Assembly: GCA_902798585.1 (NCBI GenBank)
Contig: CADBXF010000005.1
Location: 82,824 to 146,823, forward strand
Length of the DNA: 64,000 bases
Origin: an uncultured Lachnospiraceae bacterium
GTDB taxonomy: Bacteria; Bacillota; Clostridia; Lachnospirales; Lachnospiraceae
Direction: 5' to 3'
Positions 1-64,000 of this stretch are shown piece after piece; within the stretch, counting starts at the first letter, position 1, and the number at the start of each line of letters is the position of its first letter. The translations under genes and the position numbers were made by a program. The notes below the pieces were generated by a model, which was not told the origin of the DNA, searched no databases, and saw nothing but the letters and a program-made list of their open reading frames with translations.

Positions 1-533
1 TCTCGCCGAGCGCATGGTACGCACCGTGCGAATACGCGACAAGCTTCGCCGCCTCCAAATCGAAGCGACCCTTCGCATCCATGTAGCGGTCGTCAACCGT
101 CACGCCGACAACTTCCGCGATATACATATCGTGCGAACCGAGGCGCTCCGTCTTTCTCACCTTGCAATAGAGATTGACCGGGCTTTCCGCAATCGCCGGA
201 GTCTCCATGTAATCGGAGGTGTAAGCCGACAGCCCGTTCTCCGCGAATTTGTCGAAGTCGCGGCCGGAGCGAACGCCGCACCAATCGCACGCCTTCACCA
301 GGTCTTCGTTCACCAGATTGACAACAAACTCCCCGCTCTCCTCGATAAGCTCGTGCGAGTAACGCTCCGGGCGCACCGACACGGAGAGCATCACGGGATC
401 CGAGCAGATCGTACCCGCCCATGCGAGCGTCACGATGTTCGGCTTCTCGTCCGCACCCTTTTTCTTACAACTCACCATCACAACCGGCACCGGATAGAGC
501 ATGTTCCCTGCCTTCCAATTCTGTTTTCCCATG
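1..533 (-). CDS. flavin reductase-like FMN-binding (split-barrel) protein, 3' end outside window
   Basis: Own translation of the minus strand from ATG 533-531 (GGAGGA at 546-541, 7-nt spacer): MGKQNWKAGNMLYPVPVVMVSCKKKGADEKPNIVTLAWAGTICSDPVMLSVSVRPERYSHELIEESGEFVVNL... The frame stays open to base 1, so it is absent from the ORF track. The pattern is typical of the flavin reductase/flavoredoxin family. Confidence 0.75.
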
Positions 534-610
534 GATTAATCCTCCTTCTTTTATGACAAAACCGCCGCGCGGTCGTTGCGCGCTGCGGGCGTCGCATTTG
601 TATCCGCTGT

Positions 611-1861
611 TTACAGCACAATCGTCTCCGTCACATCGCTGCTCTCGCGAAGCGAAAGCGCTGCCGTCAGAGCGCCGTCCGTGAGCTCATAATCGCCCTT
701 GAAGCCGGTCAGCGTCACATAGCCCTCCTCATCGGTGGTCACATCGGAAACCGTCCACCACTCGTTGTGAATCAGATCCTTAAGCATCTCATACGAAGGC
801 TTCGGCGAGCCGTCCTTCCGAAGCACGCCGCTCGGTGCGCCGAGCCATGCGCCGTCCGTAAAATCCCATCCCGTAACGGCCTCGACAAGCGGATGCTCGA
901 AGAGGATGCGATACATCTCCTCCATCTCGCGGCGCTGTCTCTCCTCGCCCTCGGGCGTCGACGGCCAATCCGGAACCTGCCAGTCGTTGAGGTCCACGAT
1001 ATGCGCGGGCATCAAATCCCCCGAGATCAAAGTATTTTCCGTAAAATGAATCGGCTTTCCGAAATGCTCAAACCGGCGAAGCACTTCCTCCACCTTCGCT
1101 GCGCCCCAGTAGCCCTGGTGCTGGTGGGACTGGATGCCGATGGCGTCGATGGTAACGCCTGCGTTCAGACAGCCGTCCACCAGAATCTCGTAGGAGATTG
1201 AGGTGTTGAAATCGTGCAAAAGAAGCGTCGCGTCCGGGTTGGCCTCGCGCGCCTGCGCGAACACCTTGCGAATCAGACCGACGCGGCCGTGGTCGTTGCA
1301 AATGCGCGTGATGGCGTTGTCGTATTTGTCGAAGATCGGCATGATGACAACCTCGTTGATGACGTCCCAGAAGTCGATGACTCCCTTGAATTCCGTCACA
1401 TCGCGCGTGATGCGCGCAAGCTGCTTCTGCATTATCGTCTCGTTGTCATACTTCATGAGCCAGTCCGCGCAGACCGTATGCCAGCAAAGGGGATGCCCCT
1501 TCACCGTCACTCCCCGGCTGCGCATTAATTCCGCAGTCTTCTTCATGTTGGCGGTGTTCGGCTTCCCTTCCTCGCGCTCGAACATTCCCCAGTAAAACGG
1601 GAGCGTGCCGTAGTTATATACGGCAAGCCACTGCTCGATTTTCTTCCGAAGCTGTTCCGGATTCGGCCGGAACCGCTCCGGCATATCCGCCGGAAAATCT
1701 CCCGAGAGACTCATCGCATAGGGCAAAAAGTCAAACGCACCGCAGCCGAACAAAAACTTGTGGTTCGTCTGGCGAAGCGTAAGCTTCGTGTTCGTCATGG
1801 CCGTCCCCGCAGCATTTACCACCTTCACCCGTTTCGTCGCTTTTCTGTGTTCTATACTCAT
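611..1861 (-). CDS. glycoside hydrolase family 10-like protein (putative intracellular endo-1,4-beta-xylanase)
   Basis: ORF 611..1870. GH10-type motifs KGHPLCWHT, FWDVINEV (acid/base Glu region) and IHFTENT (nucleophile Glu region). No signal peptide. Start moved to ATG 1861 (MSIEH) because the purine-rich RBS sits directly on the upstream ATG. Confidence 0.8.
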   Translation of the reverse strand: MSIEHRKATKRVKVVNAAGTAMTNTKLTLRQTNHKFLFGCGAFDFLPYAMSLSGDFPADMPERFRPNPEQLRKKIEQWLAVYNYGTLPFYWGMFEREEGKPNTANMKKTAELMRSRGVTVKGHPLCWHTVCADWLMKYDNETIMQKQLARITRDVTEFKGVIDFWDVINEVVIMPIFDKYDNAITRICNDHGRVGLIRKVFAQAREANPDATLLLHDFNTSISYEILVDGCLNAGVTIDAIGIQSHQHQGYWGAAKVEEVLRRFEHFGKPIHFTENTLISGDLMPAHIVDLNDWQVPDWPSTPEGEERQRREMEEMYRILFEHPLVEAVTGWDFTDGAWLGAPSGVLRKDGSPKPSYEMLKDLIHNEWWTVSDVTTDEEGYVTLTGFKGDYELTDGALTAALSLRESSDVTETIVL

Positions 1862-1885
1862 TTTCCTCATCCTTTCGCAAAATCC

Positions 1886-3496
1886 CTATACTGTACTCCT
1901 GTATTGAAAATCCGTAAAGCAGGCCGAGCCGCCGGCCTCCTTCTCCGACCAGACGCAGAGCCCGAATCTCGCCCCCGTAAAATGGTCGAGCCGGAAATAC
2001 AACCTGTGCTCCCCGCCGACTGCTCTCCTTCTTCCGCCTTCTCTTACGAAAAATGTGATTGTATCCTTCATGTTCGTAAAATCCGCCGCAATCCCGAGGG
2101 TAACCTTACCCGCGGTCTCCGCGGAAGCCTCTCCCGCGGGAAGCTCTTCGCGATATGTCACGGTCCCCGGCTCGCTGTCGCTGCTGCCGATGGCAAATCC
2201 CTTCGTCGGCTCGACCCGCCGCACGACCTCAAGATACCGTCGGCCGCCCTCATTTGCAACGCAGATTGCCGCATAGCAGCCCTGCATCGCCGCAAGGCCT
2301 GCCCGGTCACCGTCCTTAAGCCCCGCAAATGCAACCGTCACCTCGGCCTCGCACTGCGGGTAGCACATGCGCTGCGTCAGGGTGTTTCGCGCCTGCGTAA
2401 GATTCGCGCTCACCGCTCCGGTTGTGATTCTCAGCCCGCCCTCCGGCAAAATTACCCACAGCGCGTCATCCGGAACATGGTTCCATTGCCACTGCGGTGA
2501 GAGAAGCTGCCGCGTTTTGCTCTTCCGAAGAGTCCCCGCTGGATTTTCCGGGGTTACTTCCTCCGTGTTACGCGGCAGAAACCGGTCTGAGACAAAGAGC
2601 GGTTCGTACACATGCCGCGGCCTCGTGCTCACGATTTCGATATCCTCGGGAAGCCGTCCGTCAACGCCGAAGACAGGCCTGTCGCCCTCCCATGTGACCG
2701 GCACAAGCACCGGAATCCGGCCGATTGCGCCCGAGTCGCGGAACAGCACGGCGAACCACCGCCCGTCCGGCGTATCGACGAGACCGCCCTGCGCGATTCC
2801 CTGACCGCAGTATCCTCCGTCGTCCCAGAACACATCGCCGCCCTCGTAGGGTCCCGCAACCGACTCCGCGGAAAATATGGCCTCCGTACGCCGCGCCTTG
2901 TCCTTCGGCCAGTGAATGAGCGTGAGGTAATACCTTCCCCGGATTTTGTACAGGTGCGACCCCTCATAGCCGAGGAACACCGCCTCACGGTCATCCCGTA
3001 CAATCACCGTATCAACGCCGCCCTCCTTCGGCCCGGACAAATCCGGCGCAAGCTCCGTCAGGCGGATTTCCGTGTTGCCGGAAACCAGAAATACACGACC
3101 GTCCTCCTCGAAATACAGCGAGCAGTCGTGAAAGTATCCGCGTATTTTCCGATGCTCCCACGGACCCTCTATCGACTCCGCCGTAAAGAGGTGCGTATCC
3201 TCCTGTCCGTGGCTTACGAAAGCCGCATAGAAGCGCCCTTCGTGATACCGAAGGCTCGCCGCCCACATGCCCTTGCCGTAGCTGTTCTGCCCGTCCTCAA
3301 GCCGTTCCGCGGGCGTCCCGTCCAGCTCGTCGAAGAGATATGCCGCAATCTCCCAATGTGCCAAATCGTATGAACGCAGGATGACGCCGCCCGGCATGTA
3401 GTACATCGTCGTGCTGATCAGATAGTAAGTATCGTCCACACGGATGACATCCGGATCCGGGTAATCCATGCGGGTCAGCGGATTGACATTTTTCAT
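1886..3496 (-). CDS. GH43 beta-xylosidase/alpha-L-arabinofuranosidase with C-terminal beta-sandwich domain
   Basis: 536 aa. N-terminus NPLTRMDYPDPDVIRVDDTYYLISTTM is the classic GH43 five-bladed propeller start. About 200 aa of C-terminal XynB-like domain follow. Confidence 0.9.
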   Translation of the reverse strand: MKNVNPLTRMDYPDPDVIRVDDTYYLISTTMYYMPGGVILRSYDLAHWEIAAYLFDELDGTPAERLEDGQNSYGKGMWAASLRYHEGRFYAAFVSHGQEDTHLFTAESIEGPWEHRKIRGYFHDCSLYFEEDGRVFLVSGNTEIRLTELAPDLSGPKEGGVDTVIVRDDREAVFLGYEGSHLYKIRGRYYLTLIHWPKDKARRTEAIFSAESVAGPYEGGDVFWDDGGYCGQGIAQGGLVDTPDGRWFAVLFRDSGAIGRIPVLVPVTWEGDRPVFGVDGRLPEDIEIVSTRPRHVYEPLFVSDRFLPRNTEEVTPENPAGTLRKSKTRQLLSPQWQWNHVPDDALWVILPEGGLRITTGAVSANLTQARNTLTQRMCYPQCEAEVTVAFAGLKDGDRAGLAAMQGCYAAICVANEGGRRYLEVVRRVEPTKGFAIGSSDSEPGTVTYREELPAGEASAETAGKVTLGIAADFTNMKDTITFFVREGGRRRAVGGEHRLYFRLDHFTGARFGLCVWSEKEAGGSACFTDFQYRSTV

Positions 3497-3508
3497 ATCG
3501 CTTTCCTC

Positions 3509-4183
3509 CTACTGCGATACGCGAAAATGTCCGACCGGCTCGCCCCAGCTCACCAGCGCATCCTCCTCATATCGCGCCTGCCACACGCCGCTGTGATGAA
3601 TCAGGTACGGAATCCCCTCCTCGTTTCTGCGGTCCGAAACAATCCCGATATGGCTCTTGTAAATGACGATATCGCCGCCCTGCCACTCCGAAATCTCGGA
3701 TGGGTCCGTCGTCAGCGAAATCGCGGTATGCCGGAAATACACAATCAGATTGCGCACCCGGCGAAAATCAATCATCGAATCCGGCTTCTCAATGTCGTAG
3801 TCGCCCGGATGGGCTTCGATGTCCGCCGCAACCAGCTCCTGCAGATTGTACCCCGCAGCCAGCATCGCATTGGCCACAACATCCGTGCACACGCCGTACT
3901 CGTCGTTTGACCAGCCGGTATCCGCATAGTATACGCTCTTGTATTTCGGGTGTTTGGCGTTCAGATACGCCCAGGCGCCGTCCAGAATGTCCGTCTGGTC
4001 GTCCACGCCGTCACCGTCCTTATCGACAGAGCTCCGCACACGCTCAATCTTGCCGTCATACCGGTCGGGCAGCCGCTTCGTCGATGTGTGCTGATACTGA
4101 AAATATACATAGGTGCCGATTCCCGCGCCGCAAACCAGCAGCGCAATCAACACCGCAACAACAACCTTCACATGCTTTTTCAT
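3509..4183 (-). CDS. DUF1287 domain-containing membrane-anchored protein
   Basis: N-terminal TM segment, then GVCTDVVANAMLAAGYNLQELV...IDFRRVRNLIVYF...GDIVIY, which fits the DUF1287 pattern. Start taken at MKKHVK (GGGGGA RBS). Confidence 0.75.
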   Translation of the reverse strand: MKKHVKVVVAVLIALLVCGAGIGTYVYFQYQHTSTKRLPDRYDGKIERVRSSVDKDGDGVDDQTDILDGAWAYLNAKHPKYKSVYYADTGWSNDEYGVCTDVVANAMLAAGYNLQELVAADIEAHPGDYDIEKPDSMIDFRRVRNLIVYFRHTAISLTTDPSEISEWQGGDIVIYKSHIGIVSDRRNEEGIPYLIHHSGVWQARYEEDALVSWGEPVGHFRVSQ

Positions 4184-4210
4184 GATATTTCCCCCAATCA
4201 CCGCAGCTTT

Positions 4211-5860
4211 CTACAGCTGCTCCAGAAGTGCCGAAAGGCCTCCTTCTTTGTAAACCTTGCGGTAGTGTTCTACCTCTTCGCGAATCAGGTCGTCAATCAT
4301 CCGCATCCCGAGAAGCTCAACCGGCGCGCGGTCGTCCGTGAGAATCCGATTGCCGCCCTCATAGCGCACAAGCGATTTCGCGACCTCCTGCATCATCGCC
4401 GCAAGCTCCGCATCCTTTTCCTTCGAAACCTGCTCTGCGAGCATCTCCTTTAAGCCCGTGCCGCAGGAAGCGAACAGCTCCTGATTCGTCGATCCCTTCA
4501 CATCCACCGTGCACACTTCGGAGAAGACGCTCGCGATGGTGTCCGAGAGATATCGGTTGATTCCGTCCTCACGGTCGGCCTTCATATTCATGTTCACAAC
4601 CATCACGCCGCCATTTGCAAGGTGATCCCGAACAAGCGTAAAGAACTCCTTCGAAGACATTTGAAACGGTATCGTGATGTCCTGGTAGGCATCCACCATG
4701 ATGACATCGTACTTCGTGTCCACGGCGTTCAGAAATGCACGCCCGTCGTAGGTCGTGACCTTCACATTTTCCGGGAGCTCAAAATACTTCTTTGCAAGCT
4801 CCGTAATCTTCTCATCGATCTCAACGCCCTCGACGGTCACATTCGTAAAATACCGCCCGCATTGCGTCGCATATGTCCCCGAGCCGTTGCCGAGCACCAG
4901 GACGGAAAGCTCCTCGCGGTCGTTCACGCCGGCCATAAACGGCGCCGCCATCGCATAGTCGTAATACATGCCCGTGAGACCGCGTTCCTTCAGATACACC
5001 GACTGTACACCGAAGAGGACGTTGGTCGAAAGCACCACTCGCTCGTCGTCCTCATACACCTGCAGATAGTTGTAAACCGACTCGCCCTCATAGGTCAGGT
5101 TTTTCTCCCAGAAGGCGAAGCTGTTATTGTGCCCGAAGATGCAGCACACAAGGAAAATGACCGCCGCTGCCGGAAGCTTCTTCATCTTCCGGACGGCAAT
5201 TCCCGACGAGATGAAATACACTGCGGCGAGCGCAAGCAAAATGCCCGAAAAAATCAGGAAGGTGATTGCCGTTCCAACAGCAGGGATGCTGATAAATGTC
5301 GGGACGAAGGTTCCGATGATGCTGCCGATTGTATTGGACGCATTGAGATTTCCCACAAGCCGCCCGTTGTCCTCGAGATTGTCCGTGGCGAATTTTACGA
5401 GCGACGGCGTGACGGTTCCGAGAAGGAAGAGCGGGAACACGAAACTCACCATGCATGCGGCAAAACCCGCAATCACCAGGAAATTGCTGCTGACCGAGAA
5501 AATCAGAAGCCCCGAGATCCCGAGGATGATGTATTTGCCGAGCACCGGAATCAAAGCAATCCAGATTGCCGCAACTATCACCCTCGCATACAGCCGGTCG
5601 GGGTCGGGCTTTTTGTCCGCGCTCCGCCCGCCGTAGATGTTGCCGAGCGCCATCGCAATCATGATGGTGCCGATGATGATTGTCCACACAATCTGCGATG
5701 AACTGAAATACGGTGCAAGCAACCGGCTCGCGCCGAGCTCCACCGCCATCACGGACATCCCCGCAAAAAATTCCGTCAGATACAAAAATACGCGCCTGCG
5801 CAAAATTGGCCTGCGGTCCGCCAGAGCTGCTATTCTCTCGTTCTCCACTTCCTTCTCCAC
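4211..5860 (-). CDS. fused membrane domain/spermidine synthase-like protein
   Basis: 549 aa. A polytopic N-terminal half (MAVELGASRLLAPYFSSSQIVWT) is followed by a SAM-fold spermidine synthase-like half (VLVLGNGSGT...VEGVEID...DVIMVDAYQD). Confidence 0.85.
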   Translation of the reverse strand: MEKEVENERIAALADRRPILRRRVFLYLTEFFAGMSVMAVELGASRLLAPYFSSSQIVWTIIIGTIMIAMALGNIYGGRSADKKPDPDRLYARVIVAAIWIALIPVLGKYIILGISGLLIFSVSSNFLVIAGFAACMVSFVFPLFLLGTVTPSLVKFATDNLEDNGRLVGNLNASNTIGSIIGTFVPTFISIPAVGTAITFLIFSGILLALAAVYFISSGIAVRKMKKLPAAAVIFLVCCIFGHNNSFAFWEKNLTYEGESVYNYLQVYEDDERVVLSTNVLFGVQSVYLKERGLTGMYYDYAMAAPFMAGVNDREELSVLVLGNGSGTYATQCGRYFTNVTVEGVEIDEKITELAKKYFELPENVKVTTYDGRAFLNAVDTKYDVIMVDAYQDITIPFQMSSKEFFTLVRDHLANGGVMVVNMNMKADREDGINRYLSDTIASVFSEVCTVDVKGSTNQELFASCGTGLKEMLAEQVSKEKDAELAAMMQEVAKSLVRYEGGNRILTDDRAPVELLGMRMIDDLIREEVEHYRKVYKEGGLSALLEQL

Positions 5861-5901
5861 CTTTGTTTATTTTCCGGCTCAGCCGTTCTGAGCTTTCCTG
5901 T

Positions 5902-6564
5902 TCAATCGTTCTGCGCCGTCCGAAGCATCCACGCACACGCGTCGTTCATATCCTCCGCAACACAGTCCGCAAGCTCACGCATCTCGTCCGTCACCGGCAA
6001 AAGGTCCGGCACCATGACGGCCTTCATGCCTGCCGCGTGCGCCGCGCGGATCCCGTTGTGCGAATCCTCCACGGCGATCGCCTGCTCCGGCGCAACACCG
6101 AGCGCCTCACAGGCCTTTAAGAAGATCTCCGGGTCGGGCTTTGAGTGCGTCACGGTGTCGCCTCCGACTACCGCCGCAAAATACTTCAATATCCCGGTCG
6201 ACTCCAGATGTCTCATCACCTTCTCGCGCCTCGTTGAGGAGGCAACCGCAAGCAAAAGCCCCGCCTTCGAGAGCTCCTCCAGCGTCTCGTAAACGCCGTC
6301 CTTCACAGGCACGCCCTTCTCCCGCACATACCGGTTGTACATCTCGCTCGTGCGTTTGCAGTACTCAGGATACGGAAAATCCTCCCCGTAGTGATCGTAC
6401 ACGATCCTCTCCGTCGCCTGCGCGTTGACGCCGATGCACAGCGCGTACACATCAGGCATGTTCGGGATGCCGTCCTCCTTCGCGACCTCGTACCAGCAGT
6501 CGCGGCAGAGCCGCTCCGTGTCGAACAGCACGCCGTCCATATCAAAAACCACCGCAGTAATCAT
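5902..6564 (-). CDS. HAD-superfamily hydrolase (beta-phosphoglucomutase-like subfamily IA)
   Basis: Motif I VVFDMDGVLFDTE and a C-terminal AVEDSHNGIRAAHAAGM motif. The start may instead be 6579. Confidence 0.85.
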   Translation of the reverse strand: MITAVVFDMDGVLFDTERLCRDCWYEVAKEDGIPNMPDVYALCIGVNAQATERIVYDHYGEDFPYPEYCKRTSEMYNRYVREKGVPVKDGVYETLEELSKAGLLLAVASSTRREKVMRHLESTGILKYFAAVVGGDTVTHSKPDPEIFLKACEALGVAPEQAIAVEDSHNGIRAAHAAGMKAVMVPDLLPVTDEMRELADCVAEDMNDACAWMLRTAQND

Positions 6565-6617
6565 AGTTTCACCCTTCAAAGTTCGATACGGATCGAAAAA
6601 GCCCTCCGCGGTCCATA

Positions 6618-7043
6618 CTACTGAATTCTTCCCTCGCCGCCCATCAACCGCGTCATCTCCTCGATTCGCTCAATCGGGAACGGAGGGTTCGTAAGCGGAC
6701 GAAGCGCAATCGACATCAGCTTCATCGGATTGTCGTCCGCCGCAACGCGGTTCGAGCTCATCGCTCCGCATACACGGCACCGGTGGATAATCGCCCACTC
6801 GCCGTTCTTTCTGACCCAAACCGCAATCGCATCCATATGCCCGCCGCAATCGCTCTCGCGATCTCCCGGCTCAATATCCACATGAAGGCTTGTCAGGCAA
6901 TTCGGGCAATGGTTGCGGTGGTCGCTCCCCGCGCCCGCCGGGACAACCGTCCTTCCGCACTCCTTGCACACAAAAGTCTCGTCGCACGGATGCGTCTTAT
7001 AATACCCCTTCTCATAGGATCTCTTCTTGTTCTCTCGATTCAT
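6618..7043 (-). CDS. RNHCP domain-containing protein
   Basis: Contains CKECG...HRNHCPNCLTSLHVD...HRCRVCG. Start set at MNRENKK (AGGAG 9 nt upstream); the longer 171-aa ORF has no RBS. Confidence 0.8.
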   Translation of the reverse strand: MNRENKKRSYEKGYYKTHPCDETFVCKECGRTVVPAGAGSDHRNHCPNCLTSLHVDIEPGDRESDCGGHMDAIAVWVRKNGEWAIIHRCRVCGAMSSNRVAADDNPMKLMSIALRPLTNPPFPIERIEEMTRLMGGEGRIQ

Positions 7044-7360
7044 CGTCATTAACTCCTGTCTGTATCCTCCGCAGGCCGCCGAAAACCGCCCGCCGTTTAC
7101 CCTCACAGTGTACCACACAATCCTTTTCTTCACAATGAAAACCGCTTGTGTTATCCTTTCCTTTTTCGACTGCTGCGGCAGGCCGCCGCCCTTCCGACGA
7201 CAAATCCGCTCCCGCAGAGGTATACTCCTCCGTTATACGCTACGGCGATGCAGATTACCCGCACAGTGTTTCGGTACAATTATTATGCACCTAAGCACAC
7301 ATTATATGTATCTATATCTGTATTCATATTACATTTTTTGTCAGTTTTTCCATAATTTAC

Positions 7361-7389
7361 TTGCGTTCCGCGGTTTCATGTTCTAATAT
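7361..7389 (+). promoter_or_regulatory. candidate sigma-A promoter of the lectin gene pair
   Basis: TTGCGT (7361-7366), a 17-nt spacer, then TAATAT (7384-7389) in an AT-rich intergenic region. The downstream leader carries GGATTAC(7398-7404)-N19-GTAATCC(7424-7430) and GTGATT-N5-AATCAC (about 7433-7449) inverted repeats. Confidence 0.4.
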
Positions 7390-7472
7390 GTAGATTGGAT
7401 TACACGAATCCTTCGTTGCTCCGGTAATCCGGGTGATTTGTGTAATCACAAAACATTACACGAGGTGTTATT

Positions 7473-8462
7473 ATGAGAAGAAGGTTGAAAGTGTTACTGT
7501 TAGTGGCAGCGATGTTTTTCAGCATGCTGCCGCAGCAAACCCGCGAGGCGCCTGCCGACAACTCCTATCACCCCTTGTCCGAGGGGACTTATTACATCCG
7601 AAGCGCATATAACGGCAAAGCTCTGGATGTACAAAGCGGCGCTGATTACAACACCTGCAATGTTGCCACCTATTGGTTTAACGGCAGCAATGCACAGTTA
7701 TGGGAGATTACAGGTAATTCGAGCAGTTATCGAATCAAGCCCAGATGTACCGTGAGCCGTGTGCTGAACCAGTACGGCGACTATGTTGTAAGCGGCCATA
7801 ATGTGAATCTGTGGGATGACATCTATGACCCTACACAGCGCTGGGTGTTCACGCAATGCTCTCCGAGCTCTTTTATCATCCGTTGCGCGGGAGATCCGAA
7901 TTGCGTGTTGGATGTCGCTTCGAACGGCAATGTCTATGTGAGTACATATCAACCCGGAAAGACCTCTCAGGAGTGGTATGTTAATCCCGCAGAAGTCGTT
8001 CTTTCCGAAGGCAATTTCCGATTCAAAAGTGTCGGCAACGGAAACTACCTGGATGTTCAGAACGGCGCCGACTATAACGGATGCAATGTCGGAACCTACA
8101 CCTTTAACGGAAGCGGTGCACAGACATGGCATGTTTCCGGTCCTTCCAACTGGCTGAAAATCAAACCGCTCTGCACGGCAAACCGCGTTTTGAACCAATA
8201 CGGATATACCGTAGCCAGCGGTAACAATGTAAACATCTGGGACGATGTCTATGACGGAACCGTACGATGGACATTCGAATTTATCGGTTATTGGGGAAAC
8301 GGCAGCACCCAGAACGGCGGATATGACTGTGTTTTCGCCATTCACTGTGCCGGCAATCCCGCCTGCGTCCTGTCGCTGGACAGCTACGGAAATGTCTGCG
8401 TCCAGGAGCAGCAGTTGTTTAACCGTTCACAGCTGTGGGTTTTGGAATATGTCGGAAACTGA
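7473..8462 (+). CDS. secreted ricin-type (R-type) lectin, two beta-trefoil domains
   Basis: Signal peptide MRRRLKVLLLVAAMFFSMLP. Two roughly 145-aa halves each carry three QxW-like motifs (AQLWEI, QRWVF, QEWYV / AQTWHV, VRWTF, SQLWVL). No catalytic domain. Confidence 0.8.
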   Translation: MRRRLKVLLLVAAMFFSMLPQQTREAPADNSYHPLSEGTYYIRSAYNGKALDVQSGADYNTCNVATYWFNGSNAQLWEITGNSSSYRIKPRCTVSRVLNQYGDYVVSGHNVNLWDDIYDPTQRWVFTQCSPSSFIIRCAGDPNCVLDVASNGNVYVSTYQPGKTSQEWYVNPAEVVLSEGNFRFKSVGNGNYLDVQNGADYNGCNVGTYTFNGSGAQTWHVSGPSNWLKIKPLCTANRVLNQYGYTVASGNNVNIWDDVYDGTVRWTFEFIGYWGNGSTQNGGYDCVFAIHCAGNPACVLSLDSYGNVCVQEQQLFNRSQLWVLEYVGN

Positions 8463-8543
8463 TTGTCCGGACTTCACAGCCGGCTCAGAGTAGGCTAAAG
8501 GCAAATTTGATTTGGTGTTTAAAAACTATAATGAGGTGATAAC

Positions 8544-9521
8544 ATGAAAAGGAAATTCAGATCTTTATTATTGGCAGTGGCTTTATTATTCAGTTTACTT
8601 CCCGCGATGCCGCAGAAGGCCGAAGCGGCTCCTTGGGCGACAATTGCCGCAGGCAAGTACTATATTAAAAACGAGGCAACCCAGAAGTTCCTGAATGTCT
8701 GCGACGCCGGCAACTGGAACAACTGCAATGTCGACACCTGGTATTTTAACGGCTGCGGCGCGCAGGTTTGGACAATCTCCGGCAATTCGAACAGCTATAA
8801 GGTGCAGCCCGGTTGCAGCTCCACAAGAGTGCTGAATCAGTGGGGCGACTATGTTGTAAGCGGTCATAATGTATGCCTCTGGGACAACACGAACGACCCT
8901 TCGCAGAGATGGGTGTTTCAGGAAGTCGCACCCGGCGAATATGTCATTCGCTGTGCAGGAAACACGAACTGTGTACTGGATGTTAACAATTCCGGCAATG
9001 TATATGTAAACAGCTACAACGGCAGTGCCTCTCAGAAATGGCTGCTCTCTCAGGCGGAATATCAGCTTCCTTCCGGATACTATCGGATCAAGAACATTTC
9101 GAACGGAAAATATCTCGATGCATCCAACGCAGGAGATTACAACAACTGCGATGTAATTACCTGGACCGGCAACAATTCCAACGCACAGAAATGGAACATT
9201 TCCGGAAGCGCAAACTTCCTGAAAATCAAGCCCAAATGCACGGTAAGTCGCGTCCTGAATCAGTGGGGTGACAATGTGGTTGCCGGGCACAATGTATGCC
9301 TGTGGGACAACACAAATCACGCCTCGCAGAGATGGACATTGGAATTCCTCGGTGTCTGGGGCGGCGATGCCGGTCCCGCGCTCGTCTTCAGAATTCACTG
9401 TGTAGGAAATCCCGCCTGCGTTCTCGATGTAAACTCGAGCGGAAGTGTCTATGTAGATACATTAACGCCGAACTATATGATCGATAAGACGCAGTGCTGG
9501 ATTATTGAACCGATAAATTAA
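8544..9521 (+). CDS. secreted ricin-type lectin, two beta-trefoil domains (paralog of 7473..8462)
   Basis: Signal peptide plus the same architecture. Long colinear matches to the upstream gene (RVLNQ[YW]GDYVVSGHNV.LWD, IRCAG..NCVLDV). Confidence 0.8.
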   Translation: MKRKFRSLLLAVALLFSLLPAMPQKAEAAPWATIAAGKYYIKNEATQKFLNVCDAGNWNNCNVDTWYFNGCGAQVWTISGNSNSYKVQPGCSSTRVLNQWGDYVVSGHNVCLWDNTNDPSQRWVFQEVAPGEYVIRCAGNTNCVLDVNNSGNVYVNSYNGSASQKWLLSQAEYQLPSGYYRIKNISNGKYLDASNAGDYNNCDVITWTGNNSNAQKWNISGSANFLKIKPKCTVSRVLNQWGDNVVAGHNVCLWDNTNHASQRWTLEFLGVWGGDAGPALVFRIHCVGNPACVLDVNSSGSVYVDTLTPNYMIDKTQCWIIEPIN

Positions 9522-9576
9522 TCAGCGGCAGTCGCACTGTCGTCGGCGCTGCATTTTTCTTCGCAGGAACAAAAAT

Positions 9577-9613
9577 CAGGCGGACACGCTTCCCGCGTGC
9601 CCGCCTGTAATTT
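9577..9613 (+). terminator. hairpin between convergent genes (possible bidirectional terminator)
   Basis: CAGGCGGACACGC-loop-GCGTGCCCGCCTG (one mismatch) followed by TAATTTAT. The T-tract is weak. Confidence 0.45.
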
Positions 9614-9636
9614 ATCGCAGCAATTTATTATGTGTC

Positions 9637-11322
9637 TCAGTTCGAGCCGTTGCCGGTATTGTTGCCGTTGTTTCCGGCATCGGAACCTTCGTTTCCGCCC
9701 TCGGAAGCGACGCTGATGATTTCGAGGAGCAACCATTTCGGGTTGTCCTTACCGTCGTCCGTATCGTCGGTGTAGATGAAATAGAACACGGAGTTCGTTA
9801 CATTCTTGATGTCTTCGCCGGTCTTGGTCAGCTTAAGGTGCTTAAGCATATTTACATGAACGGAGAAGCAATTCTCGGTGTATTCCGTATAGTCGCTGAT
9901 CTCATACTTCTCCAGCCAGTTGTTATTGACATCGTGGAGACTTATGAAGGTGATATCGATACCGGTCGCCCATTCCTTGGCCTTGTCATACAAATAGGTG
10001 CCTTTGACGATGTAGGAGCGCATCTCGGCAAGTCCGTGGTTGCTGCCCTTGAGGTCGGAAGTCATGAAATCACTCCACTTCTTCGTCGCCTCCTCGATGC
10101 GGGCTCTGCGGTCAGCCGGAATCTCTGCGGGCTTGGCCGGTGCATACTGGATATCCACATTGCCCTTCTCGTCCGCCGTAAATTCGACCGGGTTACCGTT
10201 TGCATCGGTGATGGTTACTTCGGGCTTGTGGAGAAGTTTCTCCACGCGGTATGTCACATTCGTGGGAATCGTAACATAGTCGGCCAGCAGCTTCAAATCC
10301 TTGTCAAGCGTCGTGTGGCTGAGGATTTTTTCCTCGGTCAGTTCCTTACCGTTGACCGTAATCTTATAATCAGCCGGTACTTTGAAGGTATAGCTGGAAG
10401 TCGAGGCGCTGATAATCGGCATAACCTCCTCAATCCTCCAATCGCAAATCGTGAGGATTTTCAGAATTGAGCGGGGGTTATAGGCCTCAAGCTTCATCAC
10501 GGCAACTTCCTCTCCGTCTGCAAGGATATCGTAGAGCGGATTGGTTGTTCCGTAACTGTTCTTGCTCTTTCTGCAGGTAAATTCCTTCGCATCGGCAAGC
10601 TTCTTAAGGTATTCTTTCTTGATGATGTCGGCGTCCTCAAACTCGCCGGGAAGCGCTGCTATCTCCTGGGCGAACCATTTTTCGACCTTGCCTTCCTTGG
10701 CCGCAACCGCAAACTCCTGACGGAGGCGTTCGATGTTGTTCTCCACCTGAGACTTCTCGTAGTCCACGAGGCAGCGGTCGGTGTATCTCCACAAAAGGAA
10801 ACCGCACACGAGAAGGACAATTGCCCAGAATCCGAGGAACACAAAATAAATCCGGCGTCCCTTGCGAATCTTCTTTGCTTCCGATTGTTTCTTTGCGCGC
10901 TGTCTGCGAACTGCCTCAGACACCTCGCCCGATTCTTCACCGTTCCGCACGGGTCTCTTCGTCGTTCCCGCGCTCCGTGTGTCCGCCTTCGAAACCGGCT
11001 TGCGGGCTTCCGTCGCACGGCTGTCAGCTGCCTGTGCCGCAGTCCTGCGCGCTTCTGCCCGATTGGCCGGGGCTTCCCCGGATGCGGGCTTCGCCGCCTG
11101 TCTCACCGGCGCGGTGCCGACGCCCGTTGCGGGACGCTCCGCAGGTCTCGCTGCAGGCTTCGAGGCTTTTGCGACAGTCGGTGCCGCAGCAGCCGAGGCT
11201 CCGACCTTCTTATTGATGGAACTCCAGAACTCGTCGTCGTTGCCCTCGTCGAGATATGCGTCGTACATGTCCTGGTAGCGCATTTTGCTGATCGCTTTCG
11301 GCGTTTTCCTGATCTTCGCCAT
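9637..11322 (-). CDS. hypothetical single-pass membrane protein with disordered Ala/Pro/Arg-rich cytoplasmic N-terminus
   Basis: 561 aa. About 170 aa of low-complexity N-terminal region, a TM segment IYFVFLGFWAIVLLVCGFLLW, then about 370 aa of extracytoplasmic domain with no motif I recognise. Last gene of the envelope operon. Confidence 0.7.
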   Translation of the reverse strand: MAKIRKTPKAISKMRYQDMYDAYLDEGNDDEFWSSINKKVGASAAAAPTVAKASKPAARPAERPATGVGTAPVRQAAKPASGEAPANRAEARRTAAQAADSRATEARKPVSKADTRSAGTTKRPVRNGEESGEVSEAVRRQRAKKQSEAKKIRKGRRIYFVFLGFWAIVLLVCGFLLWRYTDRCLVDYEKSQVENNIERLRQEFAVAAKEGKVEKWFAQEIAALPGEFEDADIIKKEYLKKLADAKEFTCRKSKNSYGTTNPLYDILADGEEVAVMKLEAYNPRSILKILTICDWRIEEVMPIISASTSSYTFKVPADYKITVNGKELTEEKILSHTTLDKDLKLLADYVTIPTNVTYRVEKLLHKPEVTITDANGNPVEFTADEKGNVDIQYAPAKPAEIPADRRARIEEATKKWSDFMTSDLKGSNHGLAEMRSYIVKGTYLYDKAKEWATGIDITFISLHDVNNNWLEKYEISDYTEYTENCFSVHVNMLKHLKLTKTGEDIKNVTNSVFYFIYTDDTDDGKDNPKWLLLEIISVASEGGNEGSDAGNNGNNTGNGSN

Positions 11323-11394
11323 AAGTGCTCATTTCCCCCTGTAGGTATTTCTCGTATTGTTCCCTGCATCAACCGCAGGCATTGTTTCGCAAAA

Positions 11395-12489
11395 TTACTG
11401 CTGCGGCGGCAGAACAACCATGGCATCCGGCAGACGCCACGATGCATTCTTGTAATAGAATGTCACGCTGGTCATCTCATACTCGCCCTTGTATACCATC
11501 GTGGAGGAACTTCCGCCGTCGAGGTTGGCCGCATTTACCGCGCCGTAATCAAGCATGACGGCAATCAGATCGGAGGCCGTTGCACCGAGGTGGTCGTTGG
11601 CGCCTCGTCCGTCGGTAACGAACAGAAGAATCGCGCCGTCCCTGCGCTGGCCGATTGCGGTACGGGGGTTGCTTCCGCTTCCCATTCCCTTCATCTCACG
11701 ACCTTCACCGTTGATGACGAGCGGCACGAAATGGTTGTTCTTATCGCTCGCCTCCTCCTGGAATGTCACGGCATCGCGGATGCGATTTTCCCTGATATAC
11801 TTTTCGGTCGCCGAAGCGTCCATACCCTTGAGATCCTTGATAACGAGGAGATTATCCTCATCCATGCCGATCAGATAAAGGCCTGTGTATTCCTGCGGCC
11901 GGTTGCGCTGGATCTGTCCGCGCGATACGACCACTCCGTAGGGATAACCGCCGTTGTTACCGGAGGATGCGTACAAACCTCCGTTGACACCGCCGACACC
12001 GCCGCTCTCGGACACAATCACATCGAGATTCTTACCCTTTTCGCCGAAGGGATATGTGGTTCCCACAATAACCTGTGCGGGATTTTTGACAATCATCATC
12101 TTGCCGAAGAAGCCGCGCCCCGAAACCTCCTCGATGCGAACACCGTTCTCGTCGAAGTATTCCTCCTTCTTGGGCTCGTCCGGGTTGTCGGGATTATCCG
12201 GATCGTCGCTTCCGATATGAATCAAATCCCGGTCGATATCGGTCTCCATGTCAACCATCTGATTGCGCGACACGATTTCGTCAATCTCCTCCTTGGAGCA
12301 CACCATGTGCGCGACAAACTTAAGCTGTCCCGACTCCAGAACCGTTGTGACAAATGTCGCCTTTGCCGACTCCGATTTGCCGTGGCAGATTTTGTAAATC
12401 GTGCCGTAGAGTATACCGACAAGCAGCAAAGCCGTCACAAACAGGAACAGCAGCAGTCGCAAAAAATACCGCAAAATTCTCTTTCCCAT
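11395..12489 (-). CDS. phosphodiester glycosidase family protein (DUF2233/NAGPA-like)
   Basis: N-terminal TM segment and a C-terminal ANLDGGSSSTMVYKGE signature typical of the family. Confidence 0.8.
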   Translation of the reverse strand: MGKRILRYFLRLLLFLFVTALLLVGILYGTIYKICHGKSESAKATFVTTVLESGQLKFVAHMVCSKEEIDEIVSRNQMVDMETDIDRDLIHIGSDDPDNPDNPDEPKKEEYFDENGVRIEEVSGRGFFGKMMIVKNPAQVIVGTTYPFGEKGKNLDVIVSESGGVGGVNGGLYASSGNNGGYPYGVVVSRGQIQRNRPQEYTGLYLIGMDEDNLLVIKDLKGMDASATEKYIRENRIRDAVTFQEEASDKNNHFVPLVINGEGREMKGMGSGSNPRTAIGQRRDGAILLFVTDGRGANDHLGATASDLIAVMLDYGAVNAANLDGGSSSTMVYKGEYEMTSVTFYYKNASWRLPDAMVVLPPQQ

Positions 12490-13613
12490 CAGTCTTTATC
12501 CCCCTGACTCTTTTTCTCAGCAAAAACCCATCGCTTCTGCACCTGGAAGCTTACGACAAACAGGCACATATCCACGCAGAATTTGACAACCGATTCGAGC
12601 ACGCCGGCGGTGAGTCCGAACAGGCTCTCCGCGACGAAATGCACCAGCAGAAACGACGCCGTCATCTGACAAATCGCAAGAATGTAATACCGCACGAGCG
12701 TTCCGCGAACCGACCTTGTGCTCTTGAAGACCACCTTCCGGTTCAGGCAGAAGTTGACGACCGTGCTGACAACCCGGGCTCCGATTGTCGCAAGCGCGAT
12801 GCGAAGCTTCCCGTCCTCCGCCCCCATGCCGGCCTTCTGCAGCCCGACATTAATCAGGAAGAACAACAGCGTGTCTACCAGAAACGAAACAAGCGATGCC
12901 CCCAGAAACTTCGCAAGAACCGAAGTCCCGACATGCTTGAAAATAATCTTGTAAATTCTCCACGAATCGCGGAACGGATGAAAATGCGACGAGGCGTTGT
13001 CGTCGATGTAGACCGTATCGATGACAACCTCATGCAGCGCAATCTTTTTATCCTTCAAAATCAGAAGCTGGTTCGTCTCATACTCATACCGCTCGCCGGC
13101 AATCTCGCACATAAGCGGAAGGTATTGTGCGGGGATGGCCCGCAGACCGGTCTGCGTATCGCTGATGCGAATCCCGCACAAAATCCGGAATACCGCCTTC
13201 GTAATGTTGTTGCCGTTGCGGCTCTTAAACGGAACCTCGGGCCTGCTGAAATCCCGTACCCCGAGAACCACCTTGTCCTTCTCGGCAATCATCGCCTCGG
13301 CGCAGGCGCGAATGTCTTTCGGCAAATGCTGCCCGTCTCCGTCGACCGTCATCACGCCCCGGGAATCGGGGCGATTTTCCGCGATGTAAGCAAACGCCGT
13401 CTTCATCGCGCGGCCCTTGCCCTTGTTCACCTCATGCGTTAAGACGGTCACGCCCTCCATGGCCGCCACCGTCGCAAAAGGTTCTTTGTATTCCGCCGCA
13501 CTTCCGTCATCCACAACCACGATGTCTTTGAAGCCTTCCGCAAGAATGCCCCTTACGGTATTTACCATCTTCTCATCGGGATTGAGGGACGGAACGATAA
13601 TCGTAACGTTCAC
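12489..13613 (-). CDS. bifunctional glycosyltransferase family 2 / GtrA-like membrane protein
   Basis: N-terminus IIVPSLNPDEKMV...VVVDDGS (GT2 DxD region). The C-terminal ~120 aa carry four TM segments of GtrA type. 1-nt overlap with the downstream gene start. Confidence 0.85.
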   Translation of the reverse strand: MNVTIIVPSLNPDEKMVNTVRGILAEGFKDIVVVDDGSAAEYKEPFATVAAMEGVTVLTHEVNKGKGRAMKTAFAYIAENRPDSRGVMTVDGDGQHLPKDIRACAEAMIAEKDKVVLGVRDFSRPEVPFKSRNGNNITKAVFRILCGIRISDTQTGLRAIPAQYLPLMCEIAGERYEYETNQLLILKDKKIALHEVVIDTVYIDDNASSHFHPFRDSWRIYKIIFKHVGTSVLAKFLGASLVSFLVDTLLFFLINVGLQKAGMGAEDGKLRIALATIGARVVSTVVNFCLNRKVVFKSTRSVRGTLVRYYILAICQMTASFLLVHFVAESLFGLTAGVLESVVKFCVDMCLFVVSFQVQKRWVFAEKKSQGDKD

Positions 13614-13632
13614 ACTGCCTCCGTAACATCTA

Positions 13633-14226
13633 TCATTCTACTTGTGTAGAATCCTGATTTTCCGCCTTATCTCCGTCACATATTTCCGCGTACCATGCCC
13701 ACTTCTTATGCATCTGACTTTCAATCAGACAGCCGAGAATACCGAGCAGGATACCGTCGATCAAACCCACAATCACATCGGTCGGATAATGAATGCCGAT
13801 ATACAGTCGGGAGAAGCCGATCATCAGCGCCAGCACCACCAGCGGAATCGAATACCGCTTCTTGAGGAACCGGCACAGAGCAACCGCCGAGGCAATGCTC
13901 GCCGCCGTATGTCCGGACGGGAACGACGGGTCCGTCGCCCTCTTGCCGATGAGCTTAAGCCCCTCGATCACCTCATAGGGCCGGGTGCGCCCGACGAGCG
14001 GTTTTAAGAGCATGTTGTTCAAAAGCAACGACCCCAGCAGGGCGAAGAGCGAACAGATTGCCGCGCGGCGCGTCTTCTTAAAACAAAGCAAAACCGCCGT
14101 CAGCAAAATCCAGAAAATTCCGGCATTTCCGAGCACCGTGATGTTCGGAAAGATGTAATTCAGAAAATCACACCGCAAATGCTCCTGAATCCAGAGCAAA
14201 AAATCGGCATCAAAAGCAAACTGCAT
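13633..14226 (-). CDS. PAP2-family phosphatase (undecaprenyl-diphosphatase-like)
   Basis: Motifs KPLVGRTRP, PSGHTA and SRLYIGIHYPTDV. Start set at MQFAFDADF (AAGGGAG RBS). Confidence 0.85.
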   Translation of the reverse strand: MQFAFDADFLLWIQEHLRCDFLNYIFPNITVLGNAGIFWILLTAVLLCFKKTRRAAICSLFALLGSLLLNNMLLKPLVGRTRPYEVIEGLKLIGKRATDPSFPSGHTAASIASAVALCRFLKKRYSIPLVVLALMIGFSRLYIGIHYPTDVIVGLIDGILLGILGCLIESQMHKKWAWYAEICDGDKAENQDSTQVE

Positions 14227-14364
14227 AAAAACTGCTCCCTTATACACAACAAGTACGGCATTTTCCGGCACTCCGCAAAACACCTATTGTATTATACTCA
14301 GAGCAGGCTGAAAAGGCAAGGAAAAACAGCCCAGTTAACAAAATTGTAGGAATTTCGGATGCGC

Positions 14365-15183
14365 TTACTTCGCGTATTTCTCCGCGAACTTCTCCGGCTC
14401 TAGCGCCCAGGTAAGTCCGGTCACCAGATGCGTGCGCCAGAACGCAAAATCATGGACTCCCGGCGCCGTCACATAGGTTGCGGGGATACCGGTTTCGTCC
14501 AGAAACGCCTTGAATGCGCAGTTCGGCTGATACAGGAAGTCCTCGGTCCCGCAGGCCATGAAGACATCCGGAATCCGCGCCCCCGTCTCCTTCAGCTTGC
14601 GCGCAAGAACCTCCGGGTTGGCGTCCGTCTGCGCCGCCGTCTTCAGATTGCCGAAAATCCACTCATAATACTCATAGTTCGCCATGCCGTTGTCGCCGGG
14701 CTTCATGAATGCGAGTCCGTTCTGAATCAACGCCGATGAGAGCGCAATCACTTTGCCGAAGGTCTCCGGGTACAGAAACGCCGTGTGAAGCGCGCCGAAA
14801 CCGCCCATGGAGAGTCCGCCGATGAAGGTGTCCTCGCGTCTTTCGGAGAGACGGAAGGTCTTTCTCGTATATTCTACAAACTCCTGCCCGACATAGCTCG
14901 CGTATTTGCAGCCGGTCTGCGGCTGATCGAGATAGAAGTTGTTGTCGCCGTTCGGAAGGAAGAAATTGACATTGAACCGGTTAGCAATCTCGGTGAGAGG
15001 TGCGTTTGTGAACCAGTCCGTGTTGCATCCGCTGAAGCCGTGAAGCAGGTAGACCGACTTCGCAGGTCTTTTGTAGTGCGGATTCTGCTCGGTTCCCCAC
15101 GCGTTGTCGTTGCTCAGCACCACCGTAAACGGTACCGGACGGTCCAGCATCTTTGAAAAAAATGTTCCCTGAAAATGTGCCAT
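14365..15183 (-). CDS. esterase family protein (CE1/esterase D-like)
   Basis: YLLHGFSG and the nucleophile elbow GLSMGGFGA. Start set at MAHFQGTFF (AAGGAGAG RBS). The 112-aa upstream extension in the track is Arg/Gly/Pro-rich and crosses a terminator. Confidence 0.85.
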   Translation of the reverse strand: MAHFQGTFFSKMLDRPVPFTVVLSNDNAWGTEQNPHYKRPAKSVYLLHGFSGCNTDWFTNAPLTEIANRFNVNFFLPNGDNNFYLDQPQTGCKYASYVGQEFVEYTRKTFRLSERREDTFIGGLSMGGFGALHTAFLYPETFGKVIALSSALIQNGLAFMKPGDNGMANYEYYEWIFGNLKTAAQTDANPEVLARKLKETGARIPDVFMACGTEDFLYQPNCAFKAFLDETGIPATYVTAPGVHDFAFWRTHLVTGLTWALEPEKFAEKYAK

Positions 15184-15401
15184 GAATACTCTCCTTACCG
15201 GTTCATTTTTCGCTGCCGCACGTCGCCCGGCAACACTTCTATTATATCCCGTCGGGGGACAGGAATCAATCATTTTGATTGGCCCGTCGAAGCAGGCGCA
15301 GCGCTTTTGAGACTGCCCGGGGGCGTTTTGAGGACTGTCCGAAGCGCACCGCCTTCTCCCCGGCTGCCTGCCGCCTCCGGCCCTTTCCGGTCTGCGCCGA
15401 C

Positions 15402-15433
15402 AAAAAAGGGCGGAGTCCTCGCGGACTCCGCCC
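15402..15433 (-). terminator. rho-independent terminator of hsp20
   Basis: GGGCGGAGTCC-TCGC-GGACTCCGCCC, followed on the minus strand by TTTTTT. Confidence 0.85.
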
Positions 15434-15527
15434 CTATGGGGGTATCTGCTTGTTCGTGGATACGAACTGTCAAACCTGCAATGTAACATTTTTCCCGCGC
15501 AGCATACGCTTCTGCGCACTGTGACAC

Positions 15528-15971
15528 TCAGCCTTCAATCGAGATATATTTCTTCTCTTCCACCTTCGGCTGCGGCTCCTTCTTCGGAACCGTGACAATC
15601 AGGATACCGTTCTCGAAACGGGCCTTGATATCCTCCTCCGTCACCTGCTTGCCGACATAGAAGCTTCTGCTGCAGGAACCGCAGAAACGCTCGCGACGAA
15701 TGTAGCGGTCGTTCTTGTCCTTCTCATCGTCCTCCGTCTTCTTGGTGGCGTTGATTGTCAGATAGCCGTTCTTAAGCTCCGCCGTGATATCCTCCTTGCC
15801 GTAACCCGGAAGATCGATATCCAGCTCGAAACCGTTCTCATTTTCCTTGACATCCGTCTTCATCAATCCGTTCATAGGACGGGCGCCTGCAAAACCGGGC
15901 TTTGCCGGAGCAAGGAAACCGTCAAACAAATCATCAAAAAGGTCTTCACCGAAAACTCTTGGCATAAACAT
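15528..15971 (-). CDS. Hsp20/alpha-crystallin family small heat-shock protein
   Basis: 147 aa. Alpha-crystallin domain pattern (DVKENENGFELDIDLPGYGKEDI...GILIVTVPK). Confidence 0.92.
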   Translation of the reverse strand: MFMPRVFGEDLFDDLFDGFLAPAKPGFAGARPMNGLMKTDVKENENGFELDIDLPGYGKEDITAELKNGYLTINATKKTEDDEKDKNDRYIRRERFCGSCSRSFYVGKQVTEEDIKARFENGILIVTVPKKEPQPKVEEKKYISIEG

Positions 15972-16097
15972 AAGTCATTCCTCCTTTATGTGTTCTTCAC
16001 ACATCCCTCATGAAGTAACTCGGGAATCGGTCCCGTCTCTCTTCCCGGACGCTCCGTCCGCATCGGGTTCCGATACATCTTCCCTTGTTCTGACTCT

Positions 16098-16126
16098 GTT
16101 ATACCACTTGTTAGCACTCATGTCAA
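16098..16126 (-). promoter_or_regulatory. sigma-A promoter of hsp20, interleaved with CIRCE
   Basis: On the minus strand: TTGACA (16126-16121), a 17-nt spacer, then TATAAC (16103-16098). Confidence 0.6.
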
Positions 16127-16137
16127 GCGAGTGCTAA
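16111..16137 (-). promoter_or_regulatory. CIRCE operator (HrcA binding site)
   Basis: Perfect match to TTAGCACTC-N9-GAGTGCTAA: TTAGCACTC(16111-16119) ATGTCAAGC GAGTGCTAA(16129-16137), about 140 nt upstream of the hsp20 start. Confidence 0.9.
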
Positions 16138-16205
16138 CAATTTCTTTGTGAATTTTTTGTGTTTCCAAAAAAAAAATACCGATATTTCTCCGGAAAATAC
16201 CCGCC

Positions 16206-17132
16206 CTACGACAATGTCACTGCCGCCAGCGGTCCGGCGCTCCGAAGCACTCCGTCCCGGATTTTCTCGTGGATGGTGAGCGCCGCATGCTGGAGATCGG
16301 CGTCACCCGCGCATTCCGGGAACGCCTCCTTCACCGCCGCAAGAACCTCCGCGCACGCCTCCGGAATTGCTTCGTCCGCCTCTCCGGTCAGCGTCTCCTG
16401 CAAAAGCGCCTGAAGCGAATCGCCGTCCGCGTAGTCCTCCAGCGAGCGCAGGCACCATTTGTAGTACGGCGCCGGACGATTGTGAAGCCAGCTGAATGCA
16501 CTCACGGCCGATTTTACGAACTCCGCCGCGGTCAATTGCGCGGTTGCGATGTCATTTCGCGTGAGGCTCCTCGGATAGTTGTACTCTCCCGTCTGGCTCA
16601 TGCGTATCAGGTATCCGCAAAGTTTCTTCCTCTGCACATCCTCCGGCGGGTTGCTCCAGGCCTCGCGGATTGCGGTAAACTCTCCGAGCCCGTCGTAAAA
16701 CACTTCCCCGTTGATTGCCTCCGCCAGCGCGTAATCCGGGACGGAGAGATACGCTCTCCATCCGACCGGCGTGCCCGCGATGCCGGTCATGCCCCGGTAG
16801 ACCTCCGCCGTGCGGAAGACGCCGTGGCGATTGCCTCCCGCCGGCGTGAAAAGGCTTCGCCGAAGCCCCATATACTCCTTCGGAAGCGATTCGTACGCCC
16901 GGCCGAGGAGAAACTCGTCCCTGCGGCTTACGCGGTCCTCGTCCGGCAAATAGATGCAAAAGCCGTGCGTGTAATCGTGATCCCGCGATACTTCGTCGTC
17001 GTAGCCGTAGCACTCCGACCCCGCGCCGACCAGCCCTGCCGCAAGCAGCGGCATCAGCTCGGGGAACCGCTCCGTAAGCATCGGGCGCCCGTATTCCTCC
17101 CAAAACGATCTTGCAATCTCCAATCCCTTCAT
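16206..17132 (-). CDS. DUF4037 domain-containing protein (nucleotidyltransferase-fold)
   Basis: N-terminus MKGLEIARSFWEEYGRPML...GLVGAGSECYGYDDEVSRDHDY (GS...DD...D NTase-like motif). ATGA overlap with the upstream TPR gene. Confidence 0.75.
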   Translation of the reverse strand: MKGLEIARSFWEEYGRPMLTERFPELMPLLAAGLVGAGSECYGYDDEVSRDHDYTHGFCIYLPDEDRVSRRDEFLLGRAYESLPKEYMGLRRSLFTPAGGNRHGVFRTAEVYRGMTGIAGTPVGWRAYLSVPDYALAEAINGEVFYDGLGEFTAIREAWSNPPEDVQRKKLCGYLIRMSQTGEYNYPRSLTRNDIATAQLTAAEFVKSAVSAFSWLHNRPAPYYKWCLRSLEDYADGDSLQALLQETLTGEADEAIPEACAEVLAAVKEAFPECAGDADLQHAALTIHEKIRDGVLRSAGPLAAVTLS

Positions 17133-17905
17133 TGCCCGCTCCTCCCGCCTGCATAGATGTCCGCCGAACGCCGGCGAAGCTCACCCGCGTACAAAAACCA
17201 GCCGTGTCGCTCGAAGACCGGGGCACATTTTCCGGCGACAAACGCGTAGTGTCCGTTGCGGGGAACCCCGGGCTTCTCCAGCAGGTCGCGTGCTTCCGCG
17301 AGCAGCCCGTCAATCGTCTCCGCGGCGTCCGCACGCGCGGCGATATCCCCGTCGCGGCTCGCCGCCTCCGCGAGGTCGACAAGGTTCAGCTTCGTGACCG
17401 CAAGCTCCGGCTCGGAGCCCGGAACCTGTTCCATGACATGAAGCGCTTTTTCATAAGCTTCCGCGGCCTCCCCGTACTGTCCTGCATCGGCCAGCGCGGT
17501 CGCCGTATTGTTATAAAGCCCGCCGAGCCTTGCGTCCGTGGGCGGCAGCATTCTCTCGTAAATCGCGGCCGCCTTCGCAAACAGAGGAAGCGCCTCCGCC
17601 GCCTTCCCGAACGCCGTCTTAACGGTTCCGCAATTCAGATACACCGTCGCCGCCGAAACGGAATCCCCGATTCCCAGCCGGTCGACAAGCCACAGCGAAT
17701 CCGCGACACAGGCGAGCGCCTCCTTCCCGCGGCCGCATTTGCGGTACAAGCCCATCAGTTCGCCCGAGAGCGACAACATGCCGCGCTCGTCATTTTCCGC
17801 CTTTGCCTCCTCATACCAATACAGAAGCAGCCGCTCCGCCCCTGCCGTGTCGTCGGCCTCGTACAAGCGGTCAAGCTTTCCGATAATCCGGTCCATCGGT
17901 ATCAT
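17129..17905 (-). CDS. tetratricopeptide repeat protein
   Basis: Repeated A..Y..AL 34-aa helical pattern (AAEAYEKALHVMEQ, ALPLFAKAAAIYERM). Start set at MIPMDRI, which overlaps the stop of the MocR-like gene as ATGA (17905-17902). Confidence 0.7.
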   Translation of the reverse strand: MIPMDRIIGKLDRLYEADDTAGAERLLLYWYEEAKAENDERGMLSLSGELMGLYRKCGRGKEALACVADSLWLVDRLGIGDSVSAATVYLNCGTVKTAFGKAAEALPLFAKAAAIYERMLPPTDARLGGLYNNTATALADAGQYGEAAEAYEKALHVMEQVPGSEPELAVTKLNLVDLAEAASRDGDIAARADAAETIDGLLAEARDLLEKPGVPRNGHYAFVAGKCAPVFERHGWFLYAGELRRRSADIYAGGRSGQ

Positions 17906-19020
17906 ATCGTCACCCCCTCCTGCGATTTTTCGCCGGCTTTCCGGCTTCGCCGTTTTCTTCGAACACGGTTTATGTGCCGCTCGAAATCCCCTCTGCGAAG
18001 AAGCTCCGCAATCACAATCTGATCGAGCACCGGCACGGTACATGCGTAAAATCCGAGTTTCTCCGTAAACTCCCGCACCATGTGCTCCGGCAGCAGCAGA
18101 TACCCGACACGGATGGACGGCGCGATTGTTCTGGAAAATGTATTGATGTATATGACATCCGCTCCGTCCGCCATCGCGAAGAGCGGTTCCTCCGGCTTGT
18201 GCGAGACCGTCAGCTCCGAATCGTAATTATCCTCGATTATCACGCCGTCGCGCTCCCGCGCCCACTGCAGGTACTCATTTTTCTTGGAGATGTCCGCCGT
18301 GATTCCGCTCGGATAGCTGTTAAACGGCGTCACATGCAGCACCCGCGCGCGACTCCGCCGAAGCGCCCCGGAGTCGATTCCGTCGACCGCCATCGGAAGC
18401 ATTTCGCATCTGTTTCCGAGCGACTCGTACACCTGCCGGATTTTCGAATAGGAAGGGTCCTCGAGCGCGAACACCGCATCCCGCCCGAAGAACTGCGCGA
18501 CCAGCCCGTAGAGGTACTCCGCGCCGGACCCGACAATCACCTGCGCAGGCGTCACATGAATGCCCCTGCTCCTAGAGAGATACCGTGAGATTTCCTCCCG
18601 AAGCTCTGCCATTCCGGGATTGGGCGACCGTTCGAACAGGCGCTCATCCCATTCCGCCAAAACGCGCCGCGTTGTTCCGGCGATAACCGTAAACGGAAAA
18701 TGCTCCTCCGCATGGGCCGTCTCCTGCCGTGCCGTGCGAGCTGTATTTCCGCTCAAATCGGGCCGCCCCGGAAAATCGGAACTCCGGTAGGCGACATAAT
18801 TTCCGCTTCGAAGGCGCGACTCTACATATCCCTCGTCGGCCAGAAGCGAAAGCGCATGCTCTGCAGTGATAACACTCACGCCGGTATCGGACGCAATGGT
18901 TCTCTTCGAAGGCAGTCTCTCCCCGAACGAATACACGCCGGAAACGATGTCCTTCACAAGGAAACGGTACAGCTGAATATATGCCGGTTCCCTCTTTGTA
19001 TTGTCAATCGAATAGTTCAT
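17902..19020 (-). CDS. MocR/GabR-type GntR-family regulator (wHTH plus aminotransferase-like domain) with degenerate PLP site
   Basis: N-terminal GntR wHTH (LPSKRTIASDTGVSVITAEHALSLLADEGYV). Fold-type-I aminotransferase-like C-terminus whose SFSK-type motif reads TFSRTIAPSIRVGY (Arg where the PLP lysine is expected). Confidence 0.8.
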   Translation of the reverse strand: MNYSIDNTKREPAYIQLYRFLVKDIVSGVYSFGERLPSKRTIASDTGVSVITAEHALSLLADEGYVESRLRSGNYVAYRSSDFPGRPDLSGNTARTARQETAHAEEHFPFTVIAGTTRRVLAEWDERLFERSPNPGMAELREEISRYLSRSRGIHVTPAQVIVGSGAEYLYGLVAQFFGRDAVFALEDPSYSKIRQVYESLGNRCEMLPMAVDGIDSGALRRSRARVLHVTPFNSYPSGITADISKKNEYLQWARERDGVIIEDNYDSELTVSHKPEEPLFAMADGADVIYINTFSRTIAPSIRVGYLLLPEHMVREFTEKLGFYACTVPVLDQIVIAELLRRGDFERHINRVRRKRRSRKAGEKSQEGVTI

Positions 19021-19110
19021 CTGGTCTTATAAAATTTCTCGATTCTGGTTATTTTGATACATCCAATTTCATTATATCCTGTAGCAAACATTTGTAAAGA
19101 GGTATTTCCC

Positions 19111-19668
19111 ATGAAACAGTACAATTTCAAAAACACAACCCTCCGTATGACGATTACCGCACTTTTTACCGCAATGGTTATCATCATGTGCTCTTTTTCC
19201 ATACCGGTTCCCGGCGGACACCTGTATCTGTGCGACGCCGTCATCTGCCTGGCCGCACGGCTGCTCTCCCCCTTTGAGGCTTTCGTGGTCGGCGGAATCG
19301 GGGCGTTTTTAGGCGATTTGATTTTCTATCCGCTGCCGATGTTCGTCTCCCTGGTCGTACACGGTCTGCAGGCGGTTGTCATCTCGCTCATCGCGCACAA
19401 AACCTTCGGCCGTCACCGCATAATCGCTTCGACGATCGGCGTCACCGTCGGCGGCATCATCATGGTGGTCGGATATTTTCTCGGAAAGACATTCATTTAC
19501 AGCAACTATGCGACCGCGCTCATCAAGCTTCCCTACGAAATCGCGCAGGCGGTTCTCGGTGCAGTCCTCGGCGTAGTGCTGTGCCACCATCTCGGTATCC
19601 GCGCTTTATTTCTTCGCATCGTCTCGGAAACGGACGAGCGTGAAGCCCAAAACTGTACCCTTATATAA
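19111..19668 (+). CDS. ECF-transporter S component-like membrane protein
   Basis: About 185 aa with six hydrophobic segments, divergent from the MocR gene. Start at MKQYNF (AGAGG RBS). Substrate unknown. Confidence 0.65.
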   Translation: MKQYNFKNTTLRMTITALFTAMVIIMCSFSIPVPGGHLYLCDAVICLAARLLSPFEAFVVGGIGAFLGDLIFYPLPMFVSLVVHGLQAVVISLIAHKTFGRHRIIASTIGVTVGGIIMVVGYFLGKTFIYSNYATALIKLPYEIAQAVLGAVLGVVLCHHLGIRALFLRIVSETDEREAQNCTLI

Positions 19669-19671
19669 GCA

Positions 19672-19705
19672 AAAGCCTCCGGTCTTGACCGGGGGCTTTT
19701 GTTTT
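19672..19705. terminator. bidirectional rho-independent terminator
   Basis: AAAGCCTCCGGT-loop-ACCGGGGGCTTT, flanked by an A-run upstream and TTTTGTTTT downstream, between convergent genes. Confidence 0.8.
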
Positions 19706-19726
19706 ATCCTTGTGTTCGTTTTTCAA

Positions 19727-20371
19727 TCACAAATCGGTCTCATCGGGCATCTCCGGCGCGACATTTCCTGCATCCGCGGAGTTCACCTGCGCCTGATACG
19801 GCTGCGTCGGCATTCCGTCCGCATTGTAGGGTGCCATCGGCGCTCCCGGCATTCCGTAATACGGCTGAGCGGGCATTCCGTTCGCATTATACGGCGCGCT
19901 CGGCGCTCCCGGTATTCCGTAGTACGGCTGTGCGGGCATTCCGTTCGCATTGTACGGCGCGGTCGGCGCTCCCGGCATTCCGTAGTACGGCTGCGTCGGC
20001 ATTCCGTTGTAAGGGTACACCGGCGCTCCCGGCTGCTGAACCGGAGGAACATCGCCTAATACGCTGCTTCCCGGAGTGCTGTAAAAGCTGTTCGGATAAC
20101 CGTTGTTGCCCGGATACCCGCCGTTATCGCGAAACACATTCGGAGCCGAATTGTCATCTCCGTAGTACCGGTCAAGGAATCCGGCCTCCGGCTCCTTGGG
20201 AACAATCAGCGCAAGCAGGATATAGACCCACAAGCCGATGGAACCCGCAAAAAACAAAATAACCGTGATAACCCGGATGACCGAGGAGTCCATACCGAGA
20301 TATTTTGCAATGCCGCCGCACAATCCCGCAAAGACCGAATCGGTCCTGCTTCGATACAATTTCTTTCCCAT
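19727..20371 (-). CDS. PspC domain-containing membrane protein with Pro/Tyr/Gly-rich repeat tail
   Basis: MGKKLYRSRTDSVFAGLCGGIAKYLGMDSSVIRVITVILFF (PspC domain), a TM segment, then repeats PYNANGMPAQPYYGMPGAP. Start at 20371 (GGAGG RBS). Confidence 0.85.
   Translation of the reverse strand: MGKKLYRSRTDSVFAGLCGGIAKYLGMDSSVIRVITVILFFAGSIGLWVYILLALIVPKEPEAGFLDRYYGDDNSAPNVFRDNGGYPGNNGYPNSFYSTPGSSVLGDVPPVQQPGAPVYPYNGMPTQPYYGMPGAPTAPYNANGMPAQPYYGIPGAPSAPYNANGMPAQPYYGMPGAPMAPYNADGMPTQPYQAQVNSADAGNVAPEMPDETDL
19795..20035 (-). repeat. 63-bp in-frame tandem repeat inside the PspC gene
   Basis: CGGCGCTCCCGGC recurs at 19838, 19901 and 19964 (63-bp period) and at 20021, encoding 21-aa PGAP.APYNANGMPAQPYYG. 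units. Confidence 0.85.
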
Positions 20372-20536
20372 AATAAAACCTCCGTTTCCACTTACACCGG
20401 GCAATACCGCCATGCATCGCCGCGACTGTGTAAATATTATTTACACATTTGCAATACTACCACATTTTCGAAGCGCTGTCAACAAGTAAGCGGCACTCCG
20501 GGCGAAGAAATCGCTGCCGGAATGCCGCCGTGTTTT

Positions 20537-22543
20537 TTAATCAAGCTCTGTCGCGCCCGTGTACAACTCGTAATAACGGCCCTTCTGTGCAAGAAGATCG
20601 TCATGGTCGCCGCGCTCGATAATCTCACCGTGCTCAAGCACCATAATCGCGTTCGCATTGCGGACCGTCGAGAGGCGGTGCGCGATGACAAATGTCGTGC
20701 GGTTCTTCATCAGGCGATCCATACCGTGCTCAATATGTCGCTCGGTTCTCGTGTCGACCGAGCTCGTCGCCTCGTCGAGGACGAGAATCGGCGCCTTCGA
20801 GAGCGCTGCGCGGGCGATATTCAGAAGCTGGCGCTGACCCTGCGAGAGATTCGCGCCGTCGCCCTCAAGCTTCGTGTTGTAACCGTCCGAAAGACGCATG
20901 ATAAAGCTGTGTGCCGAGGCGGTCTTGGCGGCCGCGATAACCTCGTCGTCGGTCGCATCCAGACGGCCGTAGCGGATATTTTCCATGACCGTTCCGGAGA
21001 AGAGGTGCGTGTCCTGAAGCACCATCGCGATATTTTTGCGAAGCACGTCCCTCTTAATGTTTTTCACATCCACACCGTCGATGGTAATGGTTCCCTCCTC
21101 GATATCATAGAAGCGGTTTAAGAGGTTCGTAATCGTCGTCTTGCCCGCGCCGGTGGAACCGACAAAGGCAATCTTCTGACCGGGCTTTGCGTAAAGGTTG
21201 ATGTCCTTGAGAACCGTTCTGTCGGGGTTGTAGCCGAAGGACACATGGTCCATGATCACATATCCCTTCATCTCGGGCATCGCGTCCGCATCCGCCGCAT
21301 CCGGAGCCTCCGGAACCTCGTCCATCACCTCAAACACACGCTCCGCACCTGCGAGAGCCGAGAAGATGGTTGCCATTTGCTGCGAGAGCGAGTTGATCGG
21401 CATTGCAAACTGCCGCGAGTACCCTGCGAACACCGTGAGACCGCCGGCGGTAATTTTCCCTGCAAGCATCAGCACGCCGCCGATACCGACAGTCGCCGCG
21501 AAGGAAATCTGCGATGTGTTGCCCATAATCGGTCCGGTCACGCCGCCCCAGAACTGCGCCTTGAACTGCTTGTCGCGCATATCGTCGTTGAGTGCGGAAA
21601 ATTCCTCCACACAGCACTGCTCATGATTGAATACCTTAACGATTTTCTGGCCCGTGACCGTCTCCTCGATGTAGCCGTTCACGGCGCCGAGAGCACTCTG
21701 CTGCGCTGCATAGTATTTGCGGCTCAGTTTGCCGATGGTCACGCCGCCGAAGAAGAACAGCGGGATAAACACAACCGTAATCAGCGTGAGAATCCAGCTC
21801 GTCGTAATCATGAAGACAAAGGTTCCGATCAGCGTCACGGTTCCCGAAATCAACTGCGTAAACGAGTTGTTGATCATGACATCGATATTGTCGATATCGT
21901 TGGTGAAGCGGGACATAATCTCGCCGGTCTGATGCGAATCGAAATACCGCACGGGAAGCCGCTGAAGCTTTTCAAAGAGGTCGTTTCGAATGCGCTCAAT
22001 CATTCCCTGGGAGATGGAGAGCATCAGCCTTGCCTGAACATAGGTCGTGATGATGCCGATGCAGTAGATTGCGCCGAGCATAATCAACGCCGCCAGAACA
22101 TAGGTCATAACCTTGCCGCCGTCCGAGAACAAGGTGTTCGAGAGGTCGGAAATCCAGCTGTCGGTCAGTTTTTCGAAGACCGACGGCTTCGCGGTCGCCT
22201 TGTCCGCAACATTTTTCACGGGCTCGAGCTTGCCCTCGGCAATGAGCCGCGCGATTTTCGACTGCGGCACTGCGCCTGCAATCTTATTGATAATCGGGGC
22301 GAGTAAAAATCCGCCCACGAGGCTTGTGACAGTCGTCAGAAGCATACAGCATAAAACAAGTGCGAAACGGAACCGGAAGCCCCTCATGTAAGTGATGAGG
22401 CGCGCGATGGTCTTCTTCGCGCTCTTCGGCTTGCCGCCGCCCATTCCGCGGCCGCGGGGACCTCCCTGCGGGCGCTGCTTGAATGCATTTTTCCTTGCGA
22501 TGCTGTTGTATTGTTCCTGCAGTTTTTCAAGTGATCTTGCCAT
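20537..22543 (-). CDS. ABC transporter ATP-binding/permease protein (type I exporter half-transporter)
   Basis: 668 aa. TMD followed by NBD: Walker A GSTGAGKTT, signature LSQGQRQ, Walker B LVLDEATS. Confidence 0.92.
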   Translation of the reverse strand: MARSLEKLQEQYNSIARKNAFKQRPQGGPRGRGMGGGKPKSAKKTIARLITYMRGFRFRFALVLCCMLLTTVTSLVGGFLLAPIINKIAGAVPQSKIARLIAEGKLEPVKNVADKATAKPSVFEKLTDSWISDLSNTLFSDGGKVMTYVLAALIMLGAIYCIGIITTYVQARLMLSISQGMIERIRNDLFEKLQRLPVRYFDSHQTGEIMSRFTNDIDNIDVMINNSFTQLISGTVTLIGTFVFMITTSWILTLITVVFIPLFFFGGVTIGKLSRKYYAAQQSALGAVNGYIEETVTGQKIVKVFNHEQCCVEEFSALNDDMRDKQFKAQFWGGVTGPIMGNTSQISFAATVGIGGVLMLAGKITAGGLTVFAGYSRQFAMPINSLSQQMATIFSALAGAERVFEVMDEVPEAPDAADADAMPEMKGYVIMDHVSFGYNPDRTVLKDINLYAKPGQKIAFVGSTGAGKTTITNLLNRFYDIEEGTITIDGVDVKNIKRDVLRKNIAMVLQDTHLFSGTVMENIRYGRLDATDDEVIAAAKTASAHSFIMRLSDGYNTKLEGDGANLSQGQRQLLNIARAALSKAPILVLDEATSSVDTRTERHIEHGMDRLMKNRTTFVIAHRLSTVRNANAIMVLEHGEIIERGDHDDLLAQKGRYYELYTGATELD

Positions 22544-22546
22544 TTC

Positions 22547-24328
22547 TCACGCCCCCTTTCCCGTCTGCGATTCATAGATTTCGCGGTACTCGGTATTGTT
22601 CGCGAGAAGCTCGTCGTGCGTGCCCATGCCGGTGATGACGCCGTCGTCCATAACGATGATGGTGTCGGCATCCTGCACCGAGCTGATGCGCTGCGCGATA
22701 ATCAGCTTCGTGGCTCTGCGGAGATTATCCGTGTAGGGATCGGCCTCCTCACCCGCCACGGCCTTCTCGGAAAATGCTCTCCGGATCTGTGCCTCGGTCG
22801 CCGTATCGACGGCGCTCGTCGAGTCGTCCAGAATCAGGATTTTCGGCTTCTTCAGAAGCGCTCTCGCGATACACAGACGCTGCTTCTGGCCGCCGGAGAC
22901 ATTGGCTCCGCCCTGCTCAATCTGCGACTCGTAGCCGTCGCTGAAAGCGGAGACGAATTTGTCGGCCTGCGCGTATTCCGCCATGCGGCGGATTTCCTCG
23001 TCCGAAGCGTTCTCGTCGCCCCAGCGCAGGTTCTCCGCAACCGTTCCCGAGAAGAGCGTGTTCTTCTGCAAAACCATCGCAACACCCTCGCGGAGGTTGT
23101 AAAGCGAGTAGTCACGCACATTCACGCCGTCCACCAAAACCTCTCCCTCGTCGCAGTCATACAGTCTCGGAATCATCGAAACGAGCGTCGTCTTACCGCA
23201 GCCCGTGGAGCCGATAATGCCGACAGTGGAGCCGGCCTTTATGTCGAGGTTAATGTTGTTTAAGACCTTTTCCTCACTGTTTTTGTAATAGCGGAAGGAG
23301 ACATTCCGGAAGGAGATGTTGCCCTCCGACACAGCCAAATCCTTATATGCCGCATCATCGTCCGTAAGGTCGAGCGGCTCCTCCATAATCTCGCGGATAC
23401 GCTTTGCGGATGCAAGCGCACGGGACGAGAACATCAGCATGAATGTAACCATGACGAGCGACATCAGAATCTGCGTCACATAAGTGAGGAACGCCGAGAG
23501 GTCGCCAATCATGAAATCGTTCGCCTCATCGAGAACCATCGGCCCGCCGAGAAGCACAACGGCGATGATGGTGCCGTTCATAAACAAAGTCATCACGGGC
23601 GACATGAAAATCATGACCTTCGCCGCGGAGATGCCCGCCGCCTTTAAATCGGCGTTCGAGGCATGGAACTTCTCCGTCTCGAAATCCTCACGGACAAAGC
23701 TCTTCACAACACGGACATTCGTGACATTTTCCTGCACGGCTGAGTTCAGCGCATCGACCTTCTTCTGCACGCGGCCGAACCGCGGGAACCCGGTGAGGAT
23801 AATGCCTCCGACCGCCACGAGCATCACGGGGATGGACACCGCAAATACCACCGAGAGCGGAGGATTCATGATGATTGCCATAATCAGCGCGCCGATCATC
23901 ATGCCGGGCGCACGAAGCGCCATGCGGAGCCCCATGTTGATCATGTTCTGCACCTGGGTGATATCGTTCGTAAGACGAGTCACCAGAGAGCCCGTGGAAA
24001 ATTTGTCGATGTTCGCGAAGGAGTACTGCTGAATCCGGCGATAGCCGTCCTCGCGCAGATCCGCCGCGAAACTCACGGACGCCTTCGACGCAAAATAGGC
24101 GCCGCCGATGCCGCCGGCCATCATGATGATTGCCGTCAGAATCATCAATCCCATAACGCCTAAGCTTACGCCGGTTGTAAGCGATCCGTCCTCCGCTCCG
24201 TTGATTACGACCGCAAGAAGCTTCGGCATGACAAGCTCGCCGACGACCTCCACGATCATGCACAGCGGTCCGAGGATGAAAAATGCCTTGTACGGCATGA
24301 TGTACTTGGACCAGTTTAATCGTTGCAT
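22547..24328 (-). CDS. ABC transporter ATP-binding/permease protein (heterodimer partner)
   Basis: 593 aa. GSTGCGKTT, VSGGQKQR, LILDDSTS. 3-nt gap to its partner. Confidence 0.92.
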   Translation of the reverse strand: MQRLNWSKYIMPYKAFFILGPLCMIVEVVGELVMPKLLAVVINGAEDGSLTTGVSLGVMGLMILTAIIMMAGGIGGAYFASKASVSFAADLREDGYRRIQQYSFANIDKFSTGSLVTRLTNDITQVQNMINMGLRMALRAPGMMIGALIMAIIMNPPLSVVFAVSIPVMLVAVGGIILTGFPRFGRVQKKVDALNSAVQENVTNVRVVKSFVREDFETEKFHASNADLKAAGISAAKVMIFMSPVMTLFMNGTIIAVVLLGGPMVLDEANDFMIGDLSAFLTYVTQILMSLVMVTFMLMFSSRALASAKRIREIMEEPLDLTDDDAAYKDLAVSEGNISFRNVSFRYYKNSEEKVLNNINLDIKAGSTVGIIGSTGCGKTTLVSMIPRLYDCDEGEVLVDGVNVRDYSLYNLREGVAMVLQKNTLFSGTVAENLRWGDENASDEEIRRMAEYAQADKFVSAFSDGYESQIEQGGANVSGGQKQRLCIARALLKKPKILILDDSTSAVDTATEAQIRRAFSEKAVAGEEADPYTDNLRRATKLIIAQRISSVQDADTIIVMDDGVITGMGTHDELLANNTEYREIYESQTGKGA

Positions 24329-24430
24329 GTGTGTATGTTTCCTTTCTTCATTTCCCTTTCATCTCCGACCGGCCTTCCTCTTTATGTCAGGCGTCCGGAA
24401 TCCGCAGCCCCGTTTTCTCCCGCACACCGC

Positions 24431-24901
24431 TCACTCAAGTGTCGCGACCTCCGGGCTGTAGTTGCGGAGATTTTCCTGCATCCGGGACAACACTTCCGCA
24501 AACTGCGCAAGCTCCCCCTCCGACAATCCCGCGAGCATCGCTTCGTCAAGCGCCTGGTAGAGTTCCCATGAACGGTGCACGATATCCATTCCCGCGGGCG
24601 TGATTGCGATATATTTTGCGCGGCTGTTGCCGTCCGCCTCGGTTCTCGTGACAAACCCCGCCTTCTCAAGCTTCTGCAGCGTTACCGTGACCGCAGCGGG
24701 ACTGATTTCAAAAGCCTTCGCAAGCTCCGCCTGGGTCGGCGGCTGCGTGCAATGCGCCAGATGCATCAACATCATATGCTGGCTCCGGTGAATCCCGAGC
24801 TTCTTCACCTGCGATTCCGCGGCGCAGCGGTGAAACCGGTCCGTTCGCAGGAAAGACATGACAATCCGAAAATGATCCGACGGTTGATGGATGGTGCTCA
24901 C
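24431..24901 (-). CDS. MarR family transcriptional regulator
   Basis: wHTH QHMMLMHLAHCTQPPTQAELAKAFEISPAAVTVTLQKLEKAGFVTR. First gene of the exporter operon. Confidence 0.9.
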   Translation of the reverse strand: MSTIHQPSDHFRIVMSFLRTDRFHRCAAESQVKKLGIHRSQHMMLMHLAHCTQPPTQAELAKAFEISPAAVTVTLQKLEKAGFVTRTEADGNSRAKYIAITPAGMDIVHRSWELYQALDEAMLAGLSEGELAQFAEVLSRMQENLRNYSPEVATLE

Positions 24902-24965
24902 AAGCTCCTCCTTTCACGAAAAATCCGCCCCGGCAGGTGCGAAATCTGCGCGGCGGAGCACTGTA

Positions 24966-24993
24966 TTAACATGTTAATTGTTAACGCGTTAAC
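24966..24993. promoter_or_regulatory. two adjacent perfect palindromes, candidate MarR operator
   Basis: TTAACATGTTAA (24966-24977) and GTTAACGCGTTAAC (24980-24993), about 65-90 nt upstream of the marR start. Confidence 0.5.
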
Positions 24994-25232
24994 TATAGCA
25001 CCGGCGAGGCGGATTGTCAACGCAAAATTTTGGTCTTATGTTAAGCAATACTTATGTTTTGTATTAGTATTTATTATGTTCTTTTAAAGAAAAGCACATC
25101 CCAAAGTTCACCAGGTGTGATATACTAACTGTATGTATTTGGAAGCCATAAGTATGTTGAGAAGAGAGAGATTCGGTTTTTGCCGTATCCGGCTTCCTAT
25201 GCGCAAAAACTACGATAAAGGGGGCTGCTTTC

Positions 25233-26291
25233 ATGACCTTTGAAGAAATCATGAACTACGCCAGAAAGAACCAGTGCTCCGACATCCACATTACTGTCGG
25301 AACAGCATTGGCCGTTCGTCGCTTCGGTGTCCTGACCATTCTTGATCCGGTTCCCACCGCCGACGAATCGAGACAGATGATTTACTCCTTCCTCAACGAA
25401 GATCAGCAGAATTGGGTGAACTCCGGCAAGGATCTTGATGTCGGTGTTATGCTGCCCGACGGGCTTCGTATCCGTGCGAATGTGTATCATCAGAGAAACA
25501 ATCTTGCTGCGAGCATCCGTATCCTGCAGCAGACGATTCCGACCTTCGACAAGCTCGGTCTTCCGACCGCAATCCGCGCGATGGCCGAGACGCCCCGCGG
25601 ACTCGTTCTCGTAACCGGTCCCACTGGTTCGGGTAAGTCCACGACACTTGCCTCGATTGTCAACTACATCAACATGAACAGCGCTCGTCACATCCTCACG
25701 ATTGAGGACCCGATCGAGTATGTTTACCCGCACAACAAGGCGATGATTCACCAGCGCGAGGTCGGCAAGGATGTTTCCTCGTTCTCGCTTGCACTCCGCT
25801 CCGCTCTCCGTGAGGATCCCGATGTTATCCTTGTAGGTGAGATGCGTGACTACGAGACCATCTCCGCGGCAATCACCGCTGCCGAGACCGGACACCTCGT
25901 GCTTTCCACCCTGCACACCACTTCGGCTGCGCAGACCGTGGAGCGTATCATCGACGCCAGCCCTTTGGATGCCCAGGAGCAGATTCGTGCGCAGTTCGCC
26001 AATGTTATCCGCGGCGTCTTCACACAGCAGCTGCTTCCGCTCAAGGACGGTTCCGGCCGTGTTCTCGCATCCGAGGTTATGCTTGCAACGCCCGCCATCA
26101 CCAATCTCATTCGTGAGAGCAAGACCATCCAGATTCCGAGCCTGCTGCAGCAAAGCCGTTCGCAGGGCATGAGCACCATGAATGACGCCCTCGCCGATTT
26201 GGTTCGCCGCGACCTTGTAAGCCTCATCGAGGCGAAGAAGGTTTCGCCGGATGCCCAGTCGCTTGTAAAGGCAATTCACGGAAACTTCTGA
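25233..26291 (+). CDS. pilT: type IV pilus retraction ATPase PilT
   Basis: 352 aa. Walker A GPTGSGKSTT, ILVGEMRD, GHLVLSTLHT, all typical of the PilT/PilU family. Confidence 0.9.
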   Translation: MTFEEIMNYARKNQCSDIHITVGTALAVRRFGVLTILDPVPTADESRQMIYSFLNEDQQNWVNSGKDLDVGVMLPDGLRIRANVYHQRNNLAASIRILQQTIPTFDKLGLPTAIRAMAETPRGLVLVTGPTGSGKSTTLASIVNYINMNSARHILTIEDPIEYVYPHNKAMIHQREVGKDVSSFSLALRSALREDPDVILVGEMRDYETISAAITAAETGHLVLSTLHTTSAAQTVERIIDASPLDAQEQIRAQFANVIRGVFTQQLLPLKDGSGRVLASEVMLATPAITNLIRESKTIQIPSLLQQSRSQGMSTMNDALADLVRRDLVSLIEAKKVSPDAQSLVKAIHGNF

Positions 26292-26314
26292 TTTATCCAA
26301 AACAAAAGATAAGG

Positions 26315-26343
26315 CGAGGTCAGACAACTGACCTCGTCTTTTT
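26315..26343 (+). terminator. rho-independent terminator of pilT
   Basis: CGAGGTCAG-ACAA-CTGACCTCG followed by TCTTTTTG. Confidence 0.85.
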
Positions 26344-26386
26344 GTTACATATATGCGGCGCAGTGCACCCGGGATTTTCTGTGGAT

Positions 26387-26923
26387 TTATTCGCCGATTG
26401 ATTTATAGATTCCGATTAAGTCCAGTATTTCCTGCTTATTATTCTCAATAAACGAATTGATAACAGCCTGTGATTCGCCGGAAAAGCCGCTTCCGTTCAG
26501 GAGATTTCCGTTTTCGTCAATCTTTGCCATGTAAGCAACAATTCCCTTCTCTTCTAAAACTGTAGTAATCAGCAGTCCGAATTTCGTTGAAGACATATAT
26601 CTCCACGCCAGCAGGCAAGCTGTCGGCTTTTGCTCCTCCGACCCCAAAACTACCCTGTTGCTCCCTTTTCGCTGAACATGAACCTCGCCGTAAAAATCGA
26701 AAAGGTAAAATCCTCTGGCTGAAATCTCATAATCGCCATCTTCAAAAGCATACCATAATCCTTCTTCGTCTCCGCGAAAGAAAGGTTTCATGGTCACTTC
26801 CGAGCAAACACGATGCACCCCCCAGTAAAGAATCGCAACTCCCACCAAGACTACGGCTGTTAATGCAATTCTGCGAATCCGTTTCTTTTTCTTTGAAATA
26901 CCCTCCATAATACCCCCCTTCAT
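26387..26923 (-). CDS. hypothetical N-terminally anchored protein (lower-GC)
   Basis: Lys/Arg cluster KKKKRIRR, a TM segment IALTAVVLVGVAILYWGV, then about 140 aa of unknown domain. The start is uncertain (26923 or 26908). Confidence 0.5.
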   Translation of the reverse strand: MKGGIMEGISKKKKRIRRIALTAVVLVGVAILYWGVHRVCSEVTMKPFFRGDEEGLWYAFEDGDYEISARGFYLFDFYGEVHVQRKGSNRVVLGSEEQKPTACLLAWRYMSSTKFGLLITTVLEEKGIVAYMAKIDENGNLLNGSGFSGESQAVINSFIENNKQEILDLIGIYKSIGE

Positions 26924-26976
26924 GTTCGCGTCATTTTGCTGCGCGGGGTCGTCCCCTGCCATAGAATGCTCCAATA

Positions 26977-27228
26977 TTATTTGTGATGCGTCGCATGCTT
27001 TCTGGTAAGAAAGAGACTGCGCACCCATTCTTCTCCCTCGTCTGAGTTACTCCCTAATTTTATCCTAAAATACGCCGTATCCGTCTTGGCCTTAATTTCA
27101 GATTTAGACCATACTCCGCCCTTTTTCCATGAGCTCTCACACCACGACTGGCCAAGATTATGTAAACCGGCCTTAGCATATGTATCATCCAATATTGTAT
27201 TCGCCCACGCATAATACTCATTTATCAA
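26977..27228 (-). CDS. hypothetical small protein (possibly the 5' part of a frameshifted gene)
   Basis: 83-aa ORF starting 19 nt after the deacetylase stop. No recognised motif. Overlaps the extended reading frame of the next ORF. Confidence 0.3.
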   Translation of the reverse strand: MINEYYAWANTILDDTYAKAGLHNLGQSWCESSWKKGGVWSKSEIKAKTDTAYFRIKLGSNSDEGEEWVRSLFLTRKHATHHK

Positions 27229-27246
27229 AAATGTTTCAAAACCGCA

Positions 27247-28947
27247 CTAATTGTTCAGCCTGTGGTGAACGGTCGGGCTGTCCGGTTGTAACGGCAGGAA
27301 GGTATAGCCGTTCTCAAGTCCCCACTTGATAATCTGCTCCACGGCGTCGACCGAAAACGCCTTGATGTCGTGCTGAAGCACGATGGAGATGTTGTAATGC
27401 TGGATGCCGCGAATCACATTGTTCGCGACTTCCGCAGCCGAAGTCGCCCCGTCGGAATCGCCGCTTTGTACATTCCAGTCAAAATACTGGAACCCGGCAT
27501 CCGTAAGGTCGTTCGTAAGCTGTGTCATCAGACCGACACAGTAGCCGCGGCTGACCGCGTTCGAGCTTCCGCCCGGGAACCGGAGAATGGTTGTCCGGCT
27601 GCCGGTCTGCTCCTCGATGATATCGTTCATCGCGTTGAGGTCGTCAAGGTACGCCTGACGGCTTTTGTAGATAACGGGATAATCGTGACAGTAGGTGTGA
27701 ATCGCCACGGTGTGGCCTTCCTCCGCCTCCCGTTTGATCAGATTCTGCCATCCCGGGAACTGATTTGTCACGAAAAATGTAACCTTCACATCGTATTTGG
27801 CAAGAATGTCCAGCAGATGCTCCGTGTAAACGCACGGCCCGTCGTCAAAGGTGAGGTACACTACCTTGCCCTCCGGTTTGACGGTCTCCGGCTGCTCGCG
27901 CGGAACAACCGAAACAATCCGCTTCGCAACGGCTTCGTAACCGTCGCTGTCCGTCACGCGGTAGGTGTACTCATAATCACCGGCCGTAAAATTGTCAATC
28001 TCACCCTCCACGGCAACCTGCTCCGTGAGGTCTCCGTCAGCATGGTCGACGGCGGTAAAGCCCGGTTCGTGAAACCGTTCGCCCATGAAAACGGTGACAT
28101 GCTCTCCCTCCTTGAGCGTAATCTCCGGCGTCTCCAGATCCTTCCGAACCACAATCCGGGTGGCCCAGCCGACATTCCCGTGAGAATCCGCAACCTCATA
28201 CGAAATGATGGTTTCCGCCTCCGTCGCCCCGGGCATCGTCTTCACGGTGACCGCTGAGGTGACATCCCCGTCGCAGTCATCCGATGCGGAGTAGCCCGGC
28301 TCCTCATATTCCCTGCGAATGTCGACATAAGTGACCGTGCCGCCCTCGAGCTTCACAACCGGCGGCGTGCGGTCGTCATAGAGAATCTCACGCTTTGCAT
28401 GTGCCGTGTTTCCGGCGCTGTCCGAGACGGTGTAATACACAAACCCGTCGCCCGGAATCTCCGTCTTTACGCGGTCCGTCAAATCACCCTCGTACGAGTC
28501 GAAGGCCGTGTAGCCCTCCTCGCTGTATTCCCCACCGATCGGCGTATACGCGCCCTTCCGGTAGTGCAGTGTAATCTCGGGAGCCCTTGTGTCCGCAACC
28601 ACGACAAAACGAATTGCGGTCGATGTCTTCTTCCCGTCCGTCGCCGTATAACGGACCTCGTAGGTGCCGGGCTTCGCGGTGTCAACCTCCCCGGAGATTT
28701 CCACGGCAAGCGGCTTTCTTTCAAACAATGCAATCCGGCGGCTGCCGTAATAAGCCTCCGCCCCTTCCTCTTCATATGTCGAGCCGACCTCGACAACAAC
28801 GCTCTCCCCCCCGTGAAGCGTCACCCAGACGCCCCATTTTCCGAAGAGGAGCAAGGCAATTCCCCCGAGCACCGCAAGAATCAGCAGCCCCGAAAAAACC
28901 ACCACCGTCAACCGAAGAGCGCGTTTTGTGCGCCTCGATAATTTCAT
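27247..28947 (-). CDS. polysaccharide deacetylase (NodB homology) with N-terminal anchor and repeated Ig-like (DUF5011-type) domains
   Basis: C-terminal VVYLTFDDGPCVYTEHLLDILAKYDVKVTFFV plus HTYCHD. Upstream repeats carry the pattern G[YF][ST]A.D..[DE]GDLT..V. Confidence 0.85.
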   Translation of the reverse strand: MKLSRRTKRALRLTVVVFSGLLILAVLGGIALLLFGKWGVWVTLHGGESVVVEVGSTYEEEGAEAYYGSRRIALFERKPLAVEISGEVDTAKPGTYEVRYTATDGKKTSTAIRFVVVADTRAPEITLHYRKGAYTPIGGEYSEEGYTAFDSYEGDLTDRVKTEIPGDGFVYYTVSDSAGNTAHAKREILYDDRTPPVVKLEGGTVTYVDIRREYEEPGYSASDDCDGDVTSAVTVKTMPGATEAETIISYEVADSHGNVGWATRIVVRKDLETPEITLKEGEHVTVFMGERFHEPGFTAVDHADGDLTEQVAVEGEIDNFTAGDYEYTYRVTDSDGYEAVAKRIVSVVPREQPETVKPEGKVVYLTFDDGPCVYTEHLLDILAKYDVKVTFFVTNQFPGWQNLIKREAEEGHTVAIHTYCHDYPVIYKSRQAYLDDLNAMNDIIEEQTGSRTTILRFPGGSSNAVSRGYCVGLMTQLTNDLTDAGFQYFDWNVQSGDSDGATSAAEVANNVIRGIQHYNISIVLQHDIKAFSVDAVEQIIKWGLENGYTFLPLQPDSPTVHHRLNN

Positions 28948-29058
28948 AATTCACCCTTTCCGACGATATTCCGACGGATTTTTCGAACAGTCAGGGGCGA
29001 TGCTGCATAGATTGCCGCAACGCCCCATTCGTCACACTCTCTATTCTGCTGACGCCCT

Positions 29059-31419
29059 TTACTTCACAACCGGGTTCGTCCAATACTCTTTGTTGTACAT
29101 ATCCGTGAAGCGGTATGTAATCGTTGCCTTCTGATCGGTGATTACCACATCGCTTACCGTAAGCCTGCCGCTTACCGTGAGCTGCTCGCCGAGCTTGTAG
29201 CTGTCCTGATACTCGCCGTTGTAGTTGTAGTAATCGCACAGAAAATCAATCTTGTCGCCGCTCTGGATCCCCAATTCCTTCGCGTCCGGATCGCTTGCGC
29301 CGACGCCCTTTGCAACCGTGTCAGTCTCGTTGCCGACATAATCCGCGGTAGCGCCGATGATGCTGCCCTTCGAATTCGCGTCGAAGACTACCTGCAGTCT
29401 TACGCGCTCACCGTTGAGCAACGCCGGGATGTAACCGTAGTAAATATACTCGCCGGTCTCGGAATCCTTCAGAGTATCCGTGTGATAATAGGCAACCAGC
29501 TGGTTGTTGACCGCAATCCATGTCTTCTCCATGTCCGCAGTCAGAACACCGTTTTTATATTCGAACAGTTCGTCAAGACCGAGGTCGATAAAGCCCTGTC
29601 CGTCATCGAGGAACATGTTCTTGTCAACGCTGTGAATTATCGACCACTGTTCCGCCGAAATCGGCATCGTGTACACGCCGTTGTCGGCAGACCATACAAG
29701 CTTCGAAGCATCCAGATAGTTCTGCGAATAGTACTGCACCGCGGACGCCTGATCGAACTCCTGCATAAAGCCGGTGTTCGAGCTGTCGAGACCTTCGATG
29801 CTTCTGCCGCCGCCGAGGAAGCTTCCGAGAAGCGAGCCGATGAGGTCGACGCTTCCGTTCGAACCGCCGGTTCCGCCGCCACCGAGCAGCGTTCCGAGAA
29901 GGGATGCGCCCGTCGTGGTACCGCCTGCAGCCACCTGACCGCCGGTCTCAAGGCTTGCGAACTTGCGGATGCATTTTGCATATTCGCTGTCCATTCCGAT
30001 GGCGTCGTAGGTCTTGCATGCGCTGTCAACCTTGCCCGTCGTGTTGTACGGGAAATAAATCGAAACGCCGTAGCACTTGTCAAGGTTGGTCGAATGACGG
30101 TTGTATTTGACGGCGCCCTGAATCACATCGGACAGAGCCTTGCCTTCCTTCGTTCCGACGCGGATTGCAAGGTCGCACAAATCAACCTGATCGATTCTCG
30201 TATTGACCGCGAACTCGCGCGTTCCGTTGCGCGCTTCCGAGATCTCTTTGTATTCGTTTTTCGTGAGCTTGATGCTGACGGATTTCGCAAAATCATTCAG
30301 CTTCTCAGGCACGGTGTAAGCAAACTCCGCGAGGTCGATAACCGAAAGCGTGGTCTTCTGACCGTTGCAGCGGCGCTTGCACTCCGAAACGAAATCATCG
30401 ACAATCATCTTGCCGACATCGATGGTCTTCATGGATGTGTTCGATGCGAACTCCGTGAGCCATCTGGTGTAATACCAGCCGATGCCGGGCTCCGTCTCCT
30501 CGGACGCAATCAGATAGTCCGCGTAGGAGTCGAGCATCAGAGCGGTCTCCGCCGTCGCCATGAGGCAGGCGTCGAAACCGATAAAGTCAAATTTTGTTCC
30601 GGCGCTCTTAAGCGCGTTGTTGAGCCCCGCAAGGTTCATGGAACCGCTGTTCTTGTTCTTCTCGTCGTAGCCGTAGCCGCTGACCGATCCGCCGCCGTGG
30701 TCCCACAAAATCAACTCATAGCGGTCCGCCGGGAAGGAGCTGACGCCGTACTTGATAAAGCTCGCAAGCGTCGAGGGATCCGTCATCGCACCCTTGCCAG
30801 CATTTTCATTCAGGCATTGCAGCCCTCCGCTCTTCACCTGATAAATCTGGTTCACGGAATTGCTGATGGCGCTCGTCTTCCACTTGGAGCAGCCGCCCGT
30901 GTACACAATGATGTTCACATTGCTTCCGAGGTTGGCCTTCGCCATCTCCTGCAGGTCGTTCGTGGCCATTCCGTGCTTCGACTCAAGGTCCGTACCGCAC
31001 ATGTACACGAGGATGGTGACAACATCCTTACCGTTGCCCTTGATGGTTGTATATTTGGCGCGGGCGCCCTTCACAACGCTGTTGTCGGGCTGCGTCTCAG
31101 CCGTCTGCTGCGGCCCGTTGGGCTCCGGCTCGGGCTCGGTTGTCGTTGTTCCGCCGAGCTTGCTTCCGAAAATCATATACACCACAATGGCGAGAATCGA
31201 CAAAATGCTGATGCCGCCGGCGCGCGTTGCCAGCGGATGGCTTCCGCCCGAGCTGCCCTCATGGGAGTCGCCGAGCGACACGGAGCCTCTGCGGCGTCTG
31301 CCCGAGTATCCGTCCTGCGATCCGACCGGCCCGGTGCCGAGTCCTTCGCCTCTTCTGTGCGCTCCGTCAACGGAGCCGGTTACATTTTTCCGTCTTCCGG
31401 ACTGTCTGTTATCGTCCAT
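29059..31419 (-). CDS. clostripain-family (C11) cysteine peptidase, type II membrane-anchored
   Basis: ILVYMCGTDLES, catalytic His region ILWDHGGG, catalytic Cys region FIGFDACLMA. Gly/Arg/Ser-rich cytoplasmic tail plus a TM segment. Start set at MDDNRQ (AGAGGGAAAT RBS). Confidence 0.85.
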   Translation of the reverse strand: MDDNRQSGRRKNVTGSVDGAHRRGEGLGTGPVGSQDGYSGRRRRGSVSLGDSHEGSSGGSHPLATRAGGISILSILAIVVYMIFGSKLGGTTTTEPEPEPNGPQQTAETQPDNSVVKGARAKYTTIKGNGKDVVTILVYMCGTDLESKHGMATNDLQEMAKANLGSNVNIIVYTGGCSKWKTSAISNSVNQIYQVKSGGLQCLNENAGKGAMTDPSTLASFIKYGVSSFPADRYELILWDHGGGSVSGYGYDEKNKNSGSMNLAGLNNALKSAGTKFDFIGFDACLMATAETALMLDSYADYLIASEETEPGIGWYYTRWLTEFASNTSMKTIDVGKMIVDDFVSECKRRCNGQKTTLSVIDLAEFAYTVPEKLNDFAKSVSIKLTKNEYKEISEARNGTREFAVNTRIDQVDLCDLAIRVGTKEGKALSDVIQGAVKYNRHSTNLDKCYGVSIYFPYNTTGKVDSACKTYDAIGMDSEYAKCIRKFASLETGGQVAAGGTTTGASLLGTLLGGGGTGGSNGSVDLIGSLLGSFLGGGRSIEGLDSSNTGFMQEFDQASAVQYYSQNYLDASKLVWSADNGVYTMPISAEQWSIIHSVDKNMFLDDGQGFIDLGLDELFEYKNGVLTADMEKTWIAVNNQLVAYYHTDTLKDSETGEYIYYGYIPALLNGERVRLQVVFDANSKGSIIGATADYVGNETDTVAKGVGASDPDAKELGIQSGDKIDFLCDYYNYNGEYQDSYKLGEQLTVSGRLTVSDVVITDQKATITYRFTDMYNKEYWTNPVVK

Positions 31420-31503
31420 ATTTCCCTCTTTCTCCGGTGCACCTCTGCCCCGGTCTGAACTCGCGGTTGCAATCCGCCGCACCACCCCGGTCTGTCCGGC
31501 CCG

Positions 31504-32718
31504 TCAGTGGTTCATGCGCCACTCGATGCAGCGCTCCAGATAGTGCAGGTAGTCGGGATTCTTACAGATTCCCTTTCCCTTGACATCCGAGAGCTTTGCC
31601 ACATCCATGCCGTTGCACGCCGTCGTCTTCATGACGATGTTAAGCGGCTCGGCAAATGTATCGTTGGAGATGTATGTTCCGATTCCGAACGCCACCTTCG
31701 CTTTTCCCTTGAAGTAACGCAGAATCTCCGTCGCCCGCGCAAAATCCAGGCTGTCGCTGAACAGAAGCGTCTTCTGCGTCGCGTCGATTCCGAGCTCTTT
31801 GTAATGAGCCAGAATCTTGTCGCCCCATTCGAACGGCGAGCCGCTGTCGTGGCGAACACCGCTGAAGAGCGTCGAATATGTCAACTGAAAATCCTTCAAA
31901 AAGCAGTCGGTTGTGATTGTGTCCGTGAGAGCGGTTCCGTTCAACACGCCGTACTCCTTCACCCACGCATCCAGCGCATACCAGTTGGAGTACGCCGGAT
32001 TGTGCTTGTGGTTGCCCTGACCGACGCACATAATCCACTCGTGCGCCATGGTGCCGACCGGCGTCACGCCGTATTTCTTCGCAAGGAACACATTCGAAGT
32101 ACCGACAAACTTCGACCCCGGAATCTCCTCCTGAGAGAGACGCTCAATCGCCAGATCCTCCGCCTCGGCGCACAGTCTTCTGCGCAGACCGAACTCGGAA
32201 AATGCACTCAGCTCGTACTCCCCGGTCTTCAGCTTCGCAATCTTATCCTCGAGGCGCTGGGTAAAGCTTGCCATGAGCTCCTCATGGTCGTAGCGCATCT
32301 GAAAATACACTTCGTTGACAATCGCCAGGAGCGGAATCTCATACATCGATGTGTTGAGCCAGGTTCCTCTCGTCTCGATTGTCAATCCGCAGGGATCGTC
32401 CGTGCCGAACGAAAAGTCCGCGAACCTCGGCTTCCAGAGCCGCAGGAAATCGACATACGAGCCCTTAATCCACTTGATGTTCTCAAGATACTCCAGCTCA
32501 TCCTCGCTGAACCGCAGGTCGCAGTACATCTTAATCTGACGCTTAATCTCCTCCACCATCTCCGGCGTAAAGAAAACATCCGTATTCCGGCAATGGAACG
32601 ACCAAGTCGTCTTGTAGTCGCTGAACTGATGGTAGATTCCCTGTCCCATGGAGAACTTGTAAGCATCGGTCTCCAACAGGCTGTTTACGATTTGTTCCAA
32701 ATGTGTTACCTCCGTCAC
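31504..32718 (-). CDS. pncB: nicotinate phosphoribosyltransferase
   Basis: 404 aa. N-terminal ETDAYKFSMGQ motif and a length matching PncB-type NAPRTase. Confidence 0.88.
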   Translation of the reverse strand: MTEVTHLEQIVNSLLETDAYKFSMGQGIYHQFSDYKTTWSFHCRNTDVFFTPEMVEEIKRQIKMYCDLRFSEDELEYLENIKWIKGSYVDFLRLWKPRFADFSFGTDDPCGLTIETRGTWLNTSMYEIPLLAIVNEVYFQMRYDHEELMASFTQRLEDKIAKLKTGEYELSAFSEFGLRRRLCAEAEDLAIERLSQEEIPGSKFVGTSNVFLAKKYGVTPVGTMAHEWIMCVGQGNHKHNPAYSNWYALDAWVKEYGVLNGTALTDTITTDCFLKDFQLTYSTLFSGVRHDSGSPFEWGDKILAHYKELGIDATQKTLLFSDSLDFARATEILRYFKGKAKVAFGIGTYISNDTFAEPLNIVMKTTACNGMDVAKLSDVKGKGICKNPDYLHYLERCIEWRMNH

Positions 32719-33072
32719 CCTTCAAATCGCGGAATTCTCCGCGAATCGTCCGGCATCACCTGCCGGATACCCATACTGCATTTATTATATCGCGATTTCG
32801 CTCCGCTTGCAATGCTTTTCGACGAAGAAAGCGCCCGCGCATTGTCTGCGCGGACGCTTCCGCATGTTCCTGCTCTGCCGCAGGACCGTCTTCATTTTTC
32901 CTTTTATAACGCCAAGTCTCTGTCAAACGAGCTCGCACAAAGAGCTCCTTCAGATTCCCAAACGGCGCCGCGCCCGGGATCGCTGCGCCCGCAGAAAGCG
33001 GGCGCACGCGGAAATCCGTTCCCCACACAACAGCTGCTGTTGTCAATTCATTTTCGTCAAATTTGCTCTCGC

Positions 33073-35205
33073 TTACCGCACAATCCGGTAGTAGGTGCGC
33101 GCCGTCATGCGGTAGATTATCATGTAGATGAAGGCAAATGCCACCACCGTGCACGCCGTACACAAAAGGAACAGCGTGTCATTGGGCATCATCAGAAGCA
33201 TGAGAAGCTTGCGGATGACCGGATACGCAACGACCATGTGAATCACCGCCGTGACAAGGGGCAGGAAGAATACAATCACAATCTGACGGCCGATGGTAGC
33301 CTTTGTCTCCTTCTGTGTCATACCGACCTTCTGCAGAATCTGGAATCTGCCGCGGTCGTCATAACCTTCGGAAATCTGCTTGTAGTATATAATCAGAGCC
33401 GTGGCAAAGAGGAATACCATGCTTAAGAGGATTCCGAGGAAGAACAGCGATCCGTACATGCCGAGGAACTCGTCCCTGAGCTCCCATGATGTCTCCCATG
33501 TGGAAGCTTCGTAGTGTTCACCGGTTTCCGGTGTATCCAGTTTCTTCACATAATCATCTACAAGTTCCTTGAACTCATAATACGACTGTCTGCGACCGTC
33601 GGTCACCCCGTCGCGGGTCGCCATCCCGCTCACGCCCTTCAGTTTCACATAATACCGATAATTCGTCCGCAAATAATACCAGCCGTGATTTTCCTCCGGG
33701 CGGTACAAATCGTTCACGATACCGTCGATGTCATCCATGGTCGGGGTGACAAGTCCGTAGTATCCGGTGGAAATCGCCTCGCTTCTCATGATCGGGATAT
33801 GTTTTACCTCAGGTCCGAGTGTATATGCCTTTCCGCCGAAGCTGATTTCCGACGGCAGCTCTTTGGTGAGATCTCCCGCCTCCTCCGAAAGAGCAACCCA
33901 GCCGATTTCATTTTCCTTCAGCTCGAGGTCATCCTTACAGAGCCGGTTATAGTCCTCCAACGGGATAATCACGACCTCGATGGTCCCCTTCGGCGGCGTC
34001 GTTAGACTTGAACTCATCTTTACAACAGACGCCTGTCCGTCGGTAAAGCAAAGGGGTTCCGAGAAAAAGCGGAGCAGCTGAAAGGATTCCACCTCGGCGC
34101 CGCATTTTCCGACAATCTGCTCCGTCATTTTCCGAAGCTCCTCCTCCGGGATATAACCCGAGCGGCGCTCCGTTGCATGCTCGCTGTCCGTCGACTCCTC
34201 GTCCCAGAGATACAGTCCGCCGACAAACATGTCCGCCTCGCCCTCAAGGAAGTATTTTTTGACGGTGGCTTCGGTTCCCACATACAGACAAACGGTGGTG
34301 GAAATCATGACAATAACGCCGGTTGCAAGAATTGCGATAGATGCAAGTCCGACGGCGTTCTGCTTCATACGATACAGAAGATCCGACACTGCAATCATGT
34401 TCTTTTTGCGGTAGTAGAACCCTTTGTTTCTGCGCAAAAGCTTGAGAAACGCGATGCTGCCTGCAAGGAACAGGGCGTAGGTTCCGATGATAACCAGAAT
34501 GACGGCCTTGAAGAAATCCGGGATTGCCTTGAGCGGCGATTTCGTGGTGAGAGCAATCGTATAGCCCGCGCCGAGCGTAACCAGGCCGATGAGCAGCATG
34601 ATCCACTTGGTCTTCGGCTCCTTCTCGCCGGCTCCGGCGCTCGCAAGAAGCTCCACCGGGCGGAGTCTTACCAGCCGGATGCAGTTCCATAAGAAAGCCA
34701 CGAGATACATCGCGGCAAATGCGCCCACAGTCTTCAGTACATACTCTGCCTCCATGTAGAAGCCGAGGATCGTCTCGACGCGAAGCATCTTGCAGATGAA
34801 CAGGCAGCACAGCTTATACATCAGCATGCCGGCCAGGATGCCCGCCACCAGCAGGATGCCGGTGGAGATCAGGTTTTCGAAAAGCATGATCATTCCGACG
34901 TGCCGCTTCTCCATGCCGAGCACATTGTACATTCCGTACTCGCGGGTGCGCTGTTTCATCAGAAAGCTGTTCGTAAACAGTACAAGGATCACCGAAAGAA
35001 TTGCGACCACCACGAGACCGATGGCCATGATGGACGGAATCGCATATCCGCCCTTAATCTTCCTGAGGCGATCGTCGTTGGCAAGGGTCAGCATGACATA
35101 GAAAATCGCCGTCAGGCCGGTTCCCGCCAGAATGTGCGGTACATACAGCTGGTGGCTCTTCTTGATGTTTGACCACGCCAGCCGCGAAAACAGTCCGAGT
35201 CTCAT
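33073..35205 (-). CDS. BceB-type ABC transporter permease (FtsX-like, large extracellular domain)
   Basis: 710 aa. Ten hydrophobic segments with an extracellular domain of about 220 aa in the middle. 4-nt overlap with the ATPase gene. Confidence 0.88.
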   Translation of the reverse strand: MRLGLFSRLAWSNIKKSHQLYVPHILAGTGLTAIFYVMLTLANDDRLRKIKGGYAIPSIMAIGLVVVAILSVILVLFTNSFLMKQRTREYGMYNVLGMEKRHVGMIMLFENLISTGILLVAGILAGMLMYKLCCLFICKMLRVETILGFYMEAEYVLKTVGAFAAMYLVAFLWNCIRLVRLRPVELLASAGAGEKEPKTKWIMLLIGLVTLGAGYTIALTTKSPLKAIPDFFKAVILVIIGTYALFLAGSIAFLKLLRRNKGFYYRKKNMIAVSDLLYRMKQNAVGLASIAILATGVIVMISTTVCLYVGTEATVKKYFLEGEADMFVGGLYLWDEESTDSEHATERRSGYIPEEELRKMTEQIVGKCGAEVESFQLLRFFSEPLCFTDGQASVVKMSSSLTTPPKGTIEVVIIPLEDYNRLCKDDLELKENEIGWVALSEEAGDLTKELPSEISFGGKAYTLGPEVKHIPIMRSEAISTGYYGLVTPTMDDIDGIVNDLYRPEENHGWYYLRTNYRYYVKLKGVSGMATRDGVTDGRRQSYYEFKELVDDYVKKLDTPETGEHYEASTWETSWELRDEFLGMYGSLFFLGILLSMVFLFATALIIYYKQISEGYDDRGRFQILQKVGMTQKETKATIGRQIVIVFFLPLVTAVIHMVVAYPVIRKLLMLLMMPNDTLFLLCTACTVVAFAFIYMIIYRMTARTYYRIVR

Positions 35206-35966
35206 CTCTGCTCACCACCTGTCGTCAGAAGTGTCAATGTGTCCGAAATCTTTTGATAGAGCTGCTCGTTGGTGCATTCGCCGCGATAGATCTTGTGGAA
35301 CACCTCGCCGTCGCGAATGAACAAAACGCGGGACGCATGGCTCGCGGCCTTCGTGGAGTGCGTAACCATGAGAATCGTCTGTCCCTGCGCGTTAATGTCA
35401 CGGAACACGCGCAGCAAATCGTCCGTTGATTTCGAATCGAGAGCGCCCGTGGGCTCGTCCGCCAGAATCAGCTTCGGGTTCGTAATCAGGGCTCTGGCCA
35501 CGGCCGTGCGCTGCTTTTGACCGCCGGACACCTCGTACGGGTATTTTGCGAGAAGCTCCGCGATTCCGAGTCTCTGTGCGATGGGCTGCAGCTTTCCCTC
35601 AAGCTCCGCGGGCTTTGCGCCGTTCAGCACCAAAGGCAGCAAAATGTTGTCACGGATGGAAAAGGTATCCAGCAGGTTGAACTCCTGGAACACGAAGCCG
35701 AGGTTTTCACGGCGGAATGTCGCCATGTCCGACTCCCGAATCGTCGACAGCTCCCTGCCCTCCAGCAGAACCTTGCCGGCCGTCGGCCGGTCCAAAGCCG
35801 CCAGAATGTTGAGAAGCGTCGTCTTGCCGGAGCCCGACTCGCCCATGATTGCCACATACTCCCCTTTCTCGACCGTAAAGGTCACATCGGAGAGCGCCTG
35901 CACCTTGTTGCCTCCGAATCTCGTCGTGTACACCTTCTGTAAACTTTTGACTTCCAAAATCGACAT
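35202..35966 (-). CDS. BceA-type ABC transporter ATP-binding protein
   Basis: MSILEVKSLQKVY..., Walker A GESGSGKTT, signature VSGGQKQR, Walker B LILADEPTG. Start at 35966 (GGAGGA RBS). Confidence 0.92.
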   Translation of the reverse strand: MSILEVKSLQKVYTTRFGGNKVQALSDVTFTVEKGEYVAIMGESGSGKTTLLNILAALDRPTAGKVLLEGRELSTIRESDMATFRRENLGFVFQEFNLLDTFSIRDNILLPLVLNGAKPAELEGKLQPIAQRLGIAELLAKYPYEVSGGQKQRTAVARALITNPKLILADEPTGALDSKSTDDLLRVFRDINAQGQTILMVTHSTKAASHASRVLFIRDGEVFHKIYRGECTNEQLYQKISDTLTLLTTGGEQR

Positions 35967-36292
35967 GTTTGTCTTATCCTCCGTTTCGCGGATGTGCTCC
36001 GCTTTTTGTCGTTCCTGTTGAGCGCCTTTCGGCGTCCCCCCCACACGAGGGAAGCGCCCTCGTCCGCATCACGGTCTCCCCCGATGTGTCCGCGTCCGTG
36101 TCCTCAGGCTTTGGCGGTCCCTTACCTCGTACTCTGCCAATCCTGCGGCTCAAAATGCCCCGTTCTGTTCGGGCCGTAAACGCACAAACACCGCCGCATG
36201 CAGCCGGGGTACCTCCCCGTGCTTACATTGGGCATTATACGCCCTGCGACGGTGTCATAACATCGATTTCGGTTACAATATGCGCAATCCGT

Positions 36293-36306
36293 GTGACATT
36301 TTTGTA
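36293..36306. promoter_or_regulatory. candidate BceR-type response-regulator box
   Basis: TGACA-TTTT-TGTAA fits the inverted-repeat consensus I recall for BceR-like regulators (TNACA-N4-TGTAA). A TATAAT (minus strand, 36239-36234) lies about 55 nt downstream in the direction of bceA. Confidence 0.45.
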
Positions 36307-36310
36307 AGGT

Positions 36311-37279
36311 CTACGGAACCTCGTCAAGGAGAGCGAAGCGGTAGCCGGCCTCCTCCAAAAGCGTCAGAACCGCGTCCAATTCGTCGGCGTTCTGCTGGCA
36401 GTCGTTGTGCATCAGCGCGACCGCACCGTTGTGGTGATATGTCGCAAAATGGTTGGTCACATACCCGGGCGCCGGCGGATTTTTCTTGTCGTAATCCCCG
36501 TATGCGATACTCCAGAACACCGTCCGGTATCCCGCATCGCGGATGAGCGTGAGCAGCCGCACCGTGTAGGAGCCCGACGGCGTGCGGAAGAACGGCGACA
36601 TCGTGTAGCCGGTCTCCTTGTAGAAATATTCCGCAACATCCATAATCTCCGAGACGATTTTCTCGACGGACATCGTGCGAAGGTCAGAGTGGGAAACCGT
36701 ATGGTTACATACCGCGTGGCCCTCCTCCTTCATGCGGACTGCGTAGTCCATGCATTTTTCGAGGTACATCTTCGTGACGAAGAAATTGGCATGCGCGTTA
36801 TGCTTCTTAAGCGTATCCAGAATCTTCTCCGTCAGGTTCGAAGGATATCCGCAGTCAAAGGTCAGATAGATGACCTTGTCGTCATCGGTCACGGATTTAT
36901 CCACATAGAATCCGCCGTAGTCCGCAATCGGCATGAACTCGCGCGTGCCGGACTGCGAGTGATCCTTGTAGCGTATAAACTGCCATGTCCGCTCCGAGGT
37001 GTTGTCAAGCGAATTGTAATAGTCGACTTTGGACAGCAGCTCGTCCCGCGTCGCCTCCATCTCCTGAAGCGGCGTCTGCGTCGGCGTAGGCGTCGGCGTG
37101 TCTGTAGGCGTAGGTGTCGGCGTGTCTGTAGGCGTCGGCGCTTCGGTTGCCGTCGGTGTGTTCGCAGGCGTCGGTGTTTCGGTCTCCGAGCCGCTCTTTC
37201 CGCATCCCGCAAGGAATGCCGCTGCGACCGTAATCATCACAATCGCAGACAATCGTTTTACTTCTTTTCCGTGTTTCAT
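36311..37279 (-). CDS. polysaccharide deacetylase family lipoprotein (PdaA-like) with PT-rich linker
   Basis: Lipobox AFLAGC|GKS, linker TPTPTDTPTPTPTDTPTPTPTQTP, then NodB domain IYLTFDCGY...NHTVSH. Confidence 0.88.
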   Translation of the reverse strand: MKHGKEVKRLSAIVMITVAAAFLAGCGKSGSETETPTPANTPTATEAPTPTDTPTPTPTDTPTPTPTQTPLQEMEATRDELLSKVDYYNSLDNTSERTWQFIRYKDHSQSGTREFMPIADYGGFYVDKSVTDDDKVIYLTFDCGYPSNLTEKILDTLKKHNAHANFFVTKMYLEKCMDYAVRMKEEGHAVCNHTVSHSDLRTMSVEKIVSEIMDVAEYFYKETGYTMSPFFRTPSGSYTVRLLTLIRDAGYRTVFWSIAYGDYDKKNPPAPGYVTNHFATYHHNGAVALMHNDCQQNADELDAVLTLLEEAGYRFALLDEVP

Positions 37280-37311
37280 GTTCCCCCGTATCCTTTCTTT
37301 GCGGTCTCCCG

Positions 37312-38316
37312 CTATTCCACCACAATCTCATCCTTATGCATGTTGATTGTAAATGTGCTTCCTTTTCCGACCTCCGATTCCACGGAAAGGCCGATTTGCA
37401 GTTTGTGCGCAATCATGCTGCACAGATAGAGCCCGAGTCCCGTCGAGCGCTCGCCGGACGCACTTCCGGAGAGCCGGCCGTTGAAGCCGGTGTAGCCTTT
37501 TTCGAAAATGCGCGGCACATCCTCCGGTGCGATACCGATGCCGGTGTCGCGCACAATCACCTTCGCATCCTCCGTCAGCGTGATGGTGACTCCGCCCTCA
37601 TAGGTGTATTTGACGGCGTTGGAGAGGAGCTGCTCGAGCAGGAAGGAAAACCATTTTCCGTCGGTCACAACCGTAACCTTGCTCGGGTTGTAGGAAAGCG
37701 TCAGTTTGCGGGCGATAAACTGCGGAGCAAACCGGCGAATCGACGCGCGCACGAGCTCGTCAAGGTCGCATTCGGTCACCATCAAATCGCTCGACCCCTC
37801 TCCGAGCCGGATATACCCGAGCGCCATGTCGACATAATTTTCCGTCCGGAACAACTCTGTCGCGATGGCTCGGTTCGTCGCCGTGTCCTCGCTCTTTACG
37901 AGCATCTGCATCACCGAGATCGGCGTCTTGATCTGATGAACCCAGGTCGTGTAGTAATCCCGGGCCTCCCGCCGCTCCGTGAAATTTTTCGCCGCAAGCG
38001 CATCGATACGGCTCCAAAGTTCCTCAATCAAAGCCGCATAGTCGCTTCCTTCCACACTGTCCTCCGGCGGCAGCTCACAGCGCTCGTACTGCGCCGACCT
38101 GATGCAATGCAGACGAAGGCGGTGTTTCCGAAGCTCATGCAGAAAATCCACGGTTCCGAGGACAAGTCCCCCCGCGACGCACAGCGTCACGGCGTACCCG
38201 ATTGCATCGAGCGGCATGTTGTGAAGCCAAAACACGAGAACGCATCCGAGAGTCACTCCGATGCCCCACAAAATCGGCCATCTCCGCTCCTTCAAAAACG
38301 CTTTGAAAAATGCCAT
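37312..38316 (-). CDS. BceS-type intramembrane-sensing histidine kinase
   Basis: Two N-terminal TM segments with a minimal loop, H-box WVHQIKTPIS, G-box GTGLGLYLC. Confidence 0.88.
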   Translation of the reverse strand: MAFFKAFLKERRWPILWGIGVTLGCVLVFWLHNMPLDAIGYAVTLCVAGGLVLGTVDFLHELRKHRLRLHCIRSAQYERCELPPEDSVEGSDYAALIEELWSRIDALAAKNFTERREARDYYTTWVHQIKTPISVMQMLVKSEDTATNRAIATELFRTENYVDMALGYIRLGEGSSDLMVTECDLDELVRASIRRFAPQFIARKLTLSYNPSKVTVVTDGKWFSFLLEQLLSNAVKYTYEGGVTITLTEDAKVIVRDTGIGIAPEDVPRIFEKGYTGFNGRLSGSASGERSTGLGLYLCSMIAHKLQIGLSVESEVGKGSTFTINMHKDEIVVE

Positions 38317-38334
38317 CCGTCGTCTCCTTCCGGC

Positions 38335-39006
38335 CTATTCGACAATATATCCGCTGCCGACCTTCGTGGTGATAAAGCCGGGCAGCCCGACGCCCTCCAG
38401 CTTCTTGCGAAGACGCGTCACATTGACGGTCAGCGTGTTCTCCTCGACATAGCAGTCGTCCTGCCAGAGCGCCGTCATGAGAGAATCCCGGGAGACGATT
38501 TTGCCTGCATTTTCAAGGAGAGTTCGCAGAATCCGGAACTCATTTTTCGTAAGCTCGACCCGCTCCCCCTCATACATCGCGGAATTGTCCCCGAGATTCA
38601 GGGTAAGCCCGCGGTGCGACAGCGTCTGCGGCATCTCGCCGAGATCGTACGCCCGGCGCAGAATCGCGGACACCTTCGCGGTCAGCACCATGGGATCCAC
38701 GGGCTTCGGGATGAAATCGTCGGCGCCCAGATTCATCGCCATCACAATGTTCATATTGTCCGCCGCCGAAGAGAGAAACACAATCGGTACATTCGAGGCC
38801 TTGCGGATCTCCGTACACCAGTGGTAGCCGTTGAAAAACGGCAGCATCACATCCACCAGGACCATCTGCGGATCGCACGCCGCGAACTCCTCCATCACAT
38901 TGCGGAAATCGCGCACCGTGACAACCTCGTTGCCCCAGCTCTCAATCTGTTTTTTAATCGCCTGCGCAAGCGCGTAGTCGTCCTCAATCAAAAAAATCTT
39001 CTTCAT
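38335..39006 (-). CDS. OmpR-family (BceR-type) response regulator
   Basis: MKKIFLIEDDYALA...VLVDVMLPFFNG receiver domain and a C-terminal winged helix. Start at 39006 (GGGGAGG RBS). Confidence 0.9.
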   Translation of the reverse strand: MKKIFLIEDDYALAQAIKKQIESWGNEVVTVRDFRNVMEEFAACDPQMVLVDVMLPFFNGYHWCTEIRKASNVPIVFLSSAADNMNIVMAMNLGADDFIPKPVDPMVLTAKVSAILRRAYDLGEMPQTLSHRGLTLNLGDNSAMYEGERVELTKNEFRILRTLLENAGKIVSRDSLMTALWQDDCYVEENTLTVNVTRLRKKLEGVGLPGFITTKVGSGYIVE

Positions 39007-39169
39007 GCAGTACCTCCCCGTTTCCGCGGATGCTTCTCCAATTATACACGATTCTGCGAGGAATTCCAACAGGCAACCGCGCGGAATCACACAAAAAGCA
39101 GGGCACCGGATTGCTCCGATGCCCCGCGGAAAATGCACGCCTGTTTTCGCCGATGCGACCTCCCGTCGA

Positions 39170-42085
39170 TCAATGGATGAACCGAACCGACAGCAGATGC
39201 CCGTTGCCGCCGCCGACCTTGGTCAGGTACAATGCCGACACGCCGTCCGGAATCGGGCAGGCTGCGCGGTACTTCTCCCAAATGTCGGAGGAATCGACCC
39301 TGACAGTGCCGACGACCGGGCCGCCGATTTCGGTGCGGACCTCGAAGGTGTCGTGGATATATCCCCGAACTGTGAGTTCAATCTCCTTCACGCCCTTGAA
39401 CGCAATGTACTTAAAACCGATGGTGGTGCCTTCGTGAATGTTTGCGACATAGGAAGGATTCTTATCGCCGTCGCGGCCGTCCTGGGTGATGCGCGGCTGG
39501 TTGCCGATACCTACGAGCCAGTGCATCGGCTGCGTAATCTCCGTATCAAACAGATTGCACGCGATGTGCGCCGGAAGTTCCTCCGTGTCGCGAAGCGGTC
39601 CGCCGTTGAGACCGCAGGAGGTGATCTCTGCCTGCGCAATCGAACCGTCTGCGGCGAACTTCACTTCCTCCGCGCAGCCCTGGCGCGAGTACCATGTCGC
39701 GTTGGTCTGGCGATGATAGAAAATATAGCGCTTTCCCGCAATCTCGATGAGACTTCCGTGGTTGTTTGCGCCGTACGCCGCAGGCGTCTCCGCATCCTTG
39801 TAGGTGCCGATGTGGAAGTCGCTGTTGCTTACAATCACGCCGCCGTACGCAAACGGCCCCTCGGGGCTGTCCGAAGTCGCATAGCAGAGCTCGTGCATCA
39901 CTTCGCTCGAGTAGATGAAATAGTATTTTCCGTCGAATTTGCGGATGGACGATGCCTCGAAAAATGCATGCCCCTCGAAGCCCGTGCCCTCGCTGTAGCA
40001 GGAGCCCGGAACCACGATGCGCGGCTCCTTCACGATAGTGAGCATGTCCGGCGCGAGCACCGTCAGCTGCGAGCCGTGGCGGCTCTTGTCTCCTCTGCCG
40101 CAGAAGCCCGTGAAGAGGTATGTCGTATCTCCCTCGGTCAGTACACCCGGATCGAACTGCGGCTCGTCGCCCTCGCGCTCGCCCAGTCTCGTGCCGTCCG
40201 CATAGTGCACATAGCCGTAAAATTCATATTTTCCGGCCGGCGTGTCGCATACCGCAACGGAGACGATGCCGACCTTGTCAAGCACATAGTACAGATAGTA
40301 CCGGCCGTCGGGACCCACGGTCACATCGGGCGCATACAGAACCATGTTGCCCCGGGAGTTGACCGGATCCTGTGTCTTTTTGTAGGTGACGCCCTCATAG
40401 CGCCAGTTGCCGAGATCATTTACCGGCGCGGACCAGCATACATAGTCGCCCTGGCAGAACACATAGCCGTTGAACTGGTCGTGCGAACCGTACACATAGA
40501 CGCGGTCGCCGAAGACATACGGCTCGCCGTCCGGGATGTACTCCCAGTTCGGAAGGTAAGGATTATACGCCTGTTTGCGCTCCGGAATCGTCTGGTCGGT
40601 GATGACACCGATCATGAAATCGTTGAAAGGCGTGTTCTCAAAGCTCGGAACGCAGCCCTCCTTCAGAAAATTCATGCCGCAGTGCGCGCCCGTCCCGTAC
40701 GGCCGCCACACGGGCATATCAGTGCCGTCGGCATCCCTGCCGTTCGGGTCGCCGCTCTTTACGAAGTTCGTCAGATAGTTGCACATCATCCGCGCAAGGT
40801 CAAAATGATATCCCTTGAACGGTCTCCAGCAGGCCGCAAGCGTCTCGAAGAAGAACCACAGGTCAACCGAGTGGAACGTGCCGGGATTGTCCCAGCCGGG
40901 GATGTCCGGATTGAAGTTGTAATAGTAGCTCGGCGCCTCGTTGTGGGCAAATGCAGCCTTCACCGCACACTCCAGACTGTCGACCGGCGCGAACAGTTTG
41001 CCGTTTCTCGCATGCGCCTCCGGGAAGGACATGAATTCGTCGTACTTATCGCCGAGCGCCTTCTTCGCCTTCTCCGCAAAGGTCTCCTCGTCGTCCGCGA
41101 AGATGAACGCCTTGAACTCGTCGCCCGTGTTGCCGGAGATCATCGGGACATTCGCATGCTTGCCCTGAAGGAACAATACATACGGGTCCGCAACCATGAA
41201 CCGTCCGTCGATGGTCGGCGCAAAACGGGGATGCGTCTGGGCGAATTCCCCGTATTTGTCGCGGATGAACATCGCGTCGAGCGCTCTCGCCTCCGCAAGA
41301 GTCTTAACGCCCAAATACTCGAAAAATGCCTCGCCGGTCTCCTCGGCCTTCGCCAGCGGCTTCGGCGTGATAAAACCGTCGAGCTCATAAGGGCTCCGAA
41401 TCATGCCGCTGTGCACAATCGCCTTCTGGAACAGGCCGATGCTCTGCGGGCTCGTCAGGTGATTCATGACGCTTCCGCCGCCCGCCGACTGTCCGCCGAT
41501 GGTAATGTTCTGCGGATCGCCGCCGAACGCGGCAATGTTGCGGATGACCCACTTAAGGCCCGCCTGCTGGTCGAGGTTACCGAAGTTCGTCGGAGCCTCG
41601 GGCGACTCCTTCGTAATCTCCGGATGCGAGATAAAGCCGAATGCACCAAGACGGTAGTTTACGCTGACCACAACCACGCCGCGCTTAGCGATATTTTCCC
41701 CGTTAAATTCCATCTCCGGCGGATATCCCCACTGAAAACCGCCGCCGAAGAACCATACATACACGGGCAGCCTGTCCGTGTCGCTCTGAGCGTTCGTCCA
41801 GACATTTAAATACAGGCAGTCCTCGTCCATCGGAATCTCCGGATCCACATGCCACTCGCGGCAGTAGATGTCCGTTCCGAGGCCCGGCGTATCCTGCACG
41901 GAAATCGGTCCGAAGGTATAGCAATCCCGCACGCCTTCCCAATCCGCTGCGGGCTGCGGGGCGCGCCAACGGTTTTCACCGACCGGCGGAGCCGCAAAAG
42001 GAATCCCCTTAAACACAGTGATGCGGGTGTTGTTGCCTGGCAGACCGCGCACCGCACCGTTCTCGGTTTTTACTACTTTAAGCAT
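39170..42085 (-). CDS. fusion protein: type-B carboxylesterase domain plus GH43 domain plus C-terminal beta-sandwich
   Basis: The N-terminal ~500 aa carry VRGLPGNN...FKGIPFAAPPVGENRW and the nucleophile elbow GGQSAGG. The C-terminal part has GH43-type blades (YVFGDRVYVYGSHD, LYAPDVTVGPDGRYYLYY, FEASSIRKFDGKYYFIYS). Start at MLKVVK (GAGGAGGAAA RBS). Confidence 0.85.
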   Translation of the reverse strand: MLKVVKTENGAVRGLPGNNTRITVFKGIPFAAPPVGENRWRAPQPAADWEGVRDCYTFGPISVQDTPGLGTDIYCREWHVDPEIPMDEDCLYLNVWTNAQSDTDRLPVYVWFFGGGFQWGYPPEMEFNGENIAKRGVVVVSVNYRLGAFGFISHPEITKESPEAPTNFGNLDQQAGLKWVIRNIAAFGGDPQNITIGGQSAGGGSVMNHLTSPQSIGLFQKAIVHSGMIRSPYELDGFITPKPLAKAEETGEAFFEYLGVKTLAEARALDAMFIRDKYGEFAQTHPRFAPTIDGRFMVADPYVLFLQGKHANVPMISGNTGDEFKAFIFADDEETFAEKAKKALGDKYDEFMSFPEAHARNGKLFAPVDSLECAVKAAFAHNEAPSYYYNFNPDIPGWDNPGTFHSVDLWFFFETLAACWRPFKGYHFDLARMMCNYLTNFVKSGDPNGRDADGTDMPVWRPYGTGAHCGMNFLKEGCVPSFENTPFNDFMIGVITDQTIPERKQAYNPYLPNWEYIPDGEPYVFGDRVYVYGSHDQFNGYVFCQGDYVCWSAPVNDLGNWRYEGVTYKKTQDPVNSRGNMVLYAPDVTVGPDGRYYLYYVLDKVGIVSVAVCDTPAGKYEFYGYVHYADGTRLGEREGDEPQFDPGVLTEGDTTYLFTGFCGRGDKSRHGSQLTVLAPDMLTIVKEPRIVVPGSCYSEGTGFEGHAFFEASSIRKFDGKYYFIYSSEVMHELCYATSDSPEGPFAYGGVIVSNSDFHIGTYKDAETPAAYGANNHGSLIEIAGKRYIFYHRQTNATWYSRQGCAEEVKFAADGSIAQAEITSCGLNGGPLRDTEELPAHIACNLFDTEITQPMHWLVGIGNQPRITQDGRDGDKNPSYVANIHEGTTIGFKYIAFKGVKEIELTVRGYIHDTFEVRTEIGGPVVGTVRVDSSDIWEKYRAACPIPDGVSALYLTKVGGGNGHLLSVRFIH

Positions 42086-42369
42086 ACATTTCCTCCTCAA
42101 AATTGCAGGACCGGCATCCCGCACAAATGGATATTTCCGGTCCGAAGATATATCCCAATTATACTGTTTTGAGACGGAAAATTCAATCTTCGTCGATGTG
42201 TTATACAATACACTTTGATATCAAATTAGATGGCAAAACAGCGCGAATCCGAAGCTTCGCAAACGGGCGGAGCATCTCTGTGCCGACATTCCCGCATAAC
42301 GCAAAGAGGGCCGAGCCGTAAGCTCTGCCCTCTCTGCGTACATTCAAGGGAAACATCCAAAAAGTTTGG

Positions 42370-44337
42370 TTATATATCAAACCAGAAGGTTGTGCCGTCC
42401 TCACCGCTCTCGCAGCCGTACTTTGCCTTGTGAAGCTCGAGAATCTGCTTGGTGATGGCAAGTCCGAGGCCGGTCCTTTTGCCCGTGCGGTCATCGGGGG
42501 TCTTGGCGCGCGATTCATCCGCGCAGTAGAAGGAATCCCATACCAGCGGAAGCTTATCCGCCGGAATCGGCGCTCCGTCGTTGGTGACTTGATACCGCAC
42601 CGTATCCTTCTTCTTCGAAATATCGATGGAAATTTTCTTATCCCCGTAGCGAATCGCATTCGTCAGCAGATTGGTGAGAACCGTCCGCATCATCGAAAGA
42701 TCCGCCTGCACCGTCAGCACCTCCGGATCCGATGGCAGATTGACGGAAAATTCCTTTCCCTCCGAGATTGCCTCCAGCTTCTTCATCACGAATTCGTTCA
42801 GCTCAGCCAGATTCACCGGCTCCGGATTCATCTTCTTAGCCTTGGCTTCAAACCTCGACAGATCCAGCATGTCCCCGACCAGACTGTTCACATAATCAAT
42901 CTGCGAACTCATATCCTGCTGCGAGAGCGTGCGCTGCTCCTCGTCGAGATCGCTCCAGTTCTCGATATAATTTTTCGTGACTGCAAGCGGCGTCTTCAAC
43001 TCGTGCGCAACCGCGCGGGTCATCGAAAGTCTGCTCTTTTCGTAGTATTCCTGCCGCCTTCGGAGTGACCGTACAAGAAGAATAATCACGGAGACGATAG
43101 CGCCCCAGACTGCGGCGATAGCCAAAAACACAAAGCGGAATTTGTGTACCGCGGAAGCGAACGGATGAACGACATATGAGGTCACGAAATCCGGAACCTT
43201 GCCCGATGTCTGGGAGGTAATGCCCGTTCTTCGGAACCAATAGCTCGTGAAAAAGCCCGGTTCGGCAATCAATCCGGGATGTTCCGTCTCCGGCCGGATC
43301 AAATCGAGCGGCACATTTTTCACATGCGTCAGCAACGCATCTTTTGCTTCCTGATCCTGCTTCGCTTTTTCTTTCTGCGTCATCCCGGAACTGTATCGGC
43401 TCGGAAATCTGGAAAACGATGTCACAACTATGATTGACCGATTGTCACCTTTGCCCTGCATGCTGTCATACCAGCTTTCATACAAGCGGGTGTATTCCGG
43501 ATTATTACCCTGCCCGTAGCTCACGCAGGACATCATCGCTCTGTCGATGCAGATGACTCGCTGACCGCCCTCCGGTATTCGCAGACTCCCCTCACTCGGA
43601 ATGGCATCATACTCGCAATATACACCGTCCTCCTGACGCAGGACTCCTATTTTCTCGACATAAAGCAGCGAATCCTTCACAACACCGTACAGACAGATCG
43701 GCAGACAGTTCAGCATCATGTCTTCGCCGTTACCGCGTCCGCTGTTCGACAACTGTTCGGTATCCATCACCTCAAGGACACTCTCCGGAATCGGCACATA
43801 GATAGTGACGAAGGAGAAAAGATCACTGCTTATGACAGTGCCGTCCTCGCCCACTCCGGTGAGAACTCTCCGGATAATATAATTCCCCGTGGCATCGTCA
43901 AATTCGAGCATAACATAATCCGAATCGGACCCCGGATACTTCATCCAGTCGTCCAGGCTTTCCTCAATCGTTGACGCCTGGTAGGTTTTGAGAAAATCCC
44001 TCGGAACATCGATAATCTTCCCGTCACCATCCACAATCGCGCAGTATTTTCCGATCTCCGTATCGTCAACGGAATCCAGACTGGCCTGCGCATAATAGCT
44101 GCGCTTGGAATACTCAACCACTTCCGACTCAACCATATTTGTGAAATCATATATAATCGTTGTGTTCAGCGAAAGCATCGGATAATAGGAAAAATCGACG
44201 CCGCTTTTGACCTTCTGGTCCATGCGCTCGTTGATATCATTGACTTCCGTCACCGTGAGGTATCCCATCACGCCGAGCGTTATCACTGCCATCAGAAGGC
44301 TCAAAAGCAGTGTTAGTCTTCGGTAGTACTTTTTCAT
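42370..44337 (-). CDS. sensor histidine kinase with large extracytoplasmic domain
   Basis: TM1, about 340 aa of periplasmic-type domain, TM2, H-box VAHELKTPLAV, GLGLAITKQILELH. Confidence 0.88.
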   Translation of the reverse strand: MKKYYRRLTLLLSLLMAVITLGVMGYLTVTEVNDINERMDQKVKSGVDFSYYPMLSLNTTIIYDFTNMVESEVVEYSKRSYYAQASLDSVDDTEIGKYCAIVDGDGKIIDVPRDFLKTYQASTIEESLDDWMKYPGSDSDYVMLEFDDATGNYIIRRVLTGVGEDGTVISSDLFSFVTIYVPIPESVLEVMDTEQLSNSGRGNGEDMMLNCLPICLYGVVKDSLLYVEKIGVLRQEDGVYCEYDAIPSEGSLRIPEGGQRVICIDRAMMSCVSYGQGNNPEYTRLYESWYDSMQGKGDNRSIIVVTSFSRFPSRYSSGMTQKEKAKQDQEAKDALLTHVKNVPLDLIRPETEHPGLIAEPGFFTSYWFRRTGITSQTSGKVPDFVTSYVVHPFASAVHKFRFVFLAIAAVWGAIVSVIILLVRSLRRRQEYYEKSRLSMTRAVAHELKTPLAVTKNYIENWSDLDEEQRTLSQQDMSSQIDYVNSLVGDMLDLSRFEAKAKKMNPEPVNLAELNEFVMKKLEAISEGKEFSVNLPSDPEVLTVQADLSMMRTVLTNLLTNAIRYGDKKISIDISKKKDTVRYQVTNDGAPIPADKLPLVWDSFYCADESRAKTPDDRTGKRTGLGLAITKQILELHKAKYGCESGEDGTTFWFDI

Positions 44338-44365
44338 TTCCTCCCCCTTTCACTGCCCGGCCGCT

Positions 44366-45040
44366 TCATTCCTTCCAGTAATACCCGGCTTTCATGGCGG
44401 TGCAGATATGGTCCCCCGCCGCTCCGAGTGCGGCCCGCAGTTTTTTGATGTGGTTGTCCACGGTGCGCTCGTAGCCCTCATACTCCGCCCCCCACACCAG
44501 ATCGAGAATCTGCGTCCGCGAGAGTATCTGATTTCGGTGTTCCACCAGAAGGAGCAGCAGCTCATACTCCTTCGGAGCGAGCGGCACCGTGGTTTCGTTC
44601 ACGAGAACACGCCGCCTTGCCGGCTCAATCGTCAATTCGCCGATTCGTGTGATTCCGCCCTTGACAACGAGGCCGCGATACCGGTTGATGAGCGCATTGA
44701 TTTTCGCCACGAGAATAGTTGCGGAAAACGGCTTCGTAATATACTCATCCGCTCCGATCTCATAGCTCTCGACAATCGTCTCCTCCCGGTCGAGCGCCGT
44801 AAGGAAAATGACGGGCACATCATATCGTTTGCGGAGAAACCGGCAGACCTCCAGGCCGTCCTTTTTCGGCATCATGATATCCAGAATCACCGCGTCATAG
44901 TGATTGCCCATGATAGCCCATTCTGCTTCTTCCCCGTCACAAACTGCATCTACCGTAAACCCCCGTTTTTGCAAGAACGCTGCCGTTATATTGCGGAGTC
45001 CCGGTTCATCCTCTGCAAACAATACTCTGTAGCCCATCAT
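44366..45040 (-). CDS. OmpR-family response regulator
   Basis: VLFAEDEPGL...DAVILDIMMPKKDG receiver domain and a winged-helix C-terminus. Confidence 0.9.
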   Translation of the reverse strand: MMGYRVLFAEDEPGLRNITAAFLQKRGFTVDAVCDGEEAEWAIMGNHYDAVILDIMMPKKDGLEVCRFLRKRYDVPVIFLTALDREETIVESYEIGADEYITKPFSATILVAKINALINRYRGLVVKGGITRIGELTIEPARRRVLVNETTVPLAPKEYELLLLLVEHRNQILSRTQILDLVWGAEYEGYERTVDNHIKKLRAALGAAGDHICTAMKAGYYWKE

Positions 45041-45135
45041 CGCCCCTCCTCGATGCCATCATATCAATCCGATATATCGTTTTTATATCCGGACGAATAA
45101 TTTTTTCATTTTGCGAAAAATGTTCCGTAACCTGC

Positions 45136-45171
45136 AAAAACGGGGCGGTCCGCATCCTGCGAACCGCCCCG
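45136..45171 (-). terminator. rho-independent terminator of rubrerythrin gene
   Basis: GGGGCGGT-loop-ACCGCCCC, followed on the minus strand by TTTTTG. Confidence 0.8.
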
Positions 45172-45186
45172 CTGATTATTCCGCAA

Positions 45187-45852
45187 TCAATAGTTCTCGG
45201 CGTGAATCTCGAAATAGCTCTGCGGATGTGCGCATACCGGGCAAACCTCGGGCGCCTTCGTGCCGACCACGATGTGACCGCAGTTGCGGCACTCCCAAAC
45301 CTTGACCTCGCTCTTCGCGAACACTTCCTGTGCCTCGACATTGTGAAGCAGTGCGCGATAGCGCTCCTCATGGCGCTTCTCAATCGCCGCTACGCCGCGG
45401 AACTTCGCGGCAAGCTCCGGGAAGCCCTCGGCTTCCGCCGTCTTTGCAAAGCCCTCATACATGTCGGTCCATTCATAGTTCTCGCCGTCAGCCGCTGCCG
45501 CAAGATTCTCCGCAGTGCTGCCGATGCCGTTCAGCTCCTTGAACCACATCTTCGCATGTTCCTTCTCGTTGTCCGCCGTCAGCAGGAACAGAGCGGCAAT
45601 CTGCTCGAAGCCCTCCTTCTTGGCCTTCGATGCAAAATATGTATACTTGTTTCTCGCCTGGGACTCGCCGGCAAATGCCGCCTGCAGGTTTTTCTCGGTC
45701 TGCGTTCCCGCGTACGGATTCTTCGCATCCGCCGCAACCTCGCTCACAAGCTCAAGACTGTCGCCCGTAACGCCGCAAACCGGGCAAACCGGCTCCTCAC
45801 CGTCGGCAACGGTGAATACCTCACCGCACAATGTGCACTTATATGTCTTCAT
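45187..45852 (-). CDS. rbr: rubrerythrin with rubredoxin-like CxxC pairs at both termini
   Basis: N-terminus CTLC...CPVC, ferritin-like four-helix core ([18 protein letters not shown]...EKEHAKMW), C-terminus CRNC...CPVC. Confidence 0.9.
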
Positions 45853-45929
45853 AGTTCTTCTCTCCTTTGATTATTGTATTTGCCGTCGCCGGACGAAATG
45901 CCGGCGAAACGCATTCGGATTTCCGCCGC

Positions 45930-46304
45930 TCACGCCTTCCACAGGCTGTGCAGGTTGCAATATGCATATACCGCCTCAACCTCGTCGCCCTCGCAGACGG
46001 CGAAGCAGGCCTTCGGCTCCGCTCCCGGCGCAAGCACCTTCCTCTGGTTGCCGAACTTTGTCTTCAACGCAATCCATTCAATATAATGTTCCGGAAGCAT
46101 CGGATGCACAACGCTTCCGACCGTAACCGTGACAATTCCGTCCGCAACTGTGTACACCGGCACATGCTTCTCCACGGAAGCATCCGTCGTCCCCGGAACA
46201 ATTTCCTTCATCGGCTGACCGCAGCACATAATCGGCACGCCGGTCTTCTTGACGACCGCAACAATCTGACCGCAGTGCTCACAGCGATAAAACACCATTT
46301 CCAT
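45930..46304 (-). CDS. dfx: desulfoferrodoxin (2Fe superoxide reductase)
   Basis: 124 aa. Desulforedoxin-like N-terminus YRCEHCGQIV...MCCGQPM. SOR centre II residues EKHVP...HPM...CNLHSLW. Confidence 0.92.
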   Translation of the reverse strand: MEMVFYRCEHCGQIVAVVKKTGVPIMCCGQPMKEIVPGTTDASVEKHVPVYTVADGIVTVTVGSVVHPMLPEHYIEWIALKTKFGNQRKVLAPGAEPKACFAVCEGDEVEAVYAYCNLHSLWKA

Positions 46305-46399
46305 TACGCAAGTTCCTCCTTCTCAAAAAATCTTCGGCTAAACCGCCTCGGAAGTATTATAACACATTCGACGCGGTCTGTCACTTATGATATAATGGC

Positions 46400-46445
46400 A
46401 AAAACGATATAAAAAAAGCAAAAAAGTGCAAAAAGTCGAAAAAAA
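46400..46445. other. five phased A-tracts (predicted intrinsic DNA bend)
   Basis: A5-A7 runs start at 46400, 46411, 46420, 46430 and 46439 (9-11 bp spacing) in the divergent dfx/sigma intergenic region. Confidence 0.6.
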
Positions 46446-46527
46446 GTCCGGCGAACCCCTAACCGATTACATTTTTCGACATTATCCCTTTGAAAGCTTT
46501 CAAACCGAACGGAAAGGAGTGAGCGCG

Positions 46528-48075
46528 ATGACGGCGGGACTGACTGACGAACAGATCGGACGATTGACAAAAACCCTTTTCCGGTTTTGCCAGTCGAGAA
46601 CCGGCTCATACCACGACGCAGAGGATCTGGCTCAGGACATTTTGCTCGCGGCCTGCAAGGAGGAAAACCGGTTTCCGAACGAGAAGGCATTTTACGCGTT
46701 TGTCTGGAAGACCGCTGACAATGTCCTTCGAAACTGGTACCGCCGCAAGGCCCGGACTGCGACCGAAGAACTGGATGAAAACTATGTCGACCGGCGCTAT
46801 GAGGAGCTCGAGGAGGCCTCCGCGTGGGACGAGCGGCTCCAATCGGTGATTCGCGAGCTCGCACGGCTCTCGTCCGACTATCGCCGCGTTGCGGTGGAGT
46901 ACTATTTTGCGGGCAAATCCGTCCGCGAGATTGCCGCACAATACTCCCTTTCCGAGAGCATGGTCAAATATCTGCTGTTTCAATCGAGAAAGCACATAAA
47001 GGAGGGAATTCATATGGAGAAACAATTGGGAAAACTGAGCTACGCCCCCGTCACGCTGACGACTTTTTTCTGGGGCGAGGCCAATGCGTGCTACGGCGTC
47101 TTTGAAGAGAGCCGCCTTCGCCAGAACATCGTGATGGCCTGCTATTATGACAGGCTGACCGAGGAGCAGCTGAGCCTTCAGCTCGGCGTGCCGACGGCCT
47201 ACCTTGAGGATGAGCTTCGAAAACTCACGGAACTCGATCTTCTCATAAAGAAAGGGCTGAGCTATCAGAGCAATATCGTGATTATCACGGACCGGGAAAA
47301 GAAAGCGCTGAAGGAGGCCTGCGCAGCGGAAGTCACGCGGATTGCCGGCGCCCTCCGCGATTTCTTCGCAGCCGGTGAATCCGCAATCCGGGAGCTTGCG
47401 TTCTACGGGAGCGACATGCCGGCCAATGCACTTCGCTGGCTGGTCACCTCGCACATTTTCCGAAGAGCCTATCTCGACATGTTCCAGGGAAGTCTTACGC
47501 TCGATCTCCCGGTGGACCGTCAGGGAAAAACCTACTTCCGCTTTTTGCTGGAGCAATCCCCCGATGACCCGTATGCAACCGGTGTCTCCGGGCTGGACAC
47601 AAAAGACGGCGTTCTGCTCTTCTGGGATGTCCCGGTCAACGGCATGATTGTCCACCACTTCGTGACTCCGGTGCAGGCCAGCGTGCTGGCCTCCCTGCGG
47701 ACGGGCAACCCTGCGACGGACAGCGAGAAGCTTCTCTGTGCGGAGCTTTTGGAGCTCGGCATCGCGAGAAAGGAAGGCGAGCGGATTCTTCCGAATTTTG
47801 CGTGTCTTACGGCTGCCCAGTTCGGAGCGCTTTCCCGGATGACGGAGCCTCTGTGCCGCGATATCTGTGAGAGTGCAATGCGCCGCATCGGCGACATCGC
47901 GGATATCCTGGCGGAGTACGCGCCGGAGCATCTTGCGGATTACGCAAGGCGCCTCTCCCCGCTTCTCTTTCTCAATGAATCCGGCGACATTGCGCAGCTG
48001 CTCTGCGAGAGCGGCTGGCTTCTGCCGTATCGGGACGGCATTCTGCCGACTACGGTGTTCATTGAAAACAGGTAG
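46528..48075 (+). CDS. sigma-70 family (ECF-like) sigma factor with ~340-aa C-terminal extension
   Basis: Region 2 DAEDLAQDILLAA and region 4 SVREIAAQYSLSESMVKYLLFQSRKHIKE lie within the first ~175 aa. A long non-membrane extension follows. Start at 46528 (GGAAAGGAG RBS). Confidence 0.8.
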   Translation: MTAGLTDEQIGRLTKTLFRFCQSRTGSYHDAEDLAQDILLAACKEENRFPNEKAFYAFVWKTADNVLRNWYRRKARTATEELDENYVDRRYEELEEASAWDERLQSVIRELARLSSDYRRVAVEYYFAGKSVREIAAQYSLSESMVKYLLFQSRKHIKEGIHMEKQLGKLSYAPVTLTTFFWGEANACYGVFEESRLRQNIVMACYYDRLTEEQLSLQLGVPTAYLEDELRKLTELDLLIKKGLSYQSNIVIITDREKKALKEACAAEVTRIAGALRDFFAAGESAIRELAFYGSDMPANALRWLVTSHIFRRAYLDMFQGSLTLDLPVDRQGKTYFRFLLEQSPDDPYATGVSGLDTKDGVLLFWDVPVNGMIVHHFVTPVQASVLASLRTGNPATDSEKLLCAELLELGIARKEGERILPNFACLTAAQFGALSRMTEPLCRDICESAMRRIGDIADILAEYAPEHLADYARRLSPLLFLNESGDIAQLLCESGWLLPYRDGILPTTVFIENR

Positions 48076-48144
48076 CGCTTCGGGCGACGAAAAAAGCAGC
48101 TCGCGGGACGCCCCGCGGGCTGCTTCATTTTTCGGAAAATGTTC

Positions 48145-49551
48145 TCAGACGGCCTGCGCTGAGTCCTCCCGCTGCGCGGACCGCTGTTCGCGTCCGGCGC
48201 TTCGCAGCCCGGATTTGTTAACCACCCAGGAGCGGTAGCGGAGCACGCACGAGATGCCGGCCAACATCCAGGTGAGTCCGGCGGTAAGCCAGATTACCCA
48301 GACGCCGATGTCGGTATACCCCAGAAGAATAATCGGGAGACAGATGCGGCCCAACATCTCCACAATACCGTTTACGAACGAGAAGAAGGCATCCCCGACG
48401 CCGTTCAGAGTTCCCCTTGTCACATAAATCAGTCCGAGGAACAGATAGAAGAAGCTCGTGATGCGCAGCGCCTTCCCTCCCATCTCGATTACCTCCGACT
48501 CGGAGACGAACATCGAAATCAGGTTGTTGCCGAACAGCTGCATAATCACAAACATCAGCACGGAAAATGCTCCGACCGCCGCGATACTCTGCCGCAGGCC
48601 CTCGCGGATTCGTTCGGGCTTCCCTGCGCCGATGTTCTGCCCGGAATAGTTGGAGAGCGCCATGGACATCGAGCCGTACGGCTGCTGCACAAGCTGCTCC
48701 AGGCGGTTTGTCGCCGTGTATGCCGCAACGGCAACGGTTCCGAAGGTATTAACCACGCGCTGCAAAGCCGTTGTCGAAATCGCAATCATGCTCCACTGCA
48801 GCGCAAGCGGAATGCCCAGGCGGACCGCCCGCTTAGCAATCACCGGGTCAAACGCAAGGTGCTCCCGGTCGACGCGGAAATACTCGTTGGTTCTCACCGC
48901 ATAGAGAAGCGAGCCGAGCCCTGCAAGGAGCTGCGAGAGCATCGTCGCAAGCGCCGCGCCGAACACACCCAGCCCGAACACTCCGACAAACAAAAGGTCC
49001 ATGCCTACATTCAGAAGGCTTGAAACAATTAAAAAACAGAGCGGGGTTCGCGAATCCCCGAGCGCACGCTGCATCGACGCAGCGTAGTTATACACCGCAA
49101 CAAGCGGAACCGACGCGCAGGTCATGCGCATGTATGTTACGGATTGCGGAAGAATCTCCGACGGTGTCCCCATAAAGCTGAGCACCTTCGGCACCAGGCA
49201 AAATGCGAGGGTCCCCATAAAAATCGACGCGGCGGCCATGATGTATGCCGAATTCACGATTGCTCTTTTGACATCGTCCTTCCTCCCCGCGCCGAAGAGC
49301 TGCGCGGTCACGATTCCGCCGCCGCTGCTGATTCCGTTGCTCACCGAGAAGAAGAGAAACGACACCGAGCCGGTCGCGCCGACGGCCGCAAGCGAATCCT
49401 TCCCGAGCAGCTTTCCGACAATGATGGTGTCCGCCAGATTATACGCCTGCTGGAAGAGATTTCCGAGCAACAGCGGCAGCGCAAACAAAGCAAGCAGCAC
49501 AAGCGGCTTGCCCTCCGTCATGTTTTTTGTCCGCGAAACGCTCATTGTCAT
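48145..49551 (-). CDS. MATE family efflux transporter
   Basis: KNMTEGKPLVLLALFALPLLLGNLFQQAYNLADTIIVGKLLG and 12 predicted TM segments. The start is approximate (49551 or 49545). Confidence 0.9.
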   Translation of the reverse strand: MTMSVSRTKNMTEGKPLVLLALFALPLLLGNLFQQAYNLADTIIVGKLLGKDSLAAVGATGSVSFLFFSVSNGISSGGGIVTAQLFGAGRKDDVKRAIVNSAYIMAAASIFMGTLAFCLVPKVLSFMGTPSEILPQSVTYMRMTCASVPLVAVYNYAASMQRALGDSRTPLCFLIVSSLLNVGMDLLFVGVFGLGVFGAALATMLSQLLAGLGSLLYAVRTNEYFRVDREHLAFDPVIAKRAVRLGIPLALQWSMIAISTTALQRVVNTFGTVAVAAYTATNRLEQLVQQPYGSMSMALSNYSGQNIGAGKPERIREGLRQSIAAVGAFSVLMFVIMQLFGNNLISMFVSESEVIEMGGKALRITSFFYLFLGLIYVTRGTLNGVGDAFFSFVNGIVEMLGRICLPIILLGYTDIGVWVIWLTAGLTWMLAGISCVLRYRSWVVNKSGLRSAGREQRSAQREDSAQAV

Positions 49552-49654
49552 CGTTCCTTTCCTTACAGCTCCGCACCCTCCCGGGGCTTTTCGTTCATTT
49601 TCCGTCATACGCCTGAAATCGCGCTCATTATAAGCGCCGCATTTTTCGAAATCA

Positions 49655-49687
49655 ACACAAAAACGCCCCTTCCGAAGAAGAGGCGTT
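49655..49687 (-). terminator. rho-independent terminator of the GntR/ABC-2 operon
   Basis: AACGCCCCTTC-CGAA-GAAGAGGCGTT, followed on the minus strand by TTTTTGTGT. Confidence 0.75.
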
Positions 49688-49770
49688 GAAAGTACATCAA
49701 AGCATGCTCAAAACCATCCTTTTCCGCGTTCCGCCGGCATACCCGATGCGGCGAGCCGGCCCGCGCGAGC

Positions 49771-50442
49771 TTAAAAATCCCGATTTTTCATCGCATGAAC
49801 AGCCGCAACTGCGGACAGGCCCCACAGGGCAAGCGCAATCCCGGTTCCGCCCAGCATAAGCGCCGACGGAGGCGCTTTTTTATTGATTTTATAGATAAAA
49901 TCGAGGATTTTCGCTACCGCCGTGTTAGCGCTGAACACTGCCGTGACAGCCGCAAGACCCAGTATCGTAATTCCGAAAACCACGCCGAGAAGCACCATGC
50001 GAAACCGCTCCGCGTCAAACCTGAGTGAAGCCGCAAACAGCCACCCCAGGAATATCAGTACAAGCAAAACCATCCACAGACCCGAGAAGAAAAATTCTCC
50101 GGTCTCCGGAGCAGGCCTTCCGCTCACCATGAGAATAACTGCCATTACCACCTTAGACAGCGCCCAGGCGGCAGCCTGCGCCAGGAGGAAAAACAGATTT
50201 TTCTCGAGAACGAAGGTTTTTGCATCAAACGGCAGCGTCATGGAAAAGGCGTATCCGCTGCGAATTTCATCGCCTACCACCGACGCCGCGATGACCGCCG
50301 CCATGACCGGCGAATAGTCTCTGAGCATGGACTGCTCCGTACCGATAATCCCTGCAACCGCGTCAAATGCGAGATACAGGGCCAGCATCGGCAGCAAGAC
50401 CCGCTTGCATATCTTCCAATCCTTAACCAACAACCCTCTCAT
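49771..50442 (-). CDS. ABC-2 type transporter permease
   Basis: 223 aa, six hydrophobic segments, ATGA-type overlap with the upstream ATPase gene. Confidence 0.8.
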   Translation of the reverse strand: MRGLLVKDWKICKRVLLPMLALYLAFDAVAGIIGTEQSMLRDYSPVMAAVIAASVVGDEIRSGYAFSMTLPFDAKTFVLEKNLFFLLAQAAAWALSKVVMAVILMVSGRPAPETGEFFFSGLWMVLLVLIFLGWLFAASLRFDAERFRMVLLGVVFGITILGLAAVTAVFSANTAVAKILDFIYKINKKAPPSALMLGGTGIALALWGLSAVAAVHAMKNRDF

Positions 50443-51287
50443 CGCTGACCTCCCAACAATATAAGAATCACGCTGTCTATGCCTGCATTTTCCACGGCAA
50501 TCCCCGGAAAATTCTCCCGGAAGTACTGCTTCTCCTTTGTAAGGCAGACATACCCGAAGGCTTCCTTTTTCACCGCCGTAAGATACGCCCGATCGAGTTT
50601 TGCGAACTCCTCCTCGCTCACCTTCAGCACGCCGTATCGATCGAGAATGGTATCGGTTTCCTCGTGCAATACTATCGCTCCGTTATCGATCAGATAGACA
50701 TCGTCGCAGAAGCCCTCGAGGTCCGTCGAAATGTGGGAGCTGATGAGAACCGAGCGCTCCGCATCCTTCTCCAGATACTCCCGAATCCAGTCCATTACCT
50801 CGCGTCTCGCAACGACATCCAGTCCCGCCGTCGGCTCATCGAGCACCAGAAGTTCAGCCCCGTGCGTCAATGCGACTGCCACGCGGAGTTTCGCCTTCGT
50901 ACCTGTGGAAAGAGACTTGATCTGCTGCTTCATCGAGATGCCCTGCGAGCGGCATTTTTCGCGAAAATCACTCTCGTCGAACTTCGGATACATCGCCCTG
51001 AGAATGCATGCGACATCCTCCGGCGTGAGCTCTTCGCTGAATCCGTTGTTCGGAAGAACGACGCCGATTTTCTCCTTGTCCGCCGCACCGAACTCCCGGG
51101 GATTCCGCGAAAAGACCTTCACCTCCCCCGCATCCGGCTTAATCAGCCCGAGAATCGCCTTGATTGTCGTGCTCTTGCCGGCTCCGTTCCGCCCGATCAG
51201 ACCGGTCACGGTTCCCGGCGGAATCTGCATTGAGACATCCAACGAAAAATCTTTGTATTTTTTCTGTAACCCCTGTATTGAAATCAT
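50439..51287 (-). CDS. ABC transporter ATP-binding protein
   Basis: MISIQGLQKKY..., Walker A GRNGAGKST, signature LSTGTKAK, Walker B LVLDEPTAG. Start at 51287 (AAGGAGAAAA RBS). Confidence 0.9.
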   Translation of the reverse strand: MISIQGLQKKYKDFSLDVSMQIPPGTVTGLIGRNGAGKSTTIKAILGLIKPDAGEVKVFSRNPREFGAADKEKIGVVLPNNGFSEELTPEDVACILRAMYPKFDESDFREKCRSQGISMKQQIKSLSTGTKAKLRVAVALTHGAELLVLDEPTAGLDVVARREVMDWIREYLEKDAERSVLISSHISTDLEGFCDDVYLIDNGAIVLHEETDTILDRYGVLKVSEEEFAKLDRAYLTAVKKEAFGYVCLTKEKQYFRENFPGIAVENAGIDSVILILLGGQR

Positions 51288-51356
51288 GTATTTTCTCCTT
51301 GCTTTCCTGTGTTTTCCCGGCTGTCCGCCTTCCCGGAGCTTTCTTTCGCCGCACAC

Positions 51357-51734
51357 CTACGGCGATTCCGACAGAAAAATCTCCACAATCTCGCGAATCT
51401 CCCCGTCCTCGAGGCCCAGAAGCTTCGCCCTTTGTACGGCAACCGAAAAATCCTCCTCCACCGCGCGGCGTCTCGCCTCAACCGCCAGCTGACGGTTCGT
51501 CGCGGTGACAAAGGTTCCTTTGCCGTGCACCGTGTTTACAAAGCCCTCTTCCTCCAGCCTGTCGTACGCCTTCTTCACTGTAAGCGCACTGATTCGCAAT
51601 TCCGCGGACAGATGCCTGACCGAAGGAAGCATCGCTCCCTCCGTCAGTTCTCCGTCCAGAATCTCCTGCTTTATCTGCCCCACAAGCTGCTCGTATACCG
51701 GAATCATCGAGGAATTATTTATAATAATGTTCAT
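51357..51734 (-). CDS. GntR family transcriptional regulator (YtrA subfamily)
   Basis: About 125 aa. IPVYEQLVGQIKQEILDGEL...LPSVRHLSAELRISALTVKKAYDRLEEEGFV with a short C-terminus. Start at 51734 (GGGAGGAG RBS). Confidence 0.88.
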   Translation of the reverse strand: MNIIINNSSMIPVYEQLVGQIKQEILDGELTEGAMLPSVRHLSAELRISALTVKKAYDRLEEEGFVNTVHGKGTFVTATNRQLAVEARRRAVEEDFSVAVQRAKLLGLEDGEIREIVEIFLSESP

Positions 51735-51783
51735 GTCGACTCCTCCCTGCCGTGCCGGCAGGACCGATTTCCTGCCTTCGACA

Positions 51784-51820
51784 AACAGTATATAACAGTC
51801 GGAAACTGTTGTCAACTGTT
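51784..51820. promoter_or_regulatory. nested inverted repeats, candidate YtrA-type operator
   Basis: AACAGT(51784)-atat-AACAGT(51794)-cggaa-ACTGTT(51805)-gtca-ACTGTT(51815), 50-85 nt upstream of the GntR start. Confidence 0.5.
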
Positions 51821-51973
51821 TTATGGTGTTTATTGTAAAAAATCTGACGACATTTTCCGCGTCGCCGCAAGAAAACAATTTCAGACATTCGATTGCGAAT
51901 AATGCCCATTGTTACCCGGTCGACATTTTGCTACGCTATGGGTGCACAGTGAATCATTCGGAGGCATTCGCTT

Positions 51974-53767
51974 ATGGAAAACAAGAAAAAATACCCGAAG
52001 TCACGACTCGGCTGGCTGTGGGAGAACATGGAGGGGCAGCACGCGCTTTTCATCGTCGCGCTGTTCGGAACCGCCCTGTACAATATTCTGCAGCTTGTCG
52101 TTCCGCATTTTTCGAGAAAGCTGATCGGGCTCTTCGAGGACGCGCATAAAAACAATCTGCCGCTTGCCGACAAAGAGGACACCATCTACACTCTGATTGC
52201 GCTGATGGTCGGTCTTACGCTGTTCCGCGTCATCATCGTTTATCTGGACTGCATGGCGTACGAGCGGGTTTCGCAGGGAACTCTGTTCCGGATTCGCAAC
52301 TTCCTCTACAATAAAATTCAGCGCCAGGACATGAAATTTTACAGCACCTACCGAACCGGCGACCTGATGACCCGCGTGACCGGTGACCTCGATGCCGTGC
52401 GTCACAATATCGCCTGGGTCATCCGGTGCATCGTGGAATCGGTGACGCTGTTTTTGTCGGCCACGGTGTACTTCTTCACGATTGACGTGGTTCTCGCACT
52501 GTGCATCGTATCCATCGCGCCGCTCATTTTCTTCATCGTGTTCCGCTTCCGAAGGAATGTCGCGCCGATGCATAAGGCGCTCCGCGAGAAGCTTGCAGGC
52601 ATGAACACCGACGCCCAGGAGAACATCTCGGGAAACCGCGTGGTTAAGGCTTTTGCGCGCGAGGAATATGAGAAAGACAAATTCAATCGCTCCAACGAGG
52701 ATTACCGCGACACCAACATCAAAACGCAGATGGTCTGGCTTCGCTTCTTCCCCTTCGTCGAGTTGATTGCCAACGCGCTTCCGGTCATCCTGCTTTTGGT
52801 GGGCGGCGTGTTCATCATCAACGGCCGCATCAACTTCGGCGATTACACCGCATTTTCCCTTTTGATCTGGGCGATTGCCAACCCGATGCGCATGATGGGC
52901 AACATCATGAACGAATTCCAGCGCTTCAGCGCGGCGTCCGACAAGATCATGGAAATCTACTACTCCGAGGCGGAGATTGTGGATCACCCCGACGCCGTTG
53001 CGCATCCGGATCGCTTTGAAGGCAAAGTCGAATTCGAGCATGTCAGTTTTCAATATGAGGACGGCAAATTGCCTGTTCTTAAGGATATCACCTTCACCGC
53101 GGAGCCCGGCGAGACCGTCGCCATCATCGGCGAGACCGGTTGCGGCAAGACTTCGCTCATTCAGATGATTCCGAGATTTTACGAACCGAACTCCGGCACG
53201 GTCCGCGTGGACGGCGTTCCGGTGGAAAATTACAGGCTGACCGATCTTCGCAAAAACATCGGTCTTGCAACGCAGGATGTTCTGCTGTACTCCGATACAA
53301 TCGAGGGCAACATCTCCTACGGGGCCATGGCTCTTACCGCGGAGGAAGTCGAGAAATACGCCAAATACTCGGCGGCGTCCGACTTTATTCACCACATGCC
53401 GGAGGGCTACGACACTATCGTCGGCGAGCGCGGCGTCGGTCTCTCGGGCGGTCAGAAGCAGCGTATCTCCCTCGCGAGAGCGCTGGCAATCCGGCCTTCC
53501 ATCCTGATTCTCGACGACACCACCTCTGCGGTCGATATGGAGACGGAGAAGCAGATTCAGCACAGCCTGCGGAATCTTGATTTTCCGTGCACGAAGATTA
53601 TCATCGCACAGCGTATCTCGACCACGAAATTCTGCGACAAGATTCTCGTCCTGAAGGACGGCGAGATTATCGAGTCCGGAAACCACAGAGAGCTTGTCGC
53701 CGCAGGCGGCTACTATGCGGAGCTTGTTAAGCTGCAGCTCGGCGAGTCGCTTGTGAGCGCATCGTGA
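51974..53767 (+). CDS. ABC transporter ATP-binding/permease protein
   Basis: 597 aa. GETGCGKTS, LSGGQKQR, LILDDTTS. Confidence 0.92.
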   Translation: MENKKKYPKSRLGWLWENMEGQHALFIVALFGTALYNILQLVVPHFSRKLIGLFEDAHKNNLPLADKEDTIYTLIALMVGLTLFRVIIVYLDCMAYERVSQGTLFRIRNFLYNKIQRQDMKFYSTYRTGDLMTRVTGDLDAVRHNIAWVIRCIVESVTLFLSATVYFFTIDVVLALCIVSIAPLIFFIVFRFRRNVAPMHKALREKLAGMNTDAQENISGNRVVKAFAREEYEKDKFNRSNEDYRDTNIKTQMVWLRFFPFVELIANALPVILLLVGGVFIINGRINFGDYTAFSLLIWAIANPMRMMGNIMNEFQRFSAASDKIMEIYYSEAEIVDHPDAVAHPDRFEGKVEFEHVSFQYEDGKLPVLKDITFTAEPGETVAIIGETGCGKTSLIQMIPRFYEPNSGTVRVDGVPVENYRLTDLRKNIGLATQDVLLYSDTIEGNISYGAMALTAEEVEKYAKYSAASDFIHHMPEGYDTIVGERGVGLSGGQKQRISLARALAIRPSILILDDTTSAVDMETEKQIQHSLRNLDFPCTKIIIAQRISTTKFCDKILVLKDGEIIESGNHRELVAAGGYYAELVKLQLGESLVSAS

Positions 53768-53782
53768 GGGAGGTGACGGACA

Positions 53783-55564
53783 ATGGCTGAAAAAAACACT
53801 TACAAACAGGATGAACGCCTTGACGAGCCGTTTAATATCCGACATCTCCTGCTCGCCTCAGCATACATCAAAAAATACCTTCCGAAGATGGTCCTGGCGC
53901 TTATCATAAGCGCCCTCGGCGCCGCTGCCGGCTTGTTAGCGCCGATTTTCACGCAGAAGGCAATTGACAGCGCCATTCCGAATGCGGACAAGCCGTATCT
54001 GTTCCTTTTGGGCGGACTGCTCGTCCTCGTCTTCGCCGTGAGCGTCATTCTCGGACTGCTTCGGTCGCGCCTGATGATTCGCGTTTCGCAGAGCATCATC
54101 TACGACATCCGGAAGGATTTGTTCGCGCATCTGCAGAAGCTTCCGTTCCAGTACTATGACGACCGGCCGCACGGCAAGATTCTGATTCGCGTTGTAAACT
54201 ATGTAAACTCCGTTTCGGATATGCTCTCGAACGGTCTCATCAATGTCATCCTCGAGATGATTAACCTTGTATTGATTGTCATCTTCATGTTGATTGTGGA
54301 TGTACAGATGACACTTGTGGTTATGTGCGGCGTTCCGTTCCTCGCAGCGTTTCTGTTCTGGATCAAGAACCGCCAGCGCCGGGCATGGCAGAGAGTTTCC
54401 AACAAGAACTCGAACCTCAACGCCTATCTTCAGGAGAACATTGTCGGCGCACGCATCACACAGATTTTCGCCCGCGAGGACGAGAATGCGAAGATTTTTT
54501 CCGGTCTTGCCGACGACTGTCGCCATACCTGGATGCAGGCCGTCCGCTGCAACAACCTCGTATGGCCGGGCATCGACGCAATCTCGGTATGCATTCGTGC
54601 CGCAATCTTCATCTCCGGCATGATTCTCTTCGGCCAGGGCGAGAAGACCATCGGTACTATCCTCGCGATCTCGAGTTACTCCTCGCGATTCTGGCAGCCG
54701 ATTATGAACATGGGCAACATCTTCAATAATTTCCTGAACAACATGGCGTATCTCGAGCGCATCTTTGAAACGCTCGGCGAGCCGGTTACCGTGGACGATG
54801 TTGAAAACGCCGAAACGATGCCTCCGATCAAGGGTGCGGTATCATTCCGCGATGTCTGCTTCTCCTACGAACCCGGCAAGGAGATTCTCCACAAGGTTTC
54901 CTTCGATGTCAAACCCGGAATGAGTGTTGCGCTTGTCGGTCCGACCGGCGCAGGCAAGAGCACCATCGTCAACCTCATCTCCCGCTTCTACAATGTGGAT
55001 TCCGGGCAGGTCTTGATTGACGGTCAGGACATCTCCCAGGTGACACTGTCCTCCCTTCGAAGCCAGATGGGCATCATGATGCAGGACAGCTTCATCTTCT
55101 CCGGCACCATCAGGGACAACATCCTCTACGGAAAGCTTGACGCCACCGACGAAGAGATTGCCAAGGCCTCGAAGCTTGTCTGTGCGGATTCCTTTATTCA
55201 GGGCATGTCCGACGGTTACAACACCGAGGTTAAGGAGCGCGGTTCGCTCTTAAGCCAGGGACAGAAGCAGCTCATCTCCTTCGCCCGCACCGTACTCTCC
55301 GACCCCGCAATCCTCATCCTCGATGAGGCGACCTCGAGCATCGATGTGCAGACCGAGAAAGCCCTCCAGCAGGGGTTAAACTCCATGCTCAAGGGCCGCA
55401 CCTCCTTCATCATCGCCCACCGCCTCTCGACAATCCGCGGATGCGACCTGATCATGTACATCAACGACGGCGGCATCACCGAGGCCGGCACCCACGACGA
55501 ACTGATGGCGAAGAAGGGCGACTACTACCACCTGTACACCTCGCAGTTGGAAGATATTGCGTAG
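53783..55564 (+). CDS. ABC transporter ATP-binding/permease protein (heterodimer partner)
   Basis: 593 aa. GPTGAGKST, LSQGQKQ, LILDEATS. Confidence 0.92.
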   Translation: MAEKNTYKQDERLDEPFNIRHLLLASAYIKKYLPKMVLALIISALGAAAGLLAPIFTQKAIDSAIPNADKPYLFLLGGLLVLVFAVSVILGLLRSRLMIRVSQSIIYDIRKDLFAHLQKLPFQYYDDRPHGKILIRVVNYVNSVSDMLSNGLINVILEMINLVLIVIFMLIVDVQMTLVVMCGVPFLAAFLFWIKNRQRRAWQRVSNKNSNLNAYLQENIVGARITQIFAREDENAKIFSGLADDCRHTWMQAVRCNNLVWPGIDAISVCIRAAIFISGMILFGQGEKTIGTILAISSYSSRFWQPIMNMGNIFNNFLNNMAYLERIFETLGEPVTVDDVENAETMPPIKGAVSFRDVCFSYEPGKEILHKVSFDVKPGMSVALVGPTGAGKSTIVNLISRFYNVDSGQVLIDGQDISQVTLSSLRSQMGIMMQDSFIFSGTIRDNILYGKLDATDEEIAKASKLVCADSFIQGMSDGYNTEVKERGSLLSQGQKQLISFARTVLSDPAILILDEATSSIDVQTEKALQQGLNSMLKGRTSFIIAHRLSTIRGCDLIMYINDGGITEAGTHDELMAKKGDYYHLYTSQLEDIA

Positions 55565-55644
55565 AAACGGCGAGCGCCGTAATCGGCGGCAGTGAGTGAC
55601 CGTCAGGGCAAGTCGGTGTCAGTGAGTGATTGTAGTTTTTTAGT

Positions 55645-55860
55645 ATAAGTCAGGGTTAGTTGGGTTGGCTGCTTTAGTTGCTTTAGTTGTTTTGCTTTTG
55701 GTTAGTCGGGTTGGCTTGGCCGGGTTAGTTGCTTTGGCTGCTTTAGTTGGTTTAGCTGTTTTGGGTCAGTCGGGTTGGCTTGACCGGGTTTAGCCGGGTT
55801 AGTTGCTTTGGGGTACTTTAGGTTGCTTTTGGTTGCTTTTGGTTTTGGTGCTGGTGTTGA
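55645..55860 (+). repeat. G+T-skewed degenerate repeat tract (non-coding)
   Basis: Words GGGTTGGCTTG, CCGGGTTAGTTGCTTTGG, GCTTTAGTTG and GGTTGCTTTTGG recur. Two units of about 75 bp begin near 55704 and 55767. Very few A or C on the plus strand. Stops occur in all frames. Confidence 0.8.
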
Positions 55861-55866
55861 TTATTT

Positions 55867-55896
55867 ACTCCCCGCAGGCAGACGCCTGCGGGGAGT
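55867..55896 (+). terminator. strong hairpin, probable terminator of the plus-strand ABC operon
   Basis: ACTCCCCGCAGGC-AGAC-GCCTGCGGGGAGT followed by TGTTTGT (interrupted T-tract), about 300 nt after the stop at 55564. Confidence 0.6.
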
Positions 55897-56007
55897 TGTT
55901 TGTCAGAGGGATGTGGGTGTTTTCTTGTGATTGGTCGGTGCTGTAGCTGCGTTTTTGCGGGATGATGACCGGTGAATCGGCTTGCCAAACGGAAATTTCA
56001 AAAAAAT

Positions 56008-56296
56008 GCGGTGGTTTCTGCGAACAAGCGAAAAACCACCGCAATTGTACCCGACTCACTTGGGTAAAAAAGCAGCTTCCGAAGCAATTGCGGTGGTCTT
56101 TCAATTCTTTTATGAATTCCACCGCAATAAAAACAGGACAAAAGCCCACTCCAAGAGAATCCCGTAATTTTTGTGCGGTGGTTTTTCCAAAGCAAGGCAT
56201 ATTCCACCGCCAGACGGGTAAAACCTGCACATTGAGACAGGTACAAAAAGCAAGAATTGCGGTGGTTTTTCCACGACAACGGAAAAACCACCGCAA
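56008..56296. repeat. phased array of four GCGGTGG...CCACCGC palindromic units
   Basis: Left and right arms: 56008-56014/56036-56042; 56090-56096/56119-56125; 56175-56181/56204-56210; 56259-56265/56287-56293. Spacing is 82, 85 and 84 bp. Unit 4 is a perfect 16-bp stem, TTGCGGTGGTTTTTCC-N8-GGAAAAACCACCGCAA. Unit 1 is followed on the minus strand by T7. Confidence 0.9.
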
Positions 56297-56491
56297 CATC
56301 ATAAAAAACAAGTTAAAACATGTCTGCTGACCCGGCCCGCAACGCCGATATAACCAACAAAGTCTACTTAATCGACAAAACCGACATATGCCGCAACGCC
56401 GGTACAATCGGCATTATCAACAGACAGCCCGGTCTTCAAAAGTCTTCAAATCAAAGCCAATCGGCCAACCTATCAGTCATCGAATGATTCT

Positions 56492-56593
56492 CTGTGATTC
56501 ACTCATCCGATCAGTCCATCTTCGGGAGCTGAGCAAGGCTTGCTGTGATTCACTCATCCGATCAGTCCATCTTCGGGAGCTGGGCAAGGCTTG
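56492..56593 (-). repeat. 51-bp tandem duplication spanning the trpB2 stop codon
   Basis: 56492-56542 and 56543-56593 are identical except for one base (A at 56531 versus G at 56582). Each copy carries the last 10 codons (SLAQLPKMD), the stop codon and 19 nt. Confidence 0.9.
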
Positions 56594-57935
56594 CTGCGAT
56601 TTCTTCGTCGGTCGGGATATAGTCGCCCATCTCGCCGTTGTTGAACTTCTCGTAAGCAACAAGGTCGAAGTAGCCGGTGCCTGTCAGACCGAAGACGATG
56701 GTCTTCTCCTCGCCGGTCTCCTTGCACTTGAGAGCCTCATCGATGGCAACGCGGATTGCGTGCGAGCTCTCGGGAGCGGGAAGGATACCCTCAACCCGGG
56801 CGAACATCTCCGCAGCTTCAAATACCTTAGTCTGCTCAACGCTTCTTGCCTCCATGTAGCCGTCCGCGTACAACTGGGAAAGCGTGCTACTCATACCGTG
56901 GTAGCGAAGGCCGCCTGCATGGTTCGGAGCGGGCATGAAGTTGCTGCCGAGGGTGTACATCTTCGCAAGCGGGCAAACCATACCGGTGTCGCAGAAGTCA
57001 TATGCATACTTGCCGCGCGTTAAGCTCGGGCAGGATGCCGGCTCAACTGCGATAATGCGGTAATCTTTCTCACCGCGAAGCTTCTCGCCCATGAACGGAG
57101 AAATCAAACCGCCGAGGTTCGAGCCGCCGCCTGCGCAGCCGATAATCATATCCGGAACGATTCCGTATTTGTCAAGAGCAGCCTTGGTCTCAAGACCGAT
57201 TACGGACTGGTGAAGGAGTACCTGATTCAACACACTTCCGAGCACATAGCGATAGCCGGGAGTGCTCACAGCGACTTCAACAGCCTCCGAAATAGCGCAG
57301 CCGAGGCTTCCGCCGGTTCCGGGATGCGCCGCAAGGATACGCTTGCCGACCTCGGTCGTCTCCGACGGGGACGGGGTAACACTTGCGCCGTAGGTTCTCA
57401 TAACTTCACGGCGGAACGGTTTCTGCTCATAGGAAACCTTAACCATGAAAACCTTGCAATCAAGATCAAAATACGAGCAGGCCATCGAGAGCGCCGTGCC
57501 CCACTGGCCGGCACCGGTCTCCGTGGTAACACCCTTAAGGCCCTGCTTCTTTGCGTAATATGCCTGCGCGATAGCGGAATTCAGCTTGTGGCTTCCGCTC
57601 GTGTTGTTGCCCTCAAATTTGTAGTAGATTTTTGCGGGTGTTCCGAGTTTCTTCTCAAGGCAGTAAGCACGAACAAGCGGCGACGGGCGGTACATCTTGT
57701 AGAATTCGCGAATCTCTGCGGGAATCTCGATATAGGCATCGTCGTTGTTCAATTCCTGCGCAACAAGCTCATCGCAGAACACGCCGGACAGTTCCTCAGC
57801 TGTCATCGGCTGGTGCGTTCCCGGGTTAAGGAGCGGCGCGGGCTTGTTCTTCATGTCCGCACGCATATTGTACCATGCCTTAGGCATCTCCTGCTCTTCA
57901 AGGTAAATCTTGTAAGGGATCTCTTTGTTCGACAT
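56562..57935 (-). CDS. TrpB2-type tryptophan synthase beta-like PLP-dependent enzyme
   Basis: 457 aa. The N-terminal extension MPKAWYNMRADMKNKPAPLLNP is characteristic of TrpB2, as is the core NTSGSHKLNSA (PLP Lys) and GGGSN. No trpA or other trp genes lie nearby. Confidence 0.88.
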   Translation of the reverse strand: MSNKEIPYKIYLEEQEMPKAWYNMRADMKNKPAPLLNPGTHQPMTAEELSGVFCDELVAQELNNDDAYIEIPAEIREFYKMYRPSPLVRAYCLEKKLGTPAKIYYKFEGNNTSGSHKLNSAIAQAYYAKKQGLKGVTTETGAGQWGTALSMACSYFDLDCKVFMVKVSYEQKPFRREVMRTYGASVTPSPSETTEVGKRILAAHPGTGGSLGCAISEAVEVAVSTPGYRYVLGSVLNQVLLHQSVIGLETKAALDKYGIVPDMIIGCAGGGSNLGGLISPFMGEKLRGEKDYRIIAVEPASCPSLTRGKYAYDFCDTGMVCPLAKMYTLGSNFMPAPNHAGGLRYHGMSSTLSQLYADGYMEARSVEQTKVFEAAEMFARVEGILPAPESSHAIRVAIDEALKCKETGEEKTIVFGLTGTGYFDLVAYEKFNNGEMGDYIPTDEEIAASLAQLPKMD

Positions 57936-58050
57936 CGTAGTGTCTCCTTTCTGTGATGTACGGGATCTGAGAGGCTCGCGAGCTTTGCTTGCTCACTGTA
58001 ATGCGCTCGGTTCTCACGCCGCGAACATCGTTCGCTCTCGCTCAGCGCAC

Positions 58051-58335
58051 AAAAAAACCTGTCCCGCATTAAATTGGTTAATGCCGGGACAGGATTCATA
58101 TCTTTCCTGCGGTGCCACCCTGCTTGATGCTTTCGCATCCTCTTTCGCGCATACAGTATATGCCGGTCTTTGTTCACGGGGGAGCCTCACCCCGGCGCCT
58201 ATACTCCGGACGAATCCGTTTCCTCTTGCCCTCAAAAGCCCATTCAATTCTTCCGATGTTGCCGCAATCCCAGCGCCTGCGACTCTCTGTGTACACCGTG
58301 GTGAAGAATCTACTCACTCTTTCTCATCGGTTTAA
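58051..58335 (-). promoter_or_regulatory. T-box riboswitch leader (probably tRNA-Trp specific)
   Basis: Minus strand: K-turn/GA region GAUGAGAAAGAGUGAGUAG, AGAGAG box, T-box sequence GGGUGGCACCGC (58120-58109), and terminator CCUGUCCCGGCAUUAA...UUAAUGCGGGACAGG plus U7 (58093-58051). A candidate specifier is GAA-UGG-G (UGG at 58242-58240). Confidence 0.8.
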
Positions 58336-58339
58336 AGTT

Positions 58340-58368
58340 TTTATACCACGATGATCGCGCCGTGTCAA
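58340..58368 (-). promoter_or_regulatory. sigma-A promoter of the T-box/trpB2 unit
   Basis: Minus strand: TTGACA (58368-58363), a 17-nt spacer, then TATAAA (58345-58340). Confidence 0.65.
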
Positions 58369-58389
58369 GCAGGATTTGAATGATAGCGA

Positions 58390-58441
58390 GTGAAATAAAG
58401 GCGGAATGACACGAGCAATGCGAAGTGTCAATTCCGCCTTT
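58390..58441 (-). terminator. long hairpin, probable terminator insulating the trpB2 promoter
   Basis: AAAGGCGGAATGACAC-N12-GTGTCAATTCCGCCTTT (one bulge), followed on the minus strand by TTTATTT. Confidence 0.5.
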
Positions 58442-58810
58442 ATGAGCGAGTAACAAACACGAGCAAGAAGCCGCGCGTCAGCACGGCGGGATTGCGAGTG
58501 TTTGCAGGATTGCGAGAGTGCGAAGCACGTAGCAATCCGTCCTATCATTCAAACCTTTGCGAGCGAAGTGCAGACATGAGCAAGAAGCCACGCGAAGCGG
58601 GGCGGGATTGCGAATGGCTGCAGGATTGCGAGAGTGCGTAGCACGAAGCAATCCGTCTTATCACTCAAATCTCCAATGAACGAGTAACAAACACGAGCAA
58701 GAAGCGATGCGAAGCAGCGCAGGATTGCGAGTGCTCTACGTTGGTATGGCGTAAGTCGGTGCAGGATTGCGAGAGTGCGAAGCACGGAGCAATCCGTATC
58801 ATTCACTTAC
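58441..58810. repeat. three degenerate tandem units of ~117-141 bp, each ending in a GGATTGC-N18-GCAATCC hairpin
   Basis: Hairpins at 58507-58538, 58623-58654 and 58764-58795 (GCAGGATTGCGAGAGTGCGnAGCACGnAGCAATCCGT). GAGCAAGAAGC at 58461, 58578 and 58695. Extra half-sites GGATTGCGA[GA]TG at about 58489, 58605 and 58721. Confidence 0.85.
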
Positions 58811-58827
58811 TAAAAAAGACTTCATCT

Positions 58828-59307
58828 CTACTTCACCTGTCCAAGCGGAGTGGCCAAATAGATTTCGGCATTATATTCGAGATATACAATGTCCTCATGA
58901 ATGTTCACTGCCAGTCGTTCATAAACCATATTGCCGGTTATGCCAAACAAACCATCACATTTAAAGTCTCTGATAAATGCCTCCTGCCGTCCGGATTTCT
59001 CCTCTTCCGTAAACAAATCCGCTCCAAGAACGGACCCCTTCGTGGGGTTATTCAAAATCATCTGGAGTTCATCCCATTCCGATAACATGTCCTCTTTTAG
59101 TCTGTTATATTCTTCAACGCTCATCTCGAGGCGCTTACGCTTCTTTTCCGGAGCATCTTCCTTAACCTTAGTCACATATTGATCGAACTTCTGCGTCTCT
59201 TTTTCAAAGTGCCTAAGTGGAACATAGCGGCCTGCAATCCTGAAAAACACGACAGTCACAACAGCAAGCAGTAAAAGCAATGCTAACGCAATCCATTTCT
59301 TTTTCAT
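58828..59307 (-). CDS. hypothetical N-terminally anchored protein (lower-GC)
   Basis: MKKKWIALALLLLLAVVTVVFF anchor, then a charged helical region (EDAPEKKRKRLEMSVEEYNRLKEDM). No recognised domain. Confidence 0.55.
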   Translation of the reverse strand: MKKKWIALALLLLLAVVTVVFFRIAGRYVPLRHFEKETQKFDQYVTKVKEDAPEKKRKRLEMSVEEYNRLKEDMLSEWDELQMILNNPTKGSVLGADLFTEEEKSGRQEAFIRDFKCDGLFGITGNMVYERLAVNIHEDIVYLEYNAEIYLATPLGQVK

Positions 59308-59334
59308 TGCCAAACACCTCCGTACCCCCATGTT

Positions 59335-59523
59335 ATAGTTATAGTTATACTTCTGTCTTTCATCATCGTATTATAGAGTCATACCCCTTCTTTACCTTTT
59401 CTACAGATTAGGGTATGCTGTTAAAGATGCTGTGGATTGGTTCTGTTCTCCTACCGCATAGACGGTTTTTGAAAGGCTCCAACCACAGCCTCTTTGTCTC
59501 AATGTTAATCAGTTAGATACCGC
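59335..59523 (+). ncRNA. candidate IS110-type bridge (guide) RNA region in the 5' non-coding arm
   Basis: About 190 nt of non-coding sequence upstream of the IS110 recombinase. Stem GCTGTGGATTGG (59429-59440) pairs with CCAACCACAGC (59479-59489). TACCGCAT(A)GACGGTTT occurs at 59452-59468 and again at 59518-59533, across the ATG. Assigned only by analogy to published IS110/IS621 biology. Confidence 0.3.
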
Positions 59524-60732
59524 ATGACGGTTTATGTAGAACGAGGTTACATCCGGCAGAGAGCCCTGTGTGGTATCGATGTTGCCAAGGACAAGCATGA
59601 TTGCTGCATCCTCGGCTCGAATGGAGATGTTTTATTCCCACCGTTCACCTTTCCGAACTCCTTGCAAGGATTCGACCTGCTCTATGAGAGGATCGGGTCT
59701 TTGACCTCCGACCTGTCCAAAATAAAAGTAGGTCTTGAGGCTACCGGGCATTATCATCTCAATCTTCTGCGCTCGCTCCTTGATAACGGCCTGGCCAGCT
59801 ATGTTATCAACCCGCTACATACAAATCTTTTCAGAAAAGGTCTAAGCCTTAGAAAGACGAAAACGGATAAAGTCGACGCTTCTTCGATCGCTATGATGCT
59901 GTTAACCGATAGGACACTCAAGCCCTACACGGACACATCATACCACAACGAAGAACTAAAGTCATTAACCAGATATCGTTTTGATAAGGTTCGTGAACGA
60001 TCTAAACTAAAGGCGTCTGTCTCCAGACTTGTCAGTATCCTGTTTCCGGAACTGGAAACCCTCGTCCCAACGATTCATTTGGTTTCCGTTTATGCTTTGC
60101 TGTCAGAGTTTCCCGGGGCTTCGTTCGTTGCCTCCGCCCATCTGACGCGTCTTACTCATCTCCTCAAAGAGTCTTCAAAAGGACGCTACGGACGGGAAAT
60201 GGCCATCTCCTTTCGTGCCGCAGCGGTTTCCTCAATCGGTTCCGTCTTTCCGGCTAAATCCCTGGAACTTAAACACACCATCCATCTCATTGAAGTTCTT
60301 ACCGAGGAGATTGATGAGATTGAAGCTGCCATTAATGACATCATGGATACGTTGAATTCTCCAATCACAACGATTCCCGGCATCAAGAACCGGATGGGTG
60401 CCATGATCCTTGCAGAGATTGGTGACTTCTCCAAATTTGAAAATGCGGACCAAATCTTAGCGTATGCCGGATTATCTCCCTCAACCTATCAGTCCGGTCA
60501 GATGACATCCTCCCATGCCCGGATGGAGAAGCGGGGCTCCCGCTACTTGCGATACGCTTTATTCAACGCAACGCAGTATGTCTGTATTTGGGACCCTGCT
60601 TTCAAAGCTTATCTCGCCAAGAAACGGGCAGAAGGGAAGCATTATTTCGTTGCCACCTCCCACGCCTGTAAGAAACTCGTTCGGTTGATTTATCGGATGC
60701 AGTTAACCGGCGAAGCTTACCGAATCGCCTAG
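59524..60732 (+). CDS. IS110 family transposase (DEDD recombinase)
   Basis: N-terminal CGIDVAKDKHD (DEDD RuvC-like motif) and the C-terminal Tnp domain IPGIKNRMGAMILAEIGDFSKFENADQILAYAGLSPSTYQSGQ. Confidence 0.92.
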   Translation: MTVYVERGYIRQRALCGIDVAKDKHDCCILGSNGDVLFPPFTFPNSLQGFDLLYERIGSLTSDLSKIKVGLEATGHYHLNLLRSLLDNGLASYVINPLHTNLFRKGLSLRKTKTDKVDASSIAMMLLTDRTLKPYTDTSYHNEELKSLTRYRFDKVRERSKLKASVSRLVSILFPELETLVPTIHLVSVYALLSEFPGASFVASAHLTRLTHLLKESSKGRYGREMAISFRAAAVSSIGSVFPAKSLELKHTIHLIEVLTEEIDEIEAAINDIMDTLNSPITTIPGIKNRMGAMILAEIGDFSKFENADQILAYAGLSPSTYQSGQMTSSHARMEKRGSRYLRYALFNATQYVCIWDPAFKAYLAKKRAEGKHYFVATSHACKKLVRLIYRMQLTGEAYRIA

Positions 60733-60994
60733 CATGAACTCTGGCCTTTTCTTATCGAGCACCCACAAGGATGCTCTGTTCGTCATGCAGTTTTCAAGGT
60801 GCTGATTTAATGAAGTATAAACTTCATTTTAGACTTGACTTTTAATAGTTAGTCTTACGCTCGCTCTCTGCCCGAAGCAATCGGATTTGGATGAACGACA
60901 CTTTTTTTGGATGAACGACACAAAAAGAGCTGCCGCCGGCGATAATAATCGCAGAAGCGACAGCTCCATGATTTCATTTCTTCGCATAGAAATG

Positions 60995-62218
60995 TTACTT
61001 ATCTTCTTCCTTGTAGTCAAATCCGGCGAGGTCGCGAACCTGTACCGCGCCCCAGAATGCCGGCTTCTTCTGATAGTTCTGGTTGAAGAGAAGCGGGCTG
61101 TAGCCCTTTCTCCAGGACATGCCGTCGGCAAATCCCCAGAATGTCAGCGCGTCCATCTTGAGAGTGCCTGCGTCGATACGCTCGAAGAGGCCGTTAATCA
61201 AATCGTAGTAGAACACACCCTGAGCGGCGAGGTTCTTCGCGTTCGGCTGCTTCGGCATCTGATATTTTCCGAGGCAGATATCGAGCTCGGTAAGCTGAAT
61301 CTTGAGGCCGAGCTTGCTGAGCTGGTCAACCGTCTTGAAGTAGTCCGTAAGGCTGTCCTGCGTGTAGAGGTGAGCCTGGAAACCGATACCGTCAATCAGG
61401 TAGTTGCCGTTCTCGTCCACAAGGGTCTTTACGAACTTCTCGAGCGTGTCGGTCTTGTACTGCTCGTTGTAGTCGTTGTAGTACAAATCGATGCTCGCGG
61501 GAGCATACTTATTTGCAAAGTAAAATGCCTGCCAAATGTAGTCCTCACCGATTACGCTGTACCAGGGGTTCATAGCGGAACGCATCGAGCCGTCTTCCAT
61601 CCACGCCTCGTTTACAACATCGTAGGCGTAAATCAGGTCGATGTATCCCTCTTCCTTAAGCTTTTCGAACACCTGCTTAATGTAGCTCTCCATACGCTTC
61701 AGCATCACTTCGCGGGTTACGAAGGGCTTGGCTTCGTCGAAATCCTCATGGAAAATCCACTGCGGCGTCTGGCTGTACCATACAAGCGTATGACCGCGAA
61801 CGGCCATTCCGTTCTCCTTGGCCCAGTCGAGCATCTTGTTCATGTTGGGGTTGAACTCAACAACCAGATCTCCGGCTGCCTTGCTCTTGTCCTGATTGAA
61901 CAGGTAGTCGGGCTTCATGTCATTTTCCATCGTGACGCTGGTGAACTGCTGCGTGATCAGCTTCGAGTAAGCGGCATTGTCCGTCATCGTCGTCGTAAGG
62001 CAGGTGCCGACCTTCAAACCGTGTGCGGCAAATACATCCTTCAGAGAAACATCCGGAACCGGAGACGGCGTAGGGGTAGGCGTCTCTGTGGGAGCCTCGG
62101 TCGGCGCGGCCTCGGTAGGCGTAGCCGTCGGCGTCGTGTTCTTCGTGTCCTTACCGCATGCGGCCGTAACGCCGATTACGGAAAGAATGAGCAGACACAA
62201 AACGATTGTCTTCTTCAT
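60995..62218 (-). CDS. GH10 endo-1,4-beta-xylanase, lipoprotein with PT-rich linker
   Basis: Signal/lipobox-like LSVIGVTAAC|GKD, linker PTATPTEAAPTEAPTETPTPTPSP, GH10 motifs GHTLVWYSQTP, YDVVNEAW, QLTELDI. Start at MKKTIV (AAGGAG RBS). Confidence 0.92.
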   Translation of the reverse strand: MKKTIVLCLLILSVIGVTAACGKDTKNTTPTATPTEAAPTEAPTETPTPTPSPVPDVSLKDVFAAHGLKVGTCLTTTMTDNAAYSKLITQQFTSVTMENDMKPDYLFNQDKSKAAGDLVVEFNPNMNKMLDWAKENGMAVRGHTLVWYSQTPQWIFHEDFDEAKPFVTREVMLKRMESYIKQVFEKLKEEGYIDLIYAYDVVNEAWMEDGSMRSAMNPWYSVIGEDYIWQAFYFANKYAPASIDLYYNDYNEQYKTDTLEKFVKTLVDENGNYLIDGIGFQAHLYTQDSLTDYFKTVDQLSKLGLKIQLTELDICLGKYQMPKQPNAKNLAAQGVFYYDLINGLFERIDAGTLKMDALTFWGFADGMSWRKGYSPLLFNQNYQKKPAFWGAVQVRDLAGFDYKEEDK

Positions 62219-62424
62219 GGGATACTCCTTATCATTCTCGTTATTTTGCTTCCGTCCGCCTCTTCGCCTCGGCGAAGTCCGCGCAACGGAAATGCGCACA
62301 AATGTCCGCTCCGGCTGCTCGCCGAAGCACCTGCTACATCATATCGCGATTCTGTGATAAAAATGTGTGCTGGAGATGTCACATCTCATCCTGGTGCATT
62401 TGTCATTTCCTGCCGTCGCTTCGC

Positions 62425-63582
62425 TCAGCGCCTGCTTTCCGACACAATATCAATCACCACATACTCCGATTTTGTTCCGGTTTTAAAGCGAATCTCCCAA
62501 TCGGAAATGCCCGATGTCACGATAAATGTCGTATTTCCGCGCGTCTCCGTCCCGTAGGTACGGTCGTTCGCGCCGATCAGTCTTCCGATGGGTCCGAGAG
62601 GAATCAGCTGTCCGCCGTGCGTGTGTCCCGAGAGAACCAGATCCACCCCGGCATCGCTCTCCGCGGCGTAATCGTTCGGCTGATGGTCGAGCACAATCAT
62701 ATACCGCCCTTTGTCGAGACCGCCGGTCAATTCCTCCGCCGTGAGGCGTCCGTGCCCTGCATCGTTCCGGTCTCTCCGCCCGATGATATAAAAGCTGTCT
62801 GCGAGAAGCACCGCCTTGTCCTCGAGAACCGTGACGCCGTTCGCCTCCAGCGCGGCTTCCAACTCCTCCCATGTATATCCGCGGTAGTTGTAATATCCCT
62901 TGTCGTGGTTTCCGTAGCAGAACCAGATACCGTACCTCAACTTCACTTCGGCAAATGCCCTGCACGCCGCAAGCATCTCGTCCCGCGTCGTGTTGTCGTC
63001 GACAAAATCCCCCGTGATCACCAGAATATCCGGATTTTCCCTCGCAATCACGCGCAGATACTCCGCGAACTTCTCAGGTCCGAAGGTCGTTCCGATATGA
63101 GAATCCGCAATCTGCACGATGCGGAGCTTCCCGTCCGGAAGCTCCTTGTCCGTCGTAAGCGAATACGGCGTGCGCCGCACATGGTACGCCTGATACATGC
63201 CGATCGCCAGATACACCGCGCAGACGGCAAGCACGACGATTCCGGTGATATACGCGCGGTGTACAGACTGTGCCTCCCGCCCGTTCTCCGATTGACCGGC
63301 ACACCGAGACCGATGTTTCCGAATCCGCGCGATAAGCGCTGCAATCGCATCTCCGATCAGCCAGAATGCGGCCAGATGAATCACGACAATCGCCATGTTG
63401 ACAAGGTCGAACAAACCGTAAACAATCAGCAAAAGAACCGGCAGCGCCGCCGACAGACGGAGAAGCCATCTCCGGTCACCGGCAATCCGCCGCACAATCC
63501 CGAATTTTCGAAAGCGGCTGTACAGATACAAAAGTCCGGCCACCATCAACACAAATGCTGTTCCCAAAATCGCTAACCACAT
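62425..63582 (-). CDS. membrane-anchored metallophosphoesterase
   Basis: N-terminal TM segments, then IVQIADSHIG, ITGDFVDD, YGNHD and SGHTHGGQ. Confidence 0.9.
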   Translation of the reverse strand: MWLAILGTAFVLMVAGLLYLYSRFRKFGIVRRIAGDRRWLLRLSAALPVLLLIVYGLFDLVNMAIVVIHLAAFWLIGDAIAALIARIRKHRSRCAGQSENGREAQSVHRAYITGIVVLAVCAVYLAIGMYQAYHVRRTPYSLTTDKELPDGKLRIVQIADSHIGTTFGPEKFAEYLRVIARENPDILVITGDFVDDNTTRDEMLAACRAFAEVKLRYGIWFCYGNHDKGYYNYRGYTWEELEAALEANGVTVLEDKAVLLADSFYIIGRRDRNDAGHGRLTAEELTGGLDKGRYMIVLDHQPNDYAAESDAGVDLVLSGHTHGGQLIPLGPIGRLIGANDRTYGTETRGNTTFIVTSGISDWEIRFKTGTKSEYVVIDIVSESRR

Positions 63583-63671
63583 ACCGTTTCCTTTTCCTCT
63601 CTGCCGGAGAAAGAGAACGACCGCGTTTATTTTGCGGTCGTATCACTCTCCTTATGACGGCGAACGGCCGT

Positions 63672-64000
63672 CTATTTCCTGCGGGTGCGTTCCCCTTCGT
63701 AGCCTACATTTTTCGTGCGTCTCGAATAGATAATCGACAGAAGCAAAAGGAATACCATTGCGCCGATCCATACGAACAGGCAGACCCCGAGCGGCTGAAC
63801 CGGACAGACTCCGCACAGCTTGCAGGTCTTCTTCGCGTCCGGGTTCGTGCCCGAAAGCATATACGACGGAAGCGGCGTGGGCTTCGGCGTCGGCGTTGTC
63901 GTCGCTTCTCCCGAATCCGGCGTCGGCGTCAGCGGCGATGTACCCGAATAGGTAATCACATCCGTATAGACCGAGTCAAACTCATTGCCCTCGGAATAAA
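63672..64000 (-). CDS. C-terminal part of a secreted/surface protein with PT-rich linker and Cys-rich TM tail (Firmicu-CTERM-like); 5' end outside window
   Basis: The reading frame is open from 64000. The tail reads TPTPDSGEATTTPTPKPTPLP...CKLCGVCPVQPLGVCLFVWIGAMVFLLLLSIIYSRRTKN. Confidence 0.6.
   Translation of the reverse strand, partial: YSEGNEFDSVYTDVITYSGTSPLTPTPDSGEATTTPTPKPTPLPSYMLSGTNPDAKKTCKLCGVCPVQPLGVCLFVWIGAMVFLLLLSIIYSRRTKNVGYEGERTRRK

Follow-up and report, generated by a model that had tools for sequence, protein, structure and literature searches.

The palindrome array and its genomic setting

The question raised by this locus is what purpose, if any, is served by four related palindromes set at regular intervals in the spacer downstream of trpB2. 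A pattern search of the window (the whole 64-kb stretch of DNA that was analysed) for GCGGTGG-N10-30-CCACCGC returned exactly four matches, at 56008-56042 (unit 1), 56090-56125 (unit 2), 56175-56210 (unit 3) and 56259-56294 (unit 4). Only 0.02 +/- 0.14 matches were expected and none of 100 dinucleotide shuffles reached four, which confirmed the palindromes that the initial annotation had placed with left arms starting at 56008, 56090, 56175 and 56259 (intervals of 82, 85 and 84 bp). The units are extragenic, imperfect palindromes of 36-40 nt that share an identical, GC-rich stem base. They are 65-78% identical to each other within the array, their centres, which separate the 7-nt core arms by 21-22 nt (N21/22), are unrelated, and the spacers between units are unrelated in sequence and constant in length (44-49 nt). 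Neither further units outside the array nor other arrays of a similar type were found in the 64-kb window.

Each array contains eight half-sites, written here as (T)TGCGGTGG or as TTGCGGTGG, which alternate in orientation at distances of 29 and 55 bp and give a unit repeat of 84 bp, or 8.0 helical turns. The consensus of 16 half-sites was wwTTGCGGTGGTTTTTc. The same array was recovered in independent assemblies (ENA STEW19 and other samples, NCBI GCA_024687065.1 and JGI Ga0310696) and is therefore no assembly artefact.

The array sits in a spacer of ~1 kb between a convergent ABC-exporter pair and the T-box-regulated trpB2. The trpB2 gene (56562-57935, minus strand) encodes a TrpB-like PLP-dependent enzyme of 457 aa, as judged by Pfam (PALP) and the names of source proteins, and the array lies in its 3' flank, with unit 4 starting 265 nt past the stop codon. 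The exporter genes are on the plus strand (51974-53767 and 53783-55564); the second, which converges with trpB2, matched Pfam ABC_membrane and ABC_tran. A 13-bp GC-rich hairpin on the plus strand (55867-55896), detected by the repeat finder and the terminator scan, is the likely terminator of the ABC operon and bounds the array region on that side. The spacer is also rich in other tandem repeats of variable length, including a 51-bp duplication and repeats of 54, 30, 39, ~20 and 9-10 nt.

The source names of near-identical proteins point to a Lachnospiraceae MAG, and the samples are rumen or gut metagenomes. The window is ordinary chromosome, whose genes encode a histidine kinase, an ECF-type sigma factor, ABC transporters and enzymes for xylan degradation (GH10/GH43). 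The window ORFs scanned include one IS110 element but no cas, par, recombinase or Y1-transposase gene. A replication terminus or origin was not supported, with no GC-skew switch present, and a plasmid or phage origin was rejected because a blastn search with the 1 kb spacer gave no match.

Unit 4 and the termination of trpB2 transcription

Unit 4 (56257-56296, minus strand), the unit nearest trpB2, corresponds to unit A of related genomes; units 3, 2 and 1 correspond to B, C and D. It has a stem of 16-19 bp, and the repeat finder reproduced the perfect 16-bp inverted repeat annotated earlier (TTGCGGTGGTTTTTCC/GGAAAAACCACCGCAA), with core arms at 56259-56265 and 56288-56294. The RNA fold of unit 4 reached -29.1 kcal/mol (z -7.4), the terminator scan flagged the unit as terminator-like on the minus strand, and a U-rich tail, UUCUUGCUUUUUGU, follows it on the trpB2 strand (56243-56256). 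A stable, GC-containing stem-loop is thus joined to a U-rich tract 3' of the stop codon on the coding strand. From its sequence, unit 4/A is read as the intrinsic terminator of trpB2, all of whose features it has.

Related genomes gave the same picture. In the L132 clade, taken here as genomes whose TrpB2 is at least 97% identical, the tail after unit A is UUUUUGUUUUUUGU; the U-rich character is conserved and is stronger there. The orthologs of unit A in L132, L109, L149, L138 and L116 keep the arms, and their distal stem is re-formed with different sequence. Of the three kinds of variant with a single unit, two (L149 and L138/L116) retained unit A, and L149 has no other hairpin between the convergent genes. 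Where relatives are without the family, the position of unit A is taken by unrelated canonical terminators. The conserved tail, the retention of the unit in L149 and L138/L116 and its replacement by canonical terminators elsewhere indicate that unit 4 is the primary terminator. The earlier proposal that transcription of trpB2 ends at unit 1, leaving a 550-nt 3' UTR, is revised accordingly in favour of unit 4. The further proposal that the units are not simple terminators holds for units 1-3 and fails for unit 4.

Units 1 to 3

The other three units are weaker hairpins. Unit 3 (B; 56173-56212, minus strand) has a core stem of 7-9 bp, with core arms at 56175-56181 and 56204-56210, around a largely unpaired centre of 22 nt. 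It folds at -15.8 kcal/mol (z -2.4), lacks a U-tract on both strands and has orthologs in L132 and L109/L110. Unit 2 (C; 56087-56128, minus strand) has a 10-bp stem (ATTGCGGTGG/CCACCGCAAT) and also a 22-nt centre, folds at -17.7 kcal/mol (z -4.9) and has an ortholog in L132. No U-tract adjoins unit 2; between it and a run of U6 stands an extra small hairpin, GCUUCGGAAGC, as read from the sequence directly after the unit on the trpB2 strand (56066-56086, minus strand). At the same place L132 has a different small hairpin, AUUUCGCCGAAAU, then GUUUUGG. RNAalifold did not select the small hairpin after unit 2, which may act as a back-up terminator.

The stem of unit 1 (D; 56006-56044, minus strand) is 13 bp long, its core arms lie at 56008-56014 and 56036-56042, and the unit folds at -22.7 kcal/mol (z -5.0). 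The minus-strand T7 that the initial annotation had reported after this unit is present in the window as the plus-strand A7 at 56000-56006. The L132 ortholog of unit 1 is without the T-run, which is found only in the window lineage, and its absence from the L132 lineage weakens the case for unit 1 as a terminator. None of units 3, 2 and 1 has a conserved U-rich tract directly after the stem of the kind that marks a terminator. Units B and C are not terminators, since they lack an adjacent U-tract and have large unpaired centres.

Comparison of two lineages

The selective constraint on the array was evaluated against L132, a second lineage whose flanking genes are 86-87% identical to those of the window; the comparison rests on these two deep lineages only. 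At 4-fold degenerate sites in these genes identity falls to 58-61%, a change of ~40%. L132 carries an orthologous four-unit array that aligns with a single 1-nt gap. The spacing of units is 84/85/83 bp in the window and 84/85/84 bp in L132, and the arm-to-arm distances are 29/29/29/28 bp in both. All core arm bases are identical between the lineages (56/56), while centres are 61% and spacers 55% identical, so that centres and spacers evolve at the speed of synonymous sites. At a neutral identity of ~0.6 the chance of 56/56 identity is ~4e-13, and the arms are therefore under purifying selection. The earlier suggestion of selected arms and free centres was borne out, as was that of regular phasing, which is conserved between the lineages at 84 +/- 1 bp.

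Only one 1-nt indel occurred across ~230 freely substituting bases of the array, whereas the adjoining spacer is riddled with indels. The length of the array thus appears to be constrained too, given an assumed indel rate. The 28 core pairs contain no G.U or compensatory change across four paralogs and two lineages. The alignment shows that the four-unit layout, the stem-base sequence and the long-range helix described below predate the split of the lineages, and it points to selection as what has kept them.

Only eight 7-nt blocks and their spacing are frozen, and the sequence between them evolves at the synonymous rate. Such a signature normally marks a macromolecular assembly, yet no known system fits it, and it is the pattern of conserved, phased sites expected of a binding-site array. 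The array is, on this comparative evidence, a real, selected and lineage-restricted non-coding element with an architecture strongly constrained beyond the probable termination at unit 4.

Long-range pairing and RNA folding

A long-range inverted repeat links the two sides of the array. Its 5' arm on the trpB2 strand, UUGUACCUGUCUCA (56233-56246, minus strand), pairs with its 3' arm, UGAGUCGGGUACAA (56045-56058, minus strand), which abuts unit 1, and the helix encloses units 3 and 2 in both lineages. The minimum free energy fold of the trpB2-sense RNA uses this pairing. Between the window and L132, 21 of the 24 bases are identical and the three changes keep pairing as G.U or U-A; in L112 one polymorphism breaks one pair. 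The repeat is the only significant similarity among the spacers. An invertible segment between its arms was not supported, since the eight contigs with both arms (8/8) share one orientation.

The whole 321-nt sense RNA folds at z -7.6 and all units fold far better than shuffles, with the antisense RNA folding almost equally well. When the five helices were scored together, 98% of cells were paired, compared to 36-51% with partners slid. Three pairs have changed on both sides, a level that 4 of 500 shuffles reached. Non-Watson-Crick pairs on the trpB2 strand are G.T rather than A.C by 5:1 in the window and 6:1 in L132, an excess that points to the sense RNA, subject to the caveat that the bias loses significance (estimate, P ~0.1) after allowing for the G+T-rich strand.

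Hairpins in RNA and sites in DNA

The explanation that we place first, tentatively and short of calling it probable, is that four stem-loops, passed on vertically and restricted to one locus, act mainly as hairpins in trpB2-sense RNA. Action in RNA explains the terminator, the complementarity kept in distal stems and in the long-range helix, and the wobble bias. The distal stem of unit A, re-formed with different sequence, argues for hairpins rather than bare sequence. Local duplication of the terminator, in a spacer prone to slippage, would have produced the three other units. A read-through transcript would then fold compactly into hairpin A, the long-range helix enclosing B and C, and hairpin D. 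Such a trailer could stop 3'-exonucleases, shield trpB2 from the ABC operon that converges on it and give back-up termination, in both lineages after C and in that of the window also after D. A sequence-specific factor may also read the stem base, as is suggested by a base that is completely invariant amid drifting loops, spacers and distal stems. Should the hairpins work in RNA, the locus would be an example of a terminator duplicated into a larger structured 3' trailer.

Several results run against action in RNA. Selection on structure only predicts G.U or compensatory changes, and the 28 core pairs have none. The lengths of loops and spacers (29/29/29/28; 84/85/83-84) are conserved, which hairpins do not obviously need. 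Efficient termination at A would leave the downstream domain rarely transcribed. Units B and C are without U-tracts, the T7 after D is not conserved, the antisense strand folds almost as well and the G.U bias is non-significant after correction for composition. In addition, the lineages compared are only two, and the array has been lost in sister strains, in which it must be dispensable.

A close rival, which we regard as possible but somewhat doubtful, takes the array as phased sites in duplex DNA for a putative sequence-specific protein, with unit A merely doubling as a terminator. A repeat of 84 bp is 8.0 helical turns and therefore places all units on one face of the duplex. The sites would form a roadblock or insulator, or a topology site between the convergent operons comparable to gyrase at the BIMEs of E. 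coli. This best explains the invariance of the core, with its sharp drop to neutral identity just inside and outside the arms, the lack of any wobble or compensatory change in the core among four paralogs in two lineages, and the fixed 29/55/84-bp geometry, identical in both lineages barring one 1-nt indel. It is also consistent with B and C being poor RNA hairpins and not terminators, and with the position of the region between two terminators, where little transcription is expected. In contrast, the neighbouring genes, which code for xylanases, ABC transporters and an ECF-type sigma factor, include no candidate binder, and the rest of the window shows no enrichment of the half-site. A dimeric regulator would not usually have its half-sites 29 bp apart with unconstrained DNA between them. 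What is preserved in the distal stem of A and in the long-range repeat is complementarity and not sequence, sister strains readily lose units, and the argument from length conservation needs an assumed ratio of indels to substitutions. If the array acts in DNA, a sequence-specific binder would be expected at this convergent-gene junction of rumen Lachnospiraceae.

Action in RNA and action in DNA are not mutually exclusive. A broader proposal, about which we are equally hesitant, is that the array is a locus-specific, putative nucleoprotein assembly in which a factor reads either the eight half-sites or the four RNA stem bases. Were this true, sites at eight turns would make an insulator, roadblock or topology device between convergent operons that differs from both a simple terminator array and a REP-type element and that would be previously undescribed.

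Unit-number turnover

Unit number was stable within the species and variable among relatives. All four units were almost unchanged in the same-species contigs (L001-L005 and L112, the last from GCA_024687065.1), and L132 also has four. Two units (A and B) remain in L109 and L110 and one (A only) in L149, L138 and L116. L111 has one hybrid unit with the flank of A and the interior and far flank of D, the product of a deletion in which the left arms of A and D, as direct repeats, recombined; L111 and L109 encode the same TrpB2 protein, yet differ in unit number. L148 has no units and a different, bidirectional terminator. In more distant relatives, different genes lie downstream and the terminators are canonical ones without relation to the family. 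Two deep lineages hold four units and sister strains hold fewer, and the four-unit state is therefore ancestral and has been repeatedly eroded. These junctions show unit number changing through recombination from arm to arm, as reconstructed from the aligned contigs.

This turnover bears on an explanation that we consider improbable, namely that the array is a functionless by-product in which a terminator was copied by replication slippage or template switching and only A is selected. The arms of B-D would then match A by short-tract conversion or template switching, and copies would be lost by deletion from arm to arm. The wealth of other length-variable tandem repeats in the spacer, the polymorphic unit number among contigs with identical TrpB2 (two units in L109, one hybrid in L111), the complete absence of the family from L148 and its restriction to a single locus are all in keeping with such an origin. 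However, four units persist in two deep lineages despite frequent deletion, with spacers that have diverged to the neutral level, and this survival argues for maintenance. Arms of 9-15 bp are also very short for conversion to outrun mutation, and conversion leaves the conserved long-range inverted repeat and the spacing unexplained.

Distribution and relation to REP elements

The initial annotation had raised the possibility of a dispersed, REP-like family linked to IS110, and searches of species genomes and metagenomes did not support it. Of the six distinct units known at that stage, four are matched by the strict unit pattern, TTGCGGTGGWWT-N12-22-RNCCACCGCAA. A scan of 185,579 species genomes with it returned 16 stretches, 15 of them single matches in unrelated phyla; the sole relevant match, in Lachnospiraceae RUG13295, fell at the same ABC/trpB2 junction. 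The JGI metagenomes yielded 19 stretches, of which only L132 and L138 are relatives, again at this junction. A loose single-unit pattern gave 96 single matches in viral contigs, about chance by a rough estimate. With one mismatch allowed per arm, matches in ~245 kb of related Lachnospiraceae DNA were at the shuffle level outside the array, and a fuzzy scan of the window likewise gave no more than chance. The family is, by these searches, single-locus, vertically inherited and confined to a few uncultured rumen species. Its reach is accordingly limited to one locus in those few species, and it is dispensable in sister strains.

A mobile REP/BIME-like palindrome family, possibly an IS110 target, is thus very unlikely and is largely refuted on present evidence. 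The notion draws on the form of the units (imperfect palindromes of 36-40 nt with a GC-rich stem base, clustered between genes at gene 3' ends), on the IS at ~59.3-60.8 kb, whose IS110 transposase gene lies 3 kb from the array, and on the documented targeting of REPs by IS110-family elements (PMC1525189, PMC11208160). Against it stand the lack of any further copy in 64 kb, the chance-level relaxed search, and relevant matches (one in the species genomes and two in the JGI metagenomes) that all fall at the same junction. Nor was a Y1/RAYT-like transposase found among the ~50 window ORFs scanned with Pfam. Targeting by IS110 was rejected separately, since the flanks of the IS contain no arm-like sequence and the array is present in the same-species L112, which lacks that IS.

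The enterobacterial REP/BIME cluster is nonetheless the analogue that comes closest in form and position. Both have imperfect palindromes of 35-40 nt whose tip varies above a conserved, GC-rich stem base, in regularly spaced intergenic clusters at gene 3' ends, often between convergent genes. REPs and BIMEs function in mRNA 3'-end protection, in termination and in the binding of gyrase, IHF and Pol I, the same functions that are considered for the array here. The multi-copy dispersal that defines REPs is missing: these are scattered in tens to hundreds of copies and associated with RAYTs, whereas the array family occupies one locus, is inherited vertically and lies near no RAYT. Orientation differs too, in that REPs alternate from one to the next within a BIME and array units B and C point the same way.

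Other known systems

That the locus is a degenerate orphan CRISPR array, or codes for a 28-residue repeat protein, is hardly credible and is already refuted on present evidence: the palindromic repeats of ~36-40 nt with unrelated spacers of constant 44-49 nt, a weak match to Rfam CRISPR-DR25 (E 0.14-0.45; 20.6 bits vs. a gathering score of 36), a 180-aa ORF that spans the array and a repeat of 84 nt, or 28 codons, are outweighed by centres that differ within the array and drift neutrally between lineages, by a window without cas genes and by 82/85/84 spacing that breaks the frame. CRISPR arrays likewise alternate palindromic repeats with unrelated spacers of constant length, but the present array has non-conserved centres, no cas genes, only four units and orthologous 'spacers' common to diverged lineages. 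The ORFs over the array (55865-56407, 55962-56330 and 55998-56291, of 180, 122 and 97 aa) had no Pfam match, and the orthologous array of L132, with its reading frames interrupted in a different way, has no equivalent of them; the ORFs are spurious echoes of the repeat, as initially proposed. A conserved small gene (a 55-aa ORF at 56320-56487) was likewise not supported, with no Pfam match and no conservation in the L132 clade.

Comparison with other systems likewise left the locus apart, as a locus-specific, apparently terminator-derived palindrome array that no Rfam, CRISPR, partition or iteron system fits. All Rfam matches were sub-threshold, the best being FuFi-1 (23.8 bits; gathering score 59.6) and Yfr19 (27.2 bits; gathering score 70). 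The alignments had low posterior probability and resemble chance matches of hairpin content, and that of FuFi-1 was inspected and judged spurious. The F plasmid centromere sopC consists of 12 x 43 bp, each unit with a 7-bp inverted repeat. Plasmid centromeres and iterons of this kind share with the array tandem, helically phased units in which a short inverted repeat is the conserved part. The sopC units, however, are near-identical throughout and lie on a plasmid beside partition genes, whereas the array is conserved in its arms only, is chromosomal and has no par genes.

Intrinsic terminators are matched by unit 4/A, with its GC-based stem and U-rich tract past the stop codon and its place as the sole intergenic hairpin of L149. 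The array differs in having three more hairpins with the same stem base, two of them without U-tracts, together with the fixed spacing and the long-range helix; ordinary terminators, including tandem ones and bidirectional ones at convergent gene ends, do not occur in phased paralogous arrays. A relation to the T-box was rejected because the arms are 3' of the gene and inside stems, and no T-box model matched at the array. The arms do resemble the GGUGG-N-ACCGC T-box core of the trpB2 leader.

Variable repeats and unit deletion in the trpB2/ABC spacer

The four-hairpin array lies in a spacer that carries further repeats of variable copy number, found in the window at 55583-55629 and 55640-55850, at 3000-3150 in L132 (a diverged lineage that also has four units) and at 5375-5500 in L149, a member of the L132 clade with one unit. 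The spacer of the window lineage contains 30-nt repeats that include GTGAGTGA together with 9-10-nt GTT-rich repeats, and that of the L132 clade contains ~20-nt repeats (AAAAGCC...CCG) as well as 39-nt repeats that include a small hairpin, in one to three copies. The copy numbers of these spacer repeats vary among contigs of a single species.

Array units themselves have been lost. The single unit of L111 (2260-2320), a member of the same clade, is a hybrid: its upstream flank is that of unit A, the unit nearest trpB2, and both its interior and its downstream flank are those of unit D, the unit farthest from it. Recombination between the directly repeated left arms, 13 nt long, has deleted the DNA between them precisely. 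L111 and the two-unit strain L109 encode identical TrpB2 proteins.

The region between unit 4 and trpB2

A 55-aa ORF on the plus strand (56320-56487), which gene callers have annotated in public assemblies, lacks both a Shine-Dalgarno sequence and a Pfam match. In the L132 clade the encoded protein is not conserved, conservation being limited to the ATG itself and some 20 nt ahead of it, and the ORF is probably not a gene. On the trpB2 (minus) strand, a weak sigma-70-like promoter match (CAGACA-N17-TATGAT; 56298-56326) ends just before unit 4, and its counterpart at about 2660-2700 in L132 reads CAGGCA-N17-GAAAAT. If active, this putative promoter would give a very short transcript beginning at the unit 4 hairpin.

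The trpB2 stop codon lies within a 51-bp tandem duplication (56492-56601; 2.2 copies with 96% identity) that the same-species contig L112 lacks. In other lineages (L102, L104 and L105), a diverged relic copy of the final ~40 nt of trpB2 directly follows the stop codon, and breakage seems to recur at the 3' end of this gene.

The region upstream of trpB2

The T-box leader that precedes trpB2 (58082-58336, minus strand) matched Rfam with 63.5 bits (E 2e-13), which is below the gathering score of 93, and a scan at the gathering threshold is without this match. The leader has a clear terminator, AAUCCUGUCCCG...CGGGACAGGUUUUUUU, and sits inside a block (58058-58378) that is more conserved in relatives than the coding sequence (about 92% vs. 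about 88% identity).

Upstream of the leader is an interval of about 2.6 kb with two tandem Clostridiales-1 RNA matches on the plus strand (58381-58547 and 58568-58654; 97 and 73.6 bits), a 167-aa ORF on the minus strand (58828-59331) whose N-terminus is hydrophobic and which has no match in Pfam, and an IS110-family element (about 59325-60848). In relatives such as L109, in contrast, only 84 nt separate the GH10 gene from the T-box leader. The Clostridiales-1 copies and the 167-aa ORF are also present in L112, with a 1002-aa ORF where the window has IS110. These differences in size and content among L109, L112 and the window show that Clostridiales-1 accompanies variable, possibly mobile, DNA.

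Elsewhere in the window, a perfect CIRCE-type inverted repeat (16108-16140; TTAGCACTC-N9-GAGTGCTAA), which corresponds to the HrcA operator consensus, lies directly upstream of an HSP20-family gene (15528-15971, minus strand).

What the first reader, a model, noticed from the sequence alone, without database searches (positions are those of the whole stretch)
59335..60830. IS110-family element whose ~190-nt 5' arm may encode a bridge RNA
The recombinase has the DEDD RuvC-like N-terminus (GIDVAKDKHD) and the IS110 Tnp C-terminal domain. Published work on IS110/IS621 shows that the non-coding end adjacent to the recombinase gene encodes a structured bridge RNA whose two loops specify the target and donor DNA. 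Here the region 59335-59523 is non-coding. It contains a long-range stem (59429-59440 with 59479-59489) enclosing a ~38-nt internal region, and a 16-17 nt direct repeat TACCGCAT(A)GACGGTTT, once inside that loop (59452-59468) and once across the transposase ATG (59518-59533). The element sits in a neighbourhood rich in palindromic intergenic repeats, the typical IS110 target class. A new bridge-RNA/recombinase pair would be a programmable recombination system.
Basis: partly seen in the sequence, partly recalled or inferred. Interest (0 to 1): 0.6.

Follow-up and report, generated by a model that had tools for sequence, protein, structure and literature searches.

The report
Damaged IS110 element with bridge RNA
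This is a single copy of a known kind of mobile element (IS110 group) that carries a real guide ("bridge") RNA gene, but a small deletion has removed its recombinase start signals and it sits at a site its guide does not match.

Summary
Empty sites in two same-genus genomes and about 80 homologous elements place the IS at 59367-60855, not 59335-60830. Its 16-17-nt direct repeat is the pair of inner hairpins of the TBL and the donor-binding loop (DBL).

- **Structure.** Across 57 homologues, 37 base pairs are 98% kept and 12 show compensatory changes.
- **Guide logic.** The loop arms follow the published IS621 rule: the 5' arm equals the left flank plus CT, and the 3' arm is the reverse complement of CT plus the right flank (0 of 10,000 permutations each).
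- **Model test.** A covariance model built without the window sequence hits 59422-59564 at 162.7 bits.
- **Promoter.** TTGACT-17-TATTAT forms only when the two ends are joined.

This copy looks crippled. A 52-55-bp deletion at 59570|59571 removed the Shine-Dalgarno site and the native start codon. The "ATG" at 59524 lies inside the DBL hairpin, which is non-coding in every homologue. The copy is the only one in its genome. Its insertion site (…TTTCATC-AT-TACGC) does not match its own guides (predicted …GTTCTC-CT-TTCAAAA).

It is a new member of a known kind. Earlier first readers of this scan flagged related left ends in other genomes.

The parts
59367..60855 (+). IS110-group insertion sequence (1,489 bp; intact relatives are 1,541-1,595 bp)
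   Evidence: Empty sites in G003:C100 and G011:C49 join 59366 to about 60856. nhmmer alignments of the left and right ends of about 60 homologues start at CGTATTATA and end at AATAGTTAGTCT.
59365..59366 (+). Left-junction core position, AT here (CT in the listed family junctions except L050/L069/L070, whose projected starts are misplaced)
   Evidence: Junction table. G003's empty site also has AT at this position.
59369..59374 (+). TATTAT, the -10 half of the junction promoter. It overlaps the left subterminal inverted repeat TATTA (59369-59373).
   Evidence: TTGAC(T/A)-17-TATTAT is found across the joined RE-LE in 32 of 35 distinct homologue end pairs and in the window. No sigma-70-like site was found upstream in the integrated state.
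59381..59416 (+). 5' stem-loop of the bridge RNA. The predicted transcription start is near 59381.
   Evidence: Helix 1 has 6 pairs, 3 of them with compensatory changes. All pairs are intact in the window.
59429..59489 (+). Target-binding loop (TBL). Outer stem 59429-59440 / 59479-59489. Left target guide (LTG) 59441-59452, TTCTGTTCTC+CT. Inner hairpin 59453-59466. Right target guide (RTG) 59467-59475, TTTTGAA+AG.
   Evidence: Helices 2 and 3 covary: GC<->AU in 22, 28, 5 and 8 sequences at four pairs. Loop arms track the flanks across the family.
59490..59563 (+). Donor-binding loop (DBL). Outer stem 59490-59497 / 59556-59563. Second stem 59502-59505 / 59549-59552. 5' arm 59506-59518, UAAUCAGUUAGAU. 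Inner hairpin 59519-59531. 3' arm 59532-59545, ending ACGAG.
   Evidence: Helices 4-6. ACGAG is the reverse complement of CT+CGT (core plus the first 3 nt of the LE). UAAU(C)AGUUAG matches TAATAGTTAG of the RE. The arms are almost invariant in the family, so there is no covariation test.
59524..59570 (+). Apparent N-terminal 16 codons (MTVYVERGYIRQRALC). This is bridge-RNA DNA read as protein. ATG 59524 lies in the DBL hairpin loop and has no Shine-Dalgarno site.
   Evidence: The equivalent DNA is upstream of AAGGAGG-N7-9-ATG-ATC-TAT-GTT-GGN-ATT-GAY in the homologues examined.
59570..59571 (+). Deletion scar. 52-55 bp are missing: the 3' tail of the leader, the Shine-Dalgarno site, the ATG and the next 8 nt.
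   Evidence: Pairwise alignments to L021, L037, L024, L025, L018 and L030.
59571..60732 (+). Native part of the recombinase gene (DEDD RuvC-like domain plus the Ser-containing Tnp domain), uninterrupted
   Evidence: It is 66-85% identical to the 80 relatives kept.
60733..60855 (+). Right end (RE). -35 box TTGACT at 60835-60840. Subterminal inverted repeat TAATA at 60843-60847. Left donor AGTTAGT at 60847-60853. Core CT at 60854-60855.

Best explanation
Positions 59367-60855 are one copy of an IS110-group insertion sequence that is widespread in Lachnospiraceae. Its left end encodes a bridge RNA of about 185 nt or more, running from about 59381 to at least 59563. The RNA has a 5' stem-loop, a target-binding loop and a donor-binding loop.

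How the family appears to work, by homology to IS621 (inferred, not shown here):
- The element excises as a circle.
- Joining the right end to the left end creates a TTGACT-17-TATTAT promoter, which transcribes the bridge RNA and the recombinase mRNA.
- The DEDD/Ser recombinase binds the RNA.
[quoted passage not shown] - The DBL holds the RE-LE junction, and strands are exchanged at CT.

Natural targets of the family are the complement of Shine-Dalgarno sequences (…CTCCT), with the IS placed just upstream of, and antisense to, a gene.

The window copy keeps the whole structured RNA and an uninterrupted recombinase body. However, a roughly 53-bp deletion removed the leader tail, the ribosome-binding site and the start codon. 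The ORF is now fused to an ATG inside the DBL hairpin. The copy lies at a site that does not match its guides and has an AT core. It is most likely a stranded, poorly expressed or non-expressed copy produced by an off-target insertion.
For: - **Boundaries:**
- **Recombinase identity and catalytic residues:**
- **RNA structure:** 37 pairs are 98.1% paired, against 30-47% when the partners are slid. Twelve pairs have compensatory changes. The covariation score is 0.216, against at most 0.056 in controls, and 0 of 500 shuffles reach it. All 37 pairs are intact in the window.
- **Leave-one-out covariance model:** 162.7 bits, E = 7e-37, full length.
- **Guide logic:** cognate left-target match is 5.08/7 against 3.32 for non-cognate pairs. 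Cognate right-target match is 4.23/6 against 2.55. Both give 0 of 10,000 permutations. Strand rules match Durrant et al. 2024 (PMC11208160).
- **Junction promoter:** present in 32 of 35 end pairs, with none found in the integrated state.
- **Conservation:** the left end is more conserved than the coding sequence (up to 91% against at most 72% DNA identity).
- **Deletion:**
- **Single copy:**
- **Non-cognate site:**
Against: - No expression or activity data exist.
- The DBL-donor pairing cannot be tested by covariation because both partners are nearly invariant in the sample. Simple word matches are not significant on their own (p about 0.07 and 0.11).
- The DBL 5' arm shows AU where the core CT is expected.
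- The recombinase frame is open and could still be translated from ATG 59524, so 'crippled' is an inference.
- The right junction carries one more T than the two related empty sites predict.
- The deletion could be an assembly error in a draft genome.
Confidence: 0.8

Rival explanations
1. The copy is still autonomous. The recombinase is translated from ATG 59524 with a 16-residue N-terminal extension, the bridge RNA is complete, and the deletion is tolerated or even couples translation to the RNA.
For: The frame is open with no other lesion. All catalytic residues are kept. All 37 RNA pairs are intact. The IS621 chain has about 10 residues before its aligned IGID motif, so an extension need not block folding.
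Against: There is no Shine-Dalgarno site before ATG 59524, and the ATG lies in a conserved hairpin loop. The homologues examined keep AAGGAGG plus MIYVGID. This is the only copy in the genome. The deletion allele was not found in the metagenome scan, and the exact protein is not on record elsewhere.
Confidence: 0.2
2. The non-cognate site arose because a sibling element's bridge RNA mobilised this copy in trans. DBL and donor ends are nearly identical across the family, so a sibling with a different TBL could have directed the insertion.
For: DBL and end sequences are almost invariant in 57 homologues. Bridge RNA works in trans for IS621 (PMC11208160).
Against: No second IS110 gene or bridge RNA is present in this genome. 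None of 87 sampled family guide pairs fits the site better than 8/13. The AT core fits 86 of those 87 guides no better.
Confidence: 0.1
3. The left end is only a 5' UTR or promoter region, and the conserved structure is a translational or transcriptional regulator rather than a DNA guide.
For: No direct RNA or binding data were obtained here. Rfam has no matching family.
Against: Loop arms co-vary with the flanking target DNA, on the strands predicted by the bridge-RNA model. A cis-regulatory leader would not do this.
Confidence: 0.03
4. The 53-bp deletion is an assembly artefact, and the real element is intact.
For: The genome is a draft in 41 contigs. Reads could not be checked.
Against: The element lies inside a long contig with unique flanks and has no second copy that could cause a mis-join. 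The junction reads cleanly and in frame.
Confidence: 0.05

Closest known systems
IS621 (E. coli) bridge recombinase and bridge RNA (Durrant et al. 2024, PMC11208160; Hiraizumi et al. 2024, PMC11208158)
   Same: - DEDD RuvC-like plus Ser-containing Tnp recombinase (8wt6 hit at 1.8e-18, catalytic residues aligned).
- RNA encoded in the left end, with a 5' stem-loop, TBL and DBL.
- 5' arms are same-sense to the left half-site plus CT. 3' arms are complementary to CT plus the right half-site.
- CT core.
- Promoter split between the RE (-35) and the LE (-10).
- Short subterminal inverted repeats around the donor.
   Different: - Protein identity is low, with a local alignment only. The recombinase is about 390 aa against 326.
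- Targets are Shine-Dalgarno complements rather than REP elements.
- The position after the RTG 'AG' is almost always G and can pair with target position 7. In IS621 that cognate pairing is inhibitory.
- The DBL 5' arm reads AU at the core position and needs a one-base bulge.
- This copy has lost its translation start.
IS900 / IS901 / IS902 / IS116 group of IS110-family elements (from memory: Green 1989, Doran 1997; partly seen in PMC8141618)
   Same: IS110-family elements that insert in one orientation next to the ribosome-binding site and start codon of host genes.
   Different: IS900 is recalled to insert between the RBS and the start codon (CATGN4-6*CNCCTT). Here the crossover lies just outside the SD complement, so the SD stays with the gene. 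Hosts are Actinobacteria rather than Lachnospiraceae. I did not compare the sequences.
IS1111-group seekRNA elements (Siddiquee et al. 2024, PMC11187229)
   Same: The same recombinase superfamily and the same RNA-guided logic.
   Different: In IS1111 the RNA is encoded downstream of the gene and the subterminal inverted repeats are 7-17 bp long. Here the RNA is upstream and the repeat is 5 bp.

Membership tests
IS110-group bridge-RNA element | [quoted passage not shown] | tested here: met
   (3.4e-40 and 2.1e-24). (NF033542, 210 bits against a cut-off of 140). (D19, E72, D114, D117 and the Ser of YQSG align to the IS621 catalytic residues).
IS110-group bridge-RNA element | Structured ncRNA encoded in the left end, upstream of the recombinase gene, with two internal-loop modules | tested here: met
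   (six helices, 12 covarying pairs). (all pairs intact in the window). (leave-one-out model, 162.7 bits).
IS110-group bridge-RNA element | First-loop arms match the insertion site: 5' arm equals LT plus core (bottom-strand pairing), 3' arm equals the reverse complement of core plus RT | tested here: met
   This holds for the family: 5.08/7 against 3.32, and 4.23/6 against 2.55, with 0 of 10,000 permutations each. It does not hold for this copy at its own site: 4/7, 2/6 and core AT.
IS110-group bridge-RNA element | Second-loop arms match the RE-LE donor junction | tested here: inconclusive
   ACGAG is the reverse complement of CT+CGT, in the register homologous to the RTG. UAAU(C)AGUUAG matches TAATAGTTAG. 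Both partners are nearly invariant, so there is no covariation. Word-match p values are 0.07 and 0.11. The core is read as AU.
IS110-group bridge-RNA element | The same core dinucleotide at both junctions, with no target-site duplication beyond it | tested here: not met
   The listed family junctions read CT at the left edge (except three with misplaced projected starts), and the right ends close in CT. The window has AT on the left and CT on the right. It also has one T more than the empty sites of G003 and G011.
IS110-group bridge-RNA element | Promoter reconstituted across the RE-LE junction of the circular form | tested here: met
   By sequence only: TTGACT-17-TATTAT in the window and in 32 of 35 homologue end pairs. 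Activity was not tested.
IS110-group bridge-RNA element | RNA is expressed, binds the recombinase and directs recombination | not testable with these tools
No bench data are available.
IS1111 group | Guide RNA in the right end, a long RE, and subterminal inverted repeats of 7-17 bp | tested here: not met
   The structured, covarying RNA is in the LE. The repeat is 5 bp, TAATA/TATTA. The intact LE is about 210 nt against an RE of 123 nt.

The most novel reading that the evidence does not exclude
This Lachnospiraceae lineage may be a distinct bridge-RNA variant in two respects.
- It is hard-wired to Shine-Dalgarno complements. The LTG ends in CT in 86 of 87 guide pairs, mostly preceded by C. In 31 of 53 distinct sites the IS sits directly upstream of AGGAGG-N-ATG of an antisense gene.
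- Its donor loop does not read the core C (AU instead of CU, with a bulged base). This would mean a donor-recognition geometry different from IS621.

The window copy would then be a natural record of a non-CT (AT core), guide-independent insertion.
Probability: 0.3. Interest if true: 0.45.

Novelty: new member of a known kind. Interest (0 to 1): 0.3.

Why it matters
Bridge recombinases are being developed as programmable DNA-insertion tools, so new natural pairs are of practical interest. This window does not supply a ready pair because its copy has lost its translation start.

The analysis does define a large natural family. The family is present in 48 of 400 sampled genera of the host's family. 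It has a clear RNA architecture, readable guide rules, a CT core and a compact donor, and intact members such as L019, L085 and L096 could be tested.

The analysis also gives a natural example of an insertion at a site that matches neither guide. This bears on off-target behaviour. It also shows that an ORF call can run into a bridge RNA and mislead annotation.

Tried and rejected
- **Rfam 15** has no family matching the region. The published IS110 covariance models were not available, so I built a family model instead.
- **Exact-protein look-up** found no other record.
- **Metagenome scans** for the deletion junction and for this copy's own TBL found nothing. I therefore could not find siblings with the same guide or other sites of the deleted allele.
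- **A search of the own genome** for the predicted cognate target (18 nt, up to 3 mismatches) gave only two 3-mismatch sites.
- **Half-match off-target classes** (bioRxiv 10.64898/2026.08.31.748434). By eye the site matches neither LD nor RD, and LT matches only 4/7.
- **Trans-mobilisation by a sampled sibling guide** has no support.
- **REP or palindrome targeting** is rejected. The 117-bp hairpin-bearing repeats at 58414-58802 are not at the junction, and the empty sites show a unique spacer.
- **A conserved structure in the deleted 3' tail** was not found.

Full report
**What is there.** The ORF 59524-60732 (+) encodes a 402-aa protein. It carries Pfam DEDD_Tnp_IS110 (3.4e-40) and Transposase_20 (2.1e-24). 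It matches NCBIfam NF033542 'IS110 family RNA-guided transposase' at 210 bits against a cut-off of 140. It aligns locally to the IS621 recombinase of PDB 8wt6 at 1.8e-18. In that alignment GIDVAK, LEATG, KTDKVDA and YQSG sit opposite the IS621 catalytic D, E, D, D and Ser. Rfam 15 has no family matching 58800-61400.

**Boundaries.** A DNA search of 60 related genomes found two same-genus genomes, G003 and G011. In both, the left and right flanks of the window element are contiguous, reading …atacttctgtccttttatcat|acgcgcgctctctgcccgaagc…. A protein-guided scan of one genome per species returned 80 related loci, 66-85% identical in protein, mostly Lachnospiraceae, with more than 538 relatives detected. 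nhmmer alignments of the window's ends to these loci begin at CGTATTATA (window 59367) and end at AATAGTTAGTCT (window 60855). Six contigs of about 1.57 kb consist of the element alone. The element is therefore 59367-60855.

**The 5' arm is a bridge-RNA gene.** I aligned 57 left ends. RNAalifold and a pair count on a named structure give six helices:
- a 5' stem-loop at 59381-59416
- an inner hairpin at 59453-59466
- a second module with an outer stem at 59490-59497 / 59556-59563
- a second stem at 59502-59505 / 59549-59552
- an inner hairpin at 59519-59531

Of the cells, 98.1% form standard pairs, against 30-47% when the partners are slid. Twelve pairs show compensatory changes, against 1-6 in the slid controls. 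The covariation score is 0.216, against at most 0.056, and 0 of 500 shuffles reach it.

It reflects the modular duplication of the two loops. In many relatives the first hairpin is ACCAC-UUG-AUGGU, so the repeat as such is not conserved, but the hairpins are.

A covariance model of the two loops, built from 56 homologues without the window sequence, hits 59422-59564 at 162.7 bits, E = 7e-37. The hit is full length with no non-canonical pair. It is the only hit in the 2.59-Mb genome.

**Guide logic.** Durrant et al. (PMC11208160) state two rules. [quoted passage not shown] In this family the 12 nt before the first hairpin end in CT in 86 of 87 distinct guide pairs. They repeat the left flank, for example:
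- L034: TCCCACT
- L031: TCACCACCT
- L020: TATGCCCCT
- L038 and L026: GCAATTTCCT

The reverse complement of the arm after the hairpin equals CT plus the right flank, for example:
- L019: CTGTTTCA
- L085: CTAACTTAA
- L096: CTCACTTA
- L066: CTTTCATA

Over 59 and 57 distinct guide/flank pairs, the cognate match is 5.08/7 against 3.32 for the left side. It is 4.23/6 against 2.55 for the right side. Both give 0 of 10,000 permutations. The listed left junctions read …CT|CGTATTATA, apart from three loci whose projected starts are misplaced. The right ends read …AGTCT followed by a variable base that tracks the RTG. The core is therefore CT.

**Donor side.** The arm after the second hairpin ends in ACGAG. 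This is the reverse complement of CT+CGT, and it sits in the same register (AG-G-Y-U-stem) as the RTG. The arm before the hairpin, UAAUCAGUUAGAU, contains TAAT and AGTTAG of the right end, TAATAGTTAGTCT, if one C is bulged. It reads AU where CU is expected. Both partners are nearly invariant in the sample, so covariation is not available. Longest-word matches are not significant alone (p = 0.07 and 0.11). I treat DBL-donor pairing as inferred.

**Promoter.** Joining the RE to the LE gives TTGACT (60835-60840), a 17-nt spacer and TATTAT (59369-59374). The same arrangement, TTGAC(T/A)-17-TATTAT, is found in 32 of 35 distinct homologue end pairs. No sigma-70-like site was found upstream of the LE in the integrated state. 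TAATA (60843-60847) and TATTA (59369-59373) are 5-bp subterminal inverted repeats around the 10-nt GTTAGTCT|CG.

The RNA in the LE, the short repeat and the CT core place the element in the IS110 group, not IS1111 (PMC11208160; PMC11187229).

**What is wrong with this copy.**

*Deletion.* In the homologues examined, the DNA after the DBL continues …CCCTGTGGATC…CATCAAATAC…AAGGAGG-N7-9-ATG ATC TAT GTT GGN ATT GAY. The window reads …CCCTGTG|TGGTATCGAT. Relative to six relatives, 52-55 bp are missing between 59570 and 59571.
- The Shine-Dalgarno site, the ATG and the next 8 nt are gone.
- The remaining frame happens to stay open back to ATG 59524. That ATG lies in the loop of the DBL hairpin (ACCGC-AUG-ACGGU) and has no Shine-Dalgarno site.
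- The 'N-terminus' MTVYVERGYIRQRALC is therefore translated bridge-RNA DNA.
- The structured RNA itself is complete, with all 37 pairs intact.

*Single copy.* This is the only copy, and the only PF01548 gene, in the genome.

*Wrong site.* Its own guides predict …TCTGTTCTC-CT-TTCAAAA. The actual site is …GTCTTTCATC-AT-TACGCTCG. The left target matches 4/7 and the right target 2/6, both inside the non-cognate distributions, and the core is AT.
- None of 87 family guide pairs fits the site better than 8/13.
- By eye, it is not a donor-like half-match of the kind described for IS621 off-targets.
- The AT (target-type) at the left junction and CT (donor-type) at the right junction could fit descent from the top strand of a recombinant made between mismatched cores. 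In IS621 the top strands are cut 3' of the core (PMC11208158). The heteroduplex step is my inference.
- This reading needs the pre-insertion site to have been …CATCAT-TACGC. That is one T more than G003 (…ATCAT-ACGC), in a T-run that also varies in G011 (…ATTTT-ACGC). This point is unresolved.

**Family biology noticed.**
- Among 53 distinct left flanks, the reverse complement starts AGG in nearly all of those listed. In 31 of them it is followed at 9-17 nt by an ATG that opens an ORF of at least 60 codons. The family inserts directly upstream of the Shine-Dalgarno sequence of a gene, antisense to it.
- I recall that IS900-type IS110 elements also use host translation signals. PMC8141618 notes that the IS900 hed ORF lacks its own RBS and start codon.
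- The family was found in 48 of 400 sampled genera of the host's family. Left ends are conserved up to 91% while whole elements reach only 72%.

**Limits.** Two metagenome scans, for the deletion junction and for this TBL, found nothing. The exact protein is not on record elsewhere. Whether the copy is dead or merely weak is an inference.

**Verdict.** However, the kind is already known: Durrant et al. predicted bridge RNAs in 85.7% of catalogued IS110s. This particular copy is damaged, single and at a non-cognate site. It is a new member of a known kind, of modest interest.

Noticed in passing
L018-L097, left flanks (e.g. L063:1018-1043, L077, L085): The family inserts right next to the complement of a Shine-Dalgarno sequence. 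In 31 of 53 distinct sites, AGGAGG-like sequence and an ATG-started ORF of at least 60 codons lie 9-17 nt from the left junction on the opposite strand.
   Followed up: partly
window 58414-58802: Three to four tandem units of about 117 bp, each with a GGATTGC…GCAATCC hairpin. They are at least 565 bp left of the IS and are not its target.
   Followed up: partly
window 60886-60921: TTTGGATGAACGACAC occurs twice, 20 bp apart, 30 bp right of the IS. It is also present in the empty sites of G003 and G011. Similar words occur on contigs C37 and C3 of the same genome. It therefore predates the insertion and is unrelated to it.
   Followed up: partly
L130 (G360:C24) 1501-1740: An orphan left end with a complete bridge-RNA region, 91% identical to the window's LE. 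It sits at a matching …ATTCTCCT site but has no recombinase gene after the AAGGAG. It looks like a truncated element.
   Followed up: partly
L021 and L022 (Mogibacterium pumilum chromosome): Two left ends 311-555 bp apart, and two right ends, flank a single recombinase gene. This suggests nested or tandem partial copies. Parts of these loci are masked with N.
   Followed up: no
window 59357-59362 and 60863-60872: Two possibly chance matches near the junctions. CTTTCA, which is CT plus the first 4 nt of the predicted right target, lies 5 nt left of the left junction. GCTCTCTGCC in the right flank is the perfect complement of the DBL 3' stem strand GGCAGAGAGC (59555-59564).
   Followed up: no
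window 59340-59351: ATAGTT is tandemly duplicated in the left flank relative to G003 and G011 (atgttatagttatagttatac against atgttatagttatac).
   Followed up: no
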